From: Acinetobacter phage ZZ1
Strand: one strand, 5' to 3'
Sequence record: NC_018087.3
Length of the DNA: 64,000 nucleotides
Part shown: one piece after another, positions 1 through 64,000 of the stretch
How the letters are laid out: every line of letters starts with the position of its first letter
Numbering within the stretch: the stretch's first letter is position 1
Made by a program: the position numbers and the translations under genes
The notes under the pieces: generated by a model
Databases searched by the model: none
Told to the model about the DNA's origin: nothing
What the model saw: only the letters and a program-made list of their open reading frames with translations

Positions 1-2205
1 TTAAGTACCCAATAGTTTAACGATGTCATTTATCATATGATCATCGAGTGAATATTTGTTATCCAAAACATAATATATTGTAGGGTGTTTTTCGCGGAAA
101 GCGAGTAACTTTTTCTTATATGCATTTTCAGCCGCAATATGTCTTTCATTATATAAAACAATTGCGTCATTTAATCCTGGATAAGAAGACCCTCCAATTA
201 TACGAATATCTCTAACCTTTTTAAATAACCGATGCATTTCAACAGCTTCTTCACTGCGTGGAGCAGTTAATAAAGGTATAATAGATTTCACCAATTTTTC
301 ACTGCTTAACACATTTTGAATAAATGTTGATGTATTACTAAAAGAATATTTGCTTTCTGGAAAATCAGTTAGTAATTTAATCACAAGATCACACATATCT
401 TTGAATGCGCAAATTAAATTACTATTAGCAGATACTCGTTTATAAATTGATGGTCGAACCAAATACAATTTAGTAATACCTTGCTTCGCTAATATATCTC
501 GTACGGTATATTGACTGAGATTATTAATCGTACTAAAATTAAATGATTTTGCTGAAACATTATCGCGATAAAGACCCAACACATAACCATTTAATTCTTT
601 AATTTCATTACTAGTCAAATACAATAATTTAGTATCCCAAGATTTACGTTTTTCATTGTACTCCATAACTTCCGCATTTGGAGATGCAGGTCGTTTTTCA
701 GCCGGTGCAGTACGAGGTTTTTTAACGCCATATCCTGGAACTAATTTGCGAATATCTTCCATTTCACTTGATTTATACACATGTACAATATCATCGCCCA
801 TTACCGACTTAATTTCATTAATAACATTAAGACCGGATGGTGAATTTTGCACCACTAATACATGATCGTATTCTCTTAAAGCATCATCTTCTGTTGAATG
901 ACATAAACCTTTAATGGCAGCACGAGTTTTATGCATTGTTGTATCGCATATAATAATCCATGCCCGGCGGTTTGTATAGGTATAAATTCGATCTACTGAT
1001 GTTTCAGATACCTTTAAACGACGATATGAACTTGGCTCTACCAATTTACGCACCTTTGGTGAGTACTTATCGGCTATATAAACGGTTGAATGATTTACAA
1101 TTGCTTCGCGTAAATGAGGCATCTCAACTGATTTATTCAATTCTTTAATTGTCATGCCTAAAAATTTGATGCCTTTAGACTCAAGAATTGAATATTGTGA
1201 ACCTGGTAAATTATGCAACTTACGTAAAAGTTCACGACGATTTGTGATCTTTTGCAAAGAAGCAATATCTGCAGCCATTTGTTGCTCATTTAATGTGTTA
1301 ACACGTGTTCGCACATTTTTAAGAGTTCGTTCGTCAAATTGCAGTTCCTCTCGTGAAGGCTGCGGCATTAATTCACCTGATGCAAAGTGAATATATGTGA
1401 CGTCACTTTTTGTGCGTAACCAAGATGCATCAACGCCATCGACACCATTTAATGGATATACAATTGAGCCATAAATTGCATATACACCATTCGGTTCAAC
1501 ACTCATACGTTTATTTTCAATAATATGGCATTGACGAGTTGCAAACCAATCATCATTATAACCACGTAAATCATATAAAGATAATATATCCAGATTTACG
1601 CCTAAAACCTGATACGCCGATTTTGGGAATGGTCGTAAAATACGAACAAGTTCATTATGCCATTTGGGAATATCATCAATTTTACAAGGTACAGTTACTT
1701 CAATACCATCTTTATCCCCTTCTTCATATGGTCCAGAATAAACTTTAACCAATTGAGGTTCGCCGCCAGATAACATTGCATTATAAATTGTACAAATTCC
1801 AGCATGATATGACGCCACAGTAAAGGTATCTGTGTATGAGAATGGAGATTTTGCACCCAGTCCAAATGCACCCGTTTGTCTATCACAATCTGCTTTAGTT
1901 GATGCAAAGTATTGCGTGTAAATAGTGGTCATGTCTTCTTCATCTAGACCTGGACCAAAATCACGTACTACAAATCGAGGATCAAGCTCATTTGGTGCTT
2001 TAATTATAAAAGGTGTATCTTGATTATTTGCAATAATATGAGCATCATTTGCATTGCAAATAACTTCACGCACAACAGCACGAATTTTATGTTTATAGAT
2101 ACCACTTGACAAAATTTGGAATGCTTTTGCATTTGCCGCAATAGTAAAACTTTGTGCTTTACCTGCATTACCCAAAATAACTTCTTGTTCAACATGCATT
2201 TTCAT
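1..2205 (-). CDS. rIIA: rIIA-like membrane-associated protein with N-terminal GHKL (Bergerat-fold) ATPase domain
   Basis: 734 aa. N-box-like NANDAHII, G1 box DFGPGL and G2 box GAFGLGAKS near the N-terminus. Length and position next to the topoisomerase II gene match T4 rIIA. Positions 1-3 are the stop codon (tta), so the ORF is complete. Confidence 0.65.
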   Translation of the reverse strand: MKMHVEQEVILGNAGKAQSFTIAANAKAFQILSSGIYKHKIRAVVREVICNANDAHIIANNQDTPFIIKAPNELDPRFVVRDFGPGLDEEDMTTIYTQYFASTKADCDRQTGAFGLGAKSPFSYTDTFTVASYHAGICTIYNAMLSGGEPQLVKVYSGPYEEGDKDGIEVTVPCKIDDIPKWHNELVRILRPFPKSAYQVLGVNLDILSLYDLRGYNDDWFATRQCHIIENKRMSVEPNGVYAIYGSIVYPLNGVDGVDASWLRTKSDVTYIHFASGELMPQPSREELQFDERTLKNVRTRVNTLNEQQMAADIASLQKITNRRELLRKLHNLPGSQYSILESKGIKFLGMTIKELNKSVEMPHLREAIVNHSTVYIADKYSPKVRKLVEPSSYRRLKVSETSVDRIYTYTNRRAWIIICDTTMHKTRAAIKGLCHSTEDDALREYDHVLVVQNSPSGLNVINEIKSVMGDDIVHVYKSSEMEDIRKLVPGYGVKKPRTAPAEKRPASPNAEVMEYNEKRKSWDTKLLYLTSNEIKELNGYVLGLYRDNVSAKSFNFSTINNLSQYTVRDILAKQGITKLYLVRPSIYKRVSANSNLICAFKDMCDLVIKLLTDFPESKYSFSNTSTFIQNVLSSEKLVKSIIPLLTAPRSEEAVEMHRLFKKVRDIRIIGGSSYPGLNDAIVLYNERHIAAENAYKKKLLAFREKHPTIYYVLDNKYSLDDHMINDIVKLLGT

Positions 2206-2358
2206 ATTAAAATTCTCATTGAATACTATCTAAGTACAACATATACAATATCATAAGTTGTTTGATTTGTACAATCTTTAAGTCCTGCATTTGATTTGGA
2301 TCAAGAAATGTATTCAATTCTTGATCCAATGCAATTTCATAATCTGTATATGTTTTCA

Positions 2359-2565
2359 TTACAAACCATGGCGTTTAAGTAATTCAATTGCTTTACGTTC
2401 ATCTTCTTCGGATGCAACGCCTGCTTCTAAACGAGCCGCCATTTCCAGGTTTAAATTACGTTCAATTGCGGCTTCATGTACATCAAAAAAACGTTCAGTT
2501 GAATGATGTTGTCGTTTAATAGCTTCAGCAAGATTTTTTTTATTAATTACAGGTGGACAAATCAT
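2359..2565 (-). CDS. hypothetical protein (occupies the rIIA.1 position)
   Basis: 68-aa minus-strand ORF immediately upstream of rIIA. No recognisable motif. Confidence 0.4.
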   Translation of the reverse strand: MICPPVINKKNLAEAIKRQHHSTERFFDVHEAAIERNLNLEMAARLEAGVASEEDERKAIELLKRHGL

Positions 2566-2577
2566 TTCAATTTCCTC

Positions 2578-2904
2578 TTACATTGCAAGTAAAGTTACAG
2601 TAGCTTTACCATTTTCAAATTTAGATACTTCCATAATGAACTGTTCGCCGATGATTGATTTACATTCATATAAACCTTCACCTTTACGGATGTAGTTTAC
2701 ATTCCAGAATGCAATCATTGTATCATATTCTTCTTTAGAAGTTACATTAATTACAAAAGTAGACATACCTTTCTTATTAAAAACTTTCCAATCAATCTCA
2801 CCAATTTTACCTTCCATTTTGTTTAAAGTGAAAGATACATCAGAAAGAATAATGTTAGTCATTTTAATTTGAAAACGTTCTACTTTTTTAGTTAATGTAG
2901 CCAT
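2578..2904 (-). CDS. hypothetical protein
   Basis: 108-aa ORF, same strand and codon style as neighbours. A terminator hairpin lies just upstream at about 2981-3009. Confidence 0.5.
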   Translation of the reverse strand: MATLTKKVERFQIKMTNIILSDVSFTLNKMEGKIGEIDWKVFNKKGMSTFVINVTSKEEYDTMIAFWNVNYIRKGEGLYECKSIIGEQFIMEVSKFENGKATVTLLAM

Positions 2905-2980
2905 GATAATTTACTCAGTGTTTGTTCATTTGATGTAGTTATTATATAAGAATTTAATAAGCATGTAAACCCTTTAAATG

Positions 2981-3009
2981 AAAAAAGGTGCAAATAATGC
3001 ACCTTTTTA
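2981..3009 (-). terminator. rho-independent terminator (ggtgca-aataa-tgcacc hairpin plus T-run)
   Basis: aaaaaaggtgcaaataatgcacctttttatt. On the minus strand the hairpin is followed by TTTTT directly after the stop of the 3010..3639 gene. Confidence 0.6.
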
Positions 3010-3639
3010 TTAAAGTTTTAAAATAGTACCATATAAACGACGAACATATGTACGATAATCAACAAGAGTCTCTTCATCGACATAATATTGCGGAACATTT
3101 AACCAGTGTTCAGCACCCATATTATCAACAATATAAGGCACATTGAGTTGGTAATCATATTTGATATTATGAACATATCGACGACGTTGGCCGTCTGTAT
3201 AGTCTACAAGGATTTCAGCGCCAAGTAAAAATTTACAATCTCTAAAATATGGTGTTAGTTCAGGTCGTTCATATCTTTCATGTAAAACTACTTTTGCATT
3301 TACACCTTTTAAAACTAACATTTGACGACCATCATGTGGGTGTTCATCTACATAATAAGATTCGAGCCAACGATGTTCATTTGTAAATTCATCACCAAAA
3401 ATTAAATCCAACCAAGTTGTACCTGGGTTAAGTTTAACATTTGCACGAACGTTTACCGTAATAATATCAGTAAGATTATATTTATAATCAAGTTCAAAAA
3501 TTTGGCCGTCTTTATAATTATCTAAACGCATCCAACCCAAACCTACAATATTAAGTAGTGCAATATGAGTAAACTTTTCTGGGTTATAAACACCTGCATC
3601 CAAAATCAATTCACGTAAAGTATTCATATTAATCCTCAT
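3010..3639 (-). CDS. hypothetical protein (about 205 aa; true start probably the second ATG at 3627, preceded by TGAGGAT)
   Basis: ORF track 209 aa. The ATG at 3627 has a GAGGA Shine-Dalgarno; the first ATG has none. A weak HxD...H pattern (EHPHDG ... YVHNI) could fit a 2OG-Fe(II) oxygenase-like fold but is not convincing. Confidence 0.5.
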   Translation of the reverse strand: MRINMNTLRELILDAGVYNPEKFTHIALLNIVGLGWMRLDNYKDGQIFELDYKYNLTDIITVNVRANVKLNPGTTWLDLIFGDEFTNEHRWLESYYVDEHPHDGRQMLVLKGVNAKVVLHERYERPELTPYFRDCKFLLGAEILVDYTDGQRRRYVHNIKYDYQLNVPYIVDNMGAEHWLNVPQYYVDEETLVDYRTYVRRLYGTILKL

Positions 3640-3754
3640 TTAAATGCTTTTTAAACTTTTCTTTTCTGTCATATTTTGACTTGTCTTTTACAACCTGCAT
3701 CTTAAATGCAGGTGTTCTAACAGCTTTTGCAACTGGATTACGTTTATTTCTCAT
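3629..3754 (-). CDS. small highly basic protein (41 aa), below the ORF-track cutoff
   Basis: Manual translation gives MRNKRNPVAKAVRTPAFKMQVVKDKSKYDRKEKFKKHLNED. Its ATG (3754-3752) overlaps the TGA of the upstream gene (3753-3751) as ATGA. Its TAA sits beside the next gene start as TAATATG. Confidence 0.35.
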   Translation of the reverse strand: MRNKRNPVAKAVRTPAFKMQVVKDKSKYDRKEKFKKHLNED

Positions 3755-3990
3755 TTCTTCTCCTTGTATGATTGATACAATCGATATGGCGTCATGAGAC
3801 CAATAAGTAAATAAATTAGTAGATATACTAATGAAGAAAATAGCAATCCTATAACTGGCATTTGACCAATAAAATCGGTTTTGTTTGGACCGAATTTATG
3901 ATCATGATGACCTTCATTAACGTATCGATTCCAACTAAATGTACCTTTCAAATTTGTCTTAACAATTTTAATTAACTTTTTCATTTCCAT
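3751..3990 (-). CDS. small membrane protein (one transmembrane segment)
   Basis: 79 aa with hydrophobic stretch MPVIGLLFSSLVYLLIYLLIGLM. Confidence 0.45.
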   Translation of the reverse strand: MEMKKLIKIVKTNLKGTFSWNRYVNEGHHDHKFGPNKTDFIGQMPVIGLLFSSLVYLLIYLLIGLMTPYRLYQSYKEKK

Positions 3991-5249
3991 AACTCCAAAT
4001 ATTTGGTTTCTAAATCTTCTGGCACAAAGAAATGGCTTGCAAAAAATGCGTCCATACCTGTGACAAGATTTCGATCTTCACGAATAGACATACCACATGC
4101 TTTGTCACCAATAATCCATGAGCCAATGATCGGATAATATCCATCGTGCGGTTGAATTTCATGCCATTGTTGGTACATATAGCCCCAATGATCATATTCA
4201 GGTACTTTGTGAGAACCCGGAGCCAAATGACTAAGCTCTTCGCCAGAACAAAAATGCGAACGATAGATGTTTGAACCTTCGCGGCCATGAATTGCTTTCT
4301 TAGCATATTGACCCGATTTTGGATGATGATTCCCATCAAAACTCGCCAATAAATTAGGGTGATTAGGGAACATTTCCCATAACTTAATAAGCATTGCTTT
4401 GTTTGAAAGCAGCATTTTCCATGCGGGTTCCATCCAACGAGTGTTAGTACAGTCAAGAATGTCAGAACCAAATTTCTCTTCAGTCATCCATTCCCAAGGA
4501 TAAAGTTTAAAACAATTTTTGATCTCTTGGTCTTGAAGATCGATAAACGATTTAGTTTCAGGGCCTGTGCCAATACGTTCTTTCAAAAGACCAATATCTT
4601 GCATTTGCAATTCTTTAACAGATAAACCAGCACGAAGTGCAGAATCCATCAAATAAACTAAATTACCAAAGTCTTCATGACGGAATCCACCGCTTGATGC
4701 AAAATGAACTAATTCGCCTGGTTTAAATCGTTCCTGCCAAACTTCTTGAAGAGTTTCATCAATAAGATTATATTGAATACGCAGATCATCTGGATAATCA
4801 CGACCGTCTGGTAATTTTTGCATACTTTCAATATAATTCCATTGTGCTACAGAACATTCAAGAATTGAAACTGGAGTGTCGCCATTATACTCAAACATTT
4901 TTAATGAGTCATCAGAGCCAAAAGCAAGATCGAAACGTCCATATAATGATTTATCACCACGATTCCAAGATTGTTCAATTAAAGGAATCGAATTTTCATC
5001 CAAATTGAAGTACTCAGGATAATCACCAGATTTGATCATTTGTTCTACCATTGCATAAGACATATCGTGTAAGTCTTGTGATGCAGCTTGAATACGGTCA
5101 ATTTCACTTTCTGACATTCCATATACAACGCCTTCTTGCCAATATGGTGCAGCATCAGGTCCAGAAGGGGCATTCCAATAATTGAAGCCAATTCCCTCTA
5201 AAAGTTCAATGTGATTAGGACGGATTTCGAAATTGCTATGGCGTTTCAT
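3981..5249 (-). CDS. glutathionylspermidine synthetase-like (GspS/YgiC/YjfC family) ATP-grasp protein
   Basis: 422 aa. The motifs RFDLAFGSDD...FEYNGDTP and the overall length are characteristic of the stand-alone synthetase (pre-ATP-grasp plus ATP-grasp) family. Confidence 0.55.
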   Translation of the reverse strand: MKRHSNFEIRPNHIELLEGIGFNYWNAPSGPDAAPYWQEGVVYGMSESEIDRIQAASQDLHDMSYAMVEQMIKSGDYPEYFNLDENSIPLIEQSWNRGDKSLYGRFDLAFGSDDSLKMFEYNGDTPVSILECSVAQWNYIESMQKLPDGRDYPDDLRIQYNLIDETLQEVWQERFKPGELVHFASSGGFRHEDFGNLVYLMDSALRAGLSVKELQMQDIGLLKERIGTGPETKSFIDLQDQEIKNCFKLYPWEWMTEEKFGSDILDCTNTRWMEPAWKMLLSNKAMLIKLWEMFPNHPNLLASFDGNHHPKSGQYAKKAIHGREGSNIYRSHFCSGEELSHLAPGSHKVPEYDHWGYMYQQWHEIQPHDGYYPIIGSWIIGDKACGMSIREDRNLVTGMDAFFASHFFVPEDLETKYLELWK

Positions 5250-5311
5250 ACTTTACTCATTTTTTAAAGATTTCAGAAATTTTACACTAATAATAAAAAC
5301 ATGTAAACATT

Positions 5312-5596
5312 TTATCTAAATTTAGTGTATTCACATCGATGTTGTGGGATTTTCATATAACGATCGGCTAATGTTAAATTAACATATGTACCATCGGAAT
5401 ACCATGTAATAGAACTATCATTACCTGTATACGTGACAATCGAATCACCCGAAAGTGATAAACACTTAAGCGTAACTGTACCGGCAGGTGTATATTCTTG
5501 ATTTGCTTTTGGGTGTTGCATTACAAAAATACTTAATGCAATAATAATTCCAATAATTAAACAGAATATCATTTGACCATTATTTAATTTATTCAT
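5312..5596 (-). CDS. hypothetical exported/membrane-anchored protein
   Basis: 94 aa; N-terminal hydrophobic segment MIFCLIIGIIIALSIFV. Confidence 0.45.
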   Translation of the reverse strand: MNKLNNGQMIFCLIIGIIIALSIFVMQHPKANQEYTPAGTVTLKCLSLSGDSIVTYTGNDSSITWYSDGTYVNLTLADRYMKIPQHRCEYTKFR

Positions 5597-5606
5597 AAAA
5601 ACTCCA

Positions 5607-5625
5607 AAGGGCCGAAGCCCTTAAT
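5607..5625 (-). terminator. rho-independent terminator (aagggc-cgaa-gccctt)
   Basis: Hairpin at 5607-5622 followed on the minus strand by a T-run, directly after the stop at 5628. Confidence 0.55.
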
Positions 5626-5627
5626 TA

Positions 5628-6149
5628 TTAACCACCTGAAGATACTGCACCACCGAAACCACCACGAGAAGTTGACGTACTACGAGACACTGCAGCGGCT
5701 TTAGTTGAAACCGCACGTGATTCGGTTGCTCGATATGAATTTAACGTGTTTCGAGCCGGCGGAACATATGCACTTGATCCCATTGCTTGTTGACGAGATT
5801 TAAATGAATTATATGACCCATTAGACATCATATTGCCGAGCATCATGCCCATTGCGCCAGCCATCATCATATCCATACCACTAAATCCTGAATTTGATGC
5901 AGCTTGTGTTGCTGCTGCAGGATCAGTTTTATGTAATTCAAGTAATTTTACCCAATCTTCGTATGTGCCGGTATAACCTTTAGCTTTGGCCTCTTCATAT
6001 GATTTGCTTAAAGTATCAGCGACTTGAACAAATGCACCTTCAGGAGTTTGCGCTACATTTGATGCAACAGCAACAGAATCATCTTTGGCACAGCCTGCTA
6101 ATACAAAGGCAGGTACCATCAACATTACAATAGATTTTTTCAGTTTCAT
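5628..6149 (-). CDS. putative lipoprotein with Met/Gly-rich region
   Basis: 173 aa. Signal peptide plus lipobox (VLAGC). Carries the segment MDMMMAGAMGMMLGNMMSNGS. Confidence 0.55.
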   Translation of the reverse strand: MKLKKSIVMLMVPAFVLAGCAKDDSVAVASNVAQTPEGAFVQVADTLSKSYEEAKAKGYTGTYEDWVKLLELHKTDPAAATQAASNSGFSGMDMMMAGAMGMMLGNMMSNGSYNSFKSRQQAMGSSAYVPPARNTLNSYRATESRAVSTKAAAVSRSTSTSRGGFGGAVSSGG

Positions 6150-6156
6150 TTTTCAC

Positions 6157-6498
6157 CTAGATATCAATAGAAGAGAATTGTGCAATAATAGTCAAACCTA
6201 CTGAAATGAAGATAAGACCGACCCATGCACCAAGGTCTAAATTTTGATTAAGCATTATTTTTGCAAGAAATGCAGTAGCAACGGCACCAAGGCCTGACCA
6301 CATAACATACAATATACCAGCTTGCATATATTTTAATGCGATAACACAAGCAATAAATGATCCAGTATATAATATTGCACCAATTATAAGAGGTCCAATA
6401 TTATTAAAACCGTCTGCCTTTGCCATATAAATGGTTGATATTACATCAGTGGCTATTGCTACCAATAGCCACATTACACCTATTTGACTAGATGTCAT
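6157..6498 (-). CDS. small multidrug resistance (SMR/EmrE/SugE-like) family membrane protein
   Basis: 113 aa with four predicted TM helices. TM1 motif IATDVISTIYMAKADGF aligns to EmrE ILAEVIGTTLMKFSEGF, with Asp in place of Glu14. TM3 motif YVMWSGLGAV matches EmrE YAIWSGVGIV. ATGA overlap with the upstream gene. Confidence 0.6.
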   Translation of the reverse strand: MTSSQIGVMWLLVAIATDVISTIYMAKADGFNNIGPLIIGAILYTGSFIACVIALKYMQAGILYVMWSGLGAVATAFLAKIMLNQNLDLGAWVGLIFISVGLTIIAQFSSIDI

Positions 6499-6851
6499 TT
6501 GAATTCACCCAAAACATTATATGCCTTTTTAAGCCATTCATCACGAGTCAAATAAGGGCCAATATCCGATGTAAATAACTTGATGACTTTCCATGTACGT
6601 TCAGTATAACGAGAGTATGACCAATCAGCAAATAATCCAATCCCTGATTCATCCATATCTGGTTTTTTAATACCAAAAATACGACGAATAGTTCGGGATT
6701 CAGATACATCACCCCACTCGTCAGTAGACCATCCAAATGTTTTGCCGATAACACATGTTTTATATTCACCCATACTAAATTCAGTATCTTGAGGTAATTG
6801 TTCAACAGCTTCAATAGCACGGATAAGGCCGTTAATTAAATTAACTTTCAT
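6495..6851 (-). CDS. hypothetical protein
   Basis: 118 aa. Translationally coupled (ATGA) to the SMR gene. Confidence 0.5.
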   Translation of the reverse strand: MKVNLINGLIRAIEAVEQLPQDTEFSMGEYKTCVIGKTFGWSTDEWGDVSESRTIRRIFGIKKPDMDESGIGLFADWSYSRYTERTWKVIKLFTSDIGPYLTRDEWLKKAYNVLGEFK

Positions 6852-6898
6852 TTTGATTTGCTCATGTTATTTGGTATGTTCATATAATAATAAAAAAT

Positions 6899-6920
6899 CC
6901 AGGCTATGTACATAGCCTGG
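6899..6920 (-). terminator. palindromic terminator hairpin CCAGGCTATGTACATAGCCTGG (member of a repeated hairpin family)
   Basis: Perfect 22-nt palindrome, flanked by A6 upstream and T-run downstream on the minus strand, directly after the rnlB stop at 6936. Confidence 0.65.
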
Positions 6921-6935
6921 ACAAAAATATTTTAA

Positions 6936-7955
6936 TTATTCTACTTTATGCACAGCAAAATCTTGTTCAGTCCAATATTCACGCACATCAACTTGAACAA
7001 TTTTCTGCAATTCGCCCTTAAGTTTAGATGGAGCTTCTGCTTGATTAATACTAATACCTTCACGTTCAGCTTCAGTAAGTAGATCGTGCATTGTCATACC
7101 TAAAAGTTTACCAAACATTTTTGGATTTAATTCACCAATATGTGAGGCGACATTTGAAATACGAGCTTTTGTTGAAAACTCTGATAACTTATTCAAAAGG
7201 TCTTTATCTGCTTCCGATAAAGGTACCGGAATTTTAGGTAATTTACCTTTACCCTTTTCTTTAAATTTATCAGTTTTGTATTTGATGGCAACACGTGAAC
7301 CGTTATTTAAAAACAATGGGTATACAGGTTTAATAACAAGACCTTCACCTACATTATCAGTTGGAGCTGGTTGTGCATGATAACCATACATATTGTCCCA
7401 AGTTAATGATGGTACAATTGTATTAAATTCAACAGGCAATTTAAGAAGTTGTTCCAAACTACCATGGGCAATTAAAGGCGCAATTTTTAAACCATGATGT
7501 TCACAAAATGCTTGCACACTACGGTCATCCCACCAACCATTTGAAATTCCTGCCGCCGGCGCATCTAAAAAGATATCGAAAACATAAAATGATTTTGGAC
7601 CATAATCAACTTCTTTTTGAATATTACCACCAGCATATTCACCAAAGATTTGCATTGAATTCCAACCGTCGCCATTATCAATAAGTAATTTTTGAACAGC
7701 TTTAAATACATCATCCAAATCTTTCATTACATCTTCATAACCAAAGAATTTTTCAGTTGGGCCGATTGGCCCTGAACGTTTACAAGCTTGAATGTTGTCT
7801 TTAGTAATGATAATTGAGAAGTTTGTACCATGGATTTTTTCACGGGCCACAAATTCACATGCATTGCCACCATTTTGAGCAGCAACATCAAAACAGGCCT
7901 GGATGAATTTACCATTAGTATGATTTTCAAGGCTTGAATATTTTTTAAAAGTCAT
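6936..7955 (-). CDS. rnlB: RNA ligase 2 (T4 Rnl2-type)
   Basis: 339 aa. The N-terminus MTFKKYSSLENHTNGKF and the nucleotidyltransferase motif I REKIHGTNFS closely parallel T4 Rnl2 (MFKKYSSLENHYN...AREKIHGTNFS). Confidence 0.8.
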   Translation of the reverse strand: MTFKKYSSLENHTNGKFIQACFDVAAQNGGNACEFVAREKIHGTNFSIIITKDNIQACKRSGPIGPTEKFFGYEDVMKDLDDVFKAVQKLLIDNGDGWNSMQIFGEYAGGNIQKEVDYGPKSFYVFDIFLDAPAAGISNGWWDDRSVQAFCEHHGLKIAPLIAHGSLEQLLKLPVEFNTIVPSLTWDNMYGYHAQPAPTDNVGEGLVIKPVYPLFLNNGSRVAIKYKTDKFKEKGKGKLPKIPVPLSEADKDLLNKLSEFSTKARISNVASHIGELNPKMFGKLLGMTMHDLLTEAEREGISINQAEAPSKLKGELQKIVQVDVREYWTEQDFAVHKVE

Positions 7956-7991
7956 TTTATGTCTCCAAAATAATTTAGGGATAAGATTAAT

Positions 7992-8369
7992 TTAAATGTC
8001 GCTTTCTACAATACCAAAAATTACACTGGTATCCACATCTTCAAGTTTATGGATGATAATTCTAAGGCCTTTAACAATTCCGGTAATTTGGTTAAAATCA
8101 CCATCTGATAAGGTTTTAAAGGCATCTTGACCACCATAATGTACAATGAAAGGGTCGTCTAATTGAATATAATGAGTTTTTAATGGATTTTTTGCGTATC
8201 GTTTAATACTTTCCAAATCGTATGATAGATTCAGTTTTAATAAATCGTTATATTTTGGAAAGCGTTTAAGAGCTTTAATAATTAATGATCGATCTTTAGG
8301 GTCCGCCAGTTTAATGGCATCATTAAAAGACTTAATGAATGTATTATAAACATCTGGAGTGAGAAGCAT
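7992..8369 (-). CDS. hypothetical protein (paralogous to 8580..9044)
   Basis: 125 aa. Shares the N-terminal motif YNxxIKxFNDAI with the 154-aa ORF two genes upstream. Confidence 0.5.
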   Translation of the reverse strand: MLLTPDVYNTFIKSFNDAIKLADPKDRSLIIKALKRFPKYNDLLKLNLSYDLESIKRYAKNPLKTHYIQLDDPFIVHYGGQDAFKTLSDGDFNQITGIVKGLRIIIHKLEDVDTSVIFGIVESDI

Positions 8370-8370
8370 T

Positions 8371-8604
8371 TTATTTTCCTTTACTTAAATTTGCCCGAAC
8401 AAAACAGTCTTTTGCTTCTAATAACTTACGCAACCCCGTCTGTGTTTCTTCACATGCGGGCAAAGATAAAACCATTTTTGCAGCAAGATCGCCTATACCT
8501 TTAGATACTTCTTGTAAGTGTGGTGGCAAATGGTCATATGCAAAATACTGTAAAATTGGATAAGAATTTGCATAGAGTGTTAATTTCTCATTAGATTCAG
8601 ACAT
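8371..8604 (-). CDS. hypothetical protein
   Basis: 77-aa ORF. Confidence 0.4.
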   Translation of the reverse strand: MSESNEKLTLYANSYPILQYFAYDHLPPHLQEVSKGIGDLAAKMVLSLPACEETQTGLRKLLEAKDCFVRANLSKGK

Positions 8605-9044
8605 TTTTCGCCTCCAGGTTTTTGTGGTTTTGGCGTACCGCGCACAACTAATCCAATTACTGGTGTATTAGCATTAGTTGTTACATTGATACCTCGGGTA
8701 AAACGAATACAATAAACAACTTCAGCATCTAATATATTTGCAACACTATCACTACCTGTCGTTAAACTACCCATCCAGCTTTTAACCGAAACAAATTCGC
8801 CCATGTCATTTACATATGTTGGGTCATCAACAAATTTAATGCCTGACGCTTTTAATTCAGCATATTTTGGAAATTCATTACGCATCTTAATAATCTGGTC
8901 TTTAAATTGACCCAAGTATTGATCATAGACTTTTTTACCGTCTCCAAACGTAATATAGCCGTTAATAGCATCATTAAATGTTTTAATGAGATTATTGTAA
9001 ATTTCGGCATTTAAAGGTACTGCACGTTTTACTACTTTAACCAT
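8580..9044 (-). CDS. hypothetical protein (paralogous to 7992..8369)
   Basis: 154 aa. EIYNNLIKTFNDAINGY versus DVYNTFIKSFNDAIKLA in the paralog. Confidence 0.5.
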   Translation of the reverse strand: MVKVVKRAVPLNAEIYNNLIKTFNDAINGYITFGDGKKVYDQYLGQFKDQIIKMRNEFPKYAELKASGIKFVDDPTYVNDMGEFVSVKSWMGSLTTGSDSVANILDAEVVYCIRFTRGINVTTNANTPVIGLVVRGTPKPQKPGGEKCLNLMRN

Positions 9045-9065
9045 TTTAAATCTCCATAGTGGATG

Positions 9066-10892
9066 TCAAGAAGACATCCACTCTTTACGAAGTTCTGCAT
9101 TTTTACCTAACAACATTTCAAATTGTGTTTCCCATGATTCTGGTAATTTAACAACTTCGAAATATGGTTCGTTAATAACGCGTTCATATTCACTTTCTTC
9201 AAGTGAACCAAGTCCTTTGATATATCGACAAGTATAACCTTTAAGACTATCTTTATCGGCATCATATTCTTCTGATGTGTAATACCATTTTTGGTCTTTA
9301 CCCTTTTGACAAATCCAAACAGGTGTTTTTACAAATTTAATTCGGCCTTGTTCAAATAATTCAGGCCAATTACTGAAGAATGCAAGCAACGACGGGTAAA
9401 TTGAACCGGTACCATCAACATCGGCATCTGTCATAATCGCAACATTGCGATAATTAAGGCTATCAGCTTTTTCGCCAATAGTTAACCCCATAATCGCACA
9501 AATATCAAAGATTTCTTTATTCTTTAACATATCTGTTGCGGATAAGCCCCAGGTATTAAGAACTTTACCGCGTAACGGATATCCGCCATGTAATTCACGA
9601 TTACGTGTTGAAATTAAATAACCAATTGCAGAATCACCTTCTGTTAAAAACAGAGTTGTTTCTTTTTGATCATTACCATAACCATTTGCTTTAATATGCT
9701 TAGATACTTTGGCTTTAGCAGCAGCTTTATTTGCTTTGGTTTCTGCAGCCTTTTCTGCGGCAAGCTTACGTGCAAGAACAGCTTCAATAATTGGCATTAA
9801 AATATCTTCATTTGCCATAAACTGCTTAGCAATTTTCTTGATATCAATATCAATATGAGATTTAACTTCACCCGCCGGAGATGTTAAACGTTCTTTAGTT
9901 TGTGAATCAAACCGTAAATTCTTCATATCTTTTAAGAATAATAATACGGTTACACATTCTTTAATTCTGGCCTTATTAACATCAATTTTATATTTGCGTT
10001 TAATTGATGGGATAAGTTCATTTGCCAATTCATCCATTACATAATCAAGATGTGAACCACCCACTTTTGTATGAATAGCATTTACATATGATAAGTGACG
10101 GAATCCATCTTCCGAACGACCAATTGCAAATTGCACATTATCAGTTTCTGCTGTAATCGCAGATTCATCATATTGTTTTGCATATTTTTTAAAATTACCT
10201 TGAACTTTTTTACCATTAAATTTAAATTCAATTTCAGGGTAAACAACAGCCAATGTTTGCATTTGATCTTCAATAATTTGAACAATTACATCATCGATCG
10301 CATCGCATTCAAAATGACTAAAGTCTGGGGTAAATTTAACTTCAGTACCCTGCGTTTGTTTTGCATATACTTTTTGTGTCCAATCAATATTGTCCATATT
10401 ATTGACACAATGAACAATTAATGTTTGTTCCCCATCACATGTTGTACCAATAAATTCTTTTGAAAAAATATTAGTTAAAGATGACCCAACACCATTCATG
10501 CCTGAAGTTTTACGTTCAGAATCATCACCAAAATTACCACCGGCTTTTGTGCGTGTCCATGCTGCTACAGCACCAGGAATTTCTGTACCTTCGGGCGTTG
10601 TAATCATTGCTTGTGGAATACCACGTCCATTATCTGTTACAGTTACCCAATTATCTTTAATTGTGACTGCGATTTTATTTGCGTATTGGAAATTAGTACG
10701 AACCGCTTCATCAATTGAGTTATCACGAATTTCTTCAATTAATTTTACAATTGCCGGAACATATTTTAATTTTGTAAATTTACCAAATAAGAATCGATCA
10801 TATTCTTCATTTGAGGTAGAACCTACATACATACCAGGTCGTTTTAAGACGTGCTCTTTATCAGATAACATCTTAATTTCATTCTTGATCAT
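9066..10892 (-). CDS. 39: DNA topoisomerase II large subunit (T4 gp39 and gp60 fused, GyrB-like)
   Basis: 608 aa. GHKL ATPase motifs (ERKTSGMNGVGSSLTN) and Toprim motifs (LFLTEGDSA, IMTDADVDG). A single continuous ORF, as in most T4 relatives other than T4 itself. Confidence 0.85.
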   Translation of the reverse strand: MIKNEIKMLSDKEHVLKRPGMYVGSTSNEEYDRFLFGKFTKLKYVPAIVKLIEEIRDNSIDEAVRTNFQYANKIAVTIKDNWVTVTDNGRGIPQAMITTPEGTEIPGAVAAWTRTKAGGNFGDDSERKTSGMNGVGSSLTNIFSKEFIGTTCDGEQTLIVHCVNNMDNIDWTQKVYAKQTQGTEVKFTPDFSHFECDAIDDVIVQIIEDQMQTLAVVYPEIEFKFNGKKVQGNFKKYAKQYDESAITAETDNVQFAIGRSEDGFRHLSYVNAIHTKVGGSHLDYVMDELANELIPSIKRKYKIDVNKARIKECVTVLLFLKDMKNLRFDSQTKERLTSPAGEVKSHIDIDIKKIAKQFMANEDILMPIIEAVLARKLAAEKAAETKANKAAAKAKVSKHIKANGYGNDQKETTLFLTEGDSAIGYLISTRNRELHGGYPLRGKVLNTWGLSATDMLKNKEIFDICAIMGLTIGEKADSLNYRNVAIMTDADVDGTGSIYPSLLAFFSNWPELFEQGRIKFVKTPVWICQKGKDQKWYYTSEEYDADKDSLKGYTCRYIKGLGSLEESEYERVINEPYFEVVKLPESWETQFEMLLGKNAELRKEWMSS

Positions 10893-10950
10893 TTTGTCTC
10901 CAAGTGTTCATGGGATAAAGTAATATTATCATTAAATTATGAAAAGCAAA

Positions 10951-10971
10951 TTGGGATCCTACGGATCCCAA
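10951..10971 (-). terminator. terminator hairpin ttgggatcc-tac-ggatcccaa
   Basis: Perfect 9-bp stem with a 3-nt loop. On the minus strand it is followed by tttgctttt, directly after the lysozyme stop at 10977. Confidence 0.55.
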
Positions 10972-10976
10972 TATAA

Positions 10977-11549
10977 TTATTTTGTTTCAAATACTTTGCG
11001 TTCTGCCTTACGTCTGTTGGCAAGACCTGGAATAACTTGTAACACACCTTTAACTCGGCCTTTATTCCATACTTCAAATTGTTCTGCTGCGCCTTTATAA
11101 TCGCCAGCATTCAATTTTCTCAATAAAGTTGAATTCGCAAATGCCGTTTCGCCAATATTGTACATTAATGAAACTAAAGCATCAAATTGATTTTGATTTA
11201 ATGGTACAGTAACTAACTTATTAACAGCAGATACAAATACTTTTAAATCATTTTTCATATACATTTTAGCCTGGGCTTCGGTGCATACATCGCCTTTGGT
11301 AACACGTTTACCACTTGGATATTTAATTGTCCCGTATCCAATAGTCCAAACATTAACACTATCGAGATATGCACTTGTACGTAAGCCTTCAAAACCTCGA
11401 ATTAAATCAACACCATAGTCAGATATATTTTTTTCTTCGGTATCAGGTGTAAGACGATCCACAACTTTGTTTAAATCATCTACTTGTGCTTGTGTTAATT
11501 TGCCGCCCGCGATTTCACGAGCAGCATCAAAGAATGGTTTAACGTCCAT
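10977..11549 (-). CDS. lysozyme (GH24, T4-lysozyme fold) with N-terminal extension
   Basis: 190 aa. Motif GFEGLRTSAYLDSVNVWTIGYG resembles the T4 lysozyme catalytic region (E...D...T triad context). Confidence 0.7.
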   Translation of the reverse strand: MDVKPFFDAAREIAGGKLTQAQVDDLNKVVDRLTPDTEEKNISDYGVDLIRGFEGLRTSAYLDSVNVWTIGYGTIKYPSGKRVTKGDVCTEAQAKMYMKNDLKVFVSAVNKLVTVPLNQNQFDALVSLMYNIGETAFANSTLLRKLNAGDYKGAAEQFEVWNKGRVKGVLQVIPGLANRRKAERKVFETK

Positions 11550-11582
11550 AATACTTTCTCTATAAAGAAAGTATTTATCAAC

Positions 11583-12098
11583 TTATGCCGCTCGAGCCGC
11601 GACCGCTTCTAATGACCAATCTTGACCAGGATAATGCTTTCTAAAAGCTTCTATTGGTGTAGGTAATCGACGTTCAACCCCTTCAGTTGTTCCATATGTC
11701 ATTTGCGGTGGATGATAAACAGGCGTTGAAACTACCATTACTCGATTCTTACGTGGAAACTGAATAATGTTGTCATGAATTTCCTCAAATGGATTTGGGT
11801 TCGGGGGAATAGCTTCAATGCACATTGGTTCCGGTTCAATCGGAGCAAAAAATTTATGAGCATGTTTACTAATGATTTTTTCAATAGGTACACCTGTTCC
11901 AAGTCGTACTTGAATCGCATCGCCGCCATGCGAAACACGTAGGACTTCAACAGTCCCGCCCGCACTAATAATTTCTTTTGCATTAACCGGATATATATCA
12001 CGATTACTAAATGATAAAGCATGTCTATTAAGAAATTCCTGATAACCTTTTACATCAATTAAACGATAACTTAATTTGAAAAAACGATTAAAAGCCAT
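11583..12098 (-). CDS. hypothetical protein (171 aa; start revised from ORF-track 12227 to the ATG at 12098)
   Basis: The ATG at 12098 is preceded by GAAAGAGGT and overlaps the stop of the upstream gene by about 10 nt. The N-terminal 43 residues of the track ORF overlap the neighbouring gene. Confidence 0.5.
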   Translation of the reverse strand: MAFNRFFKLSYRLIDVKGYQEFLNRHALSFSNRDIYPVNAKEIISAGGTVEVLRVSHGGDAIQVRLGTGVPIEKIISKHAHKFFAPIEPEPMCIEAIPPNPNPFEEIHDNIIQFPRKNRVMVVSTPVYHPPQMTYGTTEGVERRLPTPIEAFRKHYPGQDWSLEAVAARAA

Positions 12099-12315
12099 TT
12101 GGATATACCTCTTTCGTACAAAGATTTGATTTAATAGGATTTGCATATGATACTTTAGTATAAATTGCAACGATATTATCATTTTCATCAAACTCTGAAA
12201 TGATTTCAACAAAATCATTACAATCATTGTGTGATTTTACAATAACATTTGGTAACGTACGAGCATGTTCAAATAGTTCATCATCGATAACAACCGTAAC
12301 AGTTTCAATATTCAT
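12088..12315 (-). CDS. hypothetical protein (75 aa; start revised to the ATG at 12315)
   Basis: The ATG at 12315 is preceded by GAGGA. The track start at 12423 would lie inside the terminator hairpin of the dexA gene. Confidence 0.4.
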   Translation of the reverse strand: MNIETVTVVIDDELFEHARTLPNVIVKSHNDCNDFVEIISEFDENDNIVAIYTKVSYANPIKSNLCTKEVYPNGF

Positions 12316-12352
12316 TTTAAAATCCTCATATAAGTTAATCTTATTATAAATT

Positions 12353-12384
12353 AAAAAAGGCCGTATGTAAACGGCCTTTTTATT
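12353..12384 (-). terminator. rho-independent terminator (ggccgt-atgtaa-acggcc plus T-run)
   Basis: aaaaaaggccgtatgtaaacggcctttttatt, immediately after the dexA stop at 12383. Confidence 0.6.
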
Positions 12385-13057
12385 AAAATTTGCTTTTCTT
12401 AATTGAACTTGGGTCTGTATCATCAGGGTCAGGAACTTCTTCTAAACCTGCGGCGTAACGCTGGGCAGTTTTAAGCATGATAACATCTTTTGCACAATCG
12501 TGGATTGAGTCATGGGCAACAAATCCATCTAAGCGACCTTTACGTAAAGGTGTCATCGTCATACCACGAGTCATTGAATACGCTTCAATTGCAGTACGAA
12601 TATCACGTTGATTCCAAAATGCAACAGGTTCAAGCTTATTGGTTTCAAATACTTTATACGCTTCACCAATCATATGCACAAAAATTGGAAAGTCAAATGA
12701 TTGCCCACGACAATAACCAAATGACTTAAATGGTTTTACACCTTGGTCTTTTAAGTACTGAAGAATTTCAGGAATAGCCTGTTCAATTGTCATATCTTCT
12801 GCTGAAGGGGCCAAGTTTTTACGGGCTTCTGCAGATTGGTCTTTCCACCATTGAACTGTAGACGGTGATACGGTACGAGTACCCTTTTGACTTGCAATAC
12901 TTAATTTCCAGCGACGACCTGCTTTGATAAGTTCATCAATGCTTTCAACAGGCTGGGTATAATCTGAGTCAAATACTAAAACTGAAATATCTACAACAAC
13001 CGAATCTGAACGACTACCCAATGTTTCCATATCAATAATAAAATCTTTATAACTCAT
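12383..13057 (-). CDS. dexA: exonuclease A (DEDDh 3'-5' exonuclease)
   Basis: 224 aa. The motif IIDMETLG (Exo I DxE) and the C-terminal HDSIHDCAKD (H-x4-D) fit the DnaQ-like fold. Size matches T4 DexA (227 aa) and it lies next to dda. Confidence 0.75.
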   Translation of the reverse strand: MSYKDFIIDMETLGSRSDSVVVDISVLVFDSDYTQPVESIDELIKAGRRWKLSIASQKGTRTVSPSTVQWWKDQSAEARKNLAPSAEDMTIEQAIPEILQYLKDQGVKPFKSFGYCRGQSFDFPIFVHMIGEAYKVFETNKLEPVAFWNQRDIRTAIEAYSMTRGMTMTPLRKGRLDGFVAHDSIHDCAKDVIMLKTAQRYAAGLEEVPDPDDTDPSSIKKSKF

Positions 13058-13332
13058 ACATCACCTTCATTTGCTTTGCCCGATAATAGCTCTTTAATCA
13101 TAGTAATATTTGAAATTGTGCCTTCTGTTAAAGGATATGTAATTTCGCTATTAGTAATTTCAGAGAGCGCTTTCATTTGCACTTGGATTGATTTTAATTT
13201 TGCAATAACCCATTTAGCTGAGTTATGCGTATTAACCCGAGGGTTAATATTTAATACAACATTGGGATTTTCCAAAGCATTCTCTGCAAAATCAATAATA
13301 TCTTGTACTGCTTTTTGATTTACATAAATCAT
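13054..13332 (-). CDS. hypothetical protein
   Basis: 92-aa ORF overlapping its neighbours by 4 nt. Confidence 0.45.
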   Translation of the reverse strand: MIYVNQKAVQDIIDFAENALENPNVVLNINPRVNTHNSAKWVIAKLKSIQVQMKALSEITNSEITYPLTEGTISNITMIKELLSGKANEGDV

Positions 13333-13616
13333 TTGTCATATACCTCATACTGTTGAAAAATAGAATTAATTGTATGAAATGAAAGTTCTTCAGAAAGAAG
13401 AACTTTCATTTCATTTGTGCCGATTACTTTATTAAGGCGATTTGCTTTATCAATTTTACGCTCAATATATTCAATCATACGAGGAATAATTTTCTTTCCA
13501 TATCCAACAGGATCGATCCAACGTTTGTCAAGTCGACCGCTTTCATTGATTTCAGTCAGCCTGGCTACAATAAGTTCAGCCGATTTTACAGATATACTTT
13601 GAAACATAATAATCAC
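13329..13616 (-). CDS. hypothetical protein
   Basis: 95-aa ORF. Confidence 0.45.
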   Translation of the reverse strand: MIIMFQSISVKSAELIVARLTEINESGRLDKRWIDPVGYGKKIIPRMIEYIERKIDKANRLNKVIGTNEMKVLLSEELSFHTINSIFQQYEVYDK

Positions 13617-13628
13617 CTCAAACTTTCA

Positions 13629-13910
13629 TCAATTTTGTTGGGTATGTGCGTGTTTTAAAACAATAGAGTTAATATCCATAGCCAAATCAAAAGGAATTAT
13701 CACTGTTGCACCAGGACCGGCCGCCAAAAGAGTATTTCGCAAATTATAGAATGGCTTAAATGCATACCATGTATTTCTGGCAAAATCATTCTCATGATTG
13801 CCAGACGTCCATGCATTATGAATTAATTGCATCAATTGAATTAAATTTTCATATGTTAAATTCATTTTAAGACTCAAATAAAATACACATTTGTTCTTGC
13901 TCTTGTACAA
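13629..13910 (-). CDS. hypothetical protein
   Basis: 93-aa ORF. Confidence 0.4.
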   Translation of the reverse strand: MYKSKNKCVFYLSLKMNLTYENLIQLMQLIHNAWTSGNHENDFARNTWYAFKPFYNLRNTLLAAGPGATVIIPFDLAMDINSIVLKHAHTQQN

Positions 13911-15202
13911 CCAACGTACAAGAGTTGTTGAGCAAGAGCAGGGTCCGCTTTATGCATACAGGGTGTATACAAAAATACGGAATCAACTGTTGAACCTTGT
14001 GATTTATGAACAGTTCCCACAGGTAACGCTTTAACTTTCAAGAAACTATTACGTAATTTCCACCAATCTTTCCAATTTGGTTTTGGGCCGTGTCCTTTCA
14101 TTGCTTTAAATTCTGATGCCGCACGGGATAAGTAGAACTGAAATTTATTTTGTTCTTGCTCATCTGAAATTACTTGGATTGTTGCGACCATATCAGAATC
14201 GACACCTCTAACATCTAGGGCCCAAGCTTTAATTGGTAATTTTTCTGCAAAAGTTTTGATTTCCAGATTAACTGTAATTTCTTTACAGTCATGAATACGC
14301 ACCAATTCACCATTATTAAAAATAGTTTCTGTAAACTTTTTACCTTCAAATGAGTGTGTCTTAATTAAAGGCTCTTGCATTACTAAAACTTCATGCTTAA
14401 TAAATGGTAATTCAGTTTGATATAAACGCTTACGAATAATAGCATTTAAAGAATCAACTGATTTATTTGTATATGCTAACATACGATTATCAAAAAGCGC
14501 ATCTGCGTCTGGAACAATTTCAAAATACTTTTGCATAAAGTTTGCAACAGATTTTCCAGGGGCATTTAAATTATGCACTCCGGCACCATCAACAAGATTT
14601 TCACGAATCCATGAACCATTGCGAATTTCGGTCGCAACTTTAATAATTGGAGCATTTGAACGCATAACTTCTGTTAAGTTTGCTTGAACAAAATGTTCAT
14701 TAAAAAAGAATGCAGACAATTCAGGAATAGATGAGCCTGGAGCAACCGGGCGGATTTGTGCAATATCACCAAGTCCAATAATTGTACACCAACGTGGCAC
14801 GGATGTCATTAAAATACGGAATAATTCACGATCATACATTGACACTTCATCACAAATTAATACACGACATTCACTAAGATCAGGCGCATCAGATTGTTCA
14901 AATGATGTTTGATCTTCATAATTTGTCGGACTAATTTTAAGTAATGAATGGATTGTATGAGCATCCATTCCGGCAAGCTTTGAAAGAATTTTCTTGGCCT
15001 GGTGTGTAGGTGCAGCAAGCATTACACCTTTTTCGCCCGAATCAATTAAATGATTAATTAAAAATTTTGTTAAAGTTGTTTTACCTGTACCGGCTGGACC
15101 ATTGATAGTAATATGCTTACCTTGCGTTTGCATTACTTCTAAAGCAGCATTAAATGCTTGTTTTTGCCCTTCATTCAAGTCATCAAATGTTAAATCGTTC
15201 AT
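13874..15202 (-). CDS. dda: Dda-like SF1B DNA helicase
   Basis: 442 aa. Walker A INGPAGTGKTT and Walker B-like LICDEVSM, plus a C-terminal SH3-like region. T4 Dda is 439 aa and sits next to dexA. Confidence 0.8.
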   Translation of the reverse strand: MNDLTFDDLNEGQKQAFNAALEVMQTQGKHITINGPAGTGKTTLTKFLINHLIDSGEKGVMLAAPTHQAKKILSKLAGMDAHTIHSLLKISPTNYEDQTSFEQSDAPDLSECRVLICDEVSMYDRELFRILMTSVPRWCTIIGLGDIAQIRPVAPGSSIPELSAFFFNEHFVQANLTEVMRSNAPIIKVATEIRNGSWIRENLVDGAGVHNLNAPGKSVANFMQKYFEIVPDADALFDNRMLAYTNKSVDSLNAIIRKRLYQTELPFIKHEVLVMQEPLIKTHSFEGKKFTETIFNNGELVRIHDCKEITVNLEIKTFAEKLPIKAWALDVRGVDSDMVATIQVISDEQEQNKFQFYLSRAASEFKAMKGHGPKPNWKDWWKLRNSFLKVKALPVGTVHKSQGSTVDSVFLYTPCMHKADPALAQQLLYVGCTRARTNVYFI

Positions 15203-15257
15203 AATAATACCAAATTAAACTTTAAAATTATTTTACATTATTAATTAGGAAAGCGTC

Positions 15258-15560
15258 TTAAATGACGCCAACCTTTCTAACATGTAAAGTTTTTAATTGT
15301 TGGTTCAACTGCTTTCGTTGGTAATCGGGTAAAGGAAGAGGTTTAACTTCTTCAACAACTTTTTTAAAGAACCCTTTGCGCATTGTTTTATAAACAATTT
15401 TTGGATGAAGTATTGCGTCTATACTTTCTTTAAGTTCTTCCAAGCGTTCTTTTGCTTTACCTTCATTTGGGTAAATGGTAAATTCACCATATTCAGTTAA
15501 AGGCAATTCATACCCATCTGTATCTTTATAATAAACAGTATATCCAATATGCTGTGACAT
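15258..15560 (-). CDS. hypothetical protein
   Basis: 100-aa ORF. A small hairpin overlaps its stop. Confidence 0.45.
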   Translation of the reverse strand: MSQHIGYTVYYKDTDGYELPLTEYGEFTIYPNEGKAKERLEELKESIDAILHPKIVYKTMRKGFFKKVVEEVKPLPLPDYQRKQLNQQLKTLHVRKVGVI

Positions 15561-15561
15561 A

Positions 15562-15927
15562 TTATTTCTCCTGGAACTGTGGAATATTATTTAAAGTAAT
15601 TACAAAGTTTTCACGAATAATTTTTTCAACTTGACGTTGGCATTCTTCGTGCACCATGTCTTCGATACGGGTTTTATTAGAAGCCCAATGACCACGATCT
15701 TTATTAATTAAATCATTAAGATGTGATTTAATAGTTTGATTAACAATTCTATCAATTGTCTGATGAATATTGTTAGCTTTAAACAATTGTTCTACACGTT
15801 TCTTAACTTGCTCGCGAGTAATTTCCTGGTACATTTCCATCATTTCACCGCGAGTAATATTATGACCCGCCATAAGATTTTGAATGTGTCGTTTTACAAT
15901 TGCAATTGTATCAATAGGATTAGTCAT
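15562..15927 (-). CDS. hypothetical protein
   Basis: 121-aa ORF. Confidence 0.45.
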   Translation of the reverse strand: MTNPIDTIAIVKRHIQNLMAGHNITRGEMMEMYQEITREQVKKRVEQLFKANNIHQTIDRIVNQTIKSHLNDLINKDRGHWASNKTRIEDMVHEECQRQVEKIIRENFVITLNNIPQFQEK

Positions 15928-15929
15928 AC

Positions 15930-16355
15930 TTATTTCTCCATCATCTCATTAATTTTGCGCCATAATTCTGTTGTTTTGCCACCATTTTTATCTGGATGCA
16001 TAACAAAACGAATTCGCTTAAGTTCATCATATGAAAACTCATTTTTGCCAACAGGTTTAAATGAGTTTTCTGTTTTAATATACTCATCTTTAATGCCTTT
16101 ATGGGATAACACTGCTTTATATTTTATAAGAAGCTTATTATAATCCTCTACATTTGCATTATGTTTTTTAACAATACGATTATTTTCTCGTAGAGACGCA
16201 TTGTATAATTCCTTCAAAGCCTTACGATTACGCACAACATTATTGTATTCTTCAATTCGATACGCATGCCGTTTACATTCATTCATATATAAAACATAAA
16301 ATCCAGCAGCAATACCCAATCCAAGTACAAACATTAAACTACCAAAAACATCCAT
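15930..16355 (-). CDS. membrane-anchored J-domain (DnaJ-like) protein
   Basis: 141 aa. N-terminal TM helix (FGSLMFVLGLGIAAGFYVLY). The C-terminus SYDELKRIRFVMHPDKNGGKTTELWRKINEMM matches J-domain helix II, the HPD motif and helix III. Confidence 0.55.
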   Translation of the reverse strand: MDVFGSLMFVLGLGIAAGFYVLYMNECKRHAYRIEEYNNVVRNRKALKELYNASLRENNRIVKKHNANVEDYNKLLIKYKAVLSHKGIKDEYIKTENSFKPVGKNEFSYDELKRIRFVMHPDKNGGKTTELWRKINEMMEK

Positions 16356-16365
16356 ATCAATTTCC

Positions 16366-17346
16366 TCAGATGTGATTATTGAGTAAATTATAACCTGTTT
16401 TATGTTTAAGCAACTTAACTATTGACGTTGATAATGGTAAACCATATGCAATCTTTTCACAGTCTGTTGCAGAAAGATTTTCAAAACGAATTAAAGCCGG
16501 TTTAATTAATTTTAAATCTTCAATAATCTCTCGCTGACGTTGAATGTCTGCGTACAATTTATCAGATTTGTCTTTATATGCATCAAGTTGTTTAGTTATA
16601 GTTTCAACTTCACTCGTATTGACATCTTCATATGCAGTTGAGGTCATTACACGTAACCCTTTAACAAACTTAGCTAAGAATGTTTTTTGTGCATTAATAA
16701 TAACTTCTTGACTTTTCAACTTGAGTTCAATTCTACCATTGGCTTTAGTTAAGTGCTGCTTTTCAGCTTTAGATGTTTTAGGATGAAGAATTTTCATCGT
16801 ATTCTTATCAATAAGGGCTTGACGTTCACCTAATTTTAGTTGGGCCGCAACTAAATTATTAATGGCACGACGATATTTGTCACACTTATGTGCAGGAATA
16901 ACATATTTTTTAATTAAAACTTGCTCTTTTTTACAAACATGTTTACTTTCATCTAATGAATTAAGACGAATATTTGTATCATAAATTGTACGTTCAAGTT
17001 CCATTAGAGCATGTTCAATTGATGTAATTTTATCAATACGATATTGAATTTCATTATCAATAGTTTTACTTGTTAAATTATTACGCAATGAATTATATTT
17101 CTTCATCACAGGTACAACGTTACCATTAATATAGCCTTTATCATTATCGATACGTTCCATCGTCATCTTTTTTTCTTCGATGGTATCGGAAAAAGGTAAA
17201 CCTGTATAAGCACAATGAGTTTGCAATTTCATATTAATAAATGCTTGCAAAGATAAAGTAAACTCGAGTTTACGTCGAGTTGCGTCTTTTTTCTTTGCAA
17301 TATAGCATTCAGCGAATTTAATATTCTGTTCTACAGTAGTAAACAT
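16366..17346 (-). CDS. hypothetical coiled-coil protein with possible degenerate HNH-like N-terminal motif
   Basis: About 326 aa. Start taken at the first ATG (17346); the track start at 17385 is a TTG. CAYTGLPF...ERIDNDKGYINGNVVPV loosely resembles an HNH motif in which the His is replaced by Arg. The remainder is Lys/Glu/Leu-rich coiled coil. Confidence 0.4.
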   Translation of the reverse strand: MFTTVEQNIKFAECYIAKKKDATRRKLEFTLSLQAFINMKLQTHCAYTGLPFSDTIEEKKMTMERIDNDKGYINGNVVPVMKKYNSLRNNLTSKTIDNEIQYRIDKITSIEHALMELERTIYDTNIRLNSLDESKHVCKKEQVLIKKYVIPAHKCDKYRRAINNLVAAQLKLGERQALIDKNTMKILHPKTSKAEKQHLTKANGRIELKLKSQEVIINAQKTFLAKFVKGLRVMTSTAYEDVNTSEVETITKQLDAYKDKSDKLYADIQRQREIIEDLKLIKPALIRFENLSATDCEKIAYGLPLSTSIVKLLKHKTGYNLLNNHI

Positions 17347-17454
17347 GGCAATATACTCATTTGTTGATAAAGCAATAATACACAAAAGATAAGATTATGT
17401 AAACCTTTAATAATTCGTTTGAATATTTTTTAACCAATCAATAAATGCAAAACT

Positions 17455-17568
17455 CGCTTTTCATAAAAAGCGTGTTATATTATGTATAATGCCCGGGCGG
17501 CCAGCCCAGGGGGGAGATTATATATGTCGGGGATGAATATAAGAGGCGTAGCCTCCGTCCGTAGGACG
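17455..17568 (+). repeat. structured intergenic element, copy A (H1 hairpin, TATAAT-like box, H2 and H3 hairpins) on the plus strand
   Basis: H1 cgcttttcataaaaagcg (17455-17472). tgtataat at 17483-17490. H2 gaggc-gta-gcctc (17543-17555). H3 cgtcc-gta-ggacg (17556-17568). A second copy lies at 60346-60451 on the minus strand and carries compensatory stem changes. Confidence 0.55.
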
Positions 17569-17591
17569 TAATTTGATAATTTAAATGTAAT

Positions 17592-17620
17592 AAAAAAGGA
17601 CGCGAAAGCGTCCTTAATTT
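17592..17620 (-). terminator. rho-independent terminator (ggacgc-gaaa-gcgtcc)
   Basis: aaaaaaggacgcgaaagcgtccttaatttt. On the minus strand the hairpin is followed by TTTTTT, directly after the macro-domain gene stop at 17620. It is symmetric enough to act in both directions. Confidence 0.6.
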
Positions 17621-18063
17621 TATAAGTATAAAACAACAATACCGACATCAGGTGTAACATCCTGGATAATCTCTGCAATTTCATCCCAGTTGCCACCGGC
17701 AATGCCCGCACCAATTTTTGGAATACCTAATACTTTCCCTTTATAATCAACGTTCAGCTTCGTGAATAATTCACGGATGTTTGCATATAGCTGGTTACGC
17801 GGGCATTTGCCGGGTCGATATTGTGTATATCCATTAATAATGTCGCCATAAACTGTAGTGGCTACAGAGTAATCACCCAATTTACCCCAATCACTGTATT
17901 CAGTTCGTTTATCGGCCTCAACTGCAACTGGGAATCGTCTTGCTATTTCTCCTGCTATTCCGGCTCCCATTGTATGGAAACAATTACAACCGTGGACAAT
18001 TGCATCAAAATCGGAATGTTCAAAAGAATCTAACAAATTATGTTGTACATAATACTTAATCAT
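17620..18063 (-). CDS. macro domain protein (ADP-ribose binding/hydrolase fold)
   Basis: 147 aa. AIVHGCNCFHTMGAGIAGEIARRFP and LGIPKIGAGIAGGNWDEI align to the macro-domain signatures (VNAAN...GGGVxxAI and FPxISTGIYG). Confidence 0.55.
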   Translation of the reverse strand: MIKYYVQHNLLDSFEHSDFDAIVHGCNCFHTMGAGIAGEIARRFPVAVEADKRTEYSDWGKLGDYSVATTVYGDIINGYTQYRPGKCPRNQLYANIRELFTKLNVDYKGKVLGIPKIGAGIAGGNWDEIAEIIQDVTPDVGIVVLYL

Positions 18064-18069
18064 TGTTTA

Positions 18070-18258
18070 TTATCCACCTAGGGCCAATAAACCTAATGCT
18101 TGTTTAATTAAATTAATCGCAACATCAGGTTCAATAGTGCCTGTTAATACACCAATAACAGCAGCTAAACCTGCAACACCAATTGCACCAAGGCTTAATG
18201 TTGCACGTGGGTTCTTGCTAAAGTTATCTTTTACTTTTTTAATAGCTTCTTTAGCCAT
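18070..18258 (-). CDS. small membrane protein (62 aa; start revised to the ATG at 18258)
   Basis: MAKEAIKKVKDNF... with a hydrophobic core LSLGAIGVAGLAAVIGVL. GAGGAAG lies upstream of the revised ATG. Confidence 0.4.
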   Translation of the reverse strand: MAKEAIKKVKDNFSKNPRATLSLGAIGVAGLAAVIGVLTGTIEPDVAINLIKQALGLLALGG

Positions 18259-18442
18259 TATATTCTTCCTCGTAAGCTTCACGCGCATCGGAAACTTCTT
18301 GACCTTGTAGTACATTCAAGCATACACCTAAGTTAGCATATTCCTCTGAGTCATATGCATGTACTGCATCTAAAAGTGAACGCGCATGTTCAATTGTGAC
18401 ATGAAGAAATTCTAATTGTTCTTCGTTTAAATGAATAGACAT
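18251..18442 (-). CDS. hypothetical acidic protein
   Basis: 63-aa ORF. Confidence 0.4.
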   Translation of the reverse strand: MSIHLNEEQLEFLHVTIEHARSLLDAVHAYDSEEYANLGVCLNVLQGQEVSDAREAYEEEYNG

Positions 18443-18456
18443 AAGGTCTCTCCTAA

Positions 18457-18648
18457 TTATTTAACACGTGAAAAATATTTGCCCAAAACTGCTTGGTTAT
18501 TTGAATTAACAGGCACCCAAATTTGTGAACCAATTGGATGTACAATGGACCCTTTATAAATTAGTGGGGTGTGACATTCCCAACATTCTACAGTAATTGT
18601 TGAAAGACGAGTTATAGCCGCTCGCCATTCATCTTCAAGACTGCTCAT
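18457..18648 (-). CDS. hypothetical small Cys-containing protein (possible zinc ribbon, CWEC)
   Basis: 63-aa ORF. Confidence 0.4.
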   Translation of the reverse strand: MSSLEDEWRAAITRLSTITVECWECHTPLIYKGSIVHPIGSQIWVPVNSNNQAVLGKYFSRVK

Positions 18649-18694
18649 AATTTAACCTTTTAAATATAATAAATATTTTAAAAAAACTTAAAAT

Positions 18695-19102
18695 TTACCC
18701 ATACCACCGATGTTTAATCGGAAGCTCTCCTGCCGATTGCGCAAGATATTTATTTAAAATATCGGATACTTTCATTGTTGATCTTTCATGATAACATTCA
18801 CGGAGTCTGCAAATACTTGCGCCTAATGCATCTCGCTCTCGAGTTTGTCTGTACAAGGTTTCAAAAGATTGTTGATGTTCATGCATAATCTTTTTCAATT
18901 GACTTTCAATATAAACACTATTACCTCGACGTAAACGGTAACGGTTTAATTCTGTAATCTTTTTGGCCAATCGAGCTATACGCACTTCTGTTTTATGAAT
19001 CTCTTCCTTTACATTTTTAAGTTTAAATGTAAATCCATCAATCATTTCACGGACCAAGAATTTTTTAGTGTCAATTTGAATTACATGAGCTTTATCAAAC
19101 AT
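18695..19102 (-). CDS. hypothetical protein
   Basis: 135-aa ORF. Confidence 0.45.
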   Translation of the reverse strand: MFDKAHVIQIDTKKFLVREMIDGFTFKLKNVKEEIHKTEVRIARLAKKITELNRYRLRRGNSVYIESQLKKIMHEHQQSFETLYRQTRERDALGASICRLRECYHERSTMKVSDILNKYLAQSAGELPIKHRWYG

Positions 19103-19641
19103 TATAATTTCTCCAAATATTGCGTAAGAGTTTTAATTAGAAATTCTACATATTCCCAACGTTTAGGATTAATCCACAATGTTCCCGTTGCAGCATCAGC
19201 ATCATAACAAGTTTCACCTTCAACAGGATATGATCGATTATATTCGATATTTTGTTCTACGGACCAATCTTTTGCAATTTTGGCCCGCATATCATATGAA
19301 AGCTCAATTAAAGAAGCATAAAAGCAAATACCTTCCATTAAGTCAAGTTCAGTCCCATCACTTAATGCAAAATAACCTGATTGATATCTTTCCCAATTTT
19401 TATGATTAAGTTCAATGTAATGAATGATATTTTGCTTATTTTCTAAAAGCATATTAAGGCGTTTAATACACTCTTCCAATTGACTTTTTAAAGTAATATT
19501 CAAGGCAACAACAAGTTCTAAACCTTTAAACTCGCCTGTTAAAGGTACAACAATTGTATCACTAACCCACTTGACTTCTTCAATATCCAAGTGAACATAT
19601 ACTTTTTCAGTTAAACCTAGTTCAGCTTTTGCTTTGTTCAT
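19102..19641 (-). CDS. hypothetical protein, member 1 of the YPxGG...LWLNxxRW paralog family
   Basis: 179 aa. C-terminal SYPVEGE...TLWINPKRWEYVEFLIK. Confidence 0.5.
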   Translation of the reverse strand: MNKAKAELGLTEKVYVHLDIEEVKWVSDTIVVPLTGEFKGLELVVALNITLKSQLEECIKRLNMLLENKQNIIHYIELNHKNWERYQSGYFALSDGTELDLMEGICFYASLIELSYDMRAKIAKDWSVEQNIEYNRSYPVEGETCYDADAATGTLWINPKRWEYVEFLIKTLTQYLEKL

Positions 19642-19643
19642 TT

Positions 19644-20243
19644 TTAATCTTCCAATTTTTTAAGTAAGTTGGTAACATATTCTAAACAGAATTCCACGTA
19701 CAACCAACGGTCTTGATTTAACCATAAAGTGCGAGTTTCACATTCTATTTCAAATTGCCATTGGCCACCTGGAATTGGGTAAGACTCTTCAAATTCAATA
19801 GTTGTTTTCCGTTCAAATTCAAGATTTGAAACAAAATCTGCCGCCATTTTACTACGTAAATTTTTACGTACACCATATAAGTCTACATTATCACAAAGAC
19901 CTTCATCAAGACTAAATCGATACCATGCGTACGCATCAGGCTTTTCGTGAGGGCCTGCAGGCATTTGGATATCGGTCCATTGCGCAAGTTCTTCATCGGA
20001 TGATTCATATGCATCTAATCCACTATCACGCCATGCAATAGCTTTTTCTTCAATTAAAGCCCGATTTTCTAAGACCCACTTTAGTTTGAAAATGATATTT
20101 TCGAGATTTTCTTTATATGTAATATGACCATATGGAAGATAATCAATTTCATCACTTGCAAACGATGTTGTATCTTTAGGGTCACTTAAATGTACGTCAA
20201 TAATTTTAGTTTTGTAATAAACTTTAAAAGTTTTCTGTTTCAT
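19644..20243 (-). CDS. hypothetical protein, member 2 of the YPxGG...LWLNxxRW paralog family
   Basis: 199 aa. C-terminal SYPIPGG...TLWLNQDRWLYVEFCLEY. Confidence 0.5.
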   Translation of the reverse strand: MKQKTFKVYYKTKIIDVHLSDPKDTTSFASDEIDYLPYGHITYKENLENIIFKLKWVLENRALIEEKAIAWRDSGLDAYESSDEELAQWTDIQMPAGPHEKPDAYAWYRFSLDEGLCDNVDLYGVRKNLRSKMAADFVSNLEFERKTTIEFEESYPIPGGQWQFEIECETRTLWLNQDRWLYVEFCLEYVTNLLKKLED

Positions 20244-20288
20244 AACAATTAACTCACTATGGCTGATGCTTATTATAATACGAAAAAA

Positions 20289-20312
20289 GGGAACCCATGT
20301 AAATAGGTTCCC
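20289..20312 (-). terminator. rho-independent terminator (gggaacc-catgtaaata-ggttccc)
   Basis: Hairpin after the stop at 20323, followed by T-rich sequence on the minus strand. Confidence 0.55.
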
Positions 20313-20322
20313 TAAAAATATT

Positions 20323-20844
20323 TTAATAAAATGGTGAATATTCGCCCGTATTTAAAAATAAACGAAGTTTCTTTAATACTTCAACTTCGCCTAATCGTGA
20401 TCCCAGGTTGAAAATTGGAATATCATAATCAAATGCGATTCTTAAAGCCATTGCTGTACCACCGGTTAACTTTCCATCTGGTGTCCAACATACTACAAAA
20501 TCTACTGGTGTTTTTAGATCATCACCTAAAACAATTTGAGCATTCCGACCATGCATTTTACGAGCAGAGAAACTACATGCTTTCCAATTAGGATGATATT
20601 TTGCAGCAAAATCAATATGTCTTTGATACAATTCTGGTGTATCCGAATAAAATCCATTATATCCTTGCCAGGGTAACCATAAAACAGTAGATGACGGCGC
20701 ACCATCAAAGAAAGCTTTATCTGCGCCGATTGCTCCGCCTGTATGACAGATATGCCCAGCAGAATCAAGTTCTTTTGAAATTTGTCGCATGATTGCAAGA
20801 ATGTTCATTGGTGTTCGGCGACTACCGATGCCAGCATAATTCAT
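20323..20844 (-). CDS. SLOG/DprA(Smf)-like Rossmann-fold protein
   Basis: About 173 aa. Start taken at the ATG at 20844 (GGAG upstream; ATGA overlap with the upstream gene). NYAGIGSRRTP...HTGGAIGADKAFFDGA matches the DprA/SLOG GSR...SGGAxGxDxxAHxGA signature. Confidence 0.5.
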   Translation of the reverse strand: MNYAGIGSRRTPMNILAIMRQISKELDSAGHICHTGGAIGADKAFFDGAPSSTVLWLPWQGYNGFYSDTPELYQRHIDFAAKYHPNWKACSFSARKMHGRNAQIVLGDDLKTPVDFVVCWTPDGKLTGGTAMALRIAFDYDIPIFNLGSRLGEVEVLKKLRLFLNTGEYSPFY

Positions 20845-21089
20845 ACGATCTCCACATAAGTGCATTTATATTTTCGAGTCCATAATCGCATCATTTGTGA
20901 AAGGTCTCTTGCACTCCATTTTCTCCAACTTGATGGCGAATTTATTACAAAGGGCATTTGACCATTTCTATAATTTGAATATGAAGAATCACTTTTATGT
21001 AATTGAATTAATAAAGTAGCAGAACCATCTGCATTAAGTTTAATACATTTACGATTCTTTTTACTTAACATTGATGTAACACATTTCAT
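20841..21089 (-). CDS. hypothetical protein (82 aa; start revised to the ATG at 21089)
   Basis: GGAGAAGTTT precedes the ATG at 21089. The track start is a TTG. Confidence 0.4.
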   Translation of the reverse strand: MKCVTSMLSKKNRKCIKLNADGSATLLIQLHKSDSSYSNYRNGQMPFVINSPSSWRKWSARDLSQMMRLWTRKYKCTYVEIV

Positions 21090-21109
21090 AAACTTCTCCA
21101 AAAATTAAA

Positions 21110-21127
21110 GGGCCTAAATGGCCCTTT
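21110..21127 (-). terminator. rho-independent terminator (gggcc-taaat-ggccc)
   Basis: Hairpin followed by a T-run on the minus strand, after the stop at 21130. Confidence 0.55.
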
Positions 21128-21129
21128 TC

Positions 21130-21636
21130 TTATAATACATCAGAAAGATATTGATATGGACCTAAAACAATTTTATCACATTGTGTATCAAACTCACATG
21201 TATCAATAAAGTCGTCCCATTTTTCATCCATTAATTTAATAAAACCTTCTGGACTTCCGCGTCGTTTATAACGCTCAATGTATTCACCTTTTAAAGATCG
21301 ATCTGGATAAACAAGAACATATGGAATACCGACTTTTTGCATTTCCTCTCGGACTTCTGCATGGCTGGATACCATCACCAAATAATTATCGCCCGCGTGT
21401 CGATGAATAATTTCTCGCATGTGTTGGATATAATTGCCTGGAAATTCTGCTTTGTCAAAAGTTGAACTATCCGAGTCATATACAAATGCATCGCCTGGGC
21501 CTGGGACCATACGGAAAATTGCTGTCCCATTTGCACGAACTGGATATAATCCATTCTTTGGTGCATTACCATAAATTGATGATTTACCTGTACCTGGAAA
21601 GGCGCTAATAAATCCAATAGTTTCAATACGTTTCAT
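21130..21636 (-). CDS. P-loop NTPase (putative nucleotide or nucleoside kinase-like)
   Basis: About 168 aa. Start taken at the ATG at 21636, which is preceded by GGGGA. Walker A FPGTGKSS near the N-terminus. Confidence 0.45.
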   Translation of the reverse strand: MKRIETIGFISAFPGTGKSSIYGNAPKNGLYPVRANGTAIFRMVPGPGDAFVYDSDSSTFDKAEFPGNYIQHMREIIHRHAGDNYLVMVSSHAEVREEMQKVGIPYVLVYPDRSLKGEYIERYKRRGSPEGFIKLMDEKWDDFIDTCEFDTQCDKIVLGPYQYLSDVL

Positions 21637-21637
21637 A

Positions 21638-21745
21638 TTATCCCCAAATCCAATAGCCGATACCAAGTCCAATTAAACCGAATGTCGAACATCCTGCAAT
21701 AAATACCGCCAAACAAGCTGACGCAACACCGTCAATATTAAACAT
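21638..21745 (-). CDS. small hydrophobic peptide (35 aa), below the ORF-track cutoff
   Basis: Manual translation gives MFNIDGVASACLAVFIAGCSTFGLIGLGIGYWIWG. TAATG overlap with the upstream gene (21745-21747). Its TAA lies 1 nt before the next ATG (21636). AAGGA upstream. Confidence 0.4.
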   Translation of the reverse strand: MFNIDGVASACLAVFIAGCSTFGLIGLGIGYWIWG

Positions 21746-21933
21746 TATGATGATCCTTTACGATTAATACCATATGATCGCAAAACTTTACTCGGGGTGA
21801 CTTTCCATTCACGGGTTATACGCCACCCAAGACAAATATAAAGTTTCATAAATTTTCGAAGGACTAATGTTTTAACAATTAAATCACCTTCGGTTTTTGC
21901 CATTTCAACATATTCATTATCTTGCATAAGCAC
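21745..21933 (-). CDS. hypothetical protein
   Basis: 62-aa ORF. Confidence 0.4.
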   Translation of the reverse strand: MLMQDNEYVEMAKTEGDLIVKTLVLRKFMKLYICLGWRITREWKVTPSKVLRSYGINRKGSS

Positions 21934-21940
21934 CTCAAAA

Positions 21941-21958
21941 AGGGCCCGAAGGCCCTTA
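21941..21958 (-). terminator. rho-independent terminator (agggcc-cgaa-ggccct)
   Basis: aaaaagggcccgaaggccctt. This GC stem with a cgaa-type loop recurs at 24388, 40323 and 50580. Confidence 0.55.
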
Positions 21959-22067
21959 TATCATTTTCCAAGTAAGCGCTTAGTGCGAGCAAAGCCTAAT
22001 TCAAGAGACAACTTCATGGTTGCTTTTGGATCACGAATTTTACCGCGTTTAGAAGTATTAAATTCAG

Positions 22068-22370
22068 TTACTTGTACAGTTTCTTTCTTAGCCATGATTT
22101 CATGTCCTTTAAAATAGATTTAAGAGTAATTTCTCGAGATTCTAATATTTTATCAGAATAACGAATAAAGATTTGTGTTAAAGATTCATTATCTTTAACG
22201 TCTAGGGAGAAACCCGCCTCCCAACCTGCGGGATAACTTACATCAAAAATATCATAAGAATTTTGAAGTAAATCATCAATTGCATCATCAGTCAATGTTA
22301 TTGTCTGATTTGAATTTTTCGAGTTCCGCATCTGCTTTTTCCTTAGCTCGCTGACTGTGCTCTTCAGCAA
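22068..22370 (-). CDS. hypothetical protein
   Basis: 100-aa ORF. Confidence 0.45.
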   Translation of the reverse strand: MLKSTVSELRKKQMRNSKNSNQTITLTDDAIDDLLQNSYDIFDVSYPAGWEAGFSLDVKDNESLTQIFIRYSDKILESREITLKSILKDMKSWLRKKLYK

Positions 22371-22439
22371 GTAGGATGCCTAACGCAATCGGTAATCCTA
22401 TTATGCCACAAAGAAATCCAAAAGCGAGAATAGTGCCTA

Positions 22440-22748
22440 TCACAATTCAATTCCAAAAAGACCGCCACAACGATTATCGGAATTGAATTCTTCCAATTCG
22501 AAATACATATTTTCCCATGTAGGAATTTCCATTTGTAAATCGGCGACTTCAACCCATTCGCCTACTGTATCCCATGCATCTCCATTTGGAAATACTGCAT
22601 CACCTTTTGATGCAAATGCATGAATTTTACCATCTTTGTCAATTGCAACAGCAACTGTTTCTTCAGGCACATACAGCGTTTCAACCACAAAAGGTTTAAT
22701 GTAATGCATGTTTAACAAAATATGTGCAGGTTGAAAAGTTTTTAACAT
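22440..22748 (-). CDS. hypothetical protein (paralogous to 42980..43306)
   Basis: 102 aa. AIDKDGKIHAFASKGD versus AIDKDGSIAVFSSDEP in the paralog. Confidence 0.45.
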   Translation of the reverse strand: MLKTFQPAHILLNMHYIKPFVVETLYVPEETVAVAIDKDGKIHAFASKGDAVFPNGDAWDTVGEWVEVADLQMEIPTWENMYFELEEFNSDNRCGGLFGIEL

Positions 22749-22849
22749 GATAATTTACTCACATTATGTTGATTTGATAAGATCATTTATACACTTTGTG
22801 TTAATTATATAATCATTAACACAAAGTGTAAATTATTTTAAAGACTTTT

Positions 22850-23206
22850 CTAAATGTCTTTCGATTGCAACGTATCTGTCCAATCTAATGTATCAAAGTC
22901 CACGTTTACAAAAGTGAAAACACTATTTGACAGATCTAAATACTTGTCCACATCAGAGTCTGACCAAATACCTTCCGACAATATTGCCGAAGGCTCATTT
23001 TCATAGGCTCGCCATCCTCCCAATTGATCCATCGCTACAAAGTGATAATTTTCTGGAATTTTAGTCCAGTCAATCAAAATTTTAGAATTGTCCAATTTAC
23101 ATATAAAATTATTGACAATAAGTTCAACTTCTTTACCGTGAAAATTATTAAACTCACTTAATGTTTCTTCAAGTGATACTTTGATTTGTGCGATTGAAAA
23201 TTTCAT
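22850..23206 (-). CDS. hypothetical protein
   Basis: 118-aa ORF preceded by the duplicated leader cassette. Confidence 0.45.
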   Translation of the reverse strand: MKFSIAQIKVSLEETLSEFNNFHGKEVELIVNNFICKLDNSKILIDWTKIPENYHFVAMDQLGGWRAYENEPSAILSEGIWSDSDVDKYLDLSNSVFTFVNVDFDTLDWTDTLQSKDI

Positions 23207-23276
23207 AACCTTTTACTCATCGTTGATTTGATAAGATCATTATATAATAGTTAAATTATAAAGTACACACTTATTT

Positions 23277-23621
23277 TTAACTATTTTCCATTGCAATAAT
23301 GGCGTTTACCCATTTTTTACACATTAAAGAATGACTTAATTTAGATAATTTTGTTTCTCTCCATCCGTCTCGTATATGTTTACGAGCATCACTTTTACGT
23401 ACAACTCGTTCCATATAATTAAAACCTAAACCTTTACAAAGCTCAACATATTCATGTTTAGGTTCCCAATGTTTAGGTAAAAGAGTTGGATACACTTCAA
23501 TATTATCCAAATACATCTTAACAAAGGCAGTATGATCCGCATCTTTAACTTCATCTACGGACAAAATCATTTTATTAATGTCTTCACCAAGTAATTCTGC
23601 GAGTGATTTAATCTTGCTCAT
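23277..23621 (-). CDS. hypothetical protein (paralogous to 24047..24322)
   Basis: 114 aa. Shares GWRxTxLSKxSxSLxxKKW with the 91-aa ORF. Confidence 0.45.
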   Translation of the reverse strand: MSKIKSLAELLGEDINKMILSVDEVKDADHTAFVKMYLDNIEVYPTLLPKHWEPKHEYVELCKGLGFNYMERVVRKSDARKHIRDGWRETKLSKLSHSLMCKKWVNAIIAMENS

Positions 23622-24045
23622 CTTTAACCCTTAGTATATCAAAATCAACTTGAACCTCGTATACACCATTAGAATATTCATTGAGATATATGCAGTGATC
23701 TGCAGCATCTTGAATATTATCAAATGTTTTAACATGATTATATTCGCCATAATCAAATTCAACAACATTATATTTAAAATTATGTGCGATTTTATGAACA
23801 ATTTCTTCTTCTTTGTATTCAACAAATAATTTAATGTCATCGCATGTTAATTTTAAATGTGAATTTAAATGTGCAACTTCACGTTGACGCCAAATAGGCT
23901 CATTTGTTAATGAATACACAAATCCATCATCACTAATTCTTACAAAGGAAGTTTGGCATAAAGGATGCGTTGCATGTAAAGGTTTTGTCGAATTACCCAA
24001 TACTTTGCCTAAAATGTTACCTTTAATAACTTTATAAACTTTCAT
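23608..24045 (-). CDS. hypothetical protein
   Basis: 145-aa ORF. Confidence 0.45.
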   Translation of the reverse strand: MKVYKVIKGNILGKVLGNSTKPLHATHPLCQTSFVRISDDGFVYSLTNEPIWRQREVAHLNSHLKLTCDDIKLFVEYKEEEIVHKIAHNFKYNVVEFDYGEYNHVKTFDNIQDAADHCIYLNEYSNGVYEVQVDFDILRVKDEQD

Positions 24046-24046
24046 A

Positions 24047-24322
24047 TTATTGTTGCTCCATCATATCAATTTCTGTGCGCCATTTCTTAATAACTAAAGA
24101 TGGACTAACTTTTGAAAGGCTAGTAATGCGCCAGCCAGCTTCTATATGTTGTTTAACTTCAGACTTTAACACAATCTTTTCAATATAAGTATGATTTTCG
24201 CCACAATAAAGTTCAACATATTCCTTTTTAGGGCGGTTCTCAAGACTTTTAAGAAGACGCTTTGCAAAAGCACTTTCAGGTTTAGCTTTAAGTTCATTAA
24301 CAAGATATGCAACTTTGCTCAT
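24047..24322 (-). CDS. hypothetical protein (paralogous to 23277..23621)
   Basis: 91-aa ORF. Confidence 0.45.
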   Translation of the reverse strand: MSKVAYLVNELKAKPESAFAKRLLKSLENRPKKEYVELYCGENHTYIEKIVLKSEVKQHIEAGWRITSLSKVSPSLVIKKWRTEIDMMEQQ

Positions 24323-24404
24323 AACAATATACTCATCAGATTATGCAAGTATTATATAATGAATTTTTTTAAATGTACACTAAAAAAGGCCCGAAGGCCT
24401 TAAT

Positions 24405-24821
24405 TTATTTCAAAAATGTATTGAATCGTTTGATATGATCTTCTGCATCATCAATTGTATCAAATGGTTCATAATTAAGAGTATGATCATCAAAACGAAT
24501 TCCATCGCTAGTTGTAGTACATCCGACAATCATATAATACCAATCATCAAGATGTGATACTGAATAAATCACATAGCTGTTAATTACAGGTTTACCGTCA
24601 CGAGCGTCTGCCGTAATTTTAGTAATATGATTTTCAGCAATATGACGAAGGGCAATAAGAGGGAAATGTTGTTTTAAAGCAGTAAGCAATTCTTGGTTTG
24701 TTGGAACATTGATAGTTAATGATTTCATAATATTTTCCTCAAGTGTATCAGTGTATCTGATGTAATCATTATAAACCAGGTTAAAAATAAAGTAAACTGT
24801 TAAATGAAAAAAGGCGCTCAT
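24405..24821 (-). CDS. hypothetical protein
   Basis: 138-aa ORF. Confidence 0.45.
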   Translation of the reverse strand: MSAFFHLTVYFIFNLVYNDYIRYTDTLEENIMKSLTINVPTNQELLTALKQHFPLIALRHIAENHITKITADARDGKPVINSYVIYSVSHLDDWYYMIVGCTTTSDGIRFDDHTLNYEPFDTIDDAEDHIKRFNTFLK

Positions 24822-24836
24822 TGAGCGCCTTTATTT

Positions 24837-25361
24837 TTAGTAACCCCGGTCTTGACGAGCAAAGTTTTCAGCATTTTTAATGAAGTAGCCTTCAAAAATA
24901 TCTTCAGAAGTAAGACCTAACGCAATGTTCATGTTCAAGAAGAAATGCCATAAGTCTATAATTTCAAAGAAGATTTCACGACGATCATCAGCAGAAAGAT
25001 CTTCAAGTTTTGTATTACGCATATCTAAGTTTTTGGCACGCCATGCTTTCCATACAGAAGTCGCTGCGGATTCGCCATTAGACATACCACCAAACGATGT
25101 AAGCAATTCACGGAATTCATCACTCATTGAATCCCATTGTGTACGCATCCAATCAACTGCTTGGCCTGCGGTTTCGATTTCATTTGGATTTAAGTTCATT
25201 TCGGGTTTTTCTTTTGCAAGTTTAACTTGTAATGAACGTTGCATTTGCATCATAATATCAAGATATTGTTCGCCATTAGAACGGATGCCTTCAGCTGCAT
25301 TACGCGCTTGTTGAGTTGCTTCGTCTGTAACTAATTGTGCGCAAGCGTTAAATTGTGCCAT
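24837..25361 (-). CDS. 56: dCTP pyrophosphatase (MazG-like, T4 gp56-type)
   Basis: 174 aa. Size, the EIIDLWHF-type MazG motif and a C-terminus ...NFARQDRGY resembling T4 gp56. Position matches T4 (between dda and gene 61). Confidence 0.6.
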   Translation of the reverse strand: MAQFNACAQLVTDEATQQARNAAEGIRSNGEQYLDIMMQMQRSLQVKLAKEKPEMNLNPNEIETAGQAVDWMRTQWDSMSDEFRELLTSFGGMSNGESAATSVWKAWRAKNLDMRNTKLEDLSADDRREIFFEIIDLWHFFLNMNIALGLTSEDIFEGYFIKNAENFARQDRGY

Positions 25362-25414
25362 GTGTATTTCTCCAAGATAATTTGGGTTGTTTATTTGATA
25401 AAGTTATAATAACA

Positions 25415-25729
25415 TTAAATTTTGAAAAGCGGTTTAAATACAATATTTCTATTTTTTAAACCATCTTCAGACACTGATTGTATTTCGAGGGGATCGCCAT
25501 TTAAAATACGGCTAAGAATTTTAGTTTCTTCCGACCAGGACTCCGATTGAACTAGTAAAAATTCTAAGGCCCAATCAATCCAATTTCGCACATGTTTGGC
25601 ATCAATGGACCATTCTAATATAGCATTATGGACAGTATTGCAAACTTGACGTTTTGATTCCGTCGAGTTATACATTAAATGTTTGCTATATTCAATTTCA
25701 CTGGCTATAATTTGAATACGAATTGTCAT
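25415..25729 (-). CDS. hypothetical protein
   Basis: 104-aa ORF. Confidence 0.4.
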   Translation of the reverse strand: MTIRIQIIASEIEYSKHLMYNSTESKRQVCNTVHNAILEWSIDAKHVRNWIDWALEFLLVQSESWSEETKILSRILNGDPLEIQSVSEDGLKNRNIVFKPLFKI

Positions 25730-25935
25730 TTGTTGGCCTCAAACGGTATAAGTTCTATGCCTTCTCTTTTATACATCCGTAATGCATGGCGTAACCCTCT
25801 TGCATTACAAAGACCTGGATATATTGTGAATCCAAATATAGGAGATTGCTTATCCATCCGCATTTTCACATCTATTGTACCGTCTTCATTAAGTCTGACT
25901 AACTTTGCATCTTTTCTTGAAAGCATTGAAATCAT
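25726..25935 (-). CDS. hypothetical protein
   Basis: 69-aa ORF with a 4-nt overlap to its neighbour. Confidence 0.4.
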   Translation of the reverse strand: MISMLSRKDAKLVRLNEDGTIDVKMRMDKQSPIFGFTIYPGLCNARGLRHALRMYKREGIELIPFEANK

Positions 25936-25943
25936 TTTATTAC

Positions 25944-26273
25944 CTATTTTAATGGATGCATTGTAACAGTAGCATGAGTTTCTGACGCATTGGTAAACAC
26001 ATATTTGGCTTCAGCTTCTAAGAATACATATGTATTCTTATCCGTTTCTACTGTTAATTTAGAAATATTTTCATAGTCTAATGATATTAATTTATCTTGA
26101 TGATCGGGCAAGTTAAGAAGATTTACAGTAAATTTCATCTCATCAAATCCATGAAATTCACCATAATCACTCACATTAGTTGTGATATTTTTAATTGAGA
26201 TTTCAGCTGGTTCAAATTTAACTGAGCCTTCATCACCCATATATCCAAATTCAATTTCAATTTGCATCTTCAT
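25944..26273 (-). CDS. hypothetical protein
   Basis: 109-aa ORF. Confidence 0.4.
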   Translation of the reverse strand: MKMQIEIEFGYMGDEGSVKFEPAEISIKNITTNVSDYGEFHGFDEMKFTVNLLNLPDHQDKLISLDYENISKLTVETDKNTYVFLEAEAKYVFTNASETHATVTMHPLK

Positions 26274-26502
26274 TTACCTTTGATACCAACATAACTTTAT
26301 CATTTTTAATTAAATTTTCAATAAATGAAATTACTCGGGAGACTTGTTCTCCTTCTTCATCTATCCAAATATACGCCCAAGATCCCTTTTCATCCTGGAC
26401 GCAAAATGCTTCTTCATGAAGAGTAGTATAAACTACACCCATCTCTTCACAAAATGTACCCACAATTACGTCGATTTTATTGCGATCGATTAGCATCTTC
26501 AT
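26257..26502 (-). CDS. hypothetical protein
   Basis: 81-aa ORF. Confidence 0.4.
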   Translation of the reverse strand: MKMLIDRNKIDVIVGTFCEEMGVVYTTLHEEAFCVQDEKGSWAYIWIDEEGEQVSRVISFIENLIKNDKVMLVSKVNEDAN

Positions 26503-27109
26503 TTACCATTTCATCAACAATTTCCGCAACGTGTTCACTCCACCAACGAGCAGTTTGAGGCCGTTCCAATTTATCCGCAAATCGACGCAACTCATCTGGA
26601 GTATATTCAATAAGAGGAATCCACTTATTATGCAAGTGTTGGCGTTTTTCTCTTTCAATTGTCTCTTTGTTTTTATTAACAAAAAGCGATTTCATTTGGT
26701 CTTCATCTTGATTGACAAATAAATCAAAAGGGATATTATTAAAACTGAAACGCTCAGTTTCATCACCTGAATAATCATCTTCATCTGGAGTTTCAGTGCA
26801 GACAATATTTACCATAGGTTCACGTTTTTCAATCCAATTAAATCCTGTTGATTTTGCAATATTTTCAGGTGTATGAGGTGCCGAAGGGTCATAATCTGGA
26901 TTTGGTGGATATGTAACAACTTCATGATAATATGCTTCAATACTATATCCAGGGTATCTAGACGTCATCCAAGACGGTAAAAGGGCTGTACAAAATTTAC
27001 CGTCTGTGTGCAACTGTAATAAATTAACAGCTTTAGCTACAAAGTGTTCAGCCGTTGAGCGAATATTTTGCTCTGCTTCATCTCTTAGTTTAAAGATATT
27101 TTTGTTCAT
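26477..27109 (-). CDS. hypothetical protein
   Basis: 210-aa ORF. Confidence 0.45.
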   Translation of the reverse strand: MNKNIFKLRDEAEQNIRSTAEHFVAKAVNLLQLHTDGKFCTALLPSWMTSRYPGYSIEAYYHEVVTYPPNPDYDPSAPHTPENIAKSTGFNWIEKREPMVNIVCTETPDEDDYSGDETERFSFNNIPFDLFVNQDEDQMKSLFVNKNKETIEREKRQHLHNKWIPLIEYTPDELRRFADKLERPQTARWWSEHVAEIVDEMVNEDANRSQ

Positions 27110-27420
27110 ATTTCGCCACCCAATGAATCAATAAGATAAACAAATGCTTGAGATATTAAAGATAATGCAATTGCGGCAAATATACTATAATCTTTAAAAA
27201 TTGCAACAGACGTAATTGTACAAATCGCTGTACATGTTATCCATACTAATGGTTTAACTTTATCCCAATGATTCATCCAAGACCATGTAGAAATACCCAA
27301 AATTACATAATATAAAATAAGCTCAAATACATTTGTATCAATTGCAAGGGATATAAAAAAGAATGCGGACATTAAAGCCGAAAGTCCGCATACTTTATAT
27401 AAAACTGTATTACCAACCAT
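27106..27420 (-). CDS. multi-pass membrane protein (about 104 aa; start revised to the ATG at 27420)
   Basis: Track start is a TTG. The ATG at 27420 is preceded by GGTGAG and overlaps the upstream stop by 11 nt. Three hydrophobic segments. Confidence 0.45.
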   Translation of the reverse strand: MVGNTVLYKVCGLSALMSAFFFISLAIDTNVFELILYYVILGISTWSWMNHWDKVKPLVWITCTAICTITSVAIFKDYSIFAAIALSLISQAFVYLIDSLGGEI

Positions 27421-27865
27421 ATGGATGCTCACCATGACGTAAGTTATAATAAGGGACATGTAAAATATTTTCAATAAAATCTTCTTTAATTAGTCGAAGT
27501 TTTATATCAGTAATACTTTTACCTAATGCATGTGCCCGATCATTTAAAGAAATTGCTTGTTGAATTGCTTTACCAACTGCGCGTTGTTTTTGCGCTAAGT
27601 TATAATCAATTTTTTCCAAAGATTCAATGCGAATTTGTGCTCTATCGACAATGTGACTTTGTGTACGCGCAAGATGCGTATAATTTTCTTCCAAAGCCCG
27701 TGTAATTTTATATTCAGCGTCTGTAATAAGCACATATTGCGCTCGAATATGTGCTTTTATACGTTCGCGGTCAAGTCGAATAGATTTACCTTGTTCACGA
27801 AGTTTTCGGATAAATTTAAAAATACCTAAACGCATATTATTTTCCTCTGTGATCACTATTTTCAT
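27410..27865 (-). CDS. hypothetical protein (151 aa; first ATG at 27865)
   Basis: Track start is a TTG. The ATG at 27865 follows the upstream TGA as TGATATG. Confidence 0.45.
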   Translation of the reverse strand: MKIVITEENNMRLGIFKFIRKLREQGKSIRLDRERIKAHIRAQYVLITDAEYKITRALEENYTHLARTQSHIVDRAQIRIESLEKIDYNLAQKQRAVGKAIQQAISLNDRAHALGKSITDIKLRLIKEDFIENILHVPYYNLRHGEHPYGW

Positions 27866-27866
27866 A

Positions 27867-28163
27867 TCATTCACATTCAATAATCAATTCATGTATATAA
27901 CCATTATCATCTTCGAATTTAAAAATCGTTTGATGATTACACATACTCCACACTGAGCTGACAATAGGTTTCATAAATTCATCGCTGATTCTACCTCCAA
28001 CGAATTTATGACCCATGACATTATGTAATGGATGACGCAACGCAAACCCAAGCATTTCTAAACTTGGAACACAAACAGTAAACTTACTTTGCGTCACACG
28101 TTTTAATTTGCCAAACCAACGCTTTTTATATGTGTATTCCTGGATTCTAAATTTACGACTCAT
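27867..28163 (-). CDS. hypothetical protein
   Basis: 98-aa ORF. Confidence 0.4.
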   Translation of the reverse strand: MSRKFRIQEYTYKKRWFGKLKRVTQSKFTVCVPSLEMLGFALRHPLHNVMGHKFVGGRISDEFMKPIVSSVWSMCNHQTIFKFEDDNGYIHELIIECE

Positions 28164-28188
28164 AATTATTTCCTCAAAAGAATATAAT

Positions 28189-28686
28189 TTATTCTATCGA
28201 GATTTCAAAGTCTTGTACACTGTTTTTAGAAATTTTATCCGTAATAAAATCTGCGCAAATTTTGGCTATTTCTAAATCGGATTTCCCACGCACAGCTAAT
28301 GCTTCGTAAGATTCTGTAATTGCCTGAATTAGCATAAAGTCGCTAGATGAAAATTCCTTTAAAAACTTTTTGGCCTTTGCAAAATTAGCTTGCTTAATAA
28401 TTTGCAAACATTTATCAAACCATTGTTGTTTAATATAGTCTTCATCAATAGCAAGAGTTAAGTGCCGAGCTATATCAAATGAAACTCGAGGATTAACATC
28501 TTCAAAGTTCATAAGATTAAGAGTTACTTTATGCTCATCTTCTTTGCTTGGCTCAATTTCAAGTCGTTTAATATCCGATAATCGAATAATACCAAATGGG
28601 TCATTTGCTTCAAGAATCGCATAAACATTACGAGCTATTTGTTGAATTTGATCTTTTGATTCAACATACTGATTTAAAACGTCCAT
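28189..28686 (-). CDS. hypothetical protein
   Basis: 165-aa ORF. Confidence 0.45.
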   Translation of the reverse strand: MDVLNQYVESKDQIQQIARNVYAILEANDPFGIIRLSDIKRLEIEPSKEDEHKVTLNLMNFEDVNPRVSFDIARHLTLAIDEDYIKQQWFDKCLQIIKQANFAKAKKFLKEFSSSDFMLIQAITESYEALAVRGKSDLEIAKICADFITDKISKNSVQDFEISIE

Positions 28687-29045
28687 TAGATTATACCTGT
28701 TGTCATCATTGTAAACAATTGATCATTTGTATAATGTTTCCACATTGGCCCAAGGGCTTCTTGAGTTTCATTATATAATTCATTAAATTCAGATTTATAT
28801 GTTTTACATAAAATTTCAAGTTGACTATATTCAATACGTTCAATATCACCAGATTGCTGGCTCCAATTAAGATGAGCTTTATCAAATTCACTTCTATTAA
28901 CATCTAATGCTTTACGCAAAAGAGCCGCAGATCGGGCTTTCCATGGATTATCATTGGATAATTCCGACTGATACTCTGCTTTTAATTTCAATACGTCTGT
29001 ATTGATTTTTTTAATAACTTCGAGATATTCAAAAATAGTATACAT
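28686..29045 (-). CDS. hypothetical protein
   Basis: 119-aa ORF. Confidence 0.45.
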   Translation of the reverse strand: MYTIFEYLEVIKKINTDVLKLKAEYQSELSNDNPWKARSAALLRKALDVNRSEFDKAHLNWSQQSGDIERIEYSQLEILCKTYKSEFNELYNETQEALGPMWKHYTNDQLFTMMTTGII

Positions 29046-29046
29046 A

Positions 29047-30087
29047 TTAAATTTTCCTATATTTCATCATACGAACTTTAGCCATTAACCCTGATGCATA
29101 GTTATTAAGAATATAATCCTCAATCTGTTCAGGTGTTGCACCATCTTTAACAATCATATCATTAATATCTTTAGATGGCCATGGCGCAGAATCCCAAAAA
29201 CAAACGCTTTCTCCCGCATCAATAAGAGATTGCATACGTTTAAGAGTGTCTTCATGTCGGCATTCATTATCCATAACCCATATACGATTGCCTTCATATG
29301 GGACCTGGTCCAGACTTAATTTACCGCCTGTAATCGCACATGCATTTGATAAAAATAAACTGTCGAGTGGACCTTCTAACATTAATACCGGTTTCGATTC
29401 ATCGACTGTATCTTGGCCATAAATTTTTGTCGATTCTTCATCGACTTTAATAGTCATATATTTTACGCGTGATTCTTTAAGTGCTCTTCCTTGAAAAGAT
29501 TCGATTTGACCATCTTTATTAAAAATCGGAATGACTAATCGATACTCAGGCATTACTTTTGCAAATGTACCGGGTTTAACTTTATTACAAAGCTCTTGCC
29601 ATTGCGATGTAAACCATAATCGATTATACTTTTCAGTGGGAATCTTTCGAGCTTCAACATACTTAATAATTGGATGGGATTTTGGTAAAGTATCCAATCG
29701 TTGACAATAATCCAATTTTTCAATATGTTTTACTACGTCAGCCTTTTTGGGCTGAACATATAATTCTTTACCTGGTTGTGTGTATCGATTATTAGTTTTA
29801 TGTGCACCTTCTTTAAACTGCGTCATTTGGTAATTTTTAAATGCATCTTCATCATATTCACGTAAAAACATACCAAAGCTATTTGAATAATCACAGTTAT
29901 AGCAGTGAACGAATTTTGTACCCTTATGTTCATAATACCAAAATCGAGCCATAAAAGTATCTTTTGCTGAGTCCCCACACACAGGACAACTACAATTTAA
30001 TTTAAGGGGCATTGCTCCTACTTGTTTAAAGTTTCTCTGTAAAGAGAAATATTGCAATGCGTATTCATCATCAATAAAACTACTCAT
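29047..30087 (-). CDS. 61: DNA primase (T4 gp61-type; zinc-binding domain plus Toprim)
   Basis: 346 aa. Zinc ribbon CSCPVCGDS...HCYNCDY and Toprim LMLEGPLDSLF. T4 gp61 is 342 aa. Confidence 0.85.
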   Translation of the reverse strand: MSSFIDDEYALQYFSLQRNFKQVGAMPLKLNCSCPVCGDSAKDTFMARFWYYEHKGTKFVHCYNCDYSNSFGMFLREYDEDAFKNYQMTQFKEGAHKTNNRYTQPGKELYVQPKKADVVKHIEKLDYCQRLDTLPKSHPIIKYVEARKIPTEKYNRLWFTSQWQELCNKVKPGTFAKVMPEYRLVIPIFNKDGQIESFQGRALKESRVKYMTIKVDEESTKIYGQDTVDESKPVLMLEGPLDSLFLSNACAITGGKLSLDQVPYEGNRIWVMDNECRHEDTLKRMQSLIDAGESVCFWDSAPWPSKDINDMIVKDGATPEQIEDYILNNYASGLMAKVRMMKYRKI

Positions 30088-30105
30088 CTCAACCTCAAAT
30101 AAAAA

Positions 30106-30123
30106 GGGACCCTATTAGGTCCC
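30106..30123 (-). terminator. rho-independent terminator (gggacc-ctatta-ggtccc)
   Basis: aaaaagggaccctattaggtccc, after the stop at 30140. Confidence 0.5.
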
Positions 30124-30139
30124 ATTATATAATATAAAA

Positions 30140-30640
30140 TTAAAAAGCGTCCTCGTTATCCTCTTCAATTTCTGAAATAACGTCTTTTAATTTAGTACGT
30201 TTTTTACCAACTGTTTGTGGACCTGCTGAAGTCACTGCACCCGTAGTTGTACCTGACGCAATTTTTTCTGTATTTCCGCCCGCATCACCGGCCGTCATTT
30301 CTTCTGTAAGTATTTGAATACCTTCAGTCAATTCAGCAAGTTCAGACTCTGTAAGACCAAAGCGTGTGCCGATTGCCGATATAGAACTAGAAATTGTAGC
30401 CCATGTGCTAGCGCCGGGAACAGTTGAAACCATTTTCTTAAGAGCACGCACAGCACCATGAAATGGAGTGTATGCACTTTTTTCTTCATCTGTTTTTGGA
30501 CGTTTAATAACATTTCCACGTTCATCAATTACACCAACTTGGAATGCTTTCCACTCGCTAAAATCTTTTTGCATTAAGCGGATAAATCTATACGCAAAGG
30601 CCGAATCTAATGCGGTTTTAGCCGCGCCTGCAATACTCAT
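30140..30640 (-). CDS. hypothetical protein (acidic C-terminus, Thr/Gly-rich linker)
   Basis: 166-aa ORF directly upstream of the primase gene. Confidence 0.5.
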   Translation of the reverse strand: MSIAGAAKTALDSAFAYRFIRLMQKDFSEWKAFQVGVIDERGNVIKRPKTDEEKSAYTPFHGAVRALKKMVSTVPGASTWATISSSISAIGTRFGLTESELAELTEGIQILTEEMTAGDAGGNTEKIASGTTTGAVTSAGPQTVGKKRTKLKDVISEIEEDNEDAF

Positions 30641-30649
30641 AACCTTCTC

Positions 30650-30949
30650 CTAAAGAAAGTATTTACCTTCGCGTAAAAGTTCTGCCTGGACAGTCCACCA
30701 AAAAGCACAGTCTGCATATGGGTGAATAGTAAGTTCTGCTTTACCATTAGCAACTAATTGATCACGAAACTTTTCAACTTCGGCTACATCATACTTACCT
30801 TTGTAATAATTGATAGATTCAAATATCTCATCTAATGATTTAAAAGACATTTGAACATCAGTAACTACATTTAAGTCCAGACCATCAATAGTTACGGATC
30901 GATCTTCTTTTGTAAGAACACAATATAATGCATCATTCATATGCGCCAC
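30650..30949 (-). CDS. hypothetical protein
   Basis: 99-aa ORF. Confidence 0.45.
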   Translation of the reverse strand: MAHMNDALYCVLTKEDRSVTIDGLDLNVVTDVQMSFKSLDEIFESINYYKGKYDVAEVEKFRDQLVANGKAELTIHPYADCAFWWTVQAELLREGKYFL

Positions 30950-31263
30950 CGTTTCGTATATGTTTCAGCAATTTGAAGTTCTTCTGGACCAAATCCGACT
31001 AATTTTAAATCATCTTTTTCCAGACCAAAGAATTTCAAGAGGTATCGAGATTCAAAAATAGCACGATCAATACACTCTTCAATCGTCAAATCATGCTTTG
31101 TTTGATGACATGCATATTCTAAAATATTATCCGTGTTAAAAATTGACAGGTCTTTTAAGTCAGTGCGTACTGCACGTAAAAAGAACTGGGGGTTACCTGA
31201 ACTTTCATAGGCCCGTACAATCTGTACGGATACTTCATTAATGCGCGGATTTTTATTTGTCAT
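30937..31263 (-). CDS. hypothetical protein
   Basis: 108-aa ORF. Confidence 0.45.
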   Translation of the reverse strand: MTNKNPRINEVSVQIVRAYESSGNPQFFLRAVRTDLKDLSIFNTDNILEYACHQTKHDLTIEECIDRAIFESRYLLKFFGLEKDDLKLVGFGPEELQIAETYTKRWRI

Positions 31264-31274
31264 TTTAAATTTCT

Positions 31275-32315
31275 CTATGATTTATCAAATTTGCCGATTG
31301 TACGTAAATAATTTTCGATTTCATAATCTTTAAAATTACTTTTCATATCCATCATCTTTAAAAATGACATATATGAATCATAACATTTAATTGGTGCAAT
31401 AAATCCACCACCATGATTTATCATAGAATCTGCTACTTGTTTGTAAGATGCAAAAATATAATCCATATGTGCCGAAATTTCTTTGTAGCGATCGGCAAGT
31501 TCTTTGGCCTTTGTTGACGCGAAAGCTTCAGCCCAAATAATTTTAGGTGAATCAATTTCAACCCATGATGAATCTTTAGGCCCTAATTCATTTAATGTAT
31601 TAATAGCTTTTCTTAAAAAGCTTTCTCTTTCTTCGCGAAAGCTACATTTAAATTCAATATGTTCTACAAGGCCATTAACTAATTTATAAATGTTTAATGA
31701 ACCGGCATCAGCTTTAATAATAATATTATCCTTTTTCCAATATTTCCCATCATTAAATCCATACGCTTTATATCGTTTATGGCGATATGGCTTAATAATA
31801 AGGTCTTGATTATCGATAAGAGTTTCAATAATTTCAAAACACCCTTCCACCGATAATAATTTTTCATTTTTAGGGCAAAGTTCCATAGGATTTAAGCCCG
31901 CGACATGAGGGGTATATTTACTTCTTGATATTGTTATATTCAAGTTAAAAGGTATATTATCATTAGAAATATCAAGAGCCCATTGAAAACTAATAGATAC
32001 TAATCCTCCTTTACCGTCGGGCATATTATGTAAATTAATAGTTTTAAAATCAAGTTCATATACATAAATGCTATTGGAATTCATATTATATTTTGAATTC
32101 CATTTTATTGATGAGTCATTTAACAATTCATATAATTTATTAAATCGAATTACAATTGGGTCATTTTTTAAATCGACTTTCGGGGTATATGTAAATACTT
32201 TTTCTGTACCAAATGGGAAAAAGTCGATAACATGTAAACTATCGGATATATTTTGCCATTTATTAGATTCTTTGCGGTTATTTGTACCAAATAAAAATTC
32301 ACTAAACCAACTCAT
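31275..32315 (-). CDS. hypothetical protein (about 346 aa; start revised to the ATG at 32315)
   Basis: Track start at 32396 is a GTG and overlaps a coupled small ORF. The ATG at 32315 (MSWFSEF...) is preceded by TGAGGAT. Confidence 0.5.
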   Translation of the reverse strand: MSWFSEFLFGTNNRKESNKWQNISDSLHVIDFFPFGTEKVFTYTPKVDLKNDPIVIRFNKLYELLNDSSIKWNSKYNMNSNSIYVYELDFKTINLHNMPDGKGGLVSISFQWALDISNDNIPFNLNITISRSKYTPHVAGLNPMELCPKNEKLLSVEGCFEIIETLIDNQDLIIKPYRHKRYKAYGFNDGKYWKKDNIIIKADAGSLNIYKLVNGLVEHIEFKCSFREERESFLRKAINTLNELGPKDSSWVEIDSPKIIWAEAFASTKAKELADRYKEISAHMDYIFASYKQVADSMINHGGGFIAPIKCYDSYMSFLKMMDMKSNFKDYEIENYLRTIGKFDKS

Positions 32316-32325
32316 TTTAATATCC

Positions 32326-32496
32326 TCAAAAATTGCTGTAATTGCATGTTTTGCAGATACGATGATCTGCATGGCCAGGTTTATTGTGATCACCACACTT
32401 GTCTAATGATGATTGACATTTAGGGCATTTTCTTAAAGGTGATGAAAACTTTTTAGAACTATTACGTTTAGCTCCTTTACCATCACGATTACTCAT
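32326..32496 (-). CDS. small Cys4 zinc-ribbon protein (56 aa), below the ORF-track cutoff
   Basis: Manual translation gives MSNRDGKGAKRNSSKKFSSPLRKCPKCQSSLDKCGDHNKPGHADHRICKTCNYSNF. ATGA overlap with the upstream gene (32493-32496). The stop is followed by GAGGAT and the next gene's ATG. Confidence 0.4.
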   Translation of the reverse strand: MSNRDGKGAKRNSSKKFSSPLRKCPKCQSSLDKCGDHNKPGHADHRICKTCNYSNF

Positions 32497-32807
32497 ATTT
32501 CCTCAACAAAAGACCAGGCTGCGTGATATACGCTAGCGCCTTTAGTATCATTCATACAAACCATATCAACAGGACATACTACGCGATAAATCTTTGGTTC
32601 ACCGCCAAATTGATTACATGCACGTCCGGCATAAACTTTAGCCAAACCAAGATCAGCAGTAAAGAACACGCGATCAAGATTTTTATTACGACCTTTTTCT
32701 GATAAAGTATCAGATACAATAGGAGGTAACAACATGTTTTCAATTCCACACGCACTTGAAGAGCCGTGATAAAACACTTTAACTTCAGCAGGAAATAAAT
32801 TGACCAT
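32493..32807 (-). CDS. Tpt1/KptA C-lobe-like (NAD-binding ADP-ribosyltransferase-fold) protein, tentative
   Basis: 104 aa. FPAEVKVFYHGSSS, DRVFFTADLGLAKVYAGR and PKIYRV parallel E. coli KptA [36 protein letters not shown] and PVILTV. The N-terminal RNA-binding lobe is absent. Confidence 0.35.
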   Translation of the reverse strand: MVNLFPAEVKVFYHGSSSACGIENMLLPPIVSDTLSEKGRNKNLDRVFFTADLGLAKVYAGRACNQFGGEPKIYRVVCPVDMVCMNDTKGASVYHAAWSFVEEI

Positions 32808-32857
32808 GATTGTTACCTTAATTAGTTGATGAGTTTATTATACACCAGCTTGGTTAA

Positions 32858-33055
32858 TTAAGTACACCACTTTTTACACCCTTTTGCATGATAAACAGGT
32901 TCTTGAGGTACTCCATCTTTAATTATAAACCCCATTGCAGTGATTGGCGTACCATTAACATCATTTAAGAACGCACTATGCACTTGAACTTCACCTTTAC
33001 CATGAATAGTAATTGATTGATCACATTCTGGAGTTACATATTTTTTAATTTGCAT
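32858..33055 (-). CDS. hypothetical protein
   Basis: 65-aa ORF followed by a promoter-like TGTATAAT before the next gene. Confidence 0.4.
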   Translation of the reverse strand: MQIKKYVTPECDQSITIHGKGEVQVHSAFLNDVNGTPITAMGFIIKDGVPQEPVYHAKGCKKWCT

Positions 33056-33374
33056 TTTTCAATTCTCCGCATTTATATAAAGATTGTTCAATATTTGCAT
33101 AATAACTTTCTTGGCCTGTAACGTCAACACCACCATTCATAGTAAATGCCAATGAGCGACATGTTTTTGCAAGTTCATTCGTATCGTTATATGTGACATC
33201 ACGATTTGAATTACCTTTCATACACATTTTAAAGTCTTCACGAATTTGAGCCCGATTGACAATGTTGTTTTTAACTAATACGCGATTTGAATCACCAATT
33301 TCGCATAAAGGTGTTTCAACTTGTTTTAAACACCCTGTGAATAAGATGGGTAATAAAAGAAGTACGTATTTCAT
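33045..33374 (-). CDS. putative lipoprotein
   Basis: 109 aa. Signal peptide plus lipobox LFTGC. Confidence 0.5.
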   Translation of the reverse strand: MKYVLLLLPILFTGCLKQVETPLCEIGDSNRVLVKNNIVNRAQIREDFKMCMKGNSNRDVTYNDTNELAKTCRSLAFTMNGGVDVTGQESYYANIEQSLYKCGELKNAN

Positions 33375-33376
33375 TT

Positions 33377-33634
33377 TTATTCATCCGCAATTAATTGAAT
33401 TGTTGTTCCAGCAGGACAGATATCCCAACCCTGAACAGACGGCCAGGTTTTAGAATGATATCCAATTTGAAAAGAGGGTTCAAATGTCTTAGCATCAGCT
33501 TGTACAACCGTGCCCTCTTGGGCTGATGTAAACAAAACTGTAATACAATGACTAGAATTAGGGTGCATACGACGTCTAGCCAATAATGGGAATTTGAGTT
33601 TTGTTGGACCATTTAATTTAAGAATACATTTCAT
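33377..33634 (-). CDS. hypothetical protein
   Basis: 85-aa ORF. Confidence 0.4.
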   Translation of the reverse strand: MKCILKLNGPTKLKFPLLARRRMHPNSSHCITVLFTSAQEGTVVQADAKTFEPSFQIGYHSKTWPSVQGWDICPAGTTIQLIADE

Positions 33635-33640
33635 TTCTAA

Positions 33641-33916
33641 TCACCCAAAGCTAAGATTTGAACCAGTTAAAACTGCACATAAATCAGATACGGCTTCTTC
33701 AATATTGTCATTCCAATATTCATTTTCCCATGTAATAAATGTTACATCGCCTGTGCGCGTTTGAACAAGTAAAGTAATATCTTTATACTTGATTTTAACA
33801 ACGTGCTTGTCATCGGTATGTTCCAATGTAATTTGACGCATTGAACCGTCATTAATTACCCATAATGGGCCTGGGTATTGTTGTGTAACAATCGGTGAAA
33901 TTTTGTGCTTAATCAT
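33641..33916 (-). CDS. hypothetical protein
   Basis: 91-aa ORF. Confidence 0.45.
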   Translation of the reverse strand: MIKHKISPIVTQQYPGPLWVINDGSMRQITLEHTDDKHVVKIKYKDITLLVQTRTGDVTFITWENEYWNDNIEEAVSDLCAVLTGSNLSFG

Positions 33917-33932
33917 TTTAATTTCCTCAATT

Positions 33933-34325
33933 TTATTTCATTACATGAATTTCAAAGTATACTTGTTTCATATTTGTATGATCATCAAAATCTACATTAT
34001 GACGCATTACACTTACTTCAAAGCTAGCTTTACCTCGTGAATTAAAAAATTCTAAGCTAGTATTATTATTTGTTTCATAGTTAACCATACCGCCCATGTT
34101 TTTAAGTTCAGTTTTGATTTCTTCTAAACGATTTGTAATAGCATTTTGAGTAATATCGTCAATTGCCATATCAGCATTATAAATTACACCAGCAGAAATC
34201 ATACGCACTAATTTACCTGCAGTATCTCTAAGGGCACAACGTTTTTGATTTGAATCAATCACATACACAGTTTCTTTAGGACATACTTTGTTTAACTGGC
34301 TTAATACTTGGCGTTGATTTAACAT
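33933..34325 (-). CDS. hypothetical protein
   Basis: 130-aa ORF. Confidence 0.45.
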   Translation of the reverse strand: MLNQRQVLSQLNKVCPKETVYVIDSNQKRCALRDTAGKLVRMISAGVIYNADMAIDDITQNAITNRLEEIKTELKNMGGMVNYETNNNTSLEFFNSRGKASFEVSVMRHNVDFDDHTNMKQVYFEIHVMK

Positions 34326-34381
34326 TTTAATTTCCTCATTTAAAATGCTTTATTGCATTTGATGTAGCCATTATAGTAAAA

Positions 34382-34405
34382 AAGGTTATGCTTGTACATA
34401 ACCTT
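34382..34405 (-). terminator. terminator hairpin aaggttatg-cttgta-cataacctt (variant of the TATGTACATA hairpin family)
   Basis: Lies after the stop at 34421, flanked by an A-run and a T-run. Confidence 0.5.
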
Positions 34406-34420
34406 TTGAATAATTTTTAA

Positions 34421-34894
34421 TCATTTAAACCATTTTGGTGGATTACGTTTAGACCACTTCGCAAGATGTGCTTTCTCATTTGAATATAAGCTACGATAGT
34501 GTTTAACTGCATTTTGATAATGAATTTTGCCTGGCATAACTGCTACAAATTCAGTTAATTTATTTTTACCCACAGGAATACGTTCGATTGAATCAATAAG
34601 TTCAGGAATTAAACGCGAACTTGCATGTACTTTTCCATAACGATGCGTGTATTCGGCAAATAATTCAATAACCAAATTTAATAAGTATTCAAAATTTTGG
34701 CGAGATTCCATAACCCAAAGTACGCTTGGATGATTTTTATGTGTTGCTTTATATAAAGTTTCGCTTTCAATTCCATTTAAACGACATACCGTAGAAAGAA
34801 TTTGGCAATATTCGACACACATTTTAACAACGTGTTTATCACAATGTGCTTGTGCATTGAAAGATGGATTCACATCAAAAAGAAAAATATTCAT
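34421..34894 (-). CDS. hypothetical protein (all-alpha, Cys/His-rich N-terminus)
   Basis: 157-aa ORF. Confidence 0.5.
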   Translation of the reverse strand: MNIFLFDVNPSFNAQAHCDKHVVKMCVEYCQILSTVCRLNGIESETLYKATHKNHPSVLWVMESRQNFEYLLNLVIELFAEYTHRYGKVHASSRLIPELIDSIERIPVGKNKLTEFVAVMPGKIHYQNAVKHYRSLYSNEKAHLAKWSKRNPPKWFK

Positions 34895-34904
34895 ATTAAA
34901 TTAC

Positions 34905-35447
34905 TCACTTAAATTTTGTAAATGTAATCAAACGGATTATACGGTCACATTCCGAGATTAGAAAATCAACTGCGTTCCAACGAGCGTTATTAAGCCATAT
35001 TGTACCACGTCTTGATTCATGATCAAACTCTCTTTTACCTCCAATTGGATATGCAAGTTGACCATAATGACAATTCCAACCGTCAAAAGCATCGCGAGTT
35101 TGTTTGGCTAAAGCTAATCGGTGCAAAGGAACTGCACCGCAAATACCGCGAGATAACGATACGGTATTTTCTAAGCTTTTAATATAAACGCGATATGATT
35201 TTTTATCATGTCTTACAGAGCATTCCTGTAAAATATCTTTAGCTTGAACTAAAGATACTAATTGTGTTTTAAGAGCTTCCATTTCGGCAACTGTTATACA
35301 ATCAATACCATATAACTTAATTTCCGTATTTCGCATTGTTTTTGCACGATATCGTGTATATGAACCATCATATTTTTCAATGGATTGTAAAATATAAACT
35401 TCTCCGCGGTACAAAACTTTTGTACCTAATGGTATTTTGTCATACAT
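34905..35447 (-). CDS. hypothetical protein, member 3 of the YPxGG...LWLNxxRW paralog family
   Basis: 180 aa. LAYPIGGKREF...GTIWLNNARWNAVDF. Confidence 0.5.
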   Translation of the reverse strand: MYDKIPLGTKVLYRGEVYILQSIEKYDGSYTRYRAKTMRNTEIKLYGIDCITVAEMEALKTQLVSLVQAKDILQECSVRHDKKSYRVYIKSLENTVSLSRGICGAVPLHRLALAKQTRDAFDGWNCHYGQLAYPIGGKREFDHESRRGTIWLNNARWNAVDFLISECDRIIRLITFTKFK

Positions 35448-35493
35448 TTCAATTTACTCATCATTAATTGATATAATCTATAATACTAAAAAA

Positions 35494-35517
35494 CCAGGGT
35501 TATGTACATAACCCTGG
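35494..35517 (-). terminator. palindromic terminator hairpin CCAGGGTTATGTACATAACCCTGG
   Basis: Perfect 24-nt palindrome flanked by A6 and T-rich sequence, after the stop at 35527. Confidence 0.6.
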
Positions 35518-35526
35518 TCCTTATTT

Positions 35527-35685
35527 TTAACCTAAAATATTGTATTTGGTTAACAATTGATCAATAATCAAATACCATCCTATAGGAGGAAATAAAACTG
35601 CACCTAATGTCCACCAAAATCCTTTGGCGATAACAATACCTGCAATATAAACAATAAATGCAAAAAGTCTAACTAATGCGCTCAT
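35527..35685 (-). CDS. small membrane protein (52 aa), below the ORF-track cutoff
   Basis: Manual translation gives MSALVRLFAFIVYIAGIVIAKGFWWTLGAVLFPPIGWYLIIDQLLTKYNILG. ATGA overlap with the upstream gene (35682-35685). Confidence 0.4.
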   Translation of the reverse strand: MSALVRLFAFIVYIAGIVIAKGFWWTLGAVLFPPIGWYLIIDQLLTKYNILG

Positions 35686-36152
35686 ATTTTATCCCTTTTA
35701 CGTAAAGTGTCGATTGTGCTTAAAACATTTTCCATTGACGCTTTCATATAACGTGCCAGGCTAATGCGACGAGGGTTTAACCATAAGTTTAGTTCATCTT
35801 GCGGTCGTGTACCATATTCATTTTGTCCACCCACTGGATAAACCGGACTATATTCTGGGTTATATTCGGGCCATTCCGATATTAATTTATATTTTAATGT
35901 GCCAAATGTAATATCGGCCGCATAACATAACCCATCTTCTTTAGGTTTAATTACTAAACGACTTTCACCCAATACTACAACATGTTGATTGGTGGTTTGC
36001 AATTCATCTAAATTGTCTAAGATGACATTAATTTTACGGATTGCAATTGGTAAATATTTAACAAAATAATCCAAACGAGCTGGATCGTGATGCTGAAGAT
36101 ATTCAATGTATTCTGTTGAAGTCATTTTTTGTATATATTCAGGCATAGTCAT
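35682..36152 (-). CDS. hypothetical protein, member 4 of the YPxGG...LWLNxxRW paralog family
   Basis: 156 aa. SPVYPVGGQNEY...LNLWLNPRRISLARY. Confidence 0.5.
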   Translation of the reverse strand: MTMPEYIQKMTSTEYIEYLQHHDPARLDYFVKYLPIAIRKINVILDNLDELQTTNQHVVVLGESRLVIKPKEDGLCYAADITFGTLKYKLISEWPEYNPEYSPVYPVGGQNEYGTRPQDELNLWLNPRRISLARYMKASMENVLSTIDTLRKRDKI

Positions 36153-37108
36153 AACTGATCGTCCATATGCATAATAAGTTTATCTGAATCACGAGCAAGA
36201 ATAAATTTATCAACATAAATTCCGTCATACATACGTGATACCAATTCATAATTTTCCCAAGCAAATTGCCTAAACCAACCACTTGTTATTGAAGTACAAA
36301 CTTTTTCTAAAGCCATGTCAAAGGCTTGACGAGGTTTAACATTAAAATTATTTGGGATTAACACACGTTCAATCGCAAGAACATATGCTTCTTCTAATAC
36401 ACCCAATAATTGAATTTCCCGAGGTTGTGCAAAAAATTTCTCTCTTGAGCTTTTAACTTCTTGATCATATTCCATATAATACATATATGCAGGTCTATCT
36501 AAAACTTTAACTGCATTATGAATAGAATCGTGATCATACACATATGCAAAATTTGAATTAAAGAAATCCGATTTGCTCACATTTAATTTAGGATGCGAAT
36601 AATCATAAGTTTCTTTTTCACGTAACTTTAACCATTCTTCGTCATAAACTTTTGCACCAATTTTTTGCAAATTGCGAATAGTCACCATTGTCTTTCTAAA
36701 ATGAGGTGAATTTTTAAGATAACGATGAGACCATTTCAGCATAAACAATACATCTAATGGCGCAACTTTACAAATTACTCCATTAATAGTCGTGTATTCT
36801 TTCCAATAAGAAGAAAGCAATAATAAATTTGATGTACTGGTATCATCAGTATAATCAAGAGGATGAGTAATTTCAAAAATTACTCCATCACATTTAAATG
36901 CTTTAGTATGAGTATTAAACTTTTTAGAAGTTATACTAACTAAAGGGGTTGTTTCAATTGCATTTTCTTGAATTACACTACTAATACCTTTTGCATCATA
37001 TTCATCTTGTACAATAAGATCATAATCTTTAGGCACAATATTATGCGCAATTTCCATTTTATCAAGATGGTATGCGAGTGCTGCAGAACCAATTAAAAGA
37101 GGTCTCAT
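36149..37108 (-). CDS. putative nucleotidyltransferase-fold (Pol-beta-like) protein
   Basis: 319 aa. N-terminal LIGSAALAYHL...KDYDLIV resembles the GS...DxD minimal nucleotidyltransferase motif but with a longer spacer. Confidence 0.35.
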   Translation of the reverse strand: MRPLLIGSAALAYHLDKMEIAHNIVPKDYDLIVQDEYDAKGISSVIQENAIETTPLVSITSKKFNTHTKAFKCDGVIFEITHPLDYTDDTSTSNLLLLSSYWKEYTTINGVICKVAPLDVLFMLKWSHRYLKNSPHFRKTMVTIRNLQKIGAKVYDEEWLKLREKETYDYSHPKLNVSKSDFFNSNFAYVYDHDSIHNAVKVLDRPAYMYYMEYDQEVKSSREKFFAQPREIQLLGVLEEAYVLAIERVLIPNNFNVKPRQAFDMALEKVCTSITSGWFRQFAWENYELVSRMYDGIYVDKFILARDSDKLIMHMDDQL

Positions 37109-37293
37109 TTTTTACGTCCTGTATTAATATTAAGAAGACGTTTAATGTCTTTTTGAATACGGTTCAATTCATCATAATCGGCACGGTCAGTAATACATAC
37201 CGTTGCAATACTTGGCCCAGGCCGCATGGTTTTCATTACACTTTTAATATTAGTGCGAGCCGCAATAATAAGTTGTGTTTGTAAATTATTCAT
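37105..37293 (-). CDS. hypothetical protein
   Basis: 62-aa ORF. Confidence 0.35.
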   Translation of the reverse strand: MNNLQTQLIIAARTNIKSVMKTMRPGPSIATVCITDRADYDELNRIQKDIKRLLNINTGRKK

Positions 37294-37352
37294 GATATTT
37301 TCCTCTAAGACGTGTCAAATTATTTTAAACCAAAATACCTCTTATGTACATA

Positions 37353-37892
37353 TTATCCTGCTGCTTTGTTAATCATTTCTTCAATAATTGACACAACTTT
37401 AGGATTTTTTAACATTGTTGATGCAGTACCTTGTATTGTCATGTTAGTACCATCTTTAATGTTTAACTGTTTAGGATCACCAGCCGCTTTATCCGCAGCA
37501 ATTTCTAAATCATCTTCAGAAATAAAATATGCTTTTTTCCGATCATTTGGAGAAATTGCTACATGCGCCCCATGCAAAATTTTGTTAACAATTGCAGGAT
37601 TTACTCTATGGTATCCGGTACTAAATTTGTCAAGTGTGGCATACCACCCTTTAATTTCAAAGTTTACCGCATCTTTAAGAGTTTTACCATAGCCAAATTG
37701 ATTTTTTGCTGGGGCAATAACAAGGGTAAGAGTAAAATGTTCACCTACTGCATAACCGGGACGATCTGCATAAGAGTTGATATGTACTGCAATCTCATCG
37801 CCTGATTTTTCTGTATGCATATAATCCCGGTCTTTTTTAATTACAGTTAATTGAGGTTTAGACGCTTCATATAATTTACTAAATTTTGACAT
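37353..37892 (-). CDS. hypothetical protein
   Basis: 179-aa ORF. Confidence 0.5.
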   Translation of the reverse strand: MSKFSKLYEASKPQLTVIKKDRDYMHTEKSGDEIAVHINSYADRPGYAVGEHFTLTLVIAPAKNQFGYGKTLKDAVNFEIKGWYATLDKFSTGYHRVNPAIVNKILHGAHVAISPNDRKKAYFISEDDLEIAADKAAGDPKQLNIKDGTNMTIQGTASTMLKNPKVVSIIEEMINKAAG

Positions 37893-37957
37893 ATAATGCC
37901 TTCCAATAAAAGTGTTATTAACTATTTATGAAAATATTATAACAAATATTTTAATCG

Positions 37958-38332
37958 TTAGGTATAGAATTTTTTACAATTATCAAAAAGAATTTGTTTC
38001 CATTTAGTTTCAGTCATTTGATCTTCATCATCCCACATCATACTATCAAATCCGTATTTTAAATAATCGGCGTATGCAAATAATGGAATTTCATCATGAA
38101 TAATTTCATAAATGTTGCGTACATACTCTTCAAAATACATACGTAATATACGAAGTTCAGTTTGAAATGATACACTAGTTAGTGCACCATTATATTTTTG
38201 ATAAAGTAATTTGCATGCGATGTTTGCAAAAATTGCTCGGTCATCACGGACCTGTTCGGGTTCACAAAAAGTTCTAGTCATTGCTTGCATACCATGTAAT
38301 AGTTTTACGACCGTATTCATCGGTAACTTCAA
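37958..38332 (-). CDS. hypothetical protein
   Basis: 124-aa ORF. Confidence 0.45.
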   Translation of the reverse strand: MKLPMNTVVKLLHGMQAMTRTFCEPEQVRDDRAIFANIACKLLYQKYNGALTSVSFQTELRILRMYFEEYVRNIYEIIHDEIPLFAYADYLKYGFDSMMWDDEDQMTETKWKQILFDNCKKFYT

Positions 38333-38540
38333 AATCTAATTCTGCCAAGTCACCATTATGTGTACGAAGATGATCATCTTCATAAATCATATCTTCGATT
38401 AGTTGTGCCTGTTCTTGGATATGAGCAAGAATTTCTTTAATCAATACAACTTTACGCCGACTTGATTTAATCTTTATTTCTTCAAGCTGATTTTGTAAAT
38501 CACGCTCGAGAATAGATGCACCCACATGTTTTTTAGGCAT
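38274..38540 (-). CDS. hypothetical protein
   Basis: 88-aa ORF. Confidence 0.4.
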   Translation of the reverse strand: MPKKHVGASILERDLQNQLEEIKIKSSRRKVVLIKEILAHIQEQAQLIEDMIYEDDHLRTHNGDLAELDFEVTDEYGRKTITWYASND

Positions 38541-38728
38541 TAACTATTCTCCGAAGATGCGGACCATTCACCAGTTTCATGGTCATATGTACCACCCATG
38601 CCGTATGCAGGGCCCGAAATATAAAAAGTAAGCTTATGTTTATCTGCAAAAACTTCGGCTTCTAAAACGGCTGAATTAATTGCATCTTTTAAGCGTTTAA
38701 GTTCTTTTTGCTGTTCATCATATGTCAT
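38540..38728 (-). CDS. hypothetical protein
   Basis: 62-aa ORF. Confidence 0.4.
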   Translation of the reverse strand: MTYDEQQKELKRLKDAINSAVLEAEVFADKHKLTFYISGPAYGMGGTYDHETGEWSASSENS

Positions 38729-38785
38729 GTCATGTTCCTCAATTGGCTATTACTCATTCTAACATAAGTAATAGCCAAAGCAAAT

Positions 38786-40270
38786 TTAAAAGGTTAAAGA
38801 TTCTGCCAATGCATCCAATTCACTTCGTGAAGCTGCTGCGACACGGTGCACTTTATCCATTTCGACAGATTTGTGTAATTCAATAGATTCTTGTGTAACA
38901 GGTACTTGATCTGCTGCACCGATACATGCTTGAATAATTTCTTCTTCACTTGGAATAATTGGAGCACTTGGACCATCTTCTTCATGCCAACGCTGATTAC
39001 CTTTCTTAACACACAAGTTAAACTTATTATTAACCATCTTATCACCGTATCGGGATTTGATTTGTTTCATAAGTTGAATACCTTGTGCTGCTAAATCTTC
39101 GGTTTCAATAACAGCTAAAATAAAATCGGCTGTGTGACTCAAGCCCGCAGATTCTGCAATATCTCCCATTGTAATATCAGAGTTATCCCACCCACCACGT
39201 GTTGTTTGTGCCGCGGTCCAAATTGGCACTTCCTCTTCAACTGCTAAAGCCCGAAGCTCTTCTGCAATTGCTTTTACTAAAGTATATGAGTTTTCACTAA
39301 ACACTTTAATGCGAGAAGATGCACAAATACCTAAGTAATCGACAACAATAATATCAGGTTTAAACCCCTTCTTTAACTTCAATTCATTTAATAATGCCTT
39401 AAATGTTAAAGCGTGCGCACCACCGATTGGATATTGCTTAATATAAAGTTGGCCAAGTACATTGGATTTTCTCCAACGTTCCATTTTACCTTTATATTCT
39501 GCATAAGATACATGACCTTCATCCAGGTCATCCATTGTAACATCTAGTAAGTTGGCATCAATACGTTTTGCTACAACTTCTTCAGCCATTTCCATGGAAA
39601 TGTATAAAACATTTTTACCCATTTGTAAATAATCGGCTGCAAGAGAACACAGACCCAATGATTTACCAACGTTTACACCCGCAAGTAAAATATTCAAAGT
39701 ACCGGTTTCAACACCACCTTTTGTAATAACATTTAACTTATTAAGTTTAAATGGTACTTTACGGGTTTTATTTTGATATGAAAGCCATCGGGCTTCGTAA
39801 TCATCCATCCAAGAATGACCGATTGATGAGTCAAAACAAATAGATAAGGCTTCTTTCATAATGTCTGGAATTGCACCAACATCAGGTAAATACTTATCTC
39901 GTTTTTCTTTTGGCTTTTCCGCATTTAATTGAATTTGGACAATGCGAGTGGTTGCATTATACATTGCAACATTTTTAACATATTGCTCTGTTTCAGGTAC
40001 TAGCCAATCATTAGATTCTTTTTCAAGTTTCAAACGATTTAATAATTCCATTGCACCCTTATATTCAGTTTCGGGCAGTTGAGAATTACCTATTGCAATA
40101 TCAAGAGCTACTTTGCTTGGAACCCCATTATAAGCATCAACATGTTTTTTAATAGAATTAAAAATAGTACGAGCGGGACCTTTTTCAAAGTACTCGTCTT
40201 TCATATATGGCCATACCCGACCAAAATATTCCTGGTTGGATATCAGTTGGCCCAAAATTACATCAATCAT
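38786..40270 (-). CDS. 41: replicative DNA helicase (T4 gp41, DnaB-like)
   Basis: 494 aa. Walker A GVNVGKSLGLC. Near-collinear similarity to T4 gp41 (MIDVILGQLISNQEYFGRVWPYM versus T4 MVEIILSHLIFDQAYFSKVWPYM). Confidence 0.9.
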   Translation of the reverse strand: MIDVILGQLISNQEYFGRVWPYMKDEYFEKGPARTIFNSIKKHVDAYNGVPSKVALDIAIGNSQLPETEYKGAMELLNRLKLEKESNDWLVPETEQYVKNVAMYNATTRIVQIQLNAEKPKEKRDKYLPDVGAIPDIMKEALSICFDSSIGHSWMDDYEARWLSYQNKTRKVPFKLNKLNVITKGGVETGTLNILLAGVNVGKSLGLCSLAADYLQMGKNVLYISMEMAEEVVAKRIDANLLDVTMDDLDEGHVSYAEYKGKMERWRKSNVLGQLYIKQYPIGGAHALTFKALLNELKLKKGFKPDIIVVDYLGICASSRIKVFSENSYTLVKAIAEELRALAVEEEVPIWTAAQTTRGGWDNSDITMGDIAESAGLSHTADFILAVIETEDLAAQGIQLMKQIKSRYGDKMVNNKFNLCVKKGNQRWHEEDGPSAPIIPSEEEIIQACIGAADQVPVTQESIELHKSVEMDKVHRVAAASRSELDALAESLTF

Positions 40271-40321
40271 AATGGCACCTCAATTAATATAAAAATTATA
40301 TCATACCCTTATAAAAAGCAA

Positions 40322-40341
40322 AAAGACCCGAAGGTCTTTTT
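40322..40341 (-). terminator. rho-independent terminator (aagacc-cgaa-ggtctt)
   Basis: aaaagacccgaaggtcttttt, after the stop at 40340. Confidence 0.55.
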
Positions 40342-40666
40342 AAAAGAAGAATGATTTTTTAACGCGCCGTGGATTTGGTGCAGGCTCATTTAAGGCCAAC
40401 TGAGTTAAAGCAGCTTCAACATGTTTTCCTAATTCATCTTTGCGATCCGTAGAAGGCGTACTAAAGTCTAAAGAAATACGACCTGAGACATCAACATCGC
40501 ACCCATGAATATAAACGATATGATGTGTATCGTCTTCAAGGGTGATAACCATTTCATGCTTAACATCTTTCATGGCATCTTTGATGATATCAAATGATTG
40601 ATTGAATAAGTTATCACCCGGAGTATATGTATGCGTTTCTGTTACAATTTCTGAATCTGTGCTCAT
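40340..40666 (-). CDS. hypothetical protein
   Basis: 108-aa ORF. Confidence 0.45.
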   Translation of the reverse strand: MSTDSEIVTETHTYTPGDNLFNQSFDIIKDAMKDVKHEMVITLEDDTHHIVYIHGCDVDVSGRISLDFSTPSTDRKDELGKHVEAALTQLALNEPAPNPRRVKKSFFF

Positions 40667-40983
40667 TTATTTGTCCTTTTAATTGAAAACTGAATATAAG
40701 CTTTTTCATATACCACTGGGTGATCAAATTCATCATGAAAAATTACATCCAGTTGTGTTTTATTTAACTTAACAAAATGTTTTTTAATTAAGTTATACAT
40801 TTCTTTTACTTCAGATTTAGGTCGGTATTTCTCCGGCCAATTTACACCCCAATATGATAGCTCAGGGTGCAACTGAATTAAATTCAATACTTGGTGTTCG
40901 GCATTATTTAAAACTTTTTCAGCACTTTCAATAGTTATAGATTTGTCTGGCAAACCCTTTAAAACATTTTTAAAATCAATCAT
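40663..40983 (-). CDS. hypothetical protein
   Basis: 106-aa ORF. Confidence 0.45.
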   Translation of the reverse strand: MIDFKNVLKGLPDKSITIESAEKVLNNAEHQVLNLIQLHPELSYWGVNWPEKYRPKSEVKEMYNLIKKHFVKLNKTQLDVIFHDEFDHPVVYEKAYIQFSIKRTNK

Positions 40984-41315
40984 ATTAAACGGTCCTTTCG
41001 TTCAATATAAAATTTAATGCTTGGTTCCCGGCTACGTGCAAATTGTTGGTCCGTATTAACAAACTCAATTTGCATTTGGGTTTTTCCTGTTTTTACATAG
41101 TTGTCTCGAATATATGTAAAAGCGCGGCGAAGTAAATCCGGTGGTAATTCTATAGACGGAGCCTCAATTGAAACCCATTGATTTCGTGAAATATCTGCAG
41201 TAATTTTATCTTGTAAAATCTTTTCATTGGATTCAACTAAAGCTGCAGCTATTTTTTGCAAATTCTCTGTATCGGCAATAGTTAATGCCTGTATATGTGC
41301 GTGTAAGTCGATCAT
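40980..41315 (-). CDS. hypothetical protein
   Basis: 111-aa ORF. Confidence 0.45.
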   Translation of the reverse strand: MIDLHAHIQALTIADTENLQKIAAALVESNEKILQDKITADISRNQWVSIEAPSIELPPDLLRRAFTYIRDNYVKTGKTQMQIEFVNTDQQFARSREPSIKFYIERKDRLI

Positions 41316-41548
41316 AATAAAATACTCAAAATAATTATAAATTGAATGGATAATGTTATTGTAACACCTAATGATATATAAGCGGCTTTCTTATACCAAA
41401 GCTTACGTTTATACTCTTCACCTATACCCCACATTAAATCTGTAAAAACCTTTTCATTTTCACGTGTATCTAATGCAGAAAATGAGGCATAAGAAACTAA
41501 TGATAAAATTATGCCGAGTACGAGTATATATCCGATATTAATTAACAT
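41312..41548 (-). CDS. small membrane protein (two TM segments)
   Basis: 78-aa ORF. Confidence 0.45.
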   Translation of the reverse strand: MLINIGYILVLGIILSLVSYASFSALDTRENEKVFTDLMWGIGEEYKRKLWYKKAAYISLGVTITLSIQFIIILSILL

Positions 41549-41859
41549 TTAAGAAGACCCTTTAAAGTTTCAATACATTTATCGAGACGTTGAAATAAAC
41601 TTTTCAAATCAACTTCACTTTCAAGAAGCTCATCTGTTGCTTTCCCTGGTACTACCGTTTCAATATGATCAATAATTATATCTGGTCCAGTGCAAGCAGG
41701 TTTCCATCCATTTGAATAAATGCGTAAGTCGGCTTGCTGAATGTGCGGATAGTATTGATAAAAACAATCAACTCCTTGATGTTGTAATTTAAAACATAAA
41801 TCCAGGATTTCATGATTTTTATCTTGAATTTGCTTAGTAACAGTCGCTCGGATATCCAT
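41542..41859 (-). CDS. hypothetical protein
   Basis: 105-aa ORF. Confidence 0.45.
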   Translation of the reverse strand: MDIRATVTKQIQDKNHEILDLCFKLQHQGVDCFYQYYPHIQQADLRIYSNGWKPACTGPDIIIDHIETVVPGKATDELLESEVDLKSLFQRLDKCIETLKGLLKC

Positions 41860-42341
41860 TAGTATAAGTTCTCACTATAAAGAGTTCCACCTTTAGATGT
41901 GTCACCACCCACACGACATACAATTTGTTTTTGTTCGACGGCAATTTTCCATGCTTCTTGTCGATCAACAAATCGATGTTTATTTGTCAAAAAGCCTTGT
42001 ACTTCAGTGCTACGATATAAAATATCTTCACCGCTATTATGACCTACAAATGAACTATGCATAACACCACAGGCATGACGAACACCAGCAATAACAATCT
42101 TTTTACCATTGTGATCTTCATATTGATTCGCAGCGCAAACAATGCGTTCGGGTGCAATATAATCACGGCCATCTGGTAAATTATTGATATTATATGTATC
42201 TCGATACCATACTTCACTTTTTGTTACATTAATATTCGGGGCGTGGTTATCAACACTCATATTATAATATCCTACATTTGGAAGACTATCAAGAGTTTCT
42301 TTAGTAATTACATCAAGTGGGTTAGTCATAAGAAATTCCAT
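41859..42341 (-). CDS. hypothetical protein
   Basis: 160-aa ORF. Confidence 0.45.
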   Translation of the reverse strand: MEFLMTNPLDVITKETLDSLPNVGYYNMSVDNHAPNINVTKSEVWYRDTYNINNLPDGRDYIAPERIVCAANQYEDHNGKKIVIAGVRHACGVMHSSFVGHNSGEDILYRSTEVQGFLTNKHRFVDRQEAWKIAVEQKQIVCRVGGDTSKGGTLYSENLY

Positions 42342-42690
42342 TAGATTTTAAACATGCGCCATAAGATGACGTGTAAAAAGATGATTTGATATAACCAAAT
42401 CGTAATTGTGCTTCTTGAATTGAAATTTGTCTACATGCTTCTGCAATTAATTCACGAGCACCGGCTTTCGGTTGGTTTCGAATGATTTTATCAACTTCGC
42501 GTTGCTTTTCAACAGCCACATTAATTTGACTTTGCATCCACTTGCGATGACTTGCGATATCGTCATCAAGAGCTTGTTGACGTTGATATTCTTTTTCAAT
42601 GCATTTTGTATCCCAATTATAACAACCAGGCACAGCAGCATTTACTGAAGTTAATGTGCATACACTCAAAATTAAAATAAGATTTTTCAT
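42322..42690 (-). CDS. hypothetical secreted protein (signal peptide)
   Basis: 122 aa. N-terminal MKNLILILSVCTLTSVNAA. Confidence 0.45.
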   Translation of the reverse strand: MKNLILILSVCTLTSVNAAVPGCYNWDTKCIEKEYQRQQALDDDIASHRKWMQSQINVAVEKQREVDKIIRNQPKAGARELIAEACRQISIQEAQLRFGYIKSSFYTSSYGACLKSNGISYD

Positions 42691-42983
42691 TAGATTACTC
42701 CAATCATACTTGCAATTACAGCAAGTTCACCGGCACCAATGATGAAAACTAAAAACATTAAAAATATAGCAAATGCGATTGATTTTAATGTATTAGCAAG
42801 GCCAATTGAAATTGCAGAAACAATAAATGCAATAATTGTGGTAAGACCCATTGTAACAAAGCCAAGTAAATTTAAAATAAGACTTGTTAAAATTATGCCT
42901 GTTGACCGTTTATAATACACTACCATAACAGTTGGAAAAAATGATAAAAATAACCCAACTAATGCTGCTAAAATAAGACTCAT
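42690..42983 (-). CDS. small multi-pass membrane protein
   Basis: 97 aa, almost entirely hydrophobic. Confidence 0.45.
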   Translation of the reverse strand: MSLILAALVGLFLSFFPTVMVVYYKRSTGIILTSLILNLLGFVTMGLTTIIAFIVSAISIGLANTLKSIAFAIFLMFLVFIIGAGELAVIASMIGVI

Positions 42984-43306
42984 AATTTTTTCTCCCGAGC
43001 ATCTACATGGATGATACGGATATTATTTGCATCGGGATATACTTCCCAACGATAGTTTTCCCAATTTTCAAGAAGTACATTATCAATTTTTGCAACGCCC
43101 ATATATCCTTGGTATGCATCCCAACAAGTTTTATCTTTAATTGGTTCATCGGAACTAAACACTGCGATTGAACCATCCTTGTCGATTGCAAGCCATTTTG
43201 CATTCTTTGGTATATAAATTGTATGATCAATGCCTTCAGGCGACCATTCAGTTTTTAATCGAAGAATAACTTGAGGCGGAGTATATAGATTTTTAAAAAT
43301 TGCCAT
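42980..43306 (-). CDS. hypothetical protein (paralogous to 22440..22748)
   Basis: 108-aa ORF. Confidence 0.45.
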   Translation of the reverse strand: MAIFKNLYTPPQVILRLKTEWSPEGIDHTIYIPKNAKWLAIDKDGSIAVFSSDEPIKDKTCWDAYQGYMGVAKIDNVLLENWENYRWEVYPDANNIRIIHVDAREKKL

Positions 43307-43352
43307 AATAAAATTCTCAAATTTGTATCTTGAATATAATATTACTAAAAAT

Positions 43353-43376
43353 CCAGGACTATGTACATAGTCCTGG
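43353..43376 (-). terminator. palindromic terminator hairpin CCAGGACTATGTACATAGTCCTGG
   Basis: Perfect 24-nt palindrome flanked by an A-run and T-rich sequence, after the stop at 43387. Confidence 0.6.
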
Positions 43377-43386
43377 ATAATTTATT

Positions 43387-43698
43387 TCAACTTTTTTCTA
43401 TGAATCGTATTTTATACTCTTCACAAATTTTATCCGCCGTATTAAAAGCTTGTGTTGGAGTAGAACCATCTTTTAATCTACTTAATACGGATGTTAACCA
43501 TATCGGGCCCAAATCAGGATGTTCTCGTTTAGGCTTGTTAATAGAATCAAACTCTTTTGCTCGACGCTTTGCATCATAAACCTGAGCATCCGATACAATC
43601 ATAGTAGTTCTACATTTTCGACAACGGACTTGCGGAGGATTACTCAACAAGACCGAATTGTAGTTAAAATCATGAACACATGTTTCTTGATTTGCCAT
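43387..43698 (-). CDS. hypothetical zinc-ribbon protein (CxxxxxxC...CRKC)
   Basis: 103 aa. 4-nt overlap with the upstream polymerase ORF. Confidence 0.45.
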   Translation of the reverse strand: MANQETCVHDFNYNSVLLSNPPQVRCRKCRTTMIVSDAQVYDAKRRAKEFDSINKPKREHPDLGPIWLTSVLSRLKDGSTPTQAFNTADKICEEYKIRFIEKS

Positions 43699-43700
43699 AA

Positions 43701-44885
43701 TTAGAATCCAAAAATATCTTCAAGCGATGCCCGCTTTTCAAATTTAAGCCCTGCTGCGTCACTCATTGCCTCTAGAGGTTTTTTGAATGATTTCGCAAAC
43801 ATTTCTGCCGTATCAATATGACGTAAAACATCATCTCGAATTTCTTTTGGTAAATCATTACCAGACGGCCAAGCCATAACTTTTTCACCAAATGGATTAC
43901 CCTGTTTGAGTGGGATAACCATAACTTTTTCGCCTTCCATAATATCAGGAAGACCTTGGAATTTTTTAATTGCTCGTTTATATGCAAGTACACCACGAAT
44001 ATGACCAGGACATTTTAATCCAGGGAATCCTTTATCGTCATATTTTGCAATATTGTTTGCTGCTGATACTTTAGCAACCACCTTATAATCCAATTTACGG
44101 AATTCTGCATCAAATTCCTTATAATATTCTTGTAAAGATGATTCACCTTCTTGTAACATACGACGAACAGCTTCATATAATGCATCTTTAACCGCTTTTG
44201 GTGTAGATGATTTTTGTGTTTCCAGCCCCATGATTTTTAAATATGGTTCTTTAAAACGCACGCCTTCCATGTCGTATACATTTAATGCATAACGTTTCTT
44301 CGCGGTCCAGAATGCACCAATACCGTCAGAACCTAATGGTGGGCATGCAATTGCTTCGCGGTCCATAAACATTAATTGTTCATAATTGTTTAAGTATTCG
44401 CACATTTCAGCAAAGCCTGCATTAATAACAGGTTCGATCTTTTTAGATGCAACAGCATCCAAGAAATCTACAAGTTGTTCAGTTGTTGTAAATCGGTCCA
44501 ACCCAACCTTTTCAATCAATGGTGATAGTTCAAGATATAATGAATCAGTATCACCATAAATGACATATGCATGATTTGTAGTACCACACATCTCATTCAA
44601 ATATGCGTTAATCTTTCGTTCGGTCCATTGTAATACAAGTTGACCAAAAATAGTAATAGCTTCTGCATTTCGAAGATCATAAAAGCGGAACCAAATATTA
44701 CCCAATGCACCATAAAGTGAGTTAATCAATAATTTACGGTTAATCTGATTCGTGTCACATAATGTAATATAGTCTTCGCATTGGTCTTCTAACGCAATAA
44801 GTTCTTCTTGCGAAAGTGTCTGCAAATATGCAATTTCTTCTTCTGTAAAGTCCCGGCTAAAGTCAAGAACCATATCATACTCCAA
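43701..44885 (-). CDS. 43: DNA polymerase (family B, T4 gp43) C-terminal portion, 43B
   Basis: 394 aa. Motif B KLLINSLYGALG, motif C YGDTDS and the C-terminal ...ASLEDIFGF are collinear with T4 gp43 residues from about 490 to the end. Confidence 0.85.
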   Translation of the reverse strand: MEYDMVLDFSRDFTEEEIAYLQTLSQEELIALEDQCEDYITLCDTNQINRKLLINSLYGALGNIWFRFYDLRNAEAITIFGQLVLQWTERKINAYLNEMCGTTNHAYVIYGDTDSLYLELSPLIEKVGLDRFTTTEQLVDFLDAVASKKIEPVINAGFAEMCEYLNNYEQLMFMDREAIACPPLGSDGIGAFWTAKKRYALNVYDMEGVRFKEPYLKIMGLETQKSSTPKAVKDALYEAVRRMLQEGESSLQEYYKEFDAEFRKLDYKVVAKVSAANNIAKYDDKGFPGLKCPGHIRGVLAYKRAIKKFQGLPDIMEGEKVMVIPLKQGNPFGEKVMAWPSGNDLPKEIRDDVLRHIDTAEMFAKSFKKPLEAMSDAAGLKFEKRASLEDIFGF

Positions 44886-44930
44886 TATAAGGGTTTAAAT
44901 TATTATACAATTAATATAAAAATAAGCGCT

Positions 44931-45170
44931 TTAATCATCATCTCGTGGGTTAATGGTATAAGTTAAACCAATGTAGCCTACAACTTCATCAGGTAAATCA
45001 ATGAATAAAATCTTTGCAACTTCAATTAGTTCATTGATTTTTAGTTTAGCAATATTCATGTCATCAGAATAATCACCACTTGAATAAGTATTAGAATAAT
45101 CGGCATATGTATAATCATACACGTGCTTTTCTAAACGCTTAATAAAATTATCATGTTGAGATTTAGTCAT
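44931..45170 (-). CDS. hypothetical protein (inside the gp43 split)
   Basis: 79-aa ORF. Confidence 0.4.
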   Translation of the reverse strand: MTKSQHDNFIKRLEKHVYDYTYADYSNTYSSGDYSDDMNIAKLKINELIEVAKILFIDLPDEVVGYIGLTYTINPRDDD

Positions 45171-45212
45171 ATGTACCTCAAAAATAAAAAGAAGGCTTAA
45201 AGCCTTCTTTAG

Positions 45213-45593
45213 TTAAATTGATAACATCCTATTATTCAGAACAATGCGAATTACCTTATCGACGGTTATACTGTTTCTTAGTGATGCATTGGCTGAAATT
45301 TTACTTAGGCCTTCATGTGCCAAATAAAATAAAAGTTTATTTGGGTCTGCATCATAATGAACAACATGATCTAATTTGGGTTCCCACTTTTCCTTTTTAA
45401 CAAGATGTACTGTAAAATCCGTTGAAAACGGATTTTTACGTATTTGATCCATTAAATTATTAATAACATCATTTAGAATTGCTTCAAATGTCTTCTCATA
45501 TTGAGAGATTTGTTTACGAGCTTCGTCGCATATAAATTGATCTAAAGTTGTCATTAAATATTCCATATAAAAAGTGGCCAGTAATTTGACCAC
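45213..45593 (-). CDS. hypothetical protein (inside the gp43 split)
   Basis: 126-aa ORF. Confidence 0.45.
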   Translation of the reverse strand: MVKLLATFYMEYLMTTLDQFICDEARKQISQYEKTFEAILNDVINNLMDQIRKNPFSTDFTVHLVKKEKWEPKLDHVVHYDADPNKLLFYLAHEGLSKISANASLRNSITVDKVIRIVLNNRMLSI

Positions 45594-45603
45594 TTATATA
45601 TAT

Positions 45604-45804
45604 TTAGAACATTGCGTTTACAGTTTGAGACCCCGCTTCAAATGGATTTTTAAACATTACACAACCACATAAAAACCCAGCCAGATATAATAATGGGATA
45701 CAAAACAATAATCCAAATAAAATACGCCAAGCCAGAGGTGCTTTTTCGCTAAATCCTTCAGCATCTTCCCATGCATTTTTAATTTGAAATAAAATATCAG
45801 ACAT
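45604..45804 (-). CDS. small membrane protein (inside the gp43 split)
   Basis: 66-aa ORF with a hydrophobic core. Confidence 0.4.
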   Translation of the reverse strand: MSDILFQIKNAWEDAEGFSEKAPLAWRILFGLLFCIPLLYLAGFLCGCVMFKNPFEAGSQTVNAMF

Positions 45805-46154
45805 TATATTACTCCTACCAAATAATTTAATATATGTAGTGTCGGTGTAATTCGTAAATCAGATTGATATGATTGCATTGCCATAGTATGAACATATTCA
45901 ACTGTTGAATTATGTGTACAACGAGCGTTTAATGTTGTTTCAATATTTTTACGAACTTGATCCACAGTATTAAAATATGTTTTCGGCCTTGGCAAATTTA
46001 AGGCTTTTAAAATTGCGGGTTGCCAATTAACAGAGAAGCCTTGTGGCTTCTCTTGAATAATAAACAAATGTGTTTCTAAACGCTCAAACACTTCATTTGT
46101 TTGACTAGATTTCATAACGTTTAACCACCATATCGTAACGAGGATGTTTTGCAC
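45804..46154 (-). CDS. hypothetical protein (inside the gp43 split)
   Basis: 116-aa ORF. Confidence 0.45.
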   Translation of the reverse strand: MQNILVTIWWLNVMKSSQTNEVFERLETHLFIIQEKPQGFSVNWQPAILKALNLPRPKTYFNTVDQVRKNIETTLNARCTHNSTVEYVHTMAMQSYQSDLRITPTLHILNYLVGVI

Positions 46155-46428
46155 GTAATTCTGATTGAATTTTTACAAAACCATCAAAAATTTCATGTAA
46201 CAAAGGTACTGTAATTGCTTTATGACTTAATGTTTTAGCCAATTCTAAAATTGCATCGCGAATATCTTTACGAACATCATCAGCAAACTGGTTTATAAAC
46301 ATATCATCACAATCTAATAATGCATTACCGTCACGAATTATGCATAAGTATGGATATACATTAACACTTTGAACTTGTGAGTTATGTGAAATTACGCCAG
46401 CATCAAATTCAATAAAATTGGTTTTCAT
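46105..46428 (-). CDS. hypothetical protein (inside the gp43 split)
   Basis: 107-aa ORF. Confidence 0.45.
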   Translation of the reverse strand: MKTNFIEFDAGVISHNSQVQSVNVYPYLCIIRDGNALLDCDDMFINQFADDVRKDIRDAILELAKTLSHKAITVPLLHEIFDGFVKIQSELRAKHPRYDMVVKRYEI

Positions 46429-46455
46429 AACATTTTCCTCAAATACTTTAAAAGA

Positions 46456-46728
46456 TTAAGCAATAACTAATTTAGTTGCGATTGGCTCAAGTTCATCTGC
46501 TAAGGCCGCTAAGTTTAATGTTGTTACATCAACACCAATGTAATTATGGATAATACGTTCCATTTGTTGGATTTCATTTAAATTTGATTCGCGAATATAT
46601 TCGGGTACAACAAATTTAACTGAATCATTTGCAAATAAAACAGATACTTCACCCAAAGTAATTTTACCGTCAAGCGAACGTGTTGCGCGAGCATCTACAA
46701 CTGCTTTACATTGATTTAATACTTTCAT
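46456..46728 (-). CDS. hypothetical protein (inside the gp43 split)
   Basis: 90-aa ORF. Confidence 0.45.
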   Translation of the reverse strand: MKVLNQCKAVVDARATRSLDGKITLGEVSVLFANDSVKFVVPEYIRESNLNEIQQMERIIHNYIGVDVTTLNLAALADELEPIATKLVIA

Positions 46729-46789
46729 TTCATTTACCTTGTTTGCTTGATGTGATCATTATATCACATCCCTGTGATAATGGAACCCT

Positions 46790-48298
46790 TTATTTAATTA
46801 ATTTTTTAATTATTTCTGCATTACGTTCTGCAGTCTTCATTTTCTTCTTCCATTCTTTACGTTGGAAGAAAACTTTAGCTGTTTCACGTGGAATCACACC
46901 TTGTTTGGTCTTATCATACATCATGCCACTCGGTGAACATGAATAACGATCAGAAGGTTTCTTAGCAATTCGTCCAATATAGTCTGCTAAAGGTGCCGGT
47001 GCAAATTGGCCAGCAATTGTTTCTGGACTAATATTAACTTGTCGAATAATCGATGGGTAAAGTGATGTTACGTCAAATGATACAACATACTTATATGCCC
47101 CAGGTTTTGGTTCTTTAACAAATGCACCTGCATATGGTTGTCGTACATTAGATTTGGTTTCCGGTAACACCAAATGATCAGGTTTCAATGAGTTAAAAAT
47201 AATCGCATCCCAGGTTTTTACTGGACTCATTACACCTTGAATATTCATTTTAGCATAATAACCCATCGAAATAGATAGATTAATAAATCCACGCTTCATA
47301 TCAATAGCTTGTACACAGTATACGTCTACAATGTTATATGAAATATAACGCTGATGATTTGTACTTCGTAATTTATTAATTGGACCATCATATGCCAATT
47401 TATTGATTTTTGCTTCATACTCTGCAATATAATCAAGTTTATATGTAGGCTGAGTAGTAAATGAGAACTTTTTATAAAGATCAATATAATCTAAAATTTG
47501 AACACCTGAAATACTAAAAATTTCAGCGTCACCATACATATTTGTAATTGTCTTAGATGTAATACGACCAAATGGACTCATTTTTTTCATATAAGAAACG
47601 CCGAGTACGTTCTTAATACGATTTAATAAGTACGGGATATCAAACCCTTCAATATTCCATCCTGTGAAAATAACGGGAGGTTTTTCTTCCCAAAGACGAA
47701 CATATTCTTGCAGCATTTCATGTTCAGTATCAAATGCGAAGTATACAACTTTATCTAAAATATGTTGTGGGACTTCATCACCACCTTCAGACTCAGGCAA
47801 AGCTGCTTTAATACGATCCCAGGGTTCAACACGCCCATCGCTAGAATTTAATAAATCAAATACATAATACTTATCATCTATCGAATCATAATGCGTAATA
47901 GCATCAATTTCGTATTTTGCAAATGCAGGCTCAGGGAACTCAGGTGCTGTTACCTCAATGTCACAATTGGCAACACGAATCGCTTTGCGGTCATATGTGA
48001 TATCTGAATTATATGTGTCAGAAATATAGGCTAGTTTAAAATCGTCCATGCCTAAAATTTCAACAATACCACGAGTCTTTTGGGCCCATTCTTTTGCTGC
48101 ACGAATAGATGTAAATTCTTTTGGTAAACACGGTTTACCATAAATGTCTTTATGCTTAGTTACAGTACCTTCTTTTGCATGAATAAACAATGTTGGTTCA
48201 TATGCAACTTCACGACGTTTTTCAATACCATCTTCAATATAACGTTCCTGAATTAAATCACCGGATTGTTCTACTACTAGATAAAAAGTATTACTCAT
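46790..48298 (-). CDS. 43: DNA polymerase (family B, T4 gp43) N-terminal portion, 43A (3'-5' exonuclease domain plus motif A)
   Basis: 502 aa. Exo motifs (FDIEVT...) and motif A FDVTSLYPSIIRQVNISPETIAGQF are nearly identical to T4 DLTSLYPSIIRQVNISPETIRGQF. The ORF ends at ...NAEIIKKLIK, corresponding to about T4 residue 475. Confidence 0.85.
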   Translation of the reverse strand: MSNTFYLVVEQSGDLIQERYIEDGIEKRREVAYEPTLFIHAKEGTVTKHKDIYGKPCLPKEFTSIRAAKEWAQKTRGIVEILGMDDFKLAYISDTYNSDITYDRKAIRVANCDIEVTAPEFPEPAFAKYEIDAITHYDSIDDKYYVFDLLNSSDGRVEPWDRIKAALPESEGGDEVPQHILDKVVYFAFDTEHEMLQEYVRLWEEKPPVIFTGWNIEGFDIPYLLNRIKNVLGVSYMKKMSPFGRITSKTITNMYGDAEIFSISGVQILDYIDLYKKFSFTTQPTYKLDYIAEYEAKINKLAYDGPINKLRSTNHQRYISYNIVDVYCVQAIDMKRGFINLSISMGYYAKMNIQGVMSPVKTWDAIIFNSLKPDHLVLPETKSNVRQPYAGAFVKEPKPGAYKYVVSFDVTSLYPSIIRQVNISPETIAGQFAPAPLADYIGRIAKKPSDRYSCSPSGMMYDKTKQGVIPRETAKVFFQRKEWKKKMKTAERNAEIIKKLIK

Positions 48299-48340
48299 AT
48301 TTTAATCCTCATCAAGATATACTAATTATAAAATAAAAAA

Positions 48341-48359
48341 GGGGAAAGCAACTTTCCCC
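48341..48359 (-). terminator. rho-independent terminator (ggggaaag-caa-ctttcccc)
   Basis: aaaaaaggggaaagcaactttcccctttt, after the stop at 48365. Confidence 0.55.
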
Positions 48360-48364
48360 TTTTA

Positions 48365-48598
48365 TTACTTGTCGCCTTGGACAACAGCTGTTTTTGTCAT
48401 TTCTTCTTGAGGTACAAATCCATTATCTGTTTTTACAAAACACCCACTAATTAATGAATATTTTGTGGTACGGCCTGTAATAGATTCATAACTGTTACAT
48501 TTAATATAGCCACTCACTGTATTGTATGTTAAGCCTACTACAACAATAACACAGACGATAATAACAGAGAATATGAGTTCAATTAAATTATTGCTCAT
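48365..48598 (-). CDS. small membrane protein
   Basis: 77 aa with one TM segment. Confidence 0.45.
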   Translation of the reverse strand: MSNNLIELIFSVIIVCVIVVVGLTYNTVSGYIKCNSYESITGRTTKYSLISGCFVKTDNGFVPQEEMTKTAVVQGDK

Positions 48599-48982
48599 TT
48601 ATGCACCTACAACATATTTTGATTTAAGAGTCCACTCGGCTTTCTGTGCAGCTTTAATAACACGAAAATTATTGGTAACTTCAATTTCAGGTGGCGCAAA
48701 TTCAACCTCAACAAGACCCCATGTTTCAAGTGTCTTAGCAATAGAAACAGTACGTTGAACATCTTCATCGCTAATATTAACTACTTTACCATCCAAGCGC
48801 ATCATATCTTTAAAGTGAACAATATAAAATTTAGGTTCACCTGTCGCAGGGTCTTGTTTTTTCAAGATATGACATGATTGATATAAAACTTTATCACGTT
48901 GATTTGCAATACCCATACGGGTTAAGGTTTCTTTTACTTTCAAAAAGTTTTCAGATTGTACAAGTTTAATAGGGATCATCAT
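48599..48982 (-). CDS. regA: translational repressor RegA
   Basis: 127 aa. FLKVKETLTRMGIANQRDKVLYQSCHILKK is nearly identical to T4 RegA FLKVKETLTRMGIANNKDKVLYQSCHILQK. Confidence 0.9.
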   Translation of the reverse strand: MMIPIKLVQSENFLKVKETLTRMGIANQRDKVLYQSCHILKKQDPATGEPKFYIVHFKDMMRLDGKVVNISDEDVQRTVSIAKTLETWGLVEVEFAPPEIEVTNNFRVIKAAQKAEWTLKSKYVVGA

Positions 48983-49566
48983 AGTAGTTTCAACTCTTTA
49001 AGTTCTTTGGGATTTTTGGTAATTGACTTTAAAAAGTCGTCTGTCGCTAATGCTTTAGCATCGCGTAATACTTCAGTTAACTTACCTTTATGCTCAAGTA
49101 ATTTTCGATAGTCATAAGCCGTATTTGCATTAACTTTATAATATTTCATTAAAAGCTGAATAATATATTTGTCTTTAAAACTCTCATCCAGCTTTACAGT
49201 TTTGCTAAATCTACGACCTTTTGGAATCAACATTGTCAAATAATTATGATGATGTTGATCACTAAGACCTTGTAATACCATATTGGACATATACACAGCA
49301 GGCATACATTCAATGTGTCGACTTAACATGTTGTCAATCATAAACTTTGAATAGTCCATATGCATTACAGACATTTCACGTTTATTTTGATTGATATTAT
49401 TTAAGATTTTAAACAAATCGGCTTCTGGCTTTTCTTTAAATTCGTCAGCAAGTTTTTTAACTGCATCCCAATCTTTATTCATCCAAGCAACTTCATGAGG
49501 ATTAAGTTGAACTTCATCCTCATCAAATAAACAAATCATACTCATTTTATCACTCCAATTATACAC
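48979..49566 (-). CDS. 62: clamp loader small subunit (T4 gp62)
   Basis: 195 aa. Position between regA and gene 44 and a size close to T4 gp62 (187 aa). Confidence 0.65.
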   Translation of the reverse strand: MYNWSDKMSMICLFDEDEVQLNPHEVAWMNKDWDAVKKLADEFKEKPEADLFKILNNINQNKREMSVMHMDYSKFMIDNMLSRHIECMPAVYMSNMVLQGLSDQHHHNYLTMLIPKGRRFSKTVKLDESFKDKYIIQLLMKYYKVNANTAYDYRKLLEHKGKLTEVLRDAKALATDDFLKSITKNPKELKELKLL

Positions 49567-49598
49567 CGGTCATTATAACATATATGACCGGCAAAGCA

Positions 49599-50558
49599 TT
49601 AGTTAAATTGCATTTCTTTAAGTAATTGGATAAACATATACACCAGGTGAATTTCCAAATTTGCACAAAGCCCTTTCATTTGATTATTTTCACCAATGAT
49701 TTCATACATTCGTAAAATTGAAACTTTGTTGACACGAGTATATAATTCGTTTGCCAATTTTTCAATAAAATTTGAATAATCCGGTGCATATTTTGCAGCC
49801 AATGCTCTAAGTTGTGCAAAGTCTTTGTTTTGAATTGCTGTAAGAACATCATCAATAGACCCACGAGTTTCCATAACAATAGACAGGATACCCGCATCAA
49901 TTTTGCCATTGGTTGAGTAATGATCTAATGCAACAATTGTTGACCGGAAGTCAGGGAAGTTCTTTTTAACTAATGCAGCTAATACTTTAGGCTCTTCAAC
50001 AACAATACCTTCGTTTTTACAAATTTCCATTGAACGTTGAATCATTTCACGCATCATTTGAACCGAATCTTCTGCAGTCGGTTGACCAAATTTAATAACG
50101 CGCGAACGTGAACGAATGGCTTCAAGAATACCATCAAGATTATTTGCCGTAATAATCAATGAACATGATTTGCCATATGATTCCATAAATGAACGCAAGT
50201 AACGTTGTGCCTCGCCAAGTTGTGCACGGTCAAACTCATCAAGAATAATAACTTTTTGTTTACCTTCTAATGATTTTGATGTTGCAAAACGAGTTAATTC
50301 ATTTTTAATGAAATCAATACCAACACCAGATCCGTTCACAAACATATATTCAGCATCGACATCATTACATAATGCATTTGCAACTGTAGTTTTACCGGTA
50401 CCGGGAGAATTTGATTGTAATACTAAATGAGGTAAACGTTTTTTCTTAACTAGACCACGAAAAATTTCTTTATCCGCGGCTGGTAAAATACACTCTTCAA
50501 TTGAACCTGGACGATATTTAAGTTCAAACATGTGCTCGCGTTCATTAACTGTTAACAT
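49599..50558 (-). CDS. 44: clamp loader large subunit (T4 gp44, AAA+)
   Basis: 319 aa. Walker A NSPGTGKTT, DEFD box and SRC-like sensor. Collinear with T4 gp44 (319 aa), which starts MITVNEKEHILEQKYRP. Confidence 0.9.
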   Translation of the reverse strand: MLTVNEREHMFELKYRPGSIEECILPAADKEIFRGLVKKKRLPHLVLQSNSPGTGKTTVANALCNDVDAEYMFVNGSGVGIDFIKNELTRFATSKSLEGKQKVIILDEFDRAQLGEAQRYLRSFMESYGKSCSLIITANNLDGILEAIRSRSRVIKFGQPTAEDSVQMMREMIQRSMEICKNEGIVVEEPKVLAALVKKNFPDFRSTIVALDHYSTNGKIDAGILSIVMETRGSIDDVLTAIQNKDFAQLRALAAKYAPDYSNFIEKLANELYTRVNKVSILRMYEIIGENNQMKGLCANLEIHLVYMFIQLLKEMQFN

Positions 50559-50579
50559 ACTATTTTACTCCGATCAGGT

Positions 50580-50595
50580 GAGGCCCGAAGGCCTC
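50580..50595 (-). terminator. terminator hairpin gaggcc-cgaa-ggcctc
   Basis: Between the gene 45 stop (50601) and the gene 44 start. The weak T tract suggests attenuation rather than a full stop. Confidence 0.4.
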
Positions 50596-50600
50596 AATTA

Positions 50601-51290
50601 TTAAAAGTTGTGTGATGATTCATCTTCAACTGCGATTACATAATTTGCAGCAGTACCTTCAAAACGGGCTGCAAATAAATGATCTTTTGCCCATAATTGA
50701 ACTTTATAAGTATCAGACTGTAATTTTAAATTTGTTAAATTAATCACAAAATTAAAATCACGTGAACCATCATAGTCCGAAACTTCAAAAGTTGAAAGTG
50801 GTTTTTCAAGATTTGGATCAATTGTTTTGTTGAATGCATTAATAACGACCAATCCAGACTTATTTGTAATCGCTACTGTATCAGCGCCAAGACCACGTGC
50901 AATTTTCATAACCTGATTATATTCTTCGGCAGGCAACTCAAATTCAACTTCAGCTGGCGGGAATTGAATTGGTTTTTTAGGATACACAATTGCCGATGGG
51001 TCACACGATGGCCAAATAATTTCAGAACGTTTACCTTTAATAATAATATCTGCACCTTTAACAGACACTTCCGAATCTTCACCAGATAAAGATAAAATAC
51101 TTAAAAATGCATTTAAATCATAAATAGCAACATCAAAATCAATAGTGTCTTCAGGCTGAAGATTTACTTCACCGTATGTTGCACCATTTGCGGCACGAGT
51201 CATAATAAATGTGCCAGCTGTTAAGTTAATGCCAGTATTAATAGTTGCAAAGTTTTTAAGAGTTGCAATTAGACCTTTAGAAAATTTCAT
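50601..51290 (-). CDS. 45: sliding clamp (T4 gp45)
   Basis: 229 aa. MKFSKGLIATLKNFATINTGI... parallels T4 gp45 MKLSKDTTALLKNFATINSGI. The C-terminus YVIAVEDESSHNF parallels T4 YVVALEADSTHDF. Confidence 0.9.
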   Translation of the reverse strand: MKFSKGLIATLKNFATINTGINLTAGTFIMTRAANGATYGEVNLQPEDTIDFDVAIYDLNAFLSILSLSGEDSEVSVKGADIIIKGKRSEIIWPSCDPSAIVYPKKPIQFPPAEVEFELPAEEYNQVMKIARGLGADTVAITNKSGLVVINAFNKTIDPNLEKPLSTFEVSDYDGSRDFNFVINLTNLKLQSDTYKVQLWAKDHLFAARFEGTAANYVIAVEDESSHNF

Positions 51291-51321
51291 TCATTACACC
51301 TTTCAAATCAATTAAGTTAAA

Positions 51322-51792
51322 TTATTTTACATCACGTTGTGCGAAACGCGTAATAAACATTTGGGCAGCTTGAATCAATAATTCATCCGGATTTTTACAG
51401 AATTCATCTGATAAACGTTTAAAACCGCCGACACGAATTTCTTTAGCACCAGCCGCTTCAGCTTCTTTATTTGCATTTGCTAAAAGTTCAACCCAAATTT
51501 CATTAGTCTCCTGGTCAAATGATTTATATAATTGTCGTTTTACATCACCAGGAAAATGTGCAAATTTGGCTTTTACTTCATCCGGCATTTGCAATGACCA
51601 TGCTTTTCGAATACGATTATCAGCAGATTGACCTACGGCGTCATTCGTTGTATTTGCTGCGGTACGTTTAGGTTGCAAGTCATTTACCGTAATTTCTTTA
51701 AAGATCATAATAAGATTACCTTGTTTCGTTACATCTATTTTAATATAAAATTTGTGAAGCATTTGAAGTTGTTTGGTCGTTAAAATTTTCAA
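51322..51792 (-). CDS. hypothetical protein in the rpbA position
   Basis: 156-aa track ORF. The true start is probably internal, since it overlaps the upstream ORF. Call is by synteny only (upstream of gene 45). Confidence 0.35.
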   Translation of the reverse strand: MKILTTKQLQMLHKFYIKIDVTKQGNLIMIFKEITVNDLQPKRTAANTTNDAVGQSADNRIRKAWSLQMPDEVKAKFAHFPGDVKRQLYKSFDQETNEIWVELLANANKEAEAAGAKEIRVGGFKRLSDEFCKNPDELLIQAAQMFITRFAQRDVK

Positions 51793-51964
51793 TCAACGAC
51801 CATGCTTTACTACGACCCGATTTAATTTTCATTAATTCGGATTCATCAGTAAAAGCTTGTTCAAGCATTGCGTCCGTAACTAAACGCTCTTCACCTGTGA
51901 ATAAGTTAATTAGTGTCCATGTTTTAAATTCAGGATATGTTTCTAAATCACTGAATACACTCAT
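51740..51964 (-). CDS. hypothetical protein
   Basis: 74-aa ORF. Confidence 0.35.
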   Translation of the reverse strand: MSVFSDLETYPEFKTWTLINLFTGEERLVTDAMLEQAFTDESELMKIKSGRSKAWSLIENFNDQTTSNASQILY

Positions 51965-51976
51965 TATACACCTCTC

Positions 51977-52189
51977 TTACATTAAGCGAATTAAATTTAA
52001 GTCCCGAATATATTCATATGGAGATTGATCATCAGGATGACATTCTATAAAAAGTTCCCAGTGCTGACGAACTTTATGCATCCACTTATCGTAATCACCT
52101 AAATTACGATCATTAAAATCTGCAATTGCCCCATCCAGGCAGTATAACAGATCATCTAAGACTTCTTTACATTCTGGTGTTAAACTCAT
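51977..52189 (-). CDS. hypothetical protein (T4 45.2 position)
   Basis: 70-aa ORF. Confidence 0.4.
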   Translation of the reverse strand: MSLTPECKEVLDDLLYCLDGAIADFNDRNLGDYDKWMHKVRQHWELFIECHPDDQSPYEYIRDLNLIRLM

Positions 52190-52190
52190 T

Positions 52191-53888
52191 TTATGACTCC
52201 ATTACAGTAAATCGACCAACTTTTTTCATTTGCAGGTGTTGGCCATAATCTTGGGGATTGTGGTCTCGATGTGAAATAATAAAAATATTTGCATCCGGCA
52301 TATTATTCAATACCGTTGTAATATTTTTTGAACCTTGTGCATCAAGGCATGAATCAAATACTTCATCCAAGAATAAACATGAAATTTTAATGCCTGAAAT
52401 CTTTTCGGCAATATCTCTCCATGTAAACATTAAAGCTAGGTCAATACGTCCTTTTTCGCCTTGTGAGAATGAAGCATACGAAAAGTCTTCTCGACCTCGT
52501 GAACGTATAGTTTCACTAAACTCTGAATTTAGCGTAAATGAATAATCGGCTTCTAACAATGAAAGATAATAGTTGATTTGTTTATTAAACAAAGGTAGGT
52601 ATTTTTCAATAATAGAACCTTTTACACCGCTATCTTTTAACATTTCAACTATTAAAGATCGACGGTGTTTTTCAACCACTAAATTGGACTTAGTTTCAAC
52701 AAATTGAGTATATTCACCTTTAAGACGATCAATACTATCTTTATTGCTAACAAATTCCTTTTTAGCTTCATCTAAAGCTGCATTAATTTTTTTAATACGA
52801 TCAACATGCTGAATGGCCAATTGTCTATTAGTCGCAATTTTATTTTCATATTGACGAATTTCTTCTTTAGCATTTAAATATGCAACTTTACGATTATGCA
52901 CTTCAGTATGAACTTTTTTAAGACGTTCAAGTTCTGCATGCAATGAATCTTTAGAGTCTTCAATTTTACTAACTAAAGAAGCATCAGAAAGTTGTTGTAA
53001 ACATGTTGGGCAAGCACCACCTTTCTGATAAAGTGATAATACACGGACCGTTTGATTAAACTCACCTTCAATCTGCACTACGGCTCGATGTGAGTTATGA
53101 CTTTCTTCTGACGGGTCTTCGCCAGCATTTACAGAAAGAATTTTATCATTTAAAGACTGATTTTCAGCTTTGATCTTTTCAATTTCTGTCATTGCATCAG
53201 ATTTCATCGTCTCTAGGCGAGTTAAGTTGTCACCAGACAGCTTTTTCTGACGATCATCTGCTTCCTGAAGAGTTTTAATTTGTGTATTGATATGACCAAG
53301 TTGAAGCTCGATTTTTGACAATTCCGCATTGATTACTTTGATAGCATCTTTGTTCATCTTATCCATATCTGCTAGAACTGATACTTCCAATAAGTCTTCA
53401 ACAAGTTTACGGCGTTCTGCAGCTTTTAATCCCATAAATGGTGTATAACCGGCTGTACCTAAAACTACAACTTGTTTATATGAGACATAATTCATGCCGA
53501 TCATTTCTTCAAATTCAGTTTGGAAATCTTTGACCGATGCTGCAGCATCAAGAGGTAAGCCATCTTTTAACACTTCAAATACAGTCGGTTTTTGACCACG
53601 GCGTACAAGATACTCATGGTTATCATATTCCATAATTAATTCTACCAACATATTCTTTTTATTAATAGAATTAATTAATTGACCTTTTTTAACATCTCGG
53701 AAAGGTCTGCCAAATAGAGCAAAGGTAATAGCTTCAAGCATAGTTGACTTGCCGCCACCATTACGACCTGTGATAAGCGTCTTATGGCAAGCATCAAGTT
53801 TAATTTCAATTGGGTCGTTTCCAACCGACATAATATTTTGATACTTGATATTTTTCAACTTAAAAATTTTCATTTCACAATATCCCAA
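52191..53888 (-). CDS. 46: recombination endonuclease subunit (T4 gp46, SbcC/Rad50-like ATPase)
   Basis: 565 aa. Walker A GRNGGGKST, long coiled coils, a CPTC zinc hook-like motif and the C-terminal signature plus D-loop (LFLDEVFD). Confidence 0.85.
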   Translation of the reverse strand: MGYCEMKIFKLKNIKYQNIMSVGNDPIEIKLDACHKTLITGRNGGGKSTMLEAITFALFGRPFRDVKKGQLINSINKKNMLVELIMEYDNHEYLVRRGQKPTVFEVLKDGLPLDAAASVKDFQTEFEEMIGMNYVSYKQVVVLGTAGYTPFMGLKAAERRKLVEDLLEVSVLADMDKMNKDAIKVINAELSKIELQLGHINTQIKTLQEADDRQKKLSGDNLTRLETMKSDAMTEIEKIKAENQSLNDKILSVNAGEDPSEESHNSHRAVVQIEGEFNQTVRVLSLYQKGGACPTCLQQLSDASLVSKIEDSKDSLHAELERLKKVHTEVHNRKVAYLNAKEEIRQYENKIATNRQLAIQHVDRIKKINAALDEAKKEFVSNKDSIDRLKGEYTQFVETKSNLVVEKHRRSLIVEMLKDSGVKGSIIEKYLPLFNKQINYYLSLLEADYSFTLNSEFSETIRSRGREDFSYASFSQGEKGRIDLALMFTWRDIAEKISGIKISCLFLDEVFDSCLDAQGSKNITTVLNNMPDANIFIISHRDHNPQDYGQHLQMKKVGRFTVMES

Positions 53889-54424
53889 TCTACATTGTAA
53901 TAACCGTACTCTTGATAGTGGTACTCTCGCTTTTTCATTATCTCACGAATTTCAAAAAGCGAAATTGGTTTAAACCCAATATTTTCTAAAGATGTATTAA
54001 AGTAATTGCTATCTTTAATATTTTGGTTATGCACATGTCCGTGGATATTAAACTTTCCACGCAATTCGGCCGGATGCATCGGGGCATGAGAAAGCCAAAA
54101 CTCTTTATACTTCTTCAAAGCATATACGCTATCAAAAGTTTCGCAAAGTTCTTTCATAGACAATCTATCTGTATCATGATTGCCACAAATAAGAATTTTT
54201 TGACCAGGCCACTTAGCCACTTGACGGGCACGTTCTAGTGTAAAGACGGCATCTCCGGTAAAGTAACACACATCTCGTTTAGTTACGCGTTTATGATATT
54301 CAGATTCAACATGTTCAAAATGGTCTTGTTCATCCCGAAATTGAGTGCGATATTTTGCGATAGCATTATGACCAGCGTGCAGATCGCCTAAAAATAATAC
54401 ATTAGCCAAAGATTTTACCTCCAA
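53870..54424 (-). CDS. calcineurin-like metallophosphoesterase
   Basis: 184 aa. GDLHAGH, GDAVF, GNHD and GHVHN motifs. Confidence 0.6.
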   Translation of the reverse strand: MEVKSLANVLFLGDLHAGHNAIAKYRTQFRDEQDHFEHVESEYHKRVTKRDVCYFTGDAVFTLERARQVAKWPGQKILICGNHDTDRLSMKELCETFDSVYALKKYKEFWLSHAPMHPAELRGKFNIHGHVHNQNIKDSNYFNTSLENIGFKPISLFEIREIMKKREYHYQEYGYYNVDWDIVK

Positions 54425-54495
54425 TAAAAAAGCCCAAAGCTAAACTAGCTAACGGCAATAAAGCCGTTAGCCAAAAGTCTATAGGTGGAAACTTC

Positions 54496-54753
54496 TTACC
54501 ACTCATGAGGATGAACTTCCACATAATTATTATCTTCCATCGCAGCTTCAATAGAGGCTTCAACTTGGTGTGGTTTAAGGTATGCAATTCGGCCAGTGCT
54601 TGGGCATGTGATTTTTAAATCACCAACTTTCCCATATTTCATACGAACTGTATATTCAATAATAAATCGAGCAGGATATTCATCCGCTAATTTAAACATT
54701 ACATGTTTAGACTTAGGCTTTTCTTTGATCAAGATAATATTTTTTAAATTCAT
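54496..54753 (-). CDS. hypothetical protein
   Basis: 85-aa ORF, with a 4-nt overlap to gene 47. Confidence 0.4.
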   Translation of the reverse strand: MNLKNIILIKEKPKSKHVMFKLADEYPARFIIEYTVRMKYGKVGDLKITCPSTGRIAYLKPHQVEASIEAAMEDNNYVEVHPHEW

Positions 54754-55769
54754 CGCGTTGCTTCCAAATATAAGTTGGTGGTCATAGTTTTAACTTCATT
54801 AACATCTTCTGGTGTTAAATCGGGCAAGGCATCAATATAATCACCAATAATATCAATTAAAGGTTTAACTTCTTCTGTCGTACTAGTATCAATATCTAAA
54901 ACTGCATCGGTATCAATACGTGAAACTAGCTTAACTTCATGTGCAACAGCTTCTAAATCAGTTTCAAGTTTTGCTAAATTATCATCAACTTTAGTAATGA
55001 ATACCCGCACAGATAAATTACGATACATTTCAGGGTTAATTGAACATGGATATGTAATCTTACGATGCCACATTGTATTATTTGCAATAAAAGTATTTTC
55101 ATGTGTTTCGGTATCAAAAATCCAAAACCCTCGCACATCATTTTCATCGCCTGCTGTTAAAGTCCAAGGTGTTCCAATAAATCTAATATTTTTACCTTCA
55201 GATTGTGTATGAAAATGACCAGATTCAACAAGTTTATATTTGGCTAAAAAATCAGGTTCAATACCATGCGATTTAAGACCTTTATAAAATAAGAATCCAT
55301 TAAGTTCATAGTGACCAATATTGTATAAAGACTTTGAATTTGCAATAAACGTCATAATCTCATCTTTATTTTCATCACAAATCCAGGGTACCAGATCTAT
55401 TGCAACACCATCATATTCAACAGTTGTTGCTTTATTATACACTGTAAAGTTTGAAAATTGTGATAATAATTCATCACAGGCATTCGGCGTTAATTTGTTC
55501 TTAAAGGTTGCATCGTGGTTACCAACAATAACATCAACATGAATTCCAGCATTTCGAATTTCTTCACAAATTAAGCGGTTAAATTCCATAGTTTTATGAG
55601 TAATTGCTTTACGTACGTCAAACCAATCGCCAGCCTGGATCCACTTTTTAATATTAAATTTCTTTGAAATTTCAATTGCTTGTCGGATACCTTGCAATTG
55701 TATATTTTGCACCCAAGGGTCATCTTGTTTTACACCAATGTGTAAATCACCCAATTTCAGAATTTTCAT
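54750..55769 (-). CDS. 47: recombination endonuclease subunit (T4 gp47, SbcD/Mre11-like nuclease)
   Basis: 339 aa. Phosphoesterase motifs GDLHIG, GDWFD, GNHD and GHFH. The size is identical to T4 gp47. Confidence 0.85.
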   Translation of the reverse strand: MKILKLGDLHIGVKQDDPWVQNIQLQGIRQAIEISKKFNIKKWIQAGDWFDVRKAITHKTMEFNRLICEEIRNAGIHVDVIVGNHDATFKNKLTPNACDELLSQFSNFTVYNKATTVEYDGVAIDLVPWICDENKDEIMTFIANSKSLYNIGHYELNGFLFYKGLKSHGIEPDFLAKYKLVESGHFHTQSEGKNIRFIGTPWTLTAGDENDVRGFWIFDTETHENTFIANNTMWHRKITYPCSINPEMYRNLSVRVFITKVDDNLAKLETDLEAVAHEVKLVSRIDTDAVLDIDTSTTEEVKPLIDIIGDYIDALPDLTPEDVNEVKTMTTNLYLEATR

Positions 55770-55829
55770 GTCAAGACCTCGATTAAAGATAATACAATTA
55801 TATCACTTAAAATAAAAAGGCAAATAAAA

Positions 55830-55848
55830 AGGACCCTTAATGGGTCCT
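55830..55848 (-). terminator. rho-independent terminator (aggaccc-ttaat-gggtcct)
   Basis: aaaaaggacccttaatgggtcctt, after the stop at 55857. Confidence 0.55.
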
Positions 55849-55856
55849 TAAATTTA

Positions 55857-56231
55857 TCATTGTTGTTTTTGTGCAATTTTTACAATATTAAACAATGTTT
55901 GTCGACTATCATCATACATGACAATTAGTTCAGTTCTGCTTGCTTTTGGACGACGATAAAATTCACGCAACTTATTAATTGCATATCCATAACCTTCAAA
56001 GTTATCGGTTAATAGACATTTTTGTGCATGATTTTTTAATCGTTCAATTTCGCGCTTATTTTTACGTAAACTTTTTTCTGCTTGCTGACCCGCTTCACGT
56101 TCGATACGTCGTTGAATTTCATCGGTATCAAATTTATTTTCTAATAAGTCATCAATAGATAACGTTTCATCTTCATCAGTCTCTCGGCCTTCTGCTTCAA
56201 TTAATTGTTGCTCAATATTGATGGCTTGCAT
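55857..56231 (-). CDS. hypothetical acidic/coiled-coil protein
   Basis: 124-aa ORF. Confidence 0.45.
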   Translation of the reverse strand: MQAINIEQQLIEAEGRETDEDETLSIDDLLENKFDTDEIQRRIEREAGQQAEKSLRKNKREIERLKNHAQKCLLTDNFEGYGYAINKLREFYRRPKASRTELIVMYDDSRQTLFNIVKIAQKQQ

Positions 56232-56370
56232 AATTTATTCCTTAACAGTTAAAGATAATCCTGAATCATGAACATTAAAAGAGTAGTCCCAGTCAGGATT
56301 GAATTCAAAAAGTATATTAATATCATCTTTTGCGCACGAGTCGCAATCTTCATTTAATAAATGAGTTATA

Positions 56371-56916
56371 TCAAGTGTCCGTTCTGCCATAAAGAAATTC
56401 TAGAACATTCACATCCTCATCTGCTTCCGTATCTTTAGGTTTTGCTTTTGCGGATGCTTCGTATTGTGTCATTTTATCGTAAATGTCCTGGATAAAATTT
56501 TCATCTGCAATAGATGTCATTTCAGGATCACGAGAATCATACACGTTATGGATGAAATAACTATATTTTACAGCCGTTTGTTTTCGTTCTTTTTTAATAC
56601 GTTGAACGAAGGCATTAAAACAAACCATTGTAATATATGCATGTGGATTACTAAAACGATTGGTATCAAAATTAATTAAGCCTTTAATTGCAGCTTCGAT
56701 GCCGTCACCAATCATTTCCTCCTTCCACGCAGGAGTATATCCGGAAAACTTAAAATACTTTGATAAACCGTGTGAAATTAATAGTATAGCTCGACCAATT
56801 TCATCACTCTGTTTTACAACTTCACCAGCTTCTTCGCATTTCGCTTTCCACGTACAAATAGCTTCATAAAGTTTCTTGTTGTCGACATAATCATTGCGAC
56901 CTTCTGATTTAGACAT
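56371..56916 (-). CDS. 55: late-transcription sigma factor (T4 gp55)
   Basis: 181 aa. GYTPAWKEEMIGDGIEAAIKGLINFD and NPHAYITMVCFNAFVQRIKKERK are nearly identical to T4 gp55. Confidence 0.9.
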   Translation of the reverse strand: MSKSEGRNDYVDNKKLYEAICTWKAKCEEAGEVVKQSDEIGRAILLISHGLSKYFKFSGYTPAWKEEMIGDGIEAAIKGLINFDTNRFSNPHAYITMVCFNAFVQRIKKERKQTAVKYSYFIHNVYDSRDPEMTSIADENFIQDIYDKMTQYEASAKAKPKDTEADEDVNVLEFLYGRTDT

Positions 56917-56946
56917 AATATCAATCTCCTTAAAGTATATTATACT

Positions 56947-57336
56947 TTACATTTCAAATGAAGCATAAAAATATTTATTGGATATAATCTGTTGCACATA
57001 AAATATCTCGTAATTGTCTATACGCTTTAAGATAATCTTCTTGGTCAAGAGGCCCCCCGATGGATCTCCATCCGGCTTAGATGATACTCTCATACTTTCA
57101 ATATCGATTATATTATTACAAATATCAATGCTAGCTTGAAAAATACATTCACCAGACGGGGCATGTAACCATAAACAACGATTTCCAGGTTTACCAACTA
57201 AAGTAACTGAACCCAATTTGTATTGTTCAGTTACTGTTTTCTTAAAAATCCAAAACCCTTTTGTGGTCAAACGAGTACCGTATAGACCATATGAGCCATT
57301 TGGCTTGTGTGACAATTTATCTGTATAAACTTTCAT
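56947..57336 (-). CDS. hypothetical protein (129 aa; start revised to the ATG at 57336)
   Basis: Upstream lie a terminator hairpin, an extended -10 (TGGTATAAT) and GGAGAA before the ATG at 57336. The track start at 57420 lies inside that terminator. Confidence 0.45.
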   Translation of the reverse strand: MKVYTDKLSHKPNGSYGLYGTRLTTKGFWIFKKTVTEQYKLGSVTLVGKPGNRCLWLHAPSGECIFQASIDICNNIIDIESMRVSSKPDGDPSGGLLTKKIILKRIDNYEIFYVQQIISNKYFYASFEM

Positions 57337-57394
57337 ATCATTCTCCGCATATAATTTCTTATTATACCACGAATAAATTTTATGCAAATAAAAA

Positions 57395-57410
57395 GGGCCA
57401 TATGGCCCTT
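57395..57410 (-). terminator. rho-independent terminator (gggcca-ta-tggccc plus T-run)
   Basis: Directly after the stop at 57410. Followed on the minus strand by TTTTTATTT and then the TGGTATAAT promoter-like box. Confidence 0.55.
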
Positions 57411-57673
57411 TAATAATCAATTAAATCTTTAAATTCAGAAAATGTCACATAATTATTATCAATAAAAATATATGGCAATTTTAATATTCCAACTTCTATA
57501 CGTTGTTTTAATTCGTGAAGAATATCATCGTCTTTGGTAGGAACTCCATCTTTCATTACAATAATTCGATTAAACTTATATTTGTGACCAGATTCTTCGC
57601 ATATTTTTTTAACTTGTTCACATCCTGCACATCTATAATTCGGTTCATCAATTCCATATATTTCAATTTTCAT
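57410..57673 (-). CDS. glutaredoxin/thioredoxin-fold protein (CxxC)
   Basis: 87 aa. Active-site motif CAGCEQ near the N-terminus. Confidence 0.55.
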   Translation of the reverse strand: MKIEIYGIDEPNYRCAGCEQVKKICEESGHKYKFNRIIVMKDGVPTKDDDILHELKQRIEVGILKLPYIFIDNNYVTFSEFKDLIDY

Positions 57674-58155
57674 TTGGCCACACCTTTTAGATAATTACGT
57701 AATGCTTTTTTATATAATGTACATAATTGCGCTTTTGTCGCTTTGGCTGGAATAACTGCATTAATCGATTCAAGTTCGGCTATCATTTCTGGCTTGTTCA
57801 AATACTTAAATGCTTTGGCTTTATCATTAACATAAACTGGGTGTATATTGGCATTTGATAAATCTCTAAATTGATACGATAACCAATTTGTTATCCAGGT
57901 ATTTAAATCAGCACCTTTAGCGACTAAACCGCTTGAATTAAACTTGTGTAATAATTGACCATCCAATCCATTACATAAACAACACAGTAAGCCCCGTACT
58001 TTACCTGCATTTGGCCCCTCTAATGAATGATCATGGTCCAAATGATTAGAGGTAACGTCAGGATTTAATTCATTACCACAAATGCAACAAACGCCATTTT
58101 GTTCTTTATATAAACGATGTTTCTCTTCGATAAACTTTTTACCCACTAACAACAT
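57670..58155 (-). CDS. 49: endonuclease VII (T4 gp49, Holliday junction resolvase)
   Basis: 161 aa. MLLVGKKFIEEKHRLYKEQNGVCCICGNELNPDVTSNHLDHDH...GKVRGLLCCLCN is collinear with T4 gp49. Confidence 0.9.
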   Translation of the reverse strand: MLLVGKKFIEEKHRLYKEQNGVCCICGNELNPDVTSNHLDHDHSLEGPNAGKVRGLLCCLCNGLDGQLLHKFNSSGLVAKGADLNTWITNWLSYQFRDLSNANIHPVYVNDKAKAFKYLNKPEMIAELESINAVIPAKATKAQLCTLYKKALRNYLKGVAK

Positions 58156-58195
58156 ACAAAAATACCCATATCAGTTGATATGGGTATTTATTAAT

Positions 58196-58468
58196 TTATT
58201 GCTGCGGGATTATACGATATGAATCATCGGCATCTAATAGACACCAATAATCTTTTAACGCATCTACTGTTGAAATATCAATAACTTCACCAGTTTCAGT
58301 ATTTTCTAATTTATCAATACCCCATATATCATCAATTAAAATCGCAATACTTTTAATTGTGTAAGGTACACCAGGTTTTAATTCAGGAAAATATTGTGAA
58401 ATTAAAACATTGTGTTCAAAATACTGTTTATTAATGAGAACTATATCACCAATTTTAGGTTTTGCCAT
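58196..58468 (-). CDS. hypothetical protein
   Basis: 90-aa ORF. Confidence 0.45.
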   Translation of the reverse strand: MAKPKIGDIVLINKQYFEHNVLISQYFPELKPGVPYTIKSIAILIDDIWGIDKLENTETGEVIDISTVDALKDYWCLLDADDSYRIIPQQ

Positions 58469-58471
58469 TTA

Positions 58472-58786
58472 TTACTCCTTACGAATAATGAAATTTTCCG
58501 GCGTATGTTCAGTAAAGAAGGCCCAGAAATCAGGATCATCTGCTTCAATGCGGATAACCTCACCACTTTCAACATGTTTAATTGCAGTGCAACCTAGTGT
58601 TTCATCAAGCAGTTCAGTGTGTTCATCTTCAGCTAAACAGTCGCGAATATCTACAACTTCAAAAAGACCTAAACCAATAATAGGATTTTCTTTTTGAAGT
58701 CGACGGATTTCGGATAAACCTAATTCAGTGAATACAAAACGAGTACCGATTTCGAATTTTACATTGTTTAAGTATGAAGTAGTCAT
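58472..58786 (-). CDS. hypothetical protein
   Basis: 104-aa ORF. Confidence 0.45.
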   Translation of the reverse strand: MTTSYLNNVKFEIGTRFVFTELGLSEIRRLQKENPIIGLGLFEVVDIRDCLAEDEHTELLDETLGCTAIKHVESGEVIRIEADDPDFWAFFTEHTPENFIIRKE

Positions 58787-58819
58787 GTCATGATCCTAAT
58801 TTATTCAATTAATTAAAAA

Positions 58820-59098
58820 TTACTTACGAGCGATATGTGCACGGAGTTCATTGAATCCACCAATATGTTCACCATCGGCAAATACAACAGGAAGACTTAA
58901 ACCTGCAGGTCCAGTACGACCTAATTTTGCTAACATACCATGAAATTGCGCATTAAAAACTGGACCATGTTCATTTACTGAATCTGCAATTGAAATAAAT
59001 TCAAATTCTTTTTTCTTTGCTGTGCAAAGACGCTTAGCGCTGTCGCAATTAATACACTTTTGAATTTCAGGTAGATACCCATAAATTTGATACATCAT
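58820..59098 (-). CDS. nrdC: thioredoxin (T4 NrdC-type glutaredoxin-like)
   Basis: 92 aa. QIYGYLPEIQKCINCDSAKRLCTAKKKEFEFISI and LPVVFADGEHIGGFNELRAHI parallel T4 NrdC KVYGYDSNIHKCVYCDNAKRLLTVKKQPFEFINI and MPQVFAPDGSHIGGFDQLREYF. Confidence 0.75.
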   Translation of the reverse strand: MMYQIYGYLPEIQKCINCDSAKRLCTAKKKEFEFISIADSVNEHGPVFNAQFHGMLAKLGRTGPAGLSLPVVFADGEHIGGFNELRAHIARK

Positions 59099-59115
59099 TA
59101 TGTTCCATTGTTAAG

Positions 59116-59149
59116 TTGATGTAAACTATATTATCATAATTTACATCAA
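59116..59149 (-). promoter_or_regulatory. 10-bp inverted repeat (ttgatgtaaa / tttacatcaa) whose loop carries a TATGATAATAT -10-like box
   Basis: Lies between the stop of the 386-aa ORF (59159) and the nrdC start (59098). May act as a combined terminator and promoter. Confidence 0.4.
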
Positions 59150-59158
59150 AGCAAATAA

Positions 59159-60319
59159 TTATTTACTATTAGGACGTCGTAAAATAGACAAAGCTGATTC
59201 AAGTGCTTGAATATCACCCAAAAGAAGTGTTGCCCTTGAATTTGCTTCTTTTGCTTTTTCCACATAGTCTTTATGCGATCGCATTAAAGAATCATGTTTT
59301 GATTTCATATCTTTAATACGTTCTTCAAGTTGGTCATCCAACGACTTGAGCAAGTCAAGAGGTGATCGAGCCTCAATTGTACTAGTAGTGATACGGCCTG
59401 CACTAGGCTGTACTAATGGTTGAACAATATTTGGACTAATTCTATCGTATGGATTTTTAAAAATATCGATACCTGTACCTAATGGTGGAATAGTTACATT
59501 TGATACAATCATATCATTTACCTTGGATGACGATTTAAAAATAACATCTAAATAATTTTCACCTACTGCAGTAGCAGATAAATTTGGGCACATATTTAAA
59601 AATATTAACCAACGGCGTTGATATTCTGTCGATCGATGTTGTACAGTACGATAATCATGTGATCGAAATGCAGAACGATTTGAATCACATGAATAAACAA
59701 AACGCAATCTTACGCCACTAAGTTGTTTTTCAATATAAATTTTCATGTCATATGATGCACGAATACATCGGCCTGACGAACTTTTTGAAATATAATGTGC
59801 GCCTTCTACATCACGAGAATTTGCTCGAGACCAACGTGCTTCCATTGGTACAAGTCGCGGCATATTTTCTAAGAACAAATCATTTAAAATATCACTTGAA
59901 TTTGCATCAGTAGACCACCAATGTGTATGAGCTAAACCATTTAAAATAATAGATTTTTGCTTAGCTAAAGGTGTAACATTTTTAGCAAATGCATTTAAAC
60001 GAGCACGTACTACTTTATCTGCGAACCATCGAGAACGAATAATACGCTTGGCAATAACATTAACATTGTTTAAGTGAATATCGCGTTCTAAATTAATAAC
60101 ACTTCTAATAAGACGTTCAATTTCTGGAGCAATCGGTGCAGAAGGCTCACCAAATCGAGTTATGGCATTAGTCAAATATACAATGTACTGGCTTTTAACA
60201 GTATGTGATAACGGAGTATAACTTTTTGCATCTCGTTTGATAGGTCCATTTAATTGAGTGATAACATCTTTAATAATAGTTGTAAGTTTGTTCTCAAGCT
60301 CTTTACGTATGTGTAGCAT
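59159..60319 (-). CDS. hypothetical Arg/Ser-rich protein with C-terminal coiled coil
   Basis: 386 aa. No recognisable catalytic motif and unusual basic composition. Bounded by structured element B upstream and an inverted-repeat hairpin downstream. Confidence 0.5.
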   Translation of the reverse strand: MLHIRKELENKLTTIIKDVITQLNGPIKRDAKSYTPLSHTVKSQYIVYLTNAITRFGEPSAPIAPEIERLIRSVINLERDIHLNNVNVIAKRIIRSRWFADKVVRARLNAFAKNVTPLAKQKSIILNGLAHTHWWSTDANSSDILNDLFLENMPRLVPMEARWSRANSRDVEGAHYISKSSSGRCIRASYDMKIYIEKQLSGVRLRFVYSCDSNRSAFRSHDYRTVQHRSTEYQRRWLIFLNMCPNLSATAVGENYLDVIFKSSSKVNDMIVSNVTIPPLGTGIDIFKNPYDRISPNIVQPLVQPSAGRITTSTIEARSPLDLLKSLDDQLEERIKDMKSKHDSLMRSHKDYVEKAKEANSRATLLLGDIQALESALSILRRPNSK

Positions 60320-60345
60320 TTTTAAATCCTCAAAACAATTATTTC

Positions 60346-60451
60346 CGTCCTACGGACGAGGGGCGAAGCCCCTATATCTATCCCGGCTTAAAGAGACAAA
60401 CCAATGGGCCAACCTTCGGTTTTATTATACACGCTTTTTAATGGAAAGCGA
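60346..60451 (-). repeat. structured intergenic element, copy B (H1, TATAAT box, H2 and H3 read on the minus strand)
   Basis: Read on the minus strand: H1 cgctttccattaaaaagcg, then gtgtataat, then H2 ggggc-ttc-gcccc, then H3 cgtcc-gta-ggacg. Same architecture as copy A at 17455-17568, with compensatory base changes in H2. Confidence 0.55.
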
Positions 60452-60481
60452 CTTAATATCAACTTTCCATTAATTGTTTGT

Positions 60482-61195
60482 TTACTTTTCAGTCAAATCT
60501 ATAAGAATTGACGCACCTGCAGCTACTGCAACATCAATATTAGCAAAACGTGTGTCATGCCATTCATTTTTTGCCGAGTTCCATACTAATAAAATATTTT
60601 TAATACGACACTGGCGGTATTGATAAACTGTACGTTGATGCCATGACCCTCTGGTTGGCCACTGCAACACATATTCAACTTTATTATGATTGTCTTTAAA
60701 TTTTTGCCAATCCCAATATTCTGGTTTTTTGAATAAAACAGTTTTAGATGATTTTGGTCGACTTTCAATTGATATAATTGTATGAATACCGAATTCACCG
60801 TATGGCACATTATCTGCAATACATTCATAAATCGTATCACGAATTTCTTCTAAGATATCGTCACCGTATTCTTCATACGCTTCATCACTTTCAAGATCGA
60901 TGCCATATAAAGCCAAAGCCGTCCAACGTACTGTTTTATATGCTTCATCGCGATCATCATATTCATCACGACCCCAATTGTGTAATGTATCTACTTTAGG
61001 CATTTGCAATGCAACAATAAGAGCGGCCATAAATTCTTCAAAAGTTTTATCTACAACTCCTGGTACATTAGCAAAAGAATATTCGCTGGCTTTGATAAAA
61101 ACTTCAGTATCTCCAGGAGTATAATCAATAGTTGTATTGATATAATCCGCGTCGTTTGTATCGCCTGTGATTAGATATTCATGTGTATGTTTCAT
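60482..61195 (-). CDS. hypothetical protein (C-terminus paralogous to 61986..62867)
   Basis: 237 aa. The C-terminal motif WHDTRFANIDVAVAAG matches WFDPEFAHIDVALAAA in the other ORF. Confidence 0.45.
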   Translation of the reverse strand: MKHTHEYLITGDTNDADYINTTIDYTPGDTEVFIKASEYSFANVPGVVDKTFEEFMAALIVALQMPKVDTLHNWGRDEYDDRDEAYKTVRWTALALYGIDLESDEAYEEYGDDILEEIRDTIYECIADNVPYGEFGIHTIISIESRPKSSKTVLFKKPEYWDWQKFKDNHNKVEYVLQWPTRGSWHQRTVYQYRQCRIKNILLVWNSAKNEWHDTRFANIDVAVAAGASILIDLTEK

Positions 61196-61482
61196 TTGTA
61201 AAAGTCCTGTGCTAATGATAAAATTGCTTTTCGCATACGACGATTTTTCTTAATCATCTTTTTATGCCATTTCATATAACGCTTGTGTAATGCAAGTAAA
61301 GGTTCTGCATCTTCAGGTGCATCAAAAACCTGGAGTATAGTATGCTTCATATATCGTCTTGGCACTTTAGATGAAGTTTCTACCATCACCATTGCACCTT
61401 CATCCGCAATAACTTTAAATGTATGATCGATAATAACTTCAGTGTCATATTTGACAATTATATATTTGCCAACTAAGCTCAT
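61192..61482 (-). CDS. hypothetical protein
   Basis: 96-aa ORF. Confidence 0.45.
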   Translation of the reverse strand: MSLVGKYIIVKYDTEVIIDHTFKVIADEGAMVMVETSSKVPRRYMKHTILQVFDAPEDAEPLLALHKRYMKWHKKMIKKNRRMRKAILSLAQDFYK

Positions 61483-61985
61483 TTTGGATCAACTCCATAA
61501 AATTTATTACAAAACTCCATTAAATTATCACGAGATTCAAAGGCCTCATCTGTAATAGAATCTAACATTTTACTACGAGCTTCTGGGTCCATAGTGCGTA
61601 ATGGTGATAACAATTCAGACAGTTTGCGAGCTGAACGTCGAGCAATTTGTTGCTTTGCTTCATGTTCATACCATTTTTTGATTTCATCTATTTCTGCTTC
61701 TTCAACAATAAAATCTGGTACCATTAACCCTACACTCATATGCGAGTCTTGTGTATAACGAGTTTCTCCTTTCTTTTTATAGCCAAATACGTAACGATAT
61801 TTGCCATCAAGAATACTAATTGATGCATAATCATCCATTTGGCCATCTAATTTATATCGAAGTTGAAGATCATTTATGCGACCAAAGGTAAATTCTTTGA
61901 ATACATCAGTTAAGAATGTTGTACGCTTCTTTAAAAAATTAATGTGTTCTTGAAACTGCTTGGCAGAATATTGTTGACGACTCAT
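61479..61985 (-). CDS. hypothetical protein
   Basis: 168-aa ORF. Confidence 0.45.
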   Translation of the reverse strand: MSRQQYSAKQFQEHINFLKKRTTFLTDVFKEFTFGRINDLQLRYKLDGQMDDYASISILDGKYRYVFGYKKKGETRYTQDSHMSVGLMVPDFIVEEAEIDEIKKWYEHEAKQQIARRSARKLSELLSPLRTMDPEARSKMLDSITDEAFESRDNLMEFCNKFYGVDPK

Positions 61986-62867
61986 TTAAATTTCCTCATA
62001 CTCAATTAGAGTTTTACCATTAAATTTGCTACGATGTTCCTTGTACTTGTAGCCCACATATTTTGCAGCATCTTTACGACTATACAAAATATTATCAATA
62101 ACTACATAATCATCAAGATTGCCGAATGTGCCGAAGCCTTCTGAAGGAATCCAGTTCTCCATCGCTTCAAGGTAATTATTTGCACACGTACGGAAAGTAT
62201 TACACTTTCTATACTTGACGTTGTTTCGTATTTTACGGCAAATCTTACTAATATGTACACCGCCTTTTGAATGTTTTCTAATCAAACGAACAACATTATT
62301 TTTCGCACGACGGTACCCTTCCCAATTGCAATGACGATGAATAGGATCATACCAAGCTGCAGCCAATGCAACATCAATATGTGCAAACTCTGGGTCGAAC
62401 CAACGGTAAACCGTATTACTCTGACTAAGAGTCTTAAGCTTATGATATGAAACATGTTTTGTATCAATCCAAAGCTCAATACCTGTTTCAGGGTCTAAAT
62501 CGTCTTCAGGATCATAATCATAATTATAGTCAAAATAGTTCATCATATCGGATGAACATGCATCAAATGCAGTATCATCCCAAGATGTTCCAAATGGTGC
62601 GTAATCAATAGACCATTTATACTTAACAGCTTCATACGTAAAGTGTGAACCGCAACGACTAACTTCAGCAATCATAGAACGAGTTAAATTGAGGCTATTC
62701 TCTTCTGCGAAATACATAATTTCATCAAAATCAAGAGGATGCATCGCTTCTTCACATTTTGCATTTAGTGTTTTACACAGAGCAATAGCTTCACTTGCTT
62801 CGGGTAAAATACAAACAATATTTTTGTGATGCTCGTAATCCTTTAAAAACACAACAAAATGATTCAT
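61986..62867 (-). CDS. hypothetical protein (paralogous region shared with 60482..61195)
   Basis: 293-aa ORF. Confidence 0.45.
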   Translation of the reverse strand: MNHFVVFLKDYEHHKNIVCILPEASEAIALCKTLNAKCEEAMHPLDFDEIMYFAEENSLNLTRSMIAEVSRCGSHFTYEAVKYKWSIDYAPFGTSWDDTAFDACSSDMMNYFDYNYDYDPEDDLDPETGIELWIDTKHVSYHKLKTLSQSNTVYRWFDPEFAHIDVALAAAWYDPIHRHCNWEGYRRAKNNVVRLIRKHSKGGVHISKICRKIRNNVKYRKCNTFRTCANNYLEAMENWIPSEGFGTFGNLDDYVVIDNILYSRKDAAKYVGYKYKEHRSKFNGKTLIEYEEI

Positions 62868-62883
62868 TTAACTCTCCAATAGT

Positions 62884-63189
62884 TTAAGTAGAAGATTGTC
62901 TTTCTTTATAATATGATGATACAACATTTGGATGAATCTTGCCTTGTGCCAATTTCATCACATAATGAATAAAAAACTTCTCGTCCATTTCCATAATGTC
63001 AATTTTATTTTCTGTAAAATATTCATCCAAATGTGGTTTACTAAATGTAAAGTAATCATATGTTAATGCATTTTGACGAACATATTCCATTGCATTTGGG
63101 CGATGTTTATTTTCAGTGTATACTTTAGCGCTAATCATTCCCCAAGCATACATTTCTTCAAAGTTTTTAGGTTCAGTGCGTAATGACAT
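62884..63189 (-). CDS. hypothetical protein
   Basis: 101-aa ORF. Confidence 0.45.
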   Translation of the reverse strand: MSLRTEPKNFEEMYAWGMISAKVYTENKHRPNAMEYVRQNALTYDYFTFSKPHLDEYFTENKIDIMEMDEKFFIHYVMKLAQGKIHPNVVSSYYKERQSST

Positions 63190-63430
63190 TTTGAATAGCC
63201 TCGATAATTTTTGGATAATTTGAACGAATATTAACTTTTAAACCCTTTGAGGTAATTTCAATTTTAATTCTACAAATCGATTCATAACCTCGTACGAATT
63301 CTGTACACATATAATTTTGTGTATAATGAATTTCTACATCATTTGGATACCCAAATTCTGCCAAAATTGCATTTGTTACTGCTTCTTTAATAGCATATTC
63401 GTACGCCAGTACTCGATTTATTAAACTCAT
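63173..63430 (-). CDS. hypothetical protein
   Basis: 85-aa ORF preceded by AATGAGGAAATCAAT plus ATG. Confidence 0.45.
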   Translation of the reverse strand: MSLINRVLAYEYAIKEAVTNAILAEFGYPNDVEIHYTQNYMCTEFVRGYESICRIKIEITSKGLKVNIRSNYPKIIEAIQNVITH

Positions 63431-63445
63431 ATTGATTTCCTCATT

Positions 63446-63479
63446 TGGAATTTCATGAAATTATATCATGAAATTCCAA
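63446..63479 (-). promoter_or_regulatory. 13-bp inverted repeat (ttggaatttcatg / catgaaattccaa) with a GATATAAT-like box in the loop region
   Basis: Lies between the stop at 63487 and the start at 63430. A nested palindrome aatttcatgaaatt is also present. Confidence 0.4.
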
Positions 63480-63486
63480 TAATGTG

Positions 63487-64000
63487 TTAACGTAATTGTG
63501 TTACTTCTGCAATTTCTTTCCAATTATGTTCATCAGTTTTAACAAAACTTGCAAGATATAATGCTGTACGTAAACTAACATTACGTAAGCGAGAAATATT
63601 GGATTTCATCCACTCTAAAATTTCTAAAGTTTCAGATTCAAGTAATCCTGCTTTAAACATCATATCAGTATTTAAAATTACGTCTTCAACACGGACCATA
63701 ATTTCTTCGTTTGTATGAACACCTAAATCAAGATAAACTGAACGTGAAATAAGAGCATCTAAATGTGGAGCCAACTTGCTTCCACGAGACAATTCACGAT
63801 CAAAATCAACATTTGAAATAAACACAATTGTACCTTCAAATTCAAATTCAAGTGGAATTCCTTCATCTTTAAGGTAAGATGAAGCAGTAGACCAACATAC
63901 TTTACGAGTTTCAGAAGTATCCAACGCTGCTTTAAGAAGATTTAAAGCGTCTTCTGAAGAAAATACATCAACATCATCAAGAACTAATACAGAATTTGAA
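63487..64000 (-). CDS. partial CDS running off the window edge (N-terminus missing); Walker-B-like VLVLDDVD suggests a P-loop/AAA-type ATPase
   Basis: The track start at 63924 is a TTG. The frame stays open to position 64000 and reads ...SNSVLVLDDVDVFSSEDALNLLKAALDTSETRK... upstream of the track start. Confidence 0.4.
   Translation of the reverse strand, partial: SNSVLVLDDVDVFSSEDALNLLKAALDTSETRKVCWSTASSYLKDEGIPLEFEFEGTIVFISNVDFDRELSRGSKLAPHLDALISRSVYLDLGVHTNEEIMVRVEDVILNTDMMFKAGLLESETLEILEWMKSNISRLRNVSLRTALYLASFVKTDEHNWKEIAEVTQLR

Follow-up and report, generated by a model that had tools for sequence, protein, structure and literature searches.

Acinetobacter phage ZZ1 encodes an SMR-family transporter with an aspartate at the site of the family's central glutamate. 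As far as the sequences compared here can tell, this Asp is an invariant character of a whole clade and not a peculiarity of the ZZ1-type copy. The clade, Asp-SMR, has been found only in the Moraxellaceae (Acinetobacter and Moraxella) and in their phages, plasmids and other accessory elements. Often the gene is followed by genes for a YgiB-like lipoprotein and a YgiC-type ligase, to which the transporter is very probably tied in function. The invariant Asp, the sequence signature that accompanies it, the restriction to Moraxellaceae and the YgiB/YgiC linkage have no prior description in the literature searched, and no Asp subtype is described in the review of the SMR family PMC9574504. The presence of the gene in Acinetobacter T4-type phages is already on record in databases, where GenBank and PHROGs (phrog_1395) label it QacE. 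This disinfectant-resistance label is probably wrong.

The window, meaning the whole 64 kb stretch of ZZ1 DNA that was analysed, shares 99% identity with two T4-type phages of Acinetobacter, Henu6 and vB_AbaSt_W16. The transporter gene lies in a block placed between rIIA (1-2205) and the topoisomerase gene, which contains the following features.

6897..6922, minus strand: terminator-like hairpin and T-run after rnlB, a consensus match only
6912-6884, minus strand: promoter-like site ahead of ORF118, overlapped by the 6897-6922 hairpin, a consensus match only
6495..6851, minus strand: upstream ORF (ORF118), 118 aa, phrog_21305, its stop overlapping the SMR start (ATGA, 4 nt)
6157..6498, minus strand: Asp-type SMR transporter, 113 aa, four TM helices, from Pfam PF00893, the EmrE alignment and a structure model
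6445..6447, minus strand: codon 18 of the SMR gene (GAT, Asp), at the position of the central Glu14 in EmrE by ungapped alignment
5628..6149, minus strand: YgiB-like (DUF1190) lipoprotein, 173 aa, with lipobox VLAGC, a Met-rich and Gly-zipper middle and a Ser/Gly-rich tail
5607..5622, minus strand: GC-rich hairpin with UUCG loop and T-run after the lipoprotein gene, a consensus match only
5312..5596, minus strand: 94-aa membrane-anchored protein (phrog_20143) that belongs only to the phage version of the module
3981..5249, minus strand: YgiC-type ATP-grasp acid-amine (peptide-polyamine) ligase, 422 aa, Pfam GSP_synth 359 bits
3751..3990, minus strand: 79-aa membrane protein whose gene overlaps the ligase gene at its end, also kept in Lazarus, L051 and L052

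That the product of the 6157-6498 gene is an SMR-family transporter is almost certain. The protein, which begins MTSSQIGVMW, scores 51.3 bits on PF00893 (SMR) against a gathering score of 23.7 and spans positions 4-93 of the 93 in the profile. In a phmmer search of all PDB chains the nearest solved structure was EmrE (35% identity), with phage residues 10-108 matching EmrE residues 6-104 free of gaps (E = 3e-11, ~35% identity). The profile score and this alignment confirm the similarity to EmrE across TM1 and TM3 that had been noted from the sequence alone; in TM3, YVMWSGLGAV of the phage matches YAIWSGVGIV of EmrE. Because the alignment is gap-free, D18 of the phage protein stands at the position of EmrE Glu14, and the reported exchange of the family glutamate for Asp is upheld. 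Four TM helices had also been proposed, in agreement with the four hydrophobic peaks of the hydropathy profile and with an AlphaFold model (29 homologues used, pLDDT 86) that places helices at 3-27, 34-57, 61-82 and 89-108. When this model was compared with known structures by Foldseek, EmrE was the best match (TM-score 0.75), and Gdx-Clo had a TM-score of 0.70. Neither a placement outside the SMR/DMT fold nor a topology other than four helices was found, and the EamA profile gave the phage protein 19 bits, less than its gathering score of 28.

Does this transporter act with itself or with a second SMR? A profile search of every six-frame ORF in the 64 kb window found this one SMR gene and no partner SMR gene for a heterodimer. 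The Lys/Arg bias of the protein, a sequence proxy for topology, is -1 (K27, K56 and K80 only, with K56 set against K27 and K80). Dual-topology singleton SMRs have a bias within +/-2 (PMC9574504). By this proxy, a lone SMR gene whose product has a bias of -1 sits well with the dual-topology singletons and not with MdtIJ, which are always paired.

The central Asp is present in all of the 78 full-length clade members that were aligned, which come from Acinetobacter T4-type phages, other phage-like contigs, two megaplasmids and 41 chromosomal copies in Moraxellaceae. Glu occupies the same site in 97% of 141 aligned Glu-type relatives. In 5.8 billion proteins, 47 relatives were found, and all those with an intact TM1 have Asp, in the motif AIxxDV(L/I)ST; the sole exceptions are P0045, a singleton that has lost an internal segment, and P0043, a fragment with a scrambled N-terminus. 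A scan of one genome per species gave 43 chromosomal loci, all of them in Acinetobacter or Moraxella and with Asp in every intact copy. The clade is also well separated from its relatives. In an exhaustive search of 1.84 billion representatives a few clade members were followed by a sharp fall to <=66 bits and <=40% identity, and the clade was monophyletic in 297/300 bootstrap replicates. Across 143 top-ranking relatives covering the site, the central residue is Glu in 131, Asp in 8 (4 of which are clade members) and Gly in 4.

Two side observations belong with these searches. The one-genome-per-species scan also gave a 394-base fragment attributed to Vogesella. Asp is borne by some other SMRs as well, namely P0054, on contigs of <=1 kb, and P0076, one of two SMRs encoded side by side, the other of which has Glu; neither of them told anything about the module.

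The central Asp is encoded by GAT in some copies and by GAC in others, and a single third-position change would turn it into Glu. Between phage genera dS is above 1.4, so that synonymous sites are saturated, and dN/dS is 0.08-0.13. The use of both codons, the saturated dS and the low dN/dS together indicate that Asp has been actively kept against Glu. Phage and host copies of Asp-SMR are 55-62% identical.

The standard central carboxylate of SMRs, Glu, is absent from the clade as a residue and retained in kind, as an Asp with a side chain one methylene shorter. Other mechanistic residues are kept, including (in EmrE numbering) A10, I11, T18, Y40, F44, Y60, W63, G65/G67, G90/G97 and S105. In the numbering of the phage protein, Y64 (the Tyr switch Y60), W67 (W63), G69/G71 (the GxG fulcrum) and G94/G101 (the TM4 glycine motif) are invariant or nearly so. 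Alongside these the clade has a signature of its own, G17S, K22A/F23K, P55Q, T56A, A59L, A61V and I62L in EmrE numbering, which is rare in the 141 Glu-type relatives. The added bulk of A59L and A61V, with a Ser one turn past the Asp, would be expected to reshape the pocket around the shorter carboxylate.

The gene had been taken for unusual cargo in a lytic T4-type phage. It is instead standard in Acinetobacter T4-type phages: the phage collection has about 55 Acinetobacter entries with the Asp-SMR gene, annotated 'QacE' as in GenBank and PHROGs. An IMG/VR scan yielded 4 loci, three of which are known isolates. Translational coupling through the ATGA junction had also been suggested. The 4-nt overlap is present in the window, but it is not conserved in other genera, where the junction is a 25-nt overlap (Lazarus) or a gap of ~77-82 nt (Acj9, Acj61). 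ORF118 itself is kept only in Lazarus-type and ZZ1-type phages and is missing from Acj9 and Acj61. The hairpins at 6897-6922 and 5607-5622 may bracket ORF118, the SMR gene and the lipoprotein gene as a possible transcription unit.

Downstream, the lipoprotein gene begins 7 nt past the SMR stop, and its lipobox and Met-rich stretch bear out the Met-rich lipoprotein that had been described as a neighbour. On PF06693 the window lipoprotein reaches 18.2 bits where the gathering score is 22, but 16/17 members of its family match DUF1190 with E <= 0.01, down to 3.5e-6 for the strongest. The 94-aa protein that follows is found in Lazarus, Acj61 and Acj9 and is absent from the chromosomal versions of the module. 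A glutathionylspermidine-synthetase-like gene had been seen nearby, and this is the GSP_synth gene at 3981-5249. By its matches in the PDB, which are YgiC over the full length (E = 1.7e-68), YjfC (2.9e-55) and, in part, E. coli GspS (1.1e-12), the window ligase is YgiC-type and closer to YgiC and YjfC than to glutathionylspermidine synthetase.

The order Asp-SMR, YgiB-like lipoprotein, YgiC-type ligase was found in every phage, plasmid or accessory-element copy examined. Four genera of Twarogvirinae (ZZ1/Henu6-type, Lazarus-type, Acj61 and Acj9) share the same gene order around the SMR gene, which runs rnlB, a variable ORF, SMR, a lipoprotein of ~175 aa, small membrane protein(s), the GSP_synth ligase, small ORFs and rIIA. 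The three genes follow one another in the same way in T4-like metagenomic contigs (L051-L053), in three other phage-like lineages (L064-L067), including one 274 kb contig with NAD-salvage genes, in L050 and in a 381 kb viral-bin contig (L057). The order is also present on two Acinetobacter megaplasmids of 275 and 395 kb and on an A. baumannii contig that holds the most divergent clade member (P0050, 48% identity). Lastly, three chromosomal lineages share it in compact operons amid ordinary genes, in A. rudis (L012), an Acinetobacter MAG (L035) and a Moraxella MAG (L038). The occurrence of the same module on chromosomes and plasmids indicates that the phage took up a bacterial module that already existed.

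A review and a citing paper report that YgiC and YjfC act as peptide-spermidine ligases and that the E. coli ygiB-ygiC genes are co-transcribed with the efflux channel gene tolC (PMC11762307; PMC12568646). With tolC in E. coli and Asp-SMR in Moraxellaceae, the YgiB/YgiC pair is thus linked to transport in two arrangements that are unrelated to each other.

The linkage has its limits. In Moraxellaceae chromosomes, Asp-SMR follows cysI (NIR_SIR) and a DUF934 gene on the same strand in 35 of ~40 loci, with no ligase within 6 kb, and so the transporter can work without an adjacent ligase. It stands alone in three Moraxella loci and in A. qingfengensis. Phage Ac42 has kept the ligase and has no SMR gene at that place, and Aeromonas T4-like phages have SPFH, DUF1190 (77.5 bits) and YgiC-like genes and no SMR gene. 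A link to sulfite reduction was considered and rejected: the cysI loci all belong to one bacterial family and the mobile copies are never found with cysI, so the arrangement is treated as inherited synteny. Likewise, a single capture by the phage lineage, at which a neighbour-joining tree hinted, is not claimed, as the T4-like phage SMR copies were monophyletic in only 110/300 bootstrap replicates and the copy of the T4-like contig L051 falls outside them.

What, then, might the transporter do? Our tentative reading, to which we give slightly less than an even chance, is that Asp-SMR serves a host-derived YgiB/YgiC module as a dual-topology homodimer and transports a cation of the polyamine type. 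It would be the first gene of the phage module, ahead of the YgiB-family lipoprotein, the small membrane protein(s) and the YgiC-type ligase. The protein would form an antiparallel, dual-topology homodimer in the inner membrane, and its pair of Asp carboxylates would be the binding site for a small cation of this type, which could be a polyamine itself or a peptidyl-polyamine amide made by the ligase. The cation would cross the inner membrane, probably outward and in exchange for protons, and the lipoprotein would act on the periplasmic side. Taken part by part, a polyamine-type substrate is nearly as likely as not, and an outward direction somewhat less so. The sequence-only reading had put forward a polyamine derivative as substrate because of the GspS-like gene; that proposal gains support from the conserved gene linkage, and the substrate itself is something that we infer.

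Further still, Asp-SMR might be a fifth SMR subtype, the dedicated inner-membrane transporter of a YgiB/YgiC pathway for the synthesis and export of a peptidyl- or acyl-polyamine, an extension that we regard as speculative and rather unlikely. The exported product in Acinetobacter could then build on 1,3-diaminopropane, and large lytic phages might carry the complete pathway so as to readjust polyamine levels or the envelope in the infected cell.

The existing label implies another function, that of a proton-coupled exporter of the Qac/EmrE type, which would expel quaternary ammonium compounds and other hydrophobic cations and would serve the phage as an accessory gene of the resistance kind. 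The top curated models for Asp-SMR are indeed Qac and EmrE; EmrE is the nearest solved structure, the aromatic residues Y40, F44, Y60 and W63 are kept, and PHROG 1395 and GenBank records name the gene QacE. However, the scores fall far under the cutoffs, with 54.1 bits against 188 for NCBIfam Qac (SMR_qac_int), 52 against 162 for the EmrE subfamily and 37.9 against 185 for QacE. A change of Glu to Asp in EmrE abolishes drug resistance in cells (PMC4664823), the neighbours of the binding site are altered (G17S, A59L, A61V), and antiseptic efflux would offer little gain to a strictly lytic phage. In place of an integron or resistance cassette, for which no context was seen, the genes have a core chromosomal position or YgiB/YgiC. 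We consider this function improbable. The other subfamily models are missed as well: MdtI (48.6 bits, cutoff 103), SugE (26.5, cutoff 126) and MdtJ (23.1, cutoff 122). The profile check against SMR subfamilies that had been proposed thus affirms SMR membership and gives no assignment to Qac, EmrE, SugE/Gdx or MdtI/MdtJ. The lipid-flippase SMRs ArnE/ArnF often have Asn for the central Glu and their gene lies in a lipid A modification operon (PMC9574504); in the phage the carboxylate is retained and no arn genes are nearby. With no central Glu and all subtype thresholds missed, the protein is best placed as a member of the SMR superfamily outside the four described subtypes. The export of guanidinium in the manner of Gdx/SugE, which had been among the substrates suggested, would be in keeping with the SMR fold (the 0.70 TM-score to Gdx-Clo) and with guanidinium export being widespread among SMRs (PMC9574504). 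Against it stand a SugE score well below those of the Qac and MdtI models and a phmmer match of the phage SMR to Gdx-Clo of only E = 0.02. No guanidine riboswitch or other Rfam family was found in the window, nor a guanidine riboswitch beside the SMR gene at eight host loci. For want of a riboswitch the guanidinium reading was dropped, and little credence is left to it.

The mode of transport is a separate matter. In EmrE the E14D mutant has a carboxyl pKa of ~5-6.7, confers no resistance in cells and shows only slow transport in liposomes (PMC4664823), and by this analogy an Asp-type SMR may be weakly coupled, uncoupled or even inward-running. Because E14D uncouples EmrE, a serious rival is a weakly coupled or uncoupled facilitator, in which a pair of Asp residues of low pKa, mostly deprotonated, lets the inside-negative membrane potential drive the uptake of a polyamine-type cation for the ligase, or gives a controlled leak of cations or protons. 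Linkage to a cytoplasmic ligase that consumes polyamines suits supply as well as export. On the other side, the pKa of the Asp could be raised by its local setting, for example by the clade-specific Ser that lies one turn further on. In addition, the characterised cation-transporting SMR subtypes are all exporters (PMC9574504), and the periplasmic lipoprotein partner and the reported E. coli tolC link of ygiBC point outward. We judge such a facilitator unlikely, if worth keeping in mind. A protein repurposed so that it no longer transports is a good deal less probable again, whether as a holin or antiholin, a modulator of membrane potential, a superinfection exclusion factor or a poison subunit to the host Asp-SMR. 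The gene does lie in the variable early region between rIIA and topoisomerase, where T4-type phages keep membrane and exclusion functions, and at 55-62% identity between phage and host copies mixed dimers are conceivable. However, the SMR mechanistic residues are all invariant under strong purifying selection in both phage and host copies, and a role in lysis or exclusion is implausible for a three-gene module found on chromosomes and plasmids. No holin-like features were found in Asp-SMR, and the earlier suggestion of a holin/antiholin or lysis-timing role is not sustained. Movement of a polyamine-type cation for the YgiB/YgiC module therefore remains our tentative reading.

SMRs are the smallest known transporters, and descriptions of their cation-transporting subtypes treat the central glutamate as conserved and essential. 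A natural Asp clade tests the effects of side-chain length and pKa on coupling and selectivity. There is a practical side as well. Dozens of Acinetobacter phages that are therapeutic candidates carry this gene with a quaternary-ammonium resistance label, and a label that is probably wrong matters for safety screens in phage therapy. In the literature searched there was no mention of a 'quaternary ammonium compound-resistance protein' in Acinetobacter phages. The YgiB/YgiC linkage also provides a testable handle on two orphan proteins of the E. coli tolC operon. If Asp-SMR were a fifth subtype, this would explain the co-transcription of ygiB-ygiC with tolC in E. coli and would offer a tractable three-gene system for finding the physiological product of YgiC.

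Asp-SMR may be compared with several known systems. Other SMRs borne by phages, such as the emrE-like genes of lambdoid E. coli phages and the qac genes of P1-like and Listeria phages, are known from phage records, phrog_1395 or tblastn. They are ~27-35% identical to Asp-SMR, do not come from T4-type phages and lack YgiB/YgiC neighbours. The EmrE/Qac subtype (PF00893) is like Asp-SMR in its length, its four helices, the fold (TM-score 0.75) and a gap-free alignment at ~35% identity, and it shares the singleton gene and the near-neutral Lys/Arg bias. Unlike it, the clade has Asp in place of Glu14 and the clade-specific G17S, P55Q, A59L and A61V, scores less than a third of the cutoffs, and is found beside YgiB/YgiC or cysI-DUF934 and not in resistance cassettes. 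The polyamine SMRs MdtJI, which are implicated in the export of spermidine and putrescine, share a link to polyamine metabolism, and the MdtI model score is near the Qac scores. However, MdtJI are always encoded by adjacent paired genes, form fixed-topology heterodimers and have the central Glu (PMC9574504), whereas Asp-SMR is a singleton with Asp.

The E. coli loci tolC-ygiB-ygiC and yjfM-yjfC have the same partner genes, a DUF1190 lipoprotein and a YgiC/YjfC ligase, and in the reported tolC-ygiB-ygiC arrangement TolC is the transport component. They differ in having no SMR gene; in Acinetobacter the lipoproteins have diverged, and small membrane proteins are an addition of the phage version. 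The closest parallel for the Asp itself is the laboratory mutant E14D of EmrE, which has the same exchange of Asp for Glu at the sole membrane-embedded carboxylate. The mutant is crippled, with its lowered pKa, loss of resistance and slower rates (PMC4664823), whereas the natural clade keeps its Asp under strong selection and together with compensating neighbours, so that in this clade Asp is presumably the working state.

The pairing of a DUF1190 (YgiB-like) lipoprotein with a YgiC-like ligase is found in other T4-type phages. The T4-like phages of Aeromonas have an SPFH/Band-7 protein, a DUF1190 lipoprotein, two small ORFs, and a YgiC-like ligase, as in Aeromonas phage 44RR2.8t.2 (L062:690-4191), where the lipoprotein is a clear DUF1190 match (77.5 bits). 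The ligase is present in approximately 40 Aeromonas phage records. SMR is absent from this SPFH-DUF1190-ligase block. Because the Aeromonas phages have the pair without the SMR, YgiB-YgiC looks like a stand-alone, recurrent accessory module of T4-type phages. In Acinetobacter phage Ac42, the YgiC-like ligase is retained at the same site between rnlB and rIIA (L061:2097-4739). Upstream of the ligase lie three ORFs of 109, 138, and 142 aa, none with a Pfam match and none an SMR; the SMR and lipoprotein appear to have been lost or replaced in this phage.

The ZZ1 window has two ORFs, within 2578-3639, beyond those of the related Lazarus-type Acinetobacter phages. These are inserted between a 41-aa DUF7230 gene (3629-3754) and a rIIA.1-like gene (2359-2565):

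3010-3639, extra ORF of 209 aa, no Pfam match
2578-2904, extra ORF of 108 aa, no Pfam match

Between the lipoprotein and the ligase is a 94-aa membrane-anchored protein (phrog_20143; 5312-5596). In several GenBank records this is named 'putative membrane-bound inhibitor of lysozyme', a name supported by neither Pfam nor NCBIfam. Just upstream of rnlB, metagenomic T4-like relatives contain a gene of the Acb2/Tad1-hairpin family (PF24729), an anti-defence sponge family (L051:663-887; L052:4203-4427). At the matching site in the window there are three small ORFs (7992-9044), none of which has a Pfam match.

In most Acinetobacter chromosomes the SMR with a central Asp (Asp-SMR) directly follows a NIR_SIR (sulfite/nitrite reductase) gene and a DUF934 gene on one strand (35 loci, L002-L034; for example L001:5798-8411), approximately 80 nt from the preceding gene. 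The chromosomal copy in A. baumannii AP022077 is 136 aa and its C-terminus is foreign, since its 3' end runs into an overlapping IS-type transposase gene (rve/HTH; L001:8001-9356); this copy is without the conserved C-terminal SNIDV motif. Some A. baumannii strains have a divergent Asp-SMR, P0050, with 48% identity to the phage protein, at the following locus:

L071:5001-7654 (A. baumannii LYKQ01000001), Asp-SMR, then a 363-aa protein, then GSP_synth; a Toprim/topoisomerase gene lies nearby

The 363-aa protein has no Pfam match. This locus is likely to be an accessory element.

A central Asp is also present in P0076, an unrelated metagenomic SMR. Its gene adjoins a second SMR gene in which the central residue is Glu (IVTEVIGT; pair at L068:344-1025). 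P0076 and its partner look like a natural Asp/Glu heterodimer. Common to the phage and host copies across the Asp-SMR clade is the tail motif (Q/K)(F/Y)S(N/S)I(D/E)(V/I) (window 6157-6171, residues 109-113), whose acidic residue lies two positions from the end. An influence on proton release has been suggested for the C-terminal tail of EmrE.

Follow-up and report, generated by a model that had tools for sequence, protein, structure and literature searches.

The palindromic hairpins in the early, minus-strand region of this T4-like phage are very probably compact cassettes that join a terminator to an early promoter. As RNA, the stem and its run of U (U5-6) would constitute an intrinsic terminator that ends the transcript of the upstream gene, and the hairpin probably stabilises that transcript as well. 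As DNA, the same 45 bp would recruit the host sigma-70 RNA polymerase to transcribe the downstream gene. The model gives each part of the element a task: T(G/T)TACA at the hairpin apex would serve as the -35 element, the 3' arm of the stem together with the T-run would make up the 17-nt promoter spacer, TA(T/A)(T/A)AT would serve as the -10 element, and ~25 nt of 5' untranslated region, in which TGAG is the putative Shine-Dalgarno sequence, would lead to the ATG. Where the hexamer is the self-complementary TGTACA, its ends would pair to complete the stem, with GUAC left as the loop. By the T4 paradigm, the cassettes would be early and AsiA-sensitive in their timing.

The palindromes and their setting

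The DNA analysed here (the window) is a stretch of 64,000 nucleotides. The phages W16 (vB_AbaSt_W16) and Henu6 (Straboviridae, Twarogvirinae, Zedzedvirus zz1) are 98-99.9% identical to it and, judged from its sequence, the source of the window is a T4-like Acinetobacter phage. Of the phage genome the window covers the part with early and replication genes, from rIIA as far as those for the split DNA polymerase and the clamp loader. Within its first 50 kb every annotated gene lies on the minus strand and no plus-strand gene is annotated. MotA-like, AsiA-like, Alt and Alc proteins are encoded in the genome, which points to a T4-style transcription programme. We compared the window with the near-identical W16 and Henu6, and with Maestro (Hadassahvirus), PhT2 and two Lazarusvirus phages. 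Four palindromes were the starting point, each with minus-strand ORFs on both sides:

6899-6920, site 1: CCAGGCTATGTACATAGCCTGG, perfect palindrome; upstream ORF (minus) 6936-7955, downstream ORF starting at 6851
35494-35517, site 2: CCAGGGTTATGTACATAACCCTGG, perfect palindrome; upstream ORF (minus) 35527-35685, downstream ORF starting at 35447
43353-43376, site 3: CCAGGACTATGTACATAGTCCTGG, perfect palindrome; upstream ORF (minus) 43387-43698, downstream ORF starting at 43306
34382-34405, site 4: aaggttatgcttgtacataacctt, related copy; upstream ORF (minus) 34421-34894, downstream ORF starting at 34325

The sequence-only reading of this DNA had placed three perfect palindromes and a related fourth copy immediately after minus-strand stop codons. 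All four coordinates are exact; the perfect palindromes of sites 1-3 measure 22-24 nt, and every site is intergenic, 9-15 nt past the stop codon of a minus-strand ORF. The inner-stem positions that vary between copies had been called strictly complementary, and they are (C/G, GT/AC and AC/GT). A pattern search had been proposed for chance frequency and for occurrences in coding sequence. The 10-mer core TATGTACATA occurs 4 times in the window against 0.14 expected, a count that none of 100 shuffles reaches, and the chance expectation of the full gapped palindrome pattern is 0.00. One of these four, at 37343-37352, was missing from the sequence-only reading and has no stem; it is intergenic with a -10 box 17 nt downstream, so that the core occurs as a predicted promoter element independently of the stem. 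In cassette 4 the 10-mer is broken and TGTACA-N17-TATAAT is kept.

The family is larger than first described. Two more hairpins of the same build, at 12354-12381 and 20288-20313, carry TTTACA in place of TGTACA, and a seventh, also with TTTACA, lies slightly outside the window, near 118 kb in W16. The TGTACA copies of Zedzedvirus are perfect palindromes and the TTTACA copies are not because only TGTACA is self-complementary. Scanning IMG/VR for the CCAGG-core-CCTGG pattern gave no match, and the compared loci yielded only the three copies that W16 has in its equivalent of the window; the CCAGG subfamily is lineage-specific. The pattern TATGTACATA-N15-TAWWAT has at least 119 matches in IMG/VR, mostly single (three contigs have two) and on unrelated contigs, about what chance would seem to give in so large a collection. 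Promoter or terminator needs do not account for the CCAGG/CCTGG outer stem in three copies, and the more likely reason that they have it in common is common descent of these cassettes. An Rfam 15 search of the whole window returned no match at or above the gathering score, and a search for relatives of the 108-aa ORF downstream of site 3 found none.

The predicted promoter and terminator halves of the cassettes

The cassettes and related promoters discussed below are the following; -35 and -10 elements are predicted throughout.

6849..6938 (-): cassette 1, from the RNA ligase 2 stop to the ATG of a 118-aa ORF; hairpin 6897-6922 (dG -17.2 kcal/mol, z -5.3), -35 TGTACA 6907-6912, -10 TATTAT 6884-6889, TGAG 6861-6864, ATG 6849-6851
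35445..35529 (-): cassette 2, from the stop of a 52-aa membrane-protein ORF to the ATG of a 180-aa ORF; hairpin 35489-35522 (dG -19.8 kcal/mol, z -5.4), -35 TGTACA 35503-35508, -10 TATTAT 35480-35485, TGAG 35457-35460, ATG 35445-35447
43304..43389 (-): cassette 3, from the stop of a 103-aa ORF (below DNA polymerase fragment 43B) to the ATG of the 108-aa ORF; hairpin 43351-43378 (dG -18.7 kcal/mol, z -5.8), -35 TGTACA 43362-43367, -10 TAATAT 43339-43344, TGAG 43316-43319, ATG 43304-43306
34323..34423 (-): cassette 4, from the stop of a 157-aa ORF to the ATG of a 130-aa ORF; hairpin 34380-34407 (AAAAGGTTATGT/GCATAACCTTTT; dG -13.2 kcal/mol, z -5.7), -35 TGTACA 34393-34398, -10 TATAAT 34370-34375, ATG 34323-34325
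12343..12381 (-): TTTACA cassette after exonuclease A (dexA); hairpin 12354-12381 (dG -15.8 kcal/mol, z -4.9), -35 12366-12371 in the loop, -10 TATAAT 12343-12348
20275..20313 (-): TTTACA cassette; hairpin 20288-20313 (dG -16.2 kcal/mol, z -4.6), -35 20298-20303 at the apex, -10 TATTAT 20275-20280
37322..37350 (-): early promoter without hairpin, carrying the full TATGTACATA core (37343-37352); -10 TAAAAT 37322-37327
24351..24401 (-): upstream-type cassette; UUCG-loop terminator 24386-24401, then -35 TGTACA 24374-24379 and -10 TATAAT 24351-24356
28191..28219 (-): candidate early promoter, TGTACA-N17-TAGAAT, with no hairpin and no palindromic flanks

On the coding (minus) strand of sites 1-4, TGTACA is followed after exactly 17 nt by TATTAT, TATTAT, TAATAT and TATAAT, respectively. 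The invariant centre of the palindromes is most likely the -35 hexamer of a predicted sigma-70-type early promoter. TGTACA is a variant of the T4-type TTTACA and agrees with the canonical TTGACA at four of six positions; all Maestro promoters have TTTAC(A/T) and none has TGTACA. The pattern TKTACW-N17-TAWWAT is found 14 times in the window, against 1.12 expected for both strands together, and all 14 matches are on the minus strand, intergenic and upstream of ORFs; six of these promoters have the -35 hexamer at a hairpin apex. The pattern TGTACA-N17-TANNNT has 8 matches against 1.31 expected, and TGTACA stands at the same spacing with no enclosing hairpin at 24351-24379, 28191-28219 and 37322-37350, the first two without TA flanks. 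Every match to TGTACA-N17-TANNNT being on the minus strand, a divergent plus-strand promoter on the palindromic -35 box is ruled out. A middle promoter with a MotA box is likewise ruled out at the four sites, which have no TGCTT and have the spacing of a -35 box. Cruciform extrusion of the DNA could impair a promoter that lies within a perfect palindrome.

The sequence-only reading had argued that the core goes beyond what a terminator needs and had suggested a protein-binding site. The excess is real and a protein-binding site is most likely, but the proposal of a dedicated regulator or nuclease does not, the predicted partner being the host sigma-70. The reading had also described a -10-like box (TATTATAT/TATAAT) and a ribosome-binding region after each hairpin. 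Both are present; the conserved string that it gave, ATGAG(T/G)AAA, is exact at only two of the four sites, and the invariant part is TGAG, 8-9 nt and ATG. Aligning seven cassettes leaves T-TACA, the T-run, TA..AT, TGAG and ATG as the only invariant columns, in AT-rich 5' flanks. The three CCAGG copies each have 32 nt from the -10 box to the ATG. A second subfamily has the linker TTTTTTCATTTA in common between the hairpin and the -35 box; in 24351-24401, TTTTAG stands between the UUCG-loop terminator and TGTACA-N17-TATAAT.

The terminator half of the cassettes is equally regular. The stems comprise 9-15 pairs with a G+C-rich base, and on the transcribed strand five or six T come next; the short loop completes the features of an intrinsic (Rho-independent) terminator, and termination is predicted from them. 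The six hairpins that enclose a -35 box fold with dG of -13.2 to -19.8 kcal/mol (z -4.6 to -5.8), no shuffle folds as well, and five or six U come directly after each of them on the minus strand, so the description of the sites as terminator-like hairpins is borne out. A scan for the minus-strand terminator consensus flags sites 1 and 3 together with the hairpins at 12354-12381 and 20288-20313. For sites 2 and 4 the scan gives plus-strand rows only, and the minus-strand TTTTTT directly after the stem is seen in the sequence and the folds. The idea that each hairpin terminates in both directions finds no support: on the plus strand of sites 1-4 a T-rich stretch begins 5-9 nt past the stem and no T-run abuts it, and the genes here are all minus-strand genes. 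A lenient plus-strand scan flagged three of the four sites, site 1 being the exception. The window terminators that do not enclose a -35 box have other loops, three of them UUCG (5607-5622, 24386-24401 and 40319-40342), which fits an apex set, in the enclosing hairpins, by something besides folding.

Covariation and the alternative readings

Comparison between strains and between genera separates the loop from the stem. Cassette 1 is identical in W16 and Henu6, and in W16, relative to which the window is shifted by +94 nt after an indel, the palindromic hairpins are intergenic too. Site 3 differs from W16 and Henu6 by exactly two nucleotides over 121 nt, an A-to-G change in the 5' arm and a T-to-C change in the 3' arm; these two positions pair with each other, so that an A-T pair becomes a G-C pair in one compensatory change. 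Maestro keeps the build at four of six cassette positions: after rnlB, where the equivalent of cassette 1 is found; after the 52-aa membrane-protein gene homologous to that of cassette 2 (31913-31955, with TTTACT in the loop); after the ORF below gp43B; and after dexA (9038-9077). At the ORF below gp43B the build is also kept in PhT2 and the two Lazarusvirus phages. The orthologous hairpins of the other genera carry TTTACA or TTTACT in their loops, each with a -10 box at a distance of 17 nt downstream, and their stems are unrelated to those of the window; this includes the Hadassahvirus and Lazarusvirus orthologues of cassette 3. Between Hadassahvirus and Lazarusvirus the stem again shows compensatory changes (GGCTAAAG/CTTTAGCC against AGCGAAAG/CTTTCGCT). 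We take the covariation evidence from these strain- and genus-level comparisons, since the paralogous hairpins were chosen for forming hairpins and a formal test on them is circular. This pattern is expected if protein recognition holds the loop constant and the stem is constrained by pairing alone: the centre would be invariant because polymerase recognition fixes the loop positions, and the stems would change compensatorily because their positions need only stay paired.

Two other explanations of the conserved centre have to be weighed against this model. It is very unlikely that the TATGTACATA core is an operator for a dimeric DNA-binding protein of phage or host (a repressor, activator or nuclease) that co-regulates or cuts at these sites, with the promoter-like spacing secondary. 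The core is indeed a perfect 10-bp palindrome in excess of chance (4 against 0.14), and the stemless copy at 37343-37352 retains all ten bases. But palindromy, which should be conserved wherever a palindromic operator occurs, is not. Hairpins of identical build have the non-palindromic TTTACA (12354-12381 and 20288-20313), as TTTACA or TTTACT stands at the orthologous sites of other genera, the TGTACA promoters at 24351-24379 and 28191-28219 lack TA flanks, and cassette 4 breaks the 10-mer yet keeps TGTACA-N17-TATAAT. A -35 box and the need for pairing already account for all conserved positions, and given TTTACA in hairpins of identical build a palindromic operator explains nothing extra. That the palindromes are plain intrinsic terminators, whose centre is an inherited similarity among recent duplicates with no function of its own, is extremely unlikely, even though the hairpin and T-run strongly match a terminator and the three CCAGG copies look related by descent and are confined to this phage lineage (no match in IMG/VR). 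Neutral decay would give the opposite of what is seen, a centre conserved while stems diverge, also between genera; in addition, the spacing to the -10 box is exactly 17 nt in every case, the bias of strand and intergenic position is strict (14/14), and the hexamer is found as a -35 box outside hairpins as well.

Recombination is a different matter, as it overlaps with the terminator-promoter model and may be an additional role of the same cassettes. The sequence-only reading had suggested a recombination hotspot that drives module exchange, and some examples are suggestive. In Maestro, gene 006 is flanked by two cassettes with the -35 box in the loop, and here one cassette, site 1, lies between the same neighbours. 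Between site 2 and its homologue of Maestro gene 067 the window has seven ORFs and Maestro one, with the break at the cassette, and synteny breaks relative to Maestro coincide with five of the six embedded cassettes. Two cassettes with different terminator halves and unrelated proteins, that at 2941-2969 and that at ~118 kb in W16, are 95% identical over a 58-nt block that extends from the -10 box to codon 5. The three CCAGG copies have the stem base and the 32-nt distance from -10 box to ATG in common, and for the phages RB49 and phi1 a model of this kind, with mini-circles, has been demonstrated (PMC2839356). Against these stand the persistence of the build at orthologous sites in different genera, which speaks for a function maintained there, and the absence of significant enrichment of cassette junctions at synteny breaks against Maestro (12/14 vs 65/84, Fisher p=0.73), a test that fails to reach significance because most junctions in this hyperplastic region are breaks. 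None of the indels examined between the window, W16 and Henu6 has a breakpoint in a hairpin. One is the loss from W16 of ORF 33933-34325, immediately downstream of site 4, and this deletion has a ribosome-binding-site repeat, TGAGGAAATTAAAATG, at its boundaries; of two others among the three near-identical genomes, one coincides with a short repeat in coding sequence and the other consists of a GIY-YIG homing-endonuclease gene.

A recombinational role of the cassettes is plausible by analogy. That the palindromes are primarily hotspots moving gene cassettes, by short homology, cruciform cutting or a dedicated recombinase, with terminator and promoter activity incidental, is unlikely. We consider it quite unlikely, too, that the 22-24 bp Zedzedvirus palindromes, besides carrying terminator and -35 box, act as DNA, as a cruciform or a dimeric protein site, and so drive site-directed exchange of the genes that lie between neighbouring copies, or their excision. 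One such case would be a 1.1-kb circle joining 35494-35517 and 34382-34405, direct repeats 1.1 kb apart with two ORFs between them. If this were true, the members of the CCAGG subfamily would form a mobile cassette system peculiar to this lineage and not a passive regulatory signal.

Relation to promoter-early stem-loops

Elements of the same composition have been described in T4-like phages as promoter-early stem-loops, or PeSLs (Arbiol et al. 2010, PMC2839356; Comeau et al. 2014, PMC4122927). Their parts are a stop codon, an AT-rich stretch, a stem-loop terminator, a sigma-70-type promoter, a Shine-Dalgarno sequence and an ATG (PMC2839356, PMC4122927). Five subclasses are distinguished by the position of the stem-loop, one of which overlaps the -35 box (PMC2839356), and the promoter consensus in T4 and the Yersinia phage PST is TTTACW-N17-TAYWAT (PMC4122927). 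PeSLs have been observed to border the plastic gene 43 locus, and the hypothesis that they recombine is already published (PMC2839356, PMC4122927). The palindromes studied here match PeSL-type cassettes of the subclass whose stem-loop overlaps the -35 box, as far as sequence can tell: they occupy intergenic, same-strand sites in a T4-like genome, with a sigma-70-type promoter predicted, a stable stem-loop, AT-rich upstream DNA and a 3' Shine-Dalgarno sequence with ATG. They are also repeated, with 14 predicted promoters in the window and 6 embedded -35 boxes; their associations with variable genes and indels are anecdotal.

The PeSLs of RB49 and phi1 and the cassettes of the window have in common an intergenic position in T4-like phages, the same order of parts, many repeats in early hyperplastic regions and a place at the border of the gene 43 locus (here site 3, just below gp43B). 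They differ in the promoter, near-perfect TTGACA/TATAAT in RB49 and phi1 whereas the -35 box here is T(G/T)TACA, and in the stems, typically polyG/polyC there and mixed here, for example CCAGG. The -35 box is exactly at the apex in 6 of 14 promoters here, and RB49 and phi1 have the subclass with overlap of the -35 box. Promoter activity, terminator activity and mini-circles were shown experimentally for RB49 and phi1; for the cassettes described here, promoter and terminator activity are predicted from sequence. The PeSLs of T4 and PST are closer in their consensus, which is essentially the same as ours, and both have AT-rich surroundings and a 3' Shine-Dalgarno sequence with start codon; the PST stem-loops, however, lie just upstream of the promoter and those of the window around the -35 box, and the TGTACA variant is outside the consensus sequences given for T4 and PST (PMC4122927).

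Canonical terminators of the T4 type also combine a G+C-rich stem with a U-run, but they close it with a stable tetraloop such as UUCG, whereas here a conserved hexamer doubles as a predicted promoter element and the T-run lies inside its spacer. The promoter-middle stem-loops (PmSLs) of Vibrio phage nt-1 (PMC4122927) are likewise composite cassettes of stem-loop and promoter; they have a TGCTT box at the -30 position, whereas sites 1-4 have a -35-type hexamer at 17-nt spacing. The window also holds a possible PmSL counterpart, the hairpin 48337-48363, with a MotA-box-like TTGCTTT in its loop and TATAAT 13 nt later.

Our literature search for PeSLs in Acinetobacter phages found no paper describing them. 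The Maestro record annotates the equivalent sites as plain terminators, and in the stretches examined the W16 and Henu6 records annotate no such features. No new mechanism is revealed by the cassettes, which are of the known PeSL kind with the palindromic -35 variant as a local twist. With the promoter model, the invariant centre within a covarying stem would be explained without any new factor. The PeSL concept would extend to the subfamily Twarogvirinae, with the -35-at-apex build at orthologous positions across three genera, and a sequence-based map of early transcription units becomes available for a group of therapeutic Acinetobacter baumannii phages. The 45-bp elements are candidates for compact insulator-promoter parts and may offer natural insertion points for phage engineering.

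Mosaic cassettes and the predicted early promoters of Maestro

The 58-nt block TATAATAACTACATCAAATGAACAAACACTGAGTAAATTATCATGGC..., starting at the −10 box and reaching codon 5, is common to two cassettes of terminator hairpin and sigma-70-type early promoter that lie ~61 kb apart, with 95% identity between the 2941-2998 region of the window and positions ~985-1040 of L003, a stretch of the near-identical phage W16. The terminator halves of these two cassettes differ, and the downstream proteins are unrelated. A second subfamily presents the hairpin, then the conserved linker TTTTTTCATTTA with 4-5 further bases, and then the −35 hexamer T(G/T)TAC(A/T). We found these members:

Window 2985, minus strand: linker-subfamily cassette
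Window 24811, minus strand: linker-subfamily cassette
W16 L003 2452: linker-subfamily cassette

The 138-aa ORF 24405-24821, annotated likewise in W16, engulfs both the terminator at 24810-24832 and the promoter at 24768-24796; its true start is probably a downstream ATG, giving a protein of 107 aa.

In positions 1-50000 of the Hadassahvirus phage Maestro, about 24 promoters of the form TTTAC(A/T)-N17-TATAAT were located on the coding (minus) strand, compared with one on the opposite strand. Their −10 boxes include one TACTAT and one TATTAT, many share a conserved extension past the −10 box (TATAAT-AGTYCTAT), and none of the ~24 in this stretch uses TGTACA as its −35.

The DNA polymerase locus

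Two cistrons for DNA polymerase are present in the window (43701-44873 and 46790-48298), with six small ORFs in the ~1.9 kb between them. A split DNA polymerase gene is known in T4-like phages of Acinetobacter and Aeromonas; some records label the gene as intron-interrupted instead. Upstream of the 46790-48298 cistron lies the following element:

48337-48363, minus strand: terminator-like hairpin AAAAGGGGAAAG-TTG-CTTTCCCCTTTT, upstream of ORF 46790-48298 (DNA polymerase fragment 43A)

The apex of this hairpin reads TTGCTTT and is MotA-box-like, and a TATAAT follows 13 nt past it on the minus strand. Judged from its sequence, the hairpin could be a middle-promoter counterpart to the cassettes that carry the early −35 hexamer in the loop, similar to the promoter-middle stem-loop (PmSL) of Vibrio phage nt-1.

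Gene content, gain and loss

Two genes, named according to the W16 and Henu6 records, are without a tblastn homologue in Maestro positions 1-50000:

6157-6498: small multidrug-resistance (QacE-like) membrane-protein gene
3981-5249: glutathionylspermidine synthase gene

Structural differences also separate the window from its near-identical relatives. W16 (L001 31991-32836) and Henu6 (L005 32088-32985) carry an insertion of ~0.85-0.9 kb that the window lacks at ~32497-32521, and the W16 copy encodes a GIY-YIG homing endonuclease (GGIYKIVNTINNKVYIGSAKNF...). Conversely, both lack the 204-bp segment 26282-26485; on either side of it stands the direct repeat GGTAAATGAAGATGC, where gene ends overlap. 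In W16, at L001 ~34224-34247, the 130-aa ORF 33933-34325, which lies immediately downstream of the −35-in-loop hairpin at 34382-34405, is precisely missing. At both edges of this deletion stands the direct repeat TGAGGAAATTAAAATG, which comprises a Shine-Dalgarno sequence and ATG; gene gain or loss at this position therefore used a translation-initiation repeat.

Follow-up and report, generated by a model that had tools for sequence, protein, structure and literature searches.

Two intergenic elements of the T4-type Acinetobacter phage ZZ1, referred to here as copies A and B, are probably two of five dispersed paralogous cassettes, each combining a middle-mode (MotA/AsiA-dependent) promoter with a leader. 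Both lie in a 64,000-nt stretch of the phage genome (sequence record NC_018087.3), which was analyzed as a whole and is called the window below. The earlier note on this DNA described each element as a hairpin (H1), a TATAAT box, a variable segment, and two further hairpins (H2 and H3). This architecture, with ∼51 variable nucleotides, was read directly in both copies. The gene context also agrees with the orientations given in that note: copy A is opposite to the flanking genes srd and tk.4, both on the minus strand, and copy B is oriented in the same way as its neighbors.

Comparisons within the window confirmed that both elements are real and well beyond chance. The 13-mer forming H3 occurs exactly twice in the 64 kb, against an expectation of 0.10 even with two mismatches allowed. 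When copy B was compared with the window, two collinear HSPs were obtained on copy A (E = 0.008 each), with their order preserved and their spacing similar. Tandem hairpins with 5-6 bp stems and 3-nt loops were found in copies A and B only, and in none of 20 block shuffles. No other 78-nt stretch of the window is as rich in GC as the predicted transcribed core of copy A (61.5% vs. 33.7%), and the GC content of the copy B core falls within the top 0.08%.

Copy A is read on the plus strand. It is preceded by an AT-rich upstream segment (17430..17454), in which TTAACCAATCAATAAATGCAAAAC corresponds to GTAAACAAACAATTAATGGAAAG of copy B in a pairwise alignment. The H1 stem-loop (17455-17472) is CGCTTTTCATAAAAAGCG, i.e., CGCTTTT-CAT-AAAAAGCG; its 5′ arm CGCTTTT (17455-17461) constitutes a −30 element resembling a Mot box, and its 3′ arm reads GTG in phages W16 and Henu6, which creates a G·U pair. 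Two candidate −10 hexamers follow, 9 nt apart: TATATT (17476-17481), placed 14 nt past the box as in the Mot geometry, and TATAAT (17485-17490), which gives the leader length seen in the other copies. Both hexamers are retained in W16 and Henu6, where the intervening bases are altered. The GC-rich 5′ leader (17491..17525) contains a predicted 5′ hairpin (CCCGGGC..GCCCAGGG) and a G6 run, and 52 nt separate TATAAT from H2. Next come a conserved purine-rich box, GTCGGGGATGAATATAAG (17526..17543), which carries the family signature, then H2 (GAGGC-GTA-GCCTC, 17543-17555) and, directly after it, H3 (CGTCC-GTA-GGACG, 17556-17568), each with a 3-nt loop.

Beyond H3, an AT-rich spacer (17569..17595) leads to the bidirectional intrinsic terminator AAGGACGC-GAAA-GCGTCCTT (17596..17615, both strands). 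This predicted terminator ends the tk.4 mRNA on the minus strand and should also end the copy A transcript on the plus strand. It begins 28 nt beyond the hairpins, and phages of three genera, including AbTZA1 and Kimel, have an equivalent in the corresponding position. Its U tract is interrupted on the plus-strand side (TTAATTTT), so that read-through antisense to tk.4 is possible. By these predictions, copy A is a compact unit of ∼125 nt that runs from its promoter to the terminator and contains no conserved ORF. Because the unit is wholly intergenic, its putative RNA would be complementary only to untranslated read-through of the tk.4 mRNA and not to coding sequence; to reach the tk.4 coding sequence, it would have to read through the terminator.

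The spacer includes ATTTAAATGTAAT, which by eye is similar to the vestigial uvsY start motif (ATGATTTAGATGTAT) found in other copies. A 15-codon micro-ORF in copy A (MSGMNIRGVASVRRT, 17524..17571, plus strand), with GGAG 7 nt upstream, is probably fortuitous. Both substitutions that it carries in W16 and Henu6 are synonymous, and no counterpart was found in copy B or in other genera. A conserved leader peptide was considered and rejected, the copy B frame being closed by TAA and devoid of a start codon, and the copy A ORF having no counterpart.

Copy B is read on the minus strand. H1 (CGCTTT-CCATTAA-AAAGCG, 60432..60450) has the Mot-box-like 5′ arm CGCTTTC, and TATAAT (60424..60429) is located 14 nt past it. 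The 5′ leader (60388..60423) includes GTCTCTTTAAG, which is weakly boxA-like. The conserved box, GCCGGGATAGATATAG (60372..60387), is nearly identical to that of copy D of W16 (GCCGGAATAGATATAG). H2 (GGGGC-TTC-GCCCC, 60372-60360) is separated from H3 (60358-60346) by one T, and the leader between TATAAT and H2 is 51 nt long. The remainder of the 5′UTR (60317..60345) contains a Shine-Dalgarno sequence, GAGGA (60331-60327), and the ATG (60319-60317) of a 386-aa ORFan (59159..60319). Copy B is, from this arrangement, the predicted promoter and 104-nt leader (5′UTR) of this gene. The encoded protein has no Pfam or PHROG family and zero relatives in IMG/VR, and since the gene is an ORFan, orthologous upstream regions are unavailable for comparison. 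The fold z-score of copy B alone is only −1.5, and the AT content past its hairpins (77%) is unremarkable in the window.

By its geometry, H1 together with the box is a promoter of the MotA type (middle mode) and not an early σ70 promoter. The arrangement of (T/C)GCTTT 13-14 nt upstream of TATAAT is ∼8-fold enriched on the gene strand. The pattern GCTT-N14-16-TATAAT was seen 11 times against 1.34 expected, with 10 of the 11 on the gene strand and copy B among them, and CGCTT variants are common among the GCTT-type promoters of the ZZ1-like phage. No −35/−10 promoter was called at copy B: measured against the strong σ70-like early promoter of PeSLs (TTGACA or TTTACW, N17, TATAAT), the hexamer GTCGCT, placed 17 nt ahead of its −10 element, has two of six matches. 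In the two copies, CGCTTT(T/C) stands 14 nt before TATATT or TATAAT, a Mot box at the distance used to define PmSL motifs, with C and not T as its first base. The TATAAT hexamers of both copies are retained in W16 and Henu6 and agree with the excellent σ70 −10 element (TAtaaT) typical of T4 middle-mode promoters. The genes motA and asiA are annotated in the near-identical W16 genome (48341-49256) and in AbTZA1, and neither lies within the window. In T4, the MotA box is (a/t)(a/t)(a/t)TGCTTtA, centered at −30 and 12 ± 1 bp from the −10 element, and MotA tolerates deviations from the consensus (PMC2988021). The cassettes differ from this in having CGCTTT rather than TGCTTtA and a spacing of 13-14 nt rather than 12 ± 1. 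Both deviations are common to many promoters of the ZZ1-like phage, and the spacing of T4 PuvsY is itself 13 nt. The cassette leaders measure 100-140 nt, compared with 22-38 nt for the ordinary Mot-type promoters of the window.

The description of the element as two-copy holds for the window only; five are present in the genome, located at srd|tk.4, upstream of nrdC, at gp25|uvsY.-2, at gp34|rnh, and at gp3|gp2. AbTZA1 and Kimel also carry five each, four of them at the same sites as in the ZZ1-like genome, and these four are the sites shared in synteny with Hadassahvirus and Lazarusvirus. Copies A, C, D, and E occupy conserved junctions of the core genome and copy B precedes the ORFan; the site of the fifth copy differs between genera and adjoins ORFans. 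Among 51 Acinetobacter phages, five to seven matches were found in each. A profile of the ZZ1 copies matched Kimel copies #3 (E = 9e-6) and #1 (6e-5), AbTZA1 copy #1 (4e-4), and the uvsY promoter region of phage Ac42 (3e-3). Family members at the gene 25 site were identified in phages Ac42, 133, Acj9, and Acj61. In AbTZA1 and Kimel, the Mot box forms the 3′ arm of the promoter stem-loop. No gene follows copies A and E, whose orientation is opposite to that of the adjoining genes. The heptamers ATTAGAT/ATCTAAT are ∼10-fold enriched in the cassettes and absent from copies A and B. Literature searches found neither a description of the cassette family nor a transcriptome of these phages. H3 plus H2, scanned as an exact pattern against IMG/VR, had zero matches; because the stems are lineage-specific, scans of this kind are blind to relatives.

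All copies share the purine-rich box, located 30-41 nt after the −10 element, with the signature GYCGG(R)(R)A.AGA(A)TATA(A)G. A RegB cleavage site was considered and set aside: most boxes contain GGAG or GGAU, and their fit to the consensus of strong sites, GGAGRAYARAA (PMC3014915), is poor, with GGAA, GGAC, or GGTA in some copies.

Most copies also carry tandem perfect hairpins with 3-nt loops. Genome-wide, strict tandem hairpins of this type were found inside the cassettes only, while shuffled genomes gave 0-1 each. The strict copies comprise six distinct H2 and four distinct H3 stems, all Watson-Crick, and seven of ten pairs change on both sides. Copy D adds further variants, an H2 with the 4-bp stem GGGC and an H3 with GCACA and a 4-nt loop. 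The 80 cells of the stem alignment contain no G·U pair (100% Watson-Crick). This figure is partly circular, the aligned sequences having been picked because they pair, and the independent evidence is the genome-wide exclusivity. Pairs were counted on an ungapped, hairpin-only alignment, since an automatic MAFFT alignment of the box and hairpins misplaced the stems. Several loop sequences occur (GTA, TTC, TGC, ATC, GCA), and that of H3 flips from TGT to ACA between strains. The earlier note spoke of three covarying hairpins. Within the window this is true of H2, with one compensatory pair (A-U to G-C), and not of H1 and H3, which show no covariation there because they are identical in copies A and B. 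True covariation of both H2 and H3 emerges only after copies from the rest of the genome and from other genera are added. Further copies and covariation outside the window, which had been set as a test beforehand, were thus both found.

No global leader fold common to the copies was detected beyond the local hairpins. In the window, Rfam gave no match at the gathering score (the best sub-threshold hits had E ∼1 or worse and were structurally poor), and a tRNA/tmRNA scan yielded nothing. H2 and H3 of copy A were not called as terminators, the sole strong bidirectional site being 17596-17615, and H3 of copy B received a weak terminator call (tail AATAATTGTT). The absence of U tracts, together with a separate canonical terminator 28 nt further on in copy A, indicates that H2 and H3 are not just bidirectional terminators of flanking genes.

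In the mechanism that we propose, RNA polymerase with AsiA-remodeled σ70, acting with MotA, would use (T/C)GCTTT (∼−30) and TATAAT (−10) once early proteins appear. H1 would form a stem-loop across the box and spacer, an arrangement shared with PeSL/PmSL motifs and T4 PuvsY. Transcription would start ∼7 nt after the −10 element, and the resulting leader would be unusually long and rich in GC, beginning with a 5′ hairpin, leaving the purine-rich box single-stranded, and then forming the tandem perfect hairpins H2-H3. The copy B transcript would run on into the 386-aa ORFan, to which the cassette would contribute the promoter and 5′UTR. From the geneless copy A, 27 AT-rich nucleotides followed by the bidirectional terminator would yield a free RNA of about 125-135 nt. 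The cassette may have originated from the uvsY promoter/leader beside gene 25, with the box and H2 replacing the former uvsY ribosome-binding site.

Such an origin is suggested by the position of copy C after gene 25, where it is the counterpart of T4 PuvsY/oriF: oriF is annotated between genes 25 and uvsY in the T4 record, with the uvsY transcript as primer RNA. In Ac42 and 133, uvsY directly follows the cassette, which there still serves as its predicted promoter. In AbTZA1 and the ZZ1-like phages uvsY was not detected, and the cassette is kept there, in multiple copies. The cassette was apparently copied from the uvsY promoter/leader region beside gene 25, the oriF position of T4, the homology of the ZZ1-type cassette to the Ac42 uvsY promoter resting on the E value of 3e-3 and on position.

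T4 has been a model for R-loop-primed replication for forty years. As an addition to the cassette explanation and not its exclusion, we consider, as a less likely reading, that the cassettes may be R-loop replication origins of the T4 oriF/oriG type, a family copied from an oriF module. The MotA-dependent transcript would then stay hybridized downstream of the promoter, displace the non-template strand, and prime leading-strand synthesis, and the palindromes would fold in the displaced DNA or in the RNA, marking or stabilizing the R-loop. Copy C lies exactly at the oriF position in the 25|uvsY gap, and the module was kept and multiplied although uvsY is not detected. The minimal oriF and oriG of T4, ∼100 bp each, consist of a middle-mode promoter followed by an AT-rich unwinding element of ∼50 bp, and T4 has five active origins (PMC3016281), as many as there are cassettes per genome. 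The 30 nt after H3 of copy A are 90% AT, which is the top 0.3% of the window; this stretch is, however, just 27 nt long before the terminator, and that of copy B is ordinary. Stems of Watson-Crick pairs only, with no G·U, and the flip of the H3 loop from TGT to ACA favor a palindrome at the DNA level. The leader GC skew is not consistently G-rich, copies D and E being C-rich.

Positions in T4 give a divided picture; the comparison took in oriF, oriG, and oriE, while oriA and oriC carry no annotation in the sections of the T4 record that were used. Two of the five copies, A and E, are geneless and face their neighbors, like the non-coding promoters of oriG (ori(34)) and oriE, which fire against late genes and whose primer RNAs are antisense to genes 34 and 5, respectively. 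In addition, copy D adjoins gene 34 and copy E lies near the gene 2-5 block. However, oriG and oriE are inside genes 34 and 5 and not in intergenic gaps, show no sequence relation to the cassettes, and leave oriF as the only exact positional match: oriG is 2.1 kb inside gene 34, and 3.3 kb separate the 3|2 junction from oriE, whose RNA has the opposite sense relative to genes 2-5. T4 oriE, moreover, has an early promoter and 12-nt iterons (PMC3016281). With ∼60 middle promoters in T4, nearness to one of them is cheap as evidence, and for copies B, C, and D a role as gene promoters is explanation enough. The T4 origins have no common sequence motif (PMC3016281), and what makes a middle promoter an origin is therefore hard to define. 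It is conceivable, though doubtful, that the five cassettes are the origins of these phages, the oriF module having given rise to copies at four other places, of which two are non-coding and antisense. A comparably speculative extension is that the module was retained after uvsY was lost, with a DprA-like mediator in its place. If true, this would be the first T4-type phage lineage with one recognizable sequence module at all its origins, and the origin determinants would be directly testable by copy swaps or deletions.

The promoter-to-terminator layout of copy A, kept in position and orientation in three genera and without a conserved ORF, is compatible with a small structured RNA transcribed from its own promoter, as the earlier note suggested. 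We consider it unlikely that copy A (and E) encodes a trans- or cis-antisense small RNA of ∼125 nt that times gene expression. Partners of such an RNA, at the same low likelihood, would be phage or host messages or transcripts reading through from tk.4 into srd. The segment 17490-17625 of copy A (136 nt, terminator included) folds better than its shuffles (z = −3.6). Its H2 and H3 are unchanged in W16 and Henu6, i.e., invariant in the three ZZ1-like genomes, while the rest of the intergenic region has diverged more than its flanks (94% vs. 97.5%). Against this stand the lack of an Rfam match and of G·U pairs in the stems, and a 5′ half (the would-be seed) that is not conserved between copies or genera. 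Furthermore, the module is an mRNA leader in copies B, C, and D, and a function in cis therefore fits better.

Equally improbable is that the hairpins are DNA or RNA punctuation (a terminator, attenuator, or insulator of the REP-like or PeSL kind) that blocks read-through both ways, and there is as little reason to view the antisense copies A and E as tolerated, functionless relics of cassette recombination. PeSL stem-loops terminate or attenuate transcription without classical U tracts, and their cassettes recombine (PMC2839356). Perfect palindromes operate on either strand, and on the gene strand tk.4 is followed by the terminator, the complements of H3, H2, and H1, and the early promoter of srd (17403-17375), so that these signals stand in series between the two genes. 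The variable, ORFan-adjacent site of the fifth copy would likewise suit recombining cassettes. However, H2 and H3 have no U tracts on either strand and a good terminator score is reached only at 17596-17615, while in copy B the hairpins lie within the 5′UTR of a gene read in the same direction, whose expression a terminator would work against. In three genera, the Mot box of copies A and E has stayed intact and their TATAAT perfect, at unchanged sites in surroundings that have turned over; selection for promoter activity accounts for this better than relic status does. A processive antitermination signal of the nut or put type, in which boxA-like sequences and hairpins would modify RNA polymerase, is highly improbable: the cassettes are promoter-proximal, multi-copy, present in both orientations, and provided with adjacent hairpins, and CGCTCTAA(A/T)T of the Lazarus/Hadassah copies and GTCTCTTTAAG of copy B resemble boxA CGCTCTT(T)A, but copy A has no boxA-like sequence and C, D, and E no convincing one, recognition by a protein that reads loops, as N does, is unlikely given loops that are unconserved and even flipped, put stems are far larger than these hairpins, and in copy A the signal would immediately precede the very terminator meant to be overridden.

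As promoter-leader cassettes, the family provides a compact, alignable module of ∼150 bp, with five copies per genome of which two are geneless. In at least three genera of A. baumannii phages used in therapy, four of the five sites are conserved. The cassette can serve as an annotation marker for middle-mode starts and probable non-coding RNAs at places now annotated as "none", and repeats of ∼100 bp may mediate rearrangements or break assemblies in phage-therapy genomes.

Several known systems resemble the cassettes in part. REP/BIME elements are short, GC-rich, perfect or near-perfect intergenic palindromes, often paired, that act as RNA and DNA; individual REPs measure ∼35 nt, occur by the hundreds in a genome, and are linked to RAYT transposases. 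The cassettes share the short, GC-rich, paired intergenic palindromes and differ in their 5-6 bp stems and 3-nt loops, always within one promoter cassette, and in the number of five per genome. The nutL/nutR sites of lambda and putL/putR of HK022 are promoter-proximal, multi-copy RNA signals with hairpins in opposite orientations. The cassettes match them as promoter-proximal hairpin signals with at least two copies in opposite orientations, and depart from them in the lack of a conserved boxA in copy A and of conserved loops, in having no identified N-like partner, and in stems far shorter than those of put. T4 PuvsY, which coincides with the replication origin oriF (ori(uvsY)), has its Mot box 13 nt from TATAAT and a spacer hairpin, CACGT-TAAA-ACGTG, placed like H1; its leader, in contrast, is short, A-rich, and unstructured, without recognizable sequence similarity, and it exists as a single copy.

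The closest kind, to judge from the sequences, are the PeSL/PmSL cassettes: intergenic promoters of ∼100 bp with a stem-loop overlapping or adjoining the promoter boxes, repeated within a genome (PMC2839356, PMC4122927). The PmSL variant, with a TGCTT Mot box and a −10 element, was described for vibriophage nt-1 (PMC4122927). Neither report contains PeSL/PmSL motifs from Acinetobacter phages: Comeau et al. (2014) never use the word Acinetobacter (PMC4122927), and Arbiol et al. (2010) mention Acinetobacter phages solely for the split polymerase gene (PMC2839356). In copies A and B, H1 spans the box and spacer, as the stem-loop of PeSLs/PmSLs does. PeSLs/PmSLs are associated with ORFans and with variable loci, among them the region of the split gene 43, and have promoter and terminator activity and recombine between copies (mini-circles); of the cassettes, copy B precedes an ORFan and copies A, C, D, and E occupy conserved core-genome junctions. 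The 3′ end of PeSLs/PmSLs is made up of a Shine-Dalgarno sequence and the start codon of the next gene, which are present in copy B (GAGGA, ATG at 60319) and absent from copy A. The idea of a mobile promoter plus stem-loop cassette thus holds insofar as the element is composite, repeated, present in both orientations, and found once before an ORFan. It fails for PeSLs proper: no −35 element, and hence no early σ70 promoter, was found, Mot-box geometry is present instead, and there are five copies and not dozens. Four of these five are syntenically fixed across genera, whereas PeSLs cluster in hyperplastic regions, and two copies face their neighbor genes without a closing Shine-Dalgarno sequence and start codon. 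The leader of 100-140 nt with its conserved purine-rich box and tandem perfect 3-nt-loop hairpins is also unlike PeSLs/PmSLs as described. Even if the cassettes are not replication origins, they extend the PeSL/PmSL idea to a class that is low in copy number, fixed in synteny, and equipped with a long structured leader.

The sequence of the window was inspected directly, and every feature of the architecture that the earlier note had ascribed to two intergenic cassettes, copy A at 17455-17568 (+) and copy B at 60346-60451 (-), was present. Copy B gave two collinear matching blocks with copy A (E=0.008 each), one comprising the promoter stem-loop H1 and the promoter, the other a purine-rich leader motif (the box) and the tandem 3-nt-loop hairpins H2 and H3. 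Two exact occurrences of the H3 13-mer were counted in the 64 kb, against 0.10 expected even with two mismatches allowed. In a strict search, adjacent pairs of 5-6 bp hairpins with 3-nt loops were found in the window only in copies A and B, and none appeared in 20 window shuffles. The transcribed cores of both copies are GC islands in a genome of 34% GC, that of copy A having the highest GC content among the 78-nt stretches of the window. Of the three hairpins described as covarying, only H2 shows any covariation within the window, and little of it: one of its pairs is compensatory. H1 and H3 are identical in the two copies.

The 234-nt gap that holds copy A is bounded by srd, encoding an anti-sigma factor (16366-17346, -), and the macro-domain gene tk.4 (17620-18063, -). 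Copy B is flanked by genes for proteins of 237 and 386 aa, two genes upstream of nrdC. The regions around both copies are 97-98% identical in vB_AbaSt_W16 (W16) and Henu6, which are Zedzedvirus zz1 (Straboviridae, Twarogvirinae); among ZZ1-like genomes, the copy A gap is 94% identical versus 97.5% for its flanks. H2, H3 and the -10 hexamers in W16 (copies A and B) and Henu6 (copy A) are the same as in the window, and the H1 3' arm reads GTG, not GCG, giving a G.U pair. A T4-early-like srd promoter (TTTACA, 17 nt, TATTAT; 17375-17403, -) lies in the stretch from copy A to the start of srd; in the direction of the gene strand it is preceded by a terminator and then by the complements of H3, H2 and H1.

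The element had been taken to be two-copy, but the genome has five copies: three further ZZ1-type copies (C, D and E) were read in W16 outside the window, at gene 25, gene 34/rnh and gene 3/2. A profile built from the five ZZ1 copies found no further copy in the window, cross-detected copies of AbTZA1 (Hadassahvirus) and Kimel (Lazarusvirus) with E down to 9e-6, and matched a cassette in Ac42 (E = 3e-3). In AbTZA1 and Kimel a cassette lies downstream of the tk.4 homologues (IMG/VR), antisense as in copy A, in the order TGCTTTA stem-loop, TATAAT, leader, purine-rich box, two hairpins, AT-rich stretch and bidirectional terminator; its adjacent hairpin stems (GCTGC-TGC-GCAGC and CGGCGC-TKY-GCGCCG) are quite unlike those of ZZ1. 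BLAST with this region gave matches in 51 Acinetobacter phages, at 5-7 places each. Whole-genome reading of AbTZA1 and Kimel located five copies in each: at srd/tk.4 (antisense), in the split gene 43 region, after gene 25, at gene 34/rnh and at genes 2/3 (antisense). From these sites and those in W16 it follows that four are common to three genera. The fifth varies: in ZZ1-like genomes it precedes an ORFan near nrdC, and in AbTZA1 and Kimel it occupies the gene 43 gap. Two tandem cassettes follow gene 25 in Acj9 (L130, 1640-1840), each with TATAATGGTTCAC.. and a box GGGTCAGAATATCTATCAGAA. The 810-nt 'intergenic' gene 3/2 gap of W16 is filled by an unannotated ORF (L122, ~17210-17860, -) carrying HNH homing-endonuclease motifs (..HHIIPKCQGGTDEPTNLVELTPEEHYVAHQ..), to which the predicted copy E RNA would be antisense.

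In the common order, a Mot-type promoter (MotA-box-like geometry) accompanied by a stem-loop comes first, then a 5' segment that is rich in GC and not alike from copy to copy. The box, GYCGG(R)(R)A.AGA(A)TATA(A)G, lies 30-41 nt past the -10; in most copies tandem hairpins come next, and AT-rich sequence closes the order. Where present, the hairpins follow the box directly or lie ~55-60 nt further on. Cassette leaders measure 100-140 nt, versus 22-38 nt for the window's other Mot-type promoters. In copies C and E the box is followed by two ATCTAAT/ATTAGAT heptamers 9 nt apart (W16 L121 5140-5190 (-), L122 17165-17195 (+); Kimel L111); the heptamers also occur in Lazarus and Hadassah copies, are ~10-fold enriched over the genome, and have no exact match in window copies A and B.

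Strict tandem hairpins were confined to cassettes in the window (2/2), AbTZA1 (2/2) and the first 50 kb of W16 (1/1), with 0-1 in shuffles; in AbTZA1 copy #1 and W16 copy D they are slightly off-pattern. Among the strict copies, H2 has six different stems and H3 has four; copy D adds one of each. In the H2/H3 alignment 80/80 pair cells are Watson-Crick and 7/10 pairs are changed on both sides, a pairing percentage that is circular because the aligned sequences were picked for pairing; the independent evidence for the hairpins is their genome-wide exclusivity to cassettes. The H3 loop of the Lazarusvirus srd/tk.4 copies (L116 to L118) is TGT or ACA depending on the strain, with identical stems (L115 and L118 compared with L114, L116, L117 and L119). 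To judge from the sequences, the loop has been inverted, as is typical of DNA palindromes. The absence of G.U pairs and the flip from TGT to ACA suggest a role for the H2/H3 palindrome in the DNA itself or on both strands, with loops that are not read sequence-specifically.

No -35 element was found in the promoter call. The H1 5' arm, CGCTTT(T/C), lies 14 nt ahead of TATAAT in copy B and of TATATT in copy A. GCTT-N14-16-TATAAT was counted 11 times in the window, with 1.34 expected; 10 of these sites lie on the gene strand, a short way ahead of genes, several with CGCTT. In T4 middle promoters the MotA box, (a/t)(a/t)(a/t)TGCTTtA, is 12 +/- 1 bp from TAtaaT, and deviations are tolerated (PMC2988021). 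H1 and the TATAAT box are thus a predicted middle-mode promoter, and we infer its MotA dependence from the enrichment of this geometry, the likeness to the T4 consensus and the annotation of motA and asiA in W16 and AbTZA1, at positions outside the window. At other Mot-type promoters an inverted repeat brackets the -10, an arrangement different from that of the cassette (GCCGGTCAT..TATAAT GACCGGTG, GGTAGAAC..TATAAT GGTTCTACC and the compensatory variant GATAGAAC..GGTTCTATC; window 49572-49605 (-), AbTZA1 ~14020-14060 and 29780-29820 (+)). At 30085-30148 (-) in the window, a Mot-type promoter, CGCTTTTT..TATAAT, is directly followed by GGGACC-TAAT-AGGGTCCC and a T run, with a gene start 38 nt downstream; the hairpin and T run look like an attenuator.

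In the T4 record the replication origin oriF lies in the gene 25/uvsY gap, and its primer RNA is the uvsY transcript. The T4 uvsY promoter consists of ATGCTTCA, 13 nt and TATAAT, and its spacer contains a small hairpin. At the gene 25 site of Ac42 and phage 133 the cassette is followed directly by uvsY, and the 3' end of the box (TAGGAG) aligns with the Ac42 uvsY ribosome-binding site. Acj61, AbTZA1 and Kimel carry ATGAT(A)TTAGATG at this place, then a uvsY.-2 homologue; the motif looks like a frameshifted uvsY start. No tblastn match to uvsY (E<=1) was found in the whole AbTZA1 genome (L080-L083) or in ~98% of a ZZ1-like genome (the window plus W16 L121 and L122). The uvsY-less phages have a DprA-like recombination mediator gene (window 20322-20927, -), whose product may have replaced the UvsX loader in phages without detectable uvsY. 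From the gene 25/oriF position, the uvsY of Ac42 and 133, the box alignment and the apparent uvsY start relics, we infer that the uvsY promoter and leader gave rise to the cassette family, which persisted when uvsY was lost and spread to other sites by copying; H2 would now stand at the place of the old uvsY ribosome-binding site.

We read the cassette as a predicted middle-mode promoter with a structured leader. Copy B would supply the 386-aa ORFan with its promoter and its 5'UTR of 104 nt; no Pfam match, PHROG family or IMG/VR relative was found for the ORFan. Copy A has no conserved ORF and would yield an RNA of ~125-135 nt, stopping at the terminator 17596-17615, an equivalent of which is at the same place in other genera. 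In three genera, copies A and E occupy fixed sites and have kept their promoter elements intact with no gene to express, so transcription there, or its RNA, is probably under selection. A 15-codon ORF (MSGMNIRGVASVRRT; 17524-17571, +) with GGAG 7 nt upstream was seen within copy A; its only two substitutions in W16/Henu6 are both synonymous, and neither copy B nor the other genera have a conserved counterpart.

The most attractive rival is that the cassette is an R-loop replication origin of the oriF type. Minimal T4 oriF and oriG consist of a MotA promoter and an AT-rich element (PMC3016281), and T4 oriG and oriE likewise use non-coding RNAs antisense to late genes. However, we consider an origin rather unlikely, because the position matches exactly for oriF only and the AT-rich element is unconvincing in copy B; were it true, the interest of the cassette would rise to high. 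Other rival readings see in the cassette a regulatory small RNA, an insulator or relic, or a nut-like signal.

The ZZ1 genome paper (PMC4177764) does not mention the cassette, and a literature search found no transcriptome and no other description of it. That paper reports '114 bp inverted terminal repeats' for the ZZ1 assembly. Cassette copies show inverted similarity over roughly the same length, and dispersed inverted cassettes might confuse assemblies, which is pure conjecture. Two deposited genomes, AbTZA1 (NC_049445, 1-91) and KARL-1 (2-115), start exactly inside a cassette, which is consistent with assemblies breaking at ~100 bp cassette repeats.

As a promoter with a structured leader, the cassette has its closest kind in PeSL (early promoter plus stem-loop) and its middle-promoter variant, PmSL. 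The proposal of a mobile cassette of the PeSL kind stands as regards the promoter/stem-loop composite, which is shared, and, at copy B, the association with an ORFan. Unlike PeSL, the cassette lacks the defining early promoter; unlike both, it is present in five copies, four of them at fixed sites, and has a long leader with the box and tandem hairpins, which is new here.
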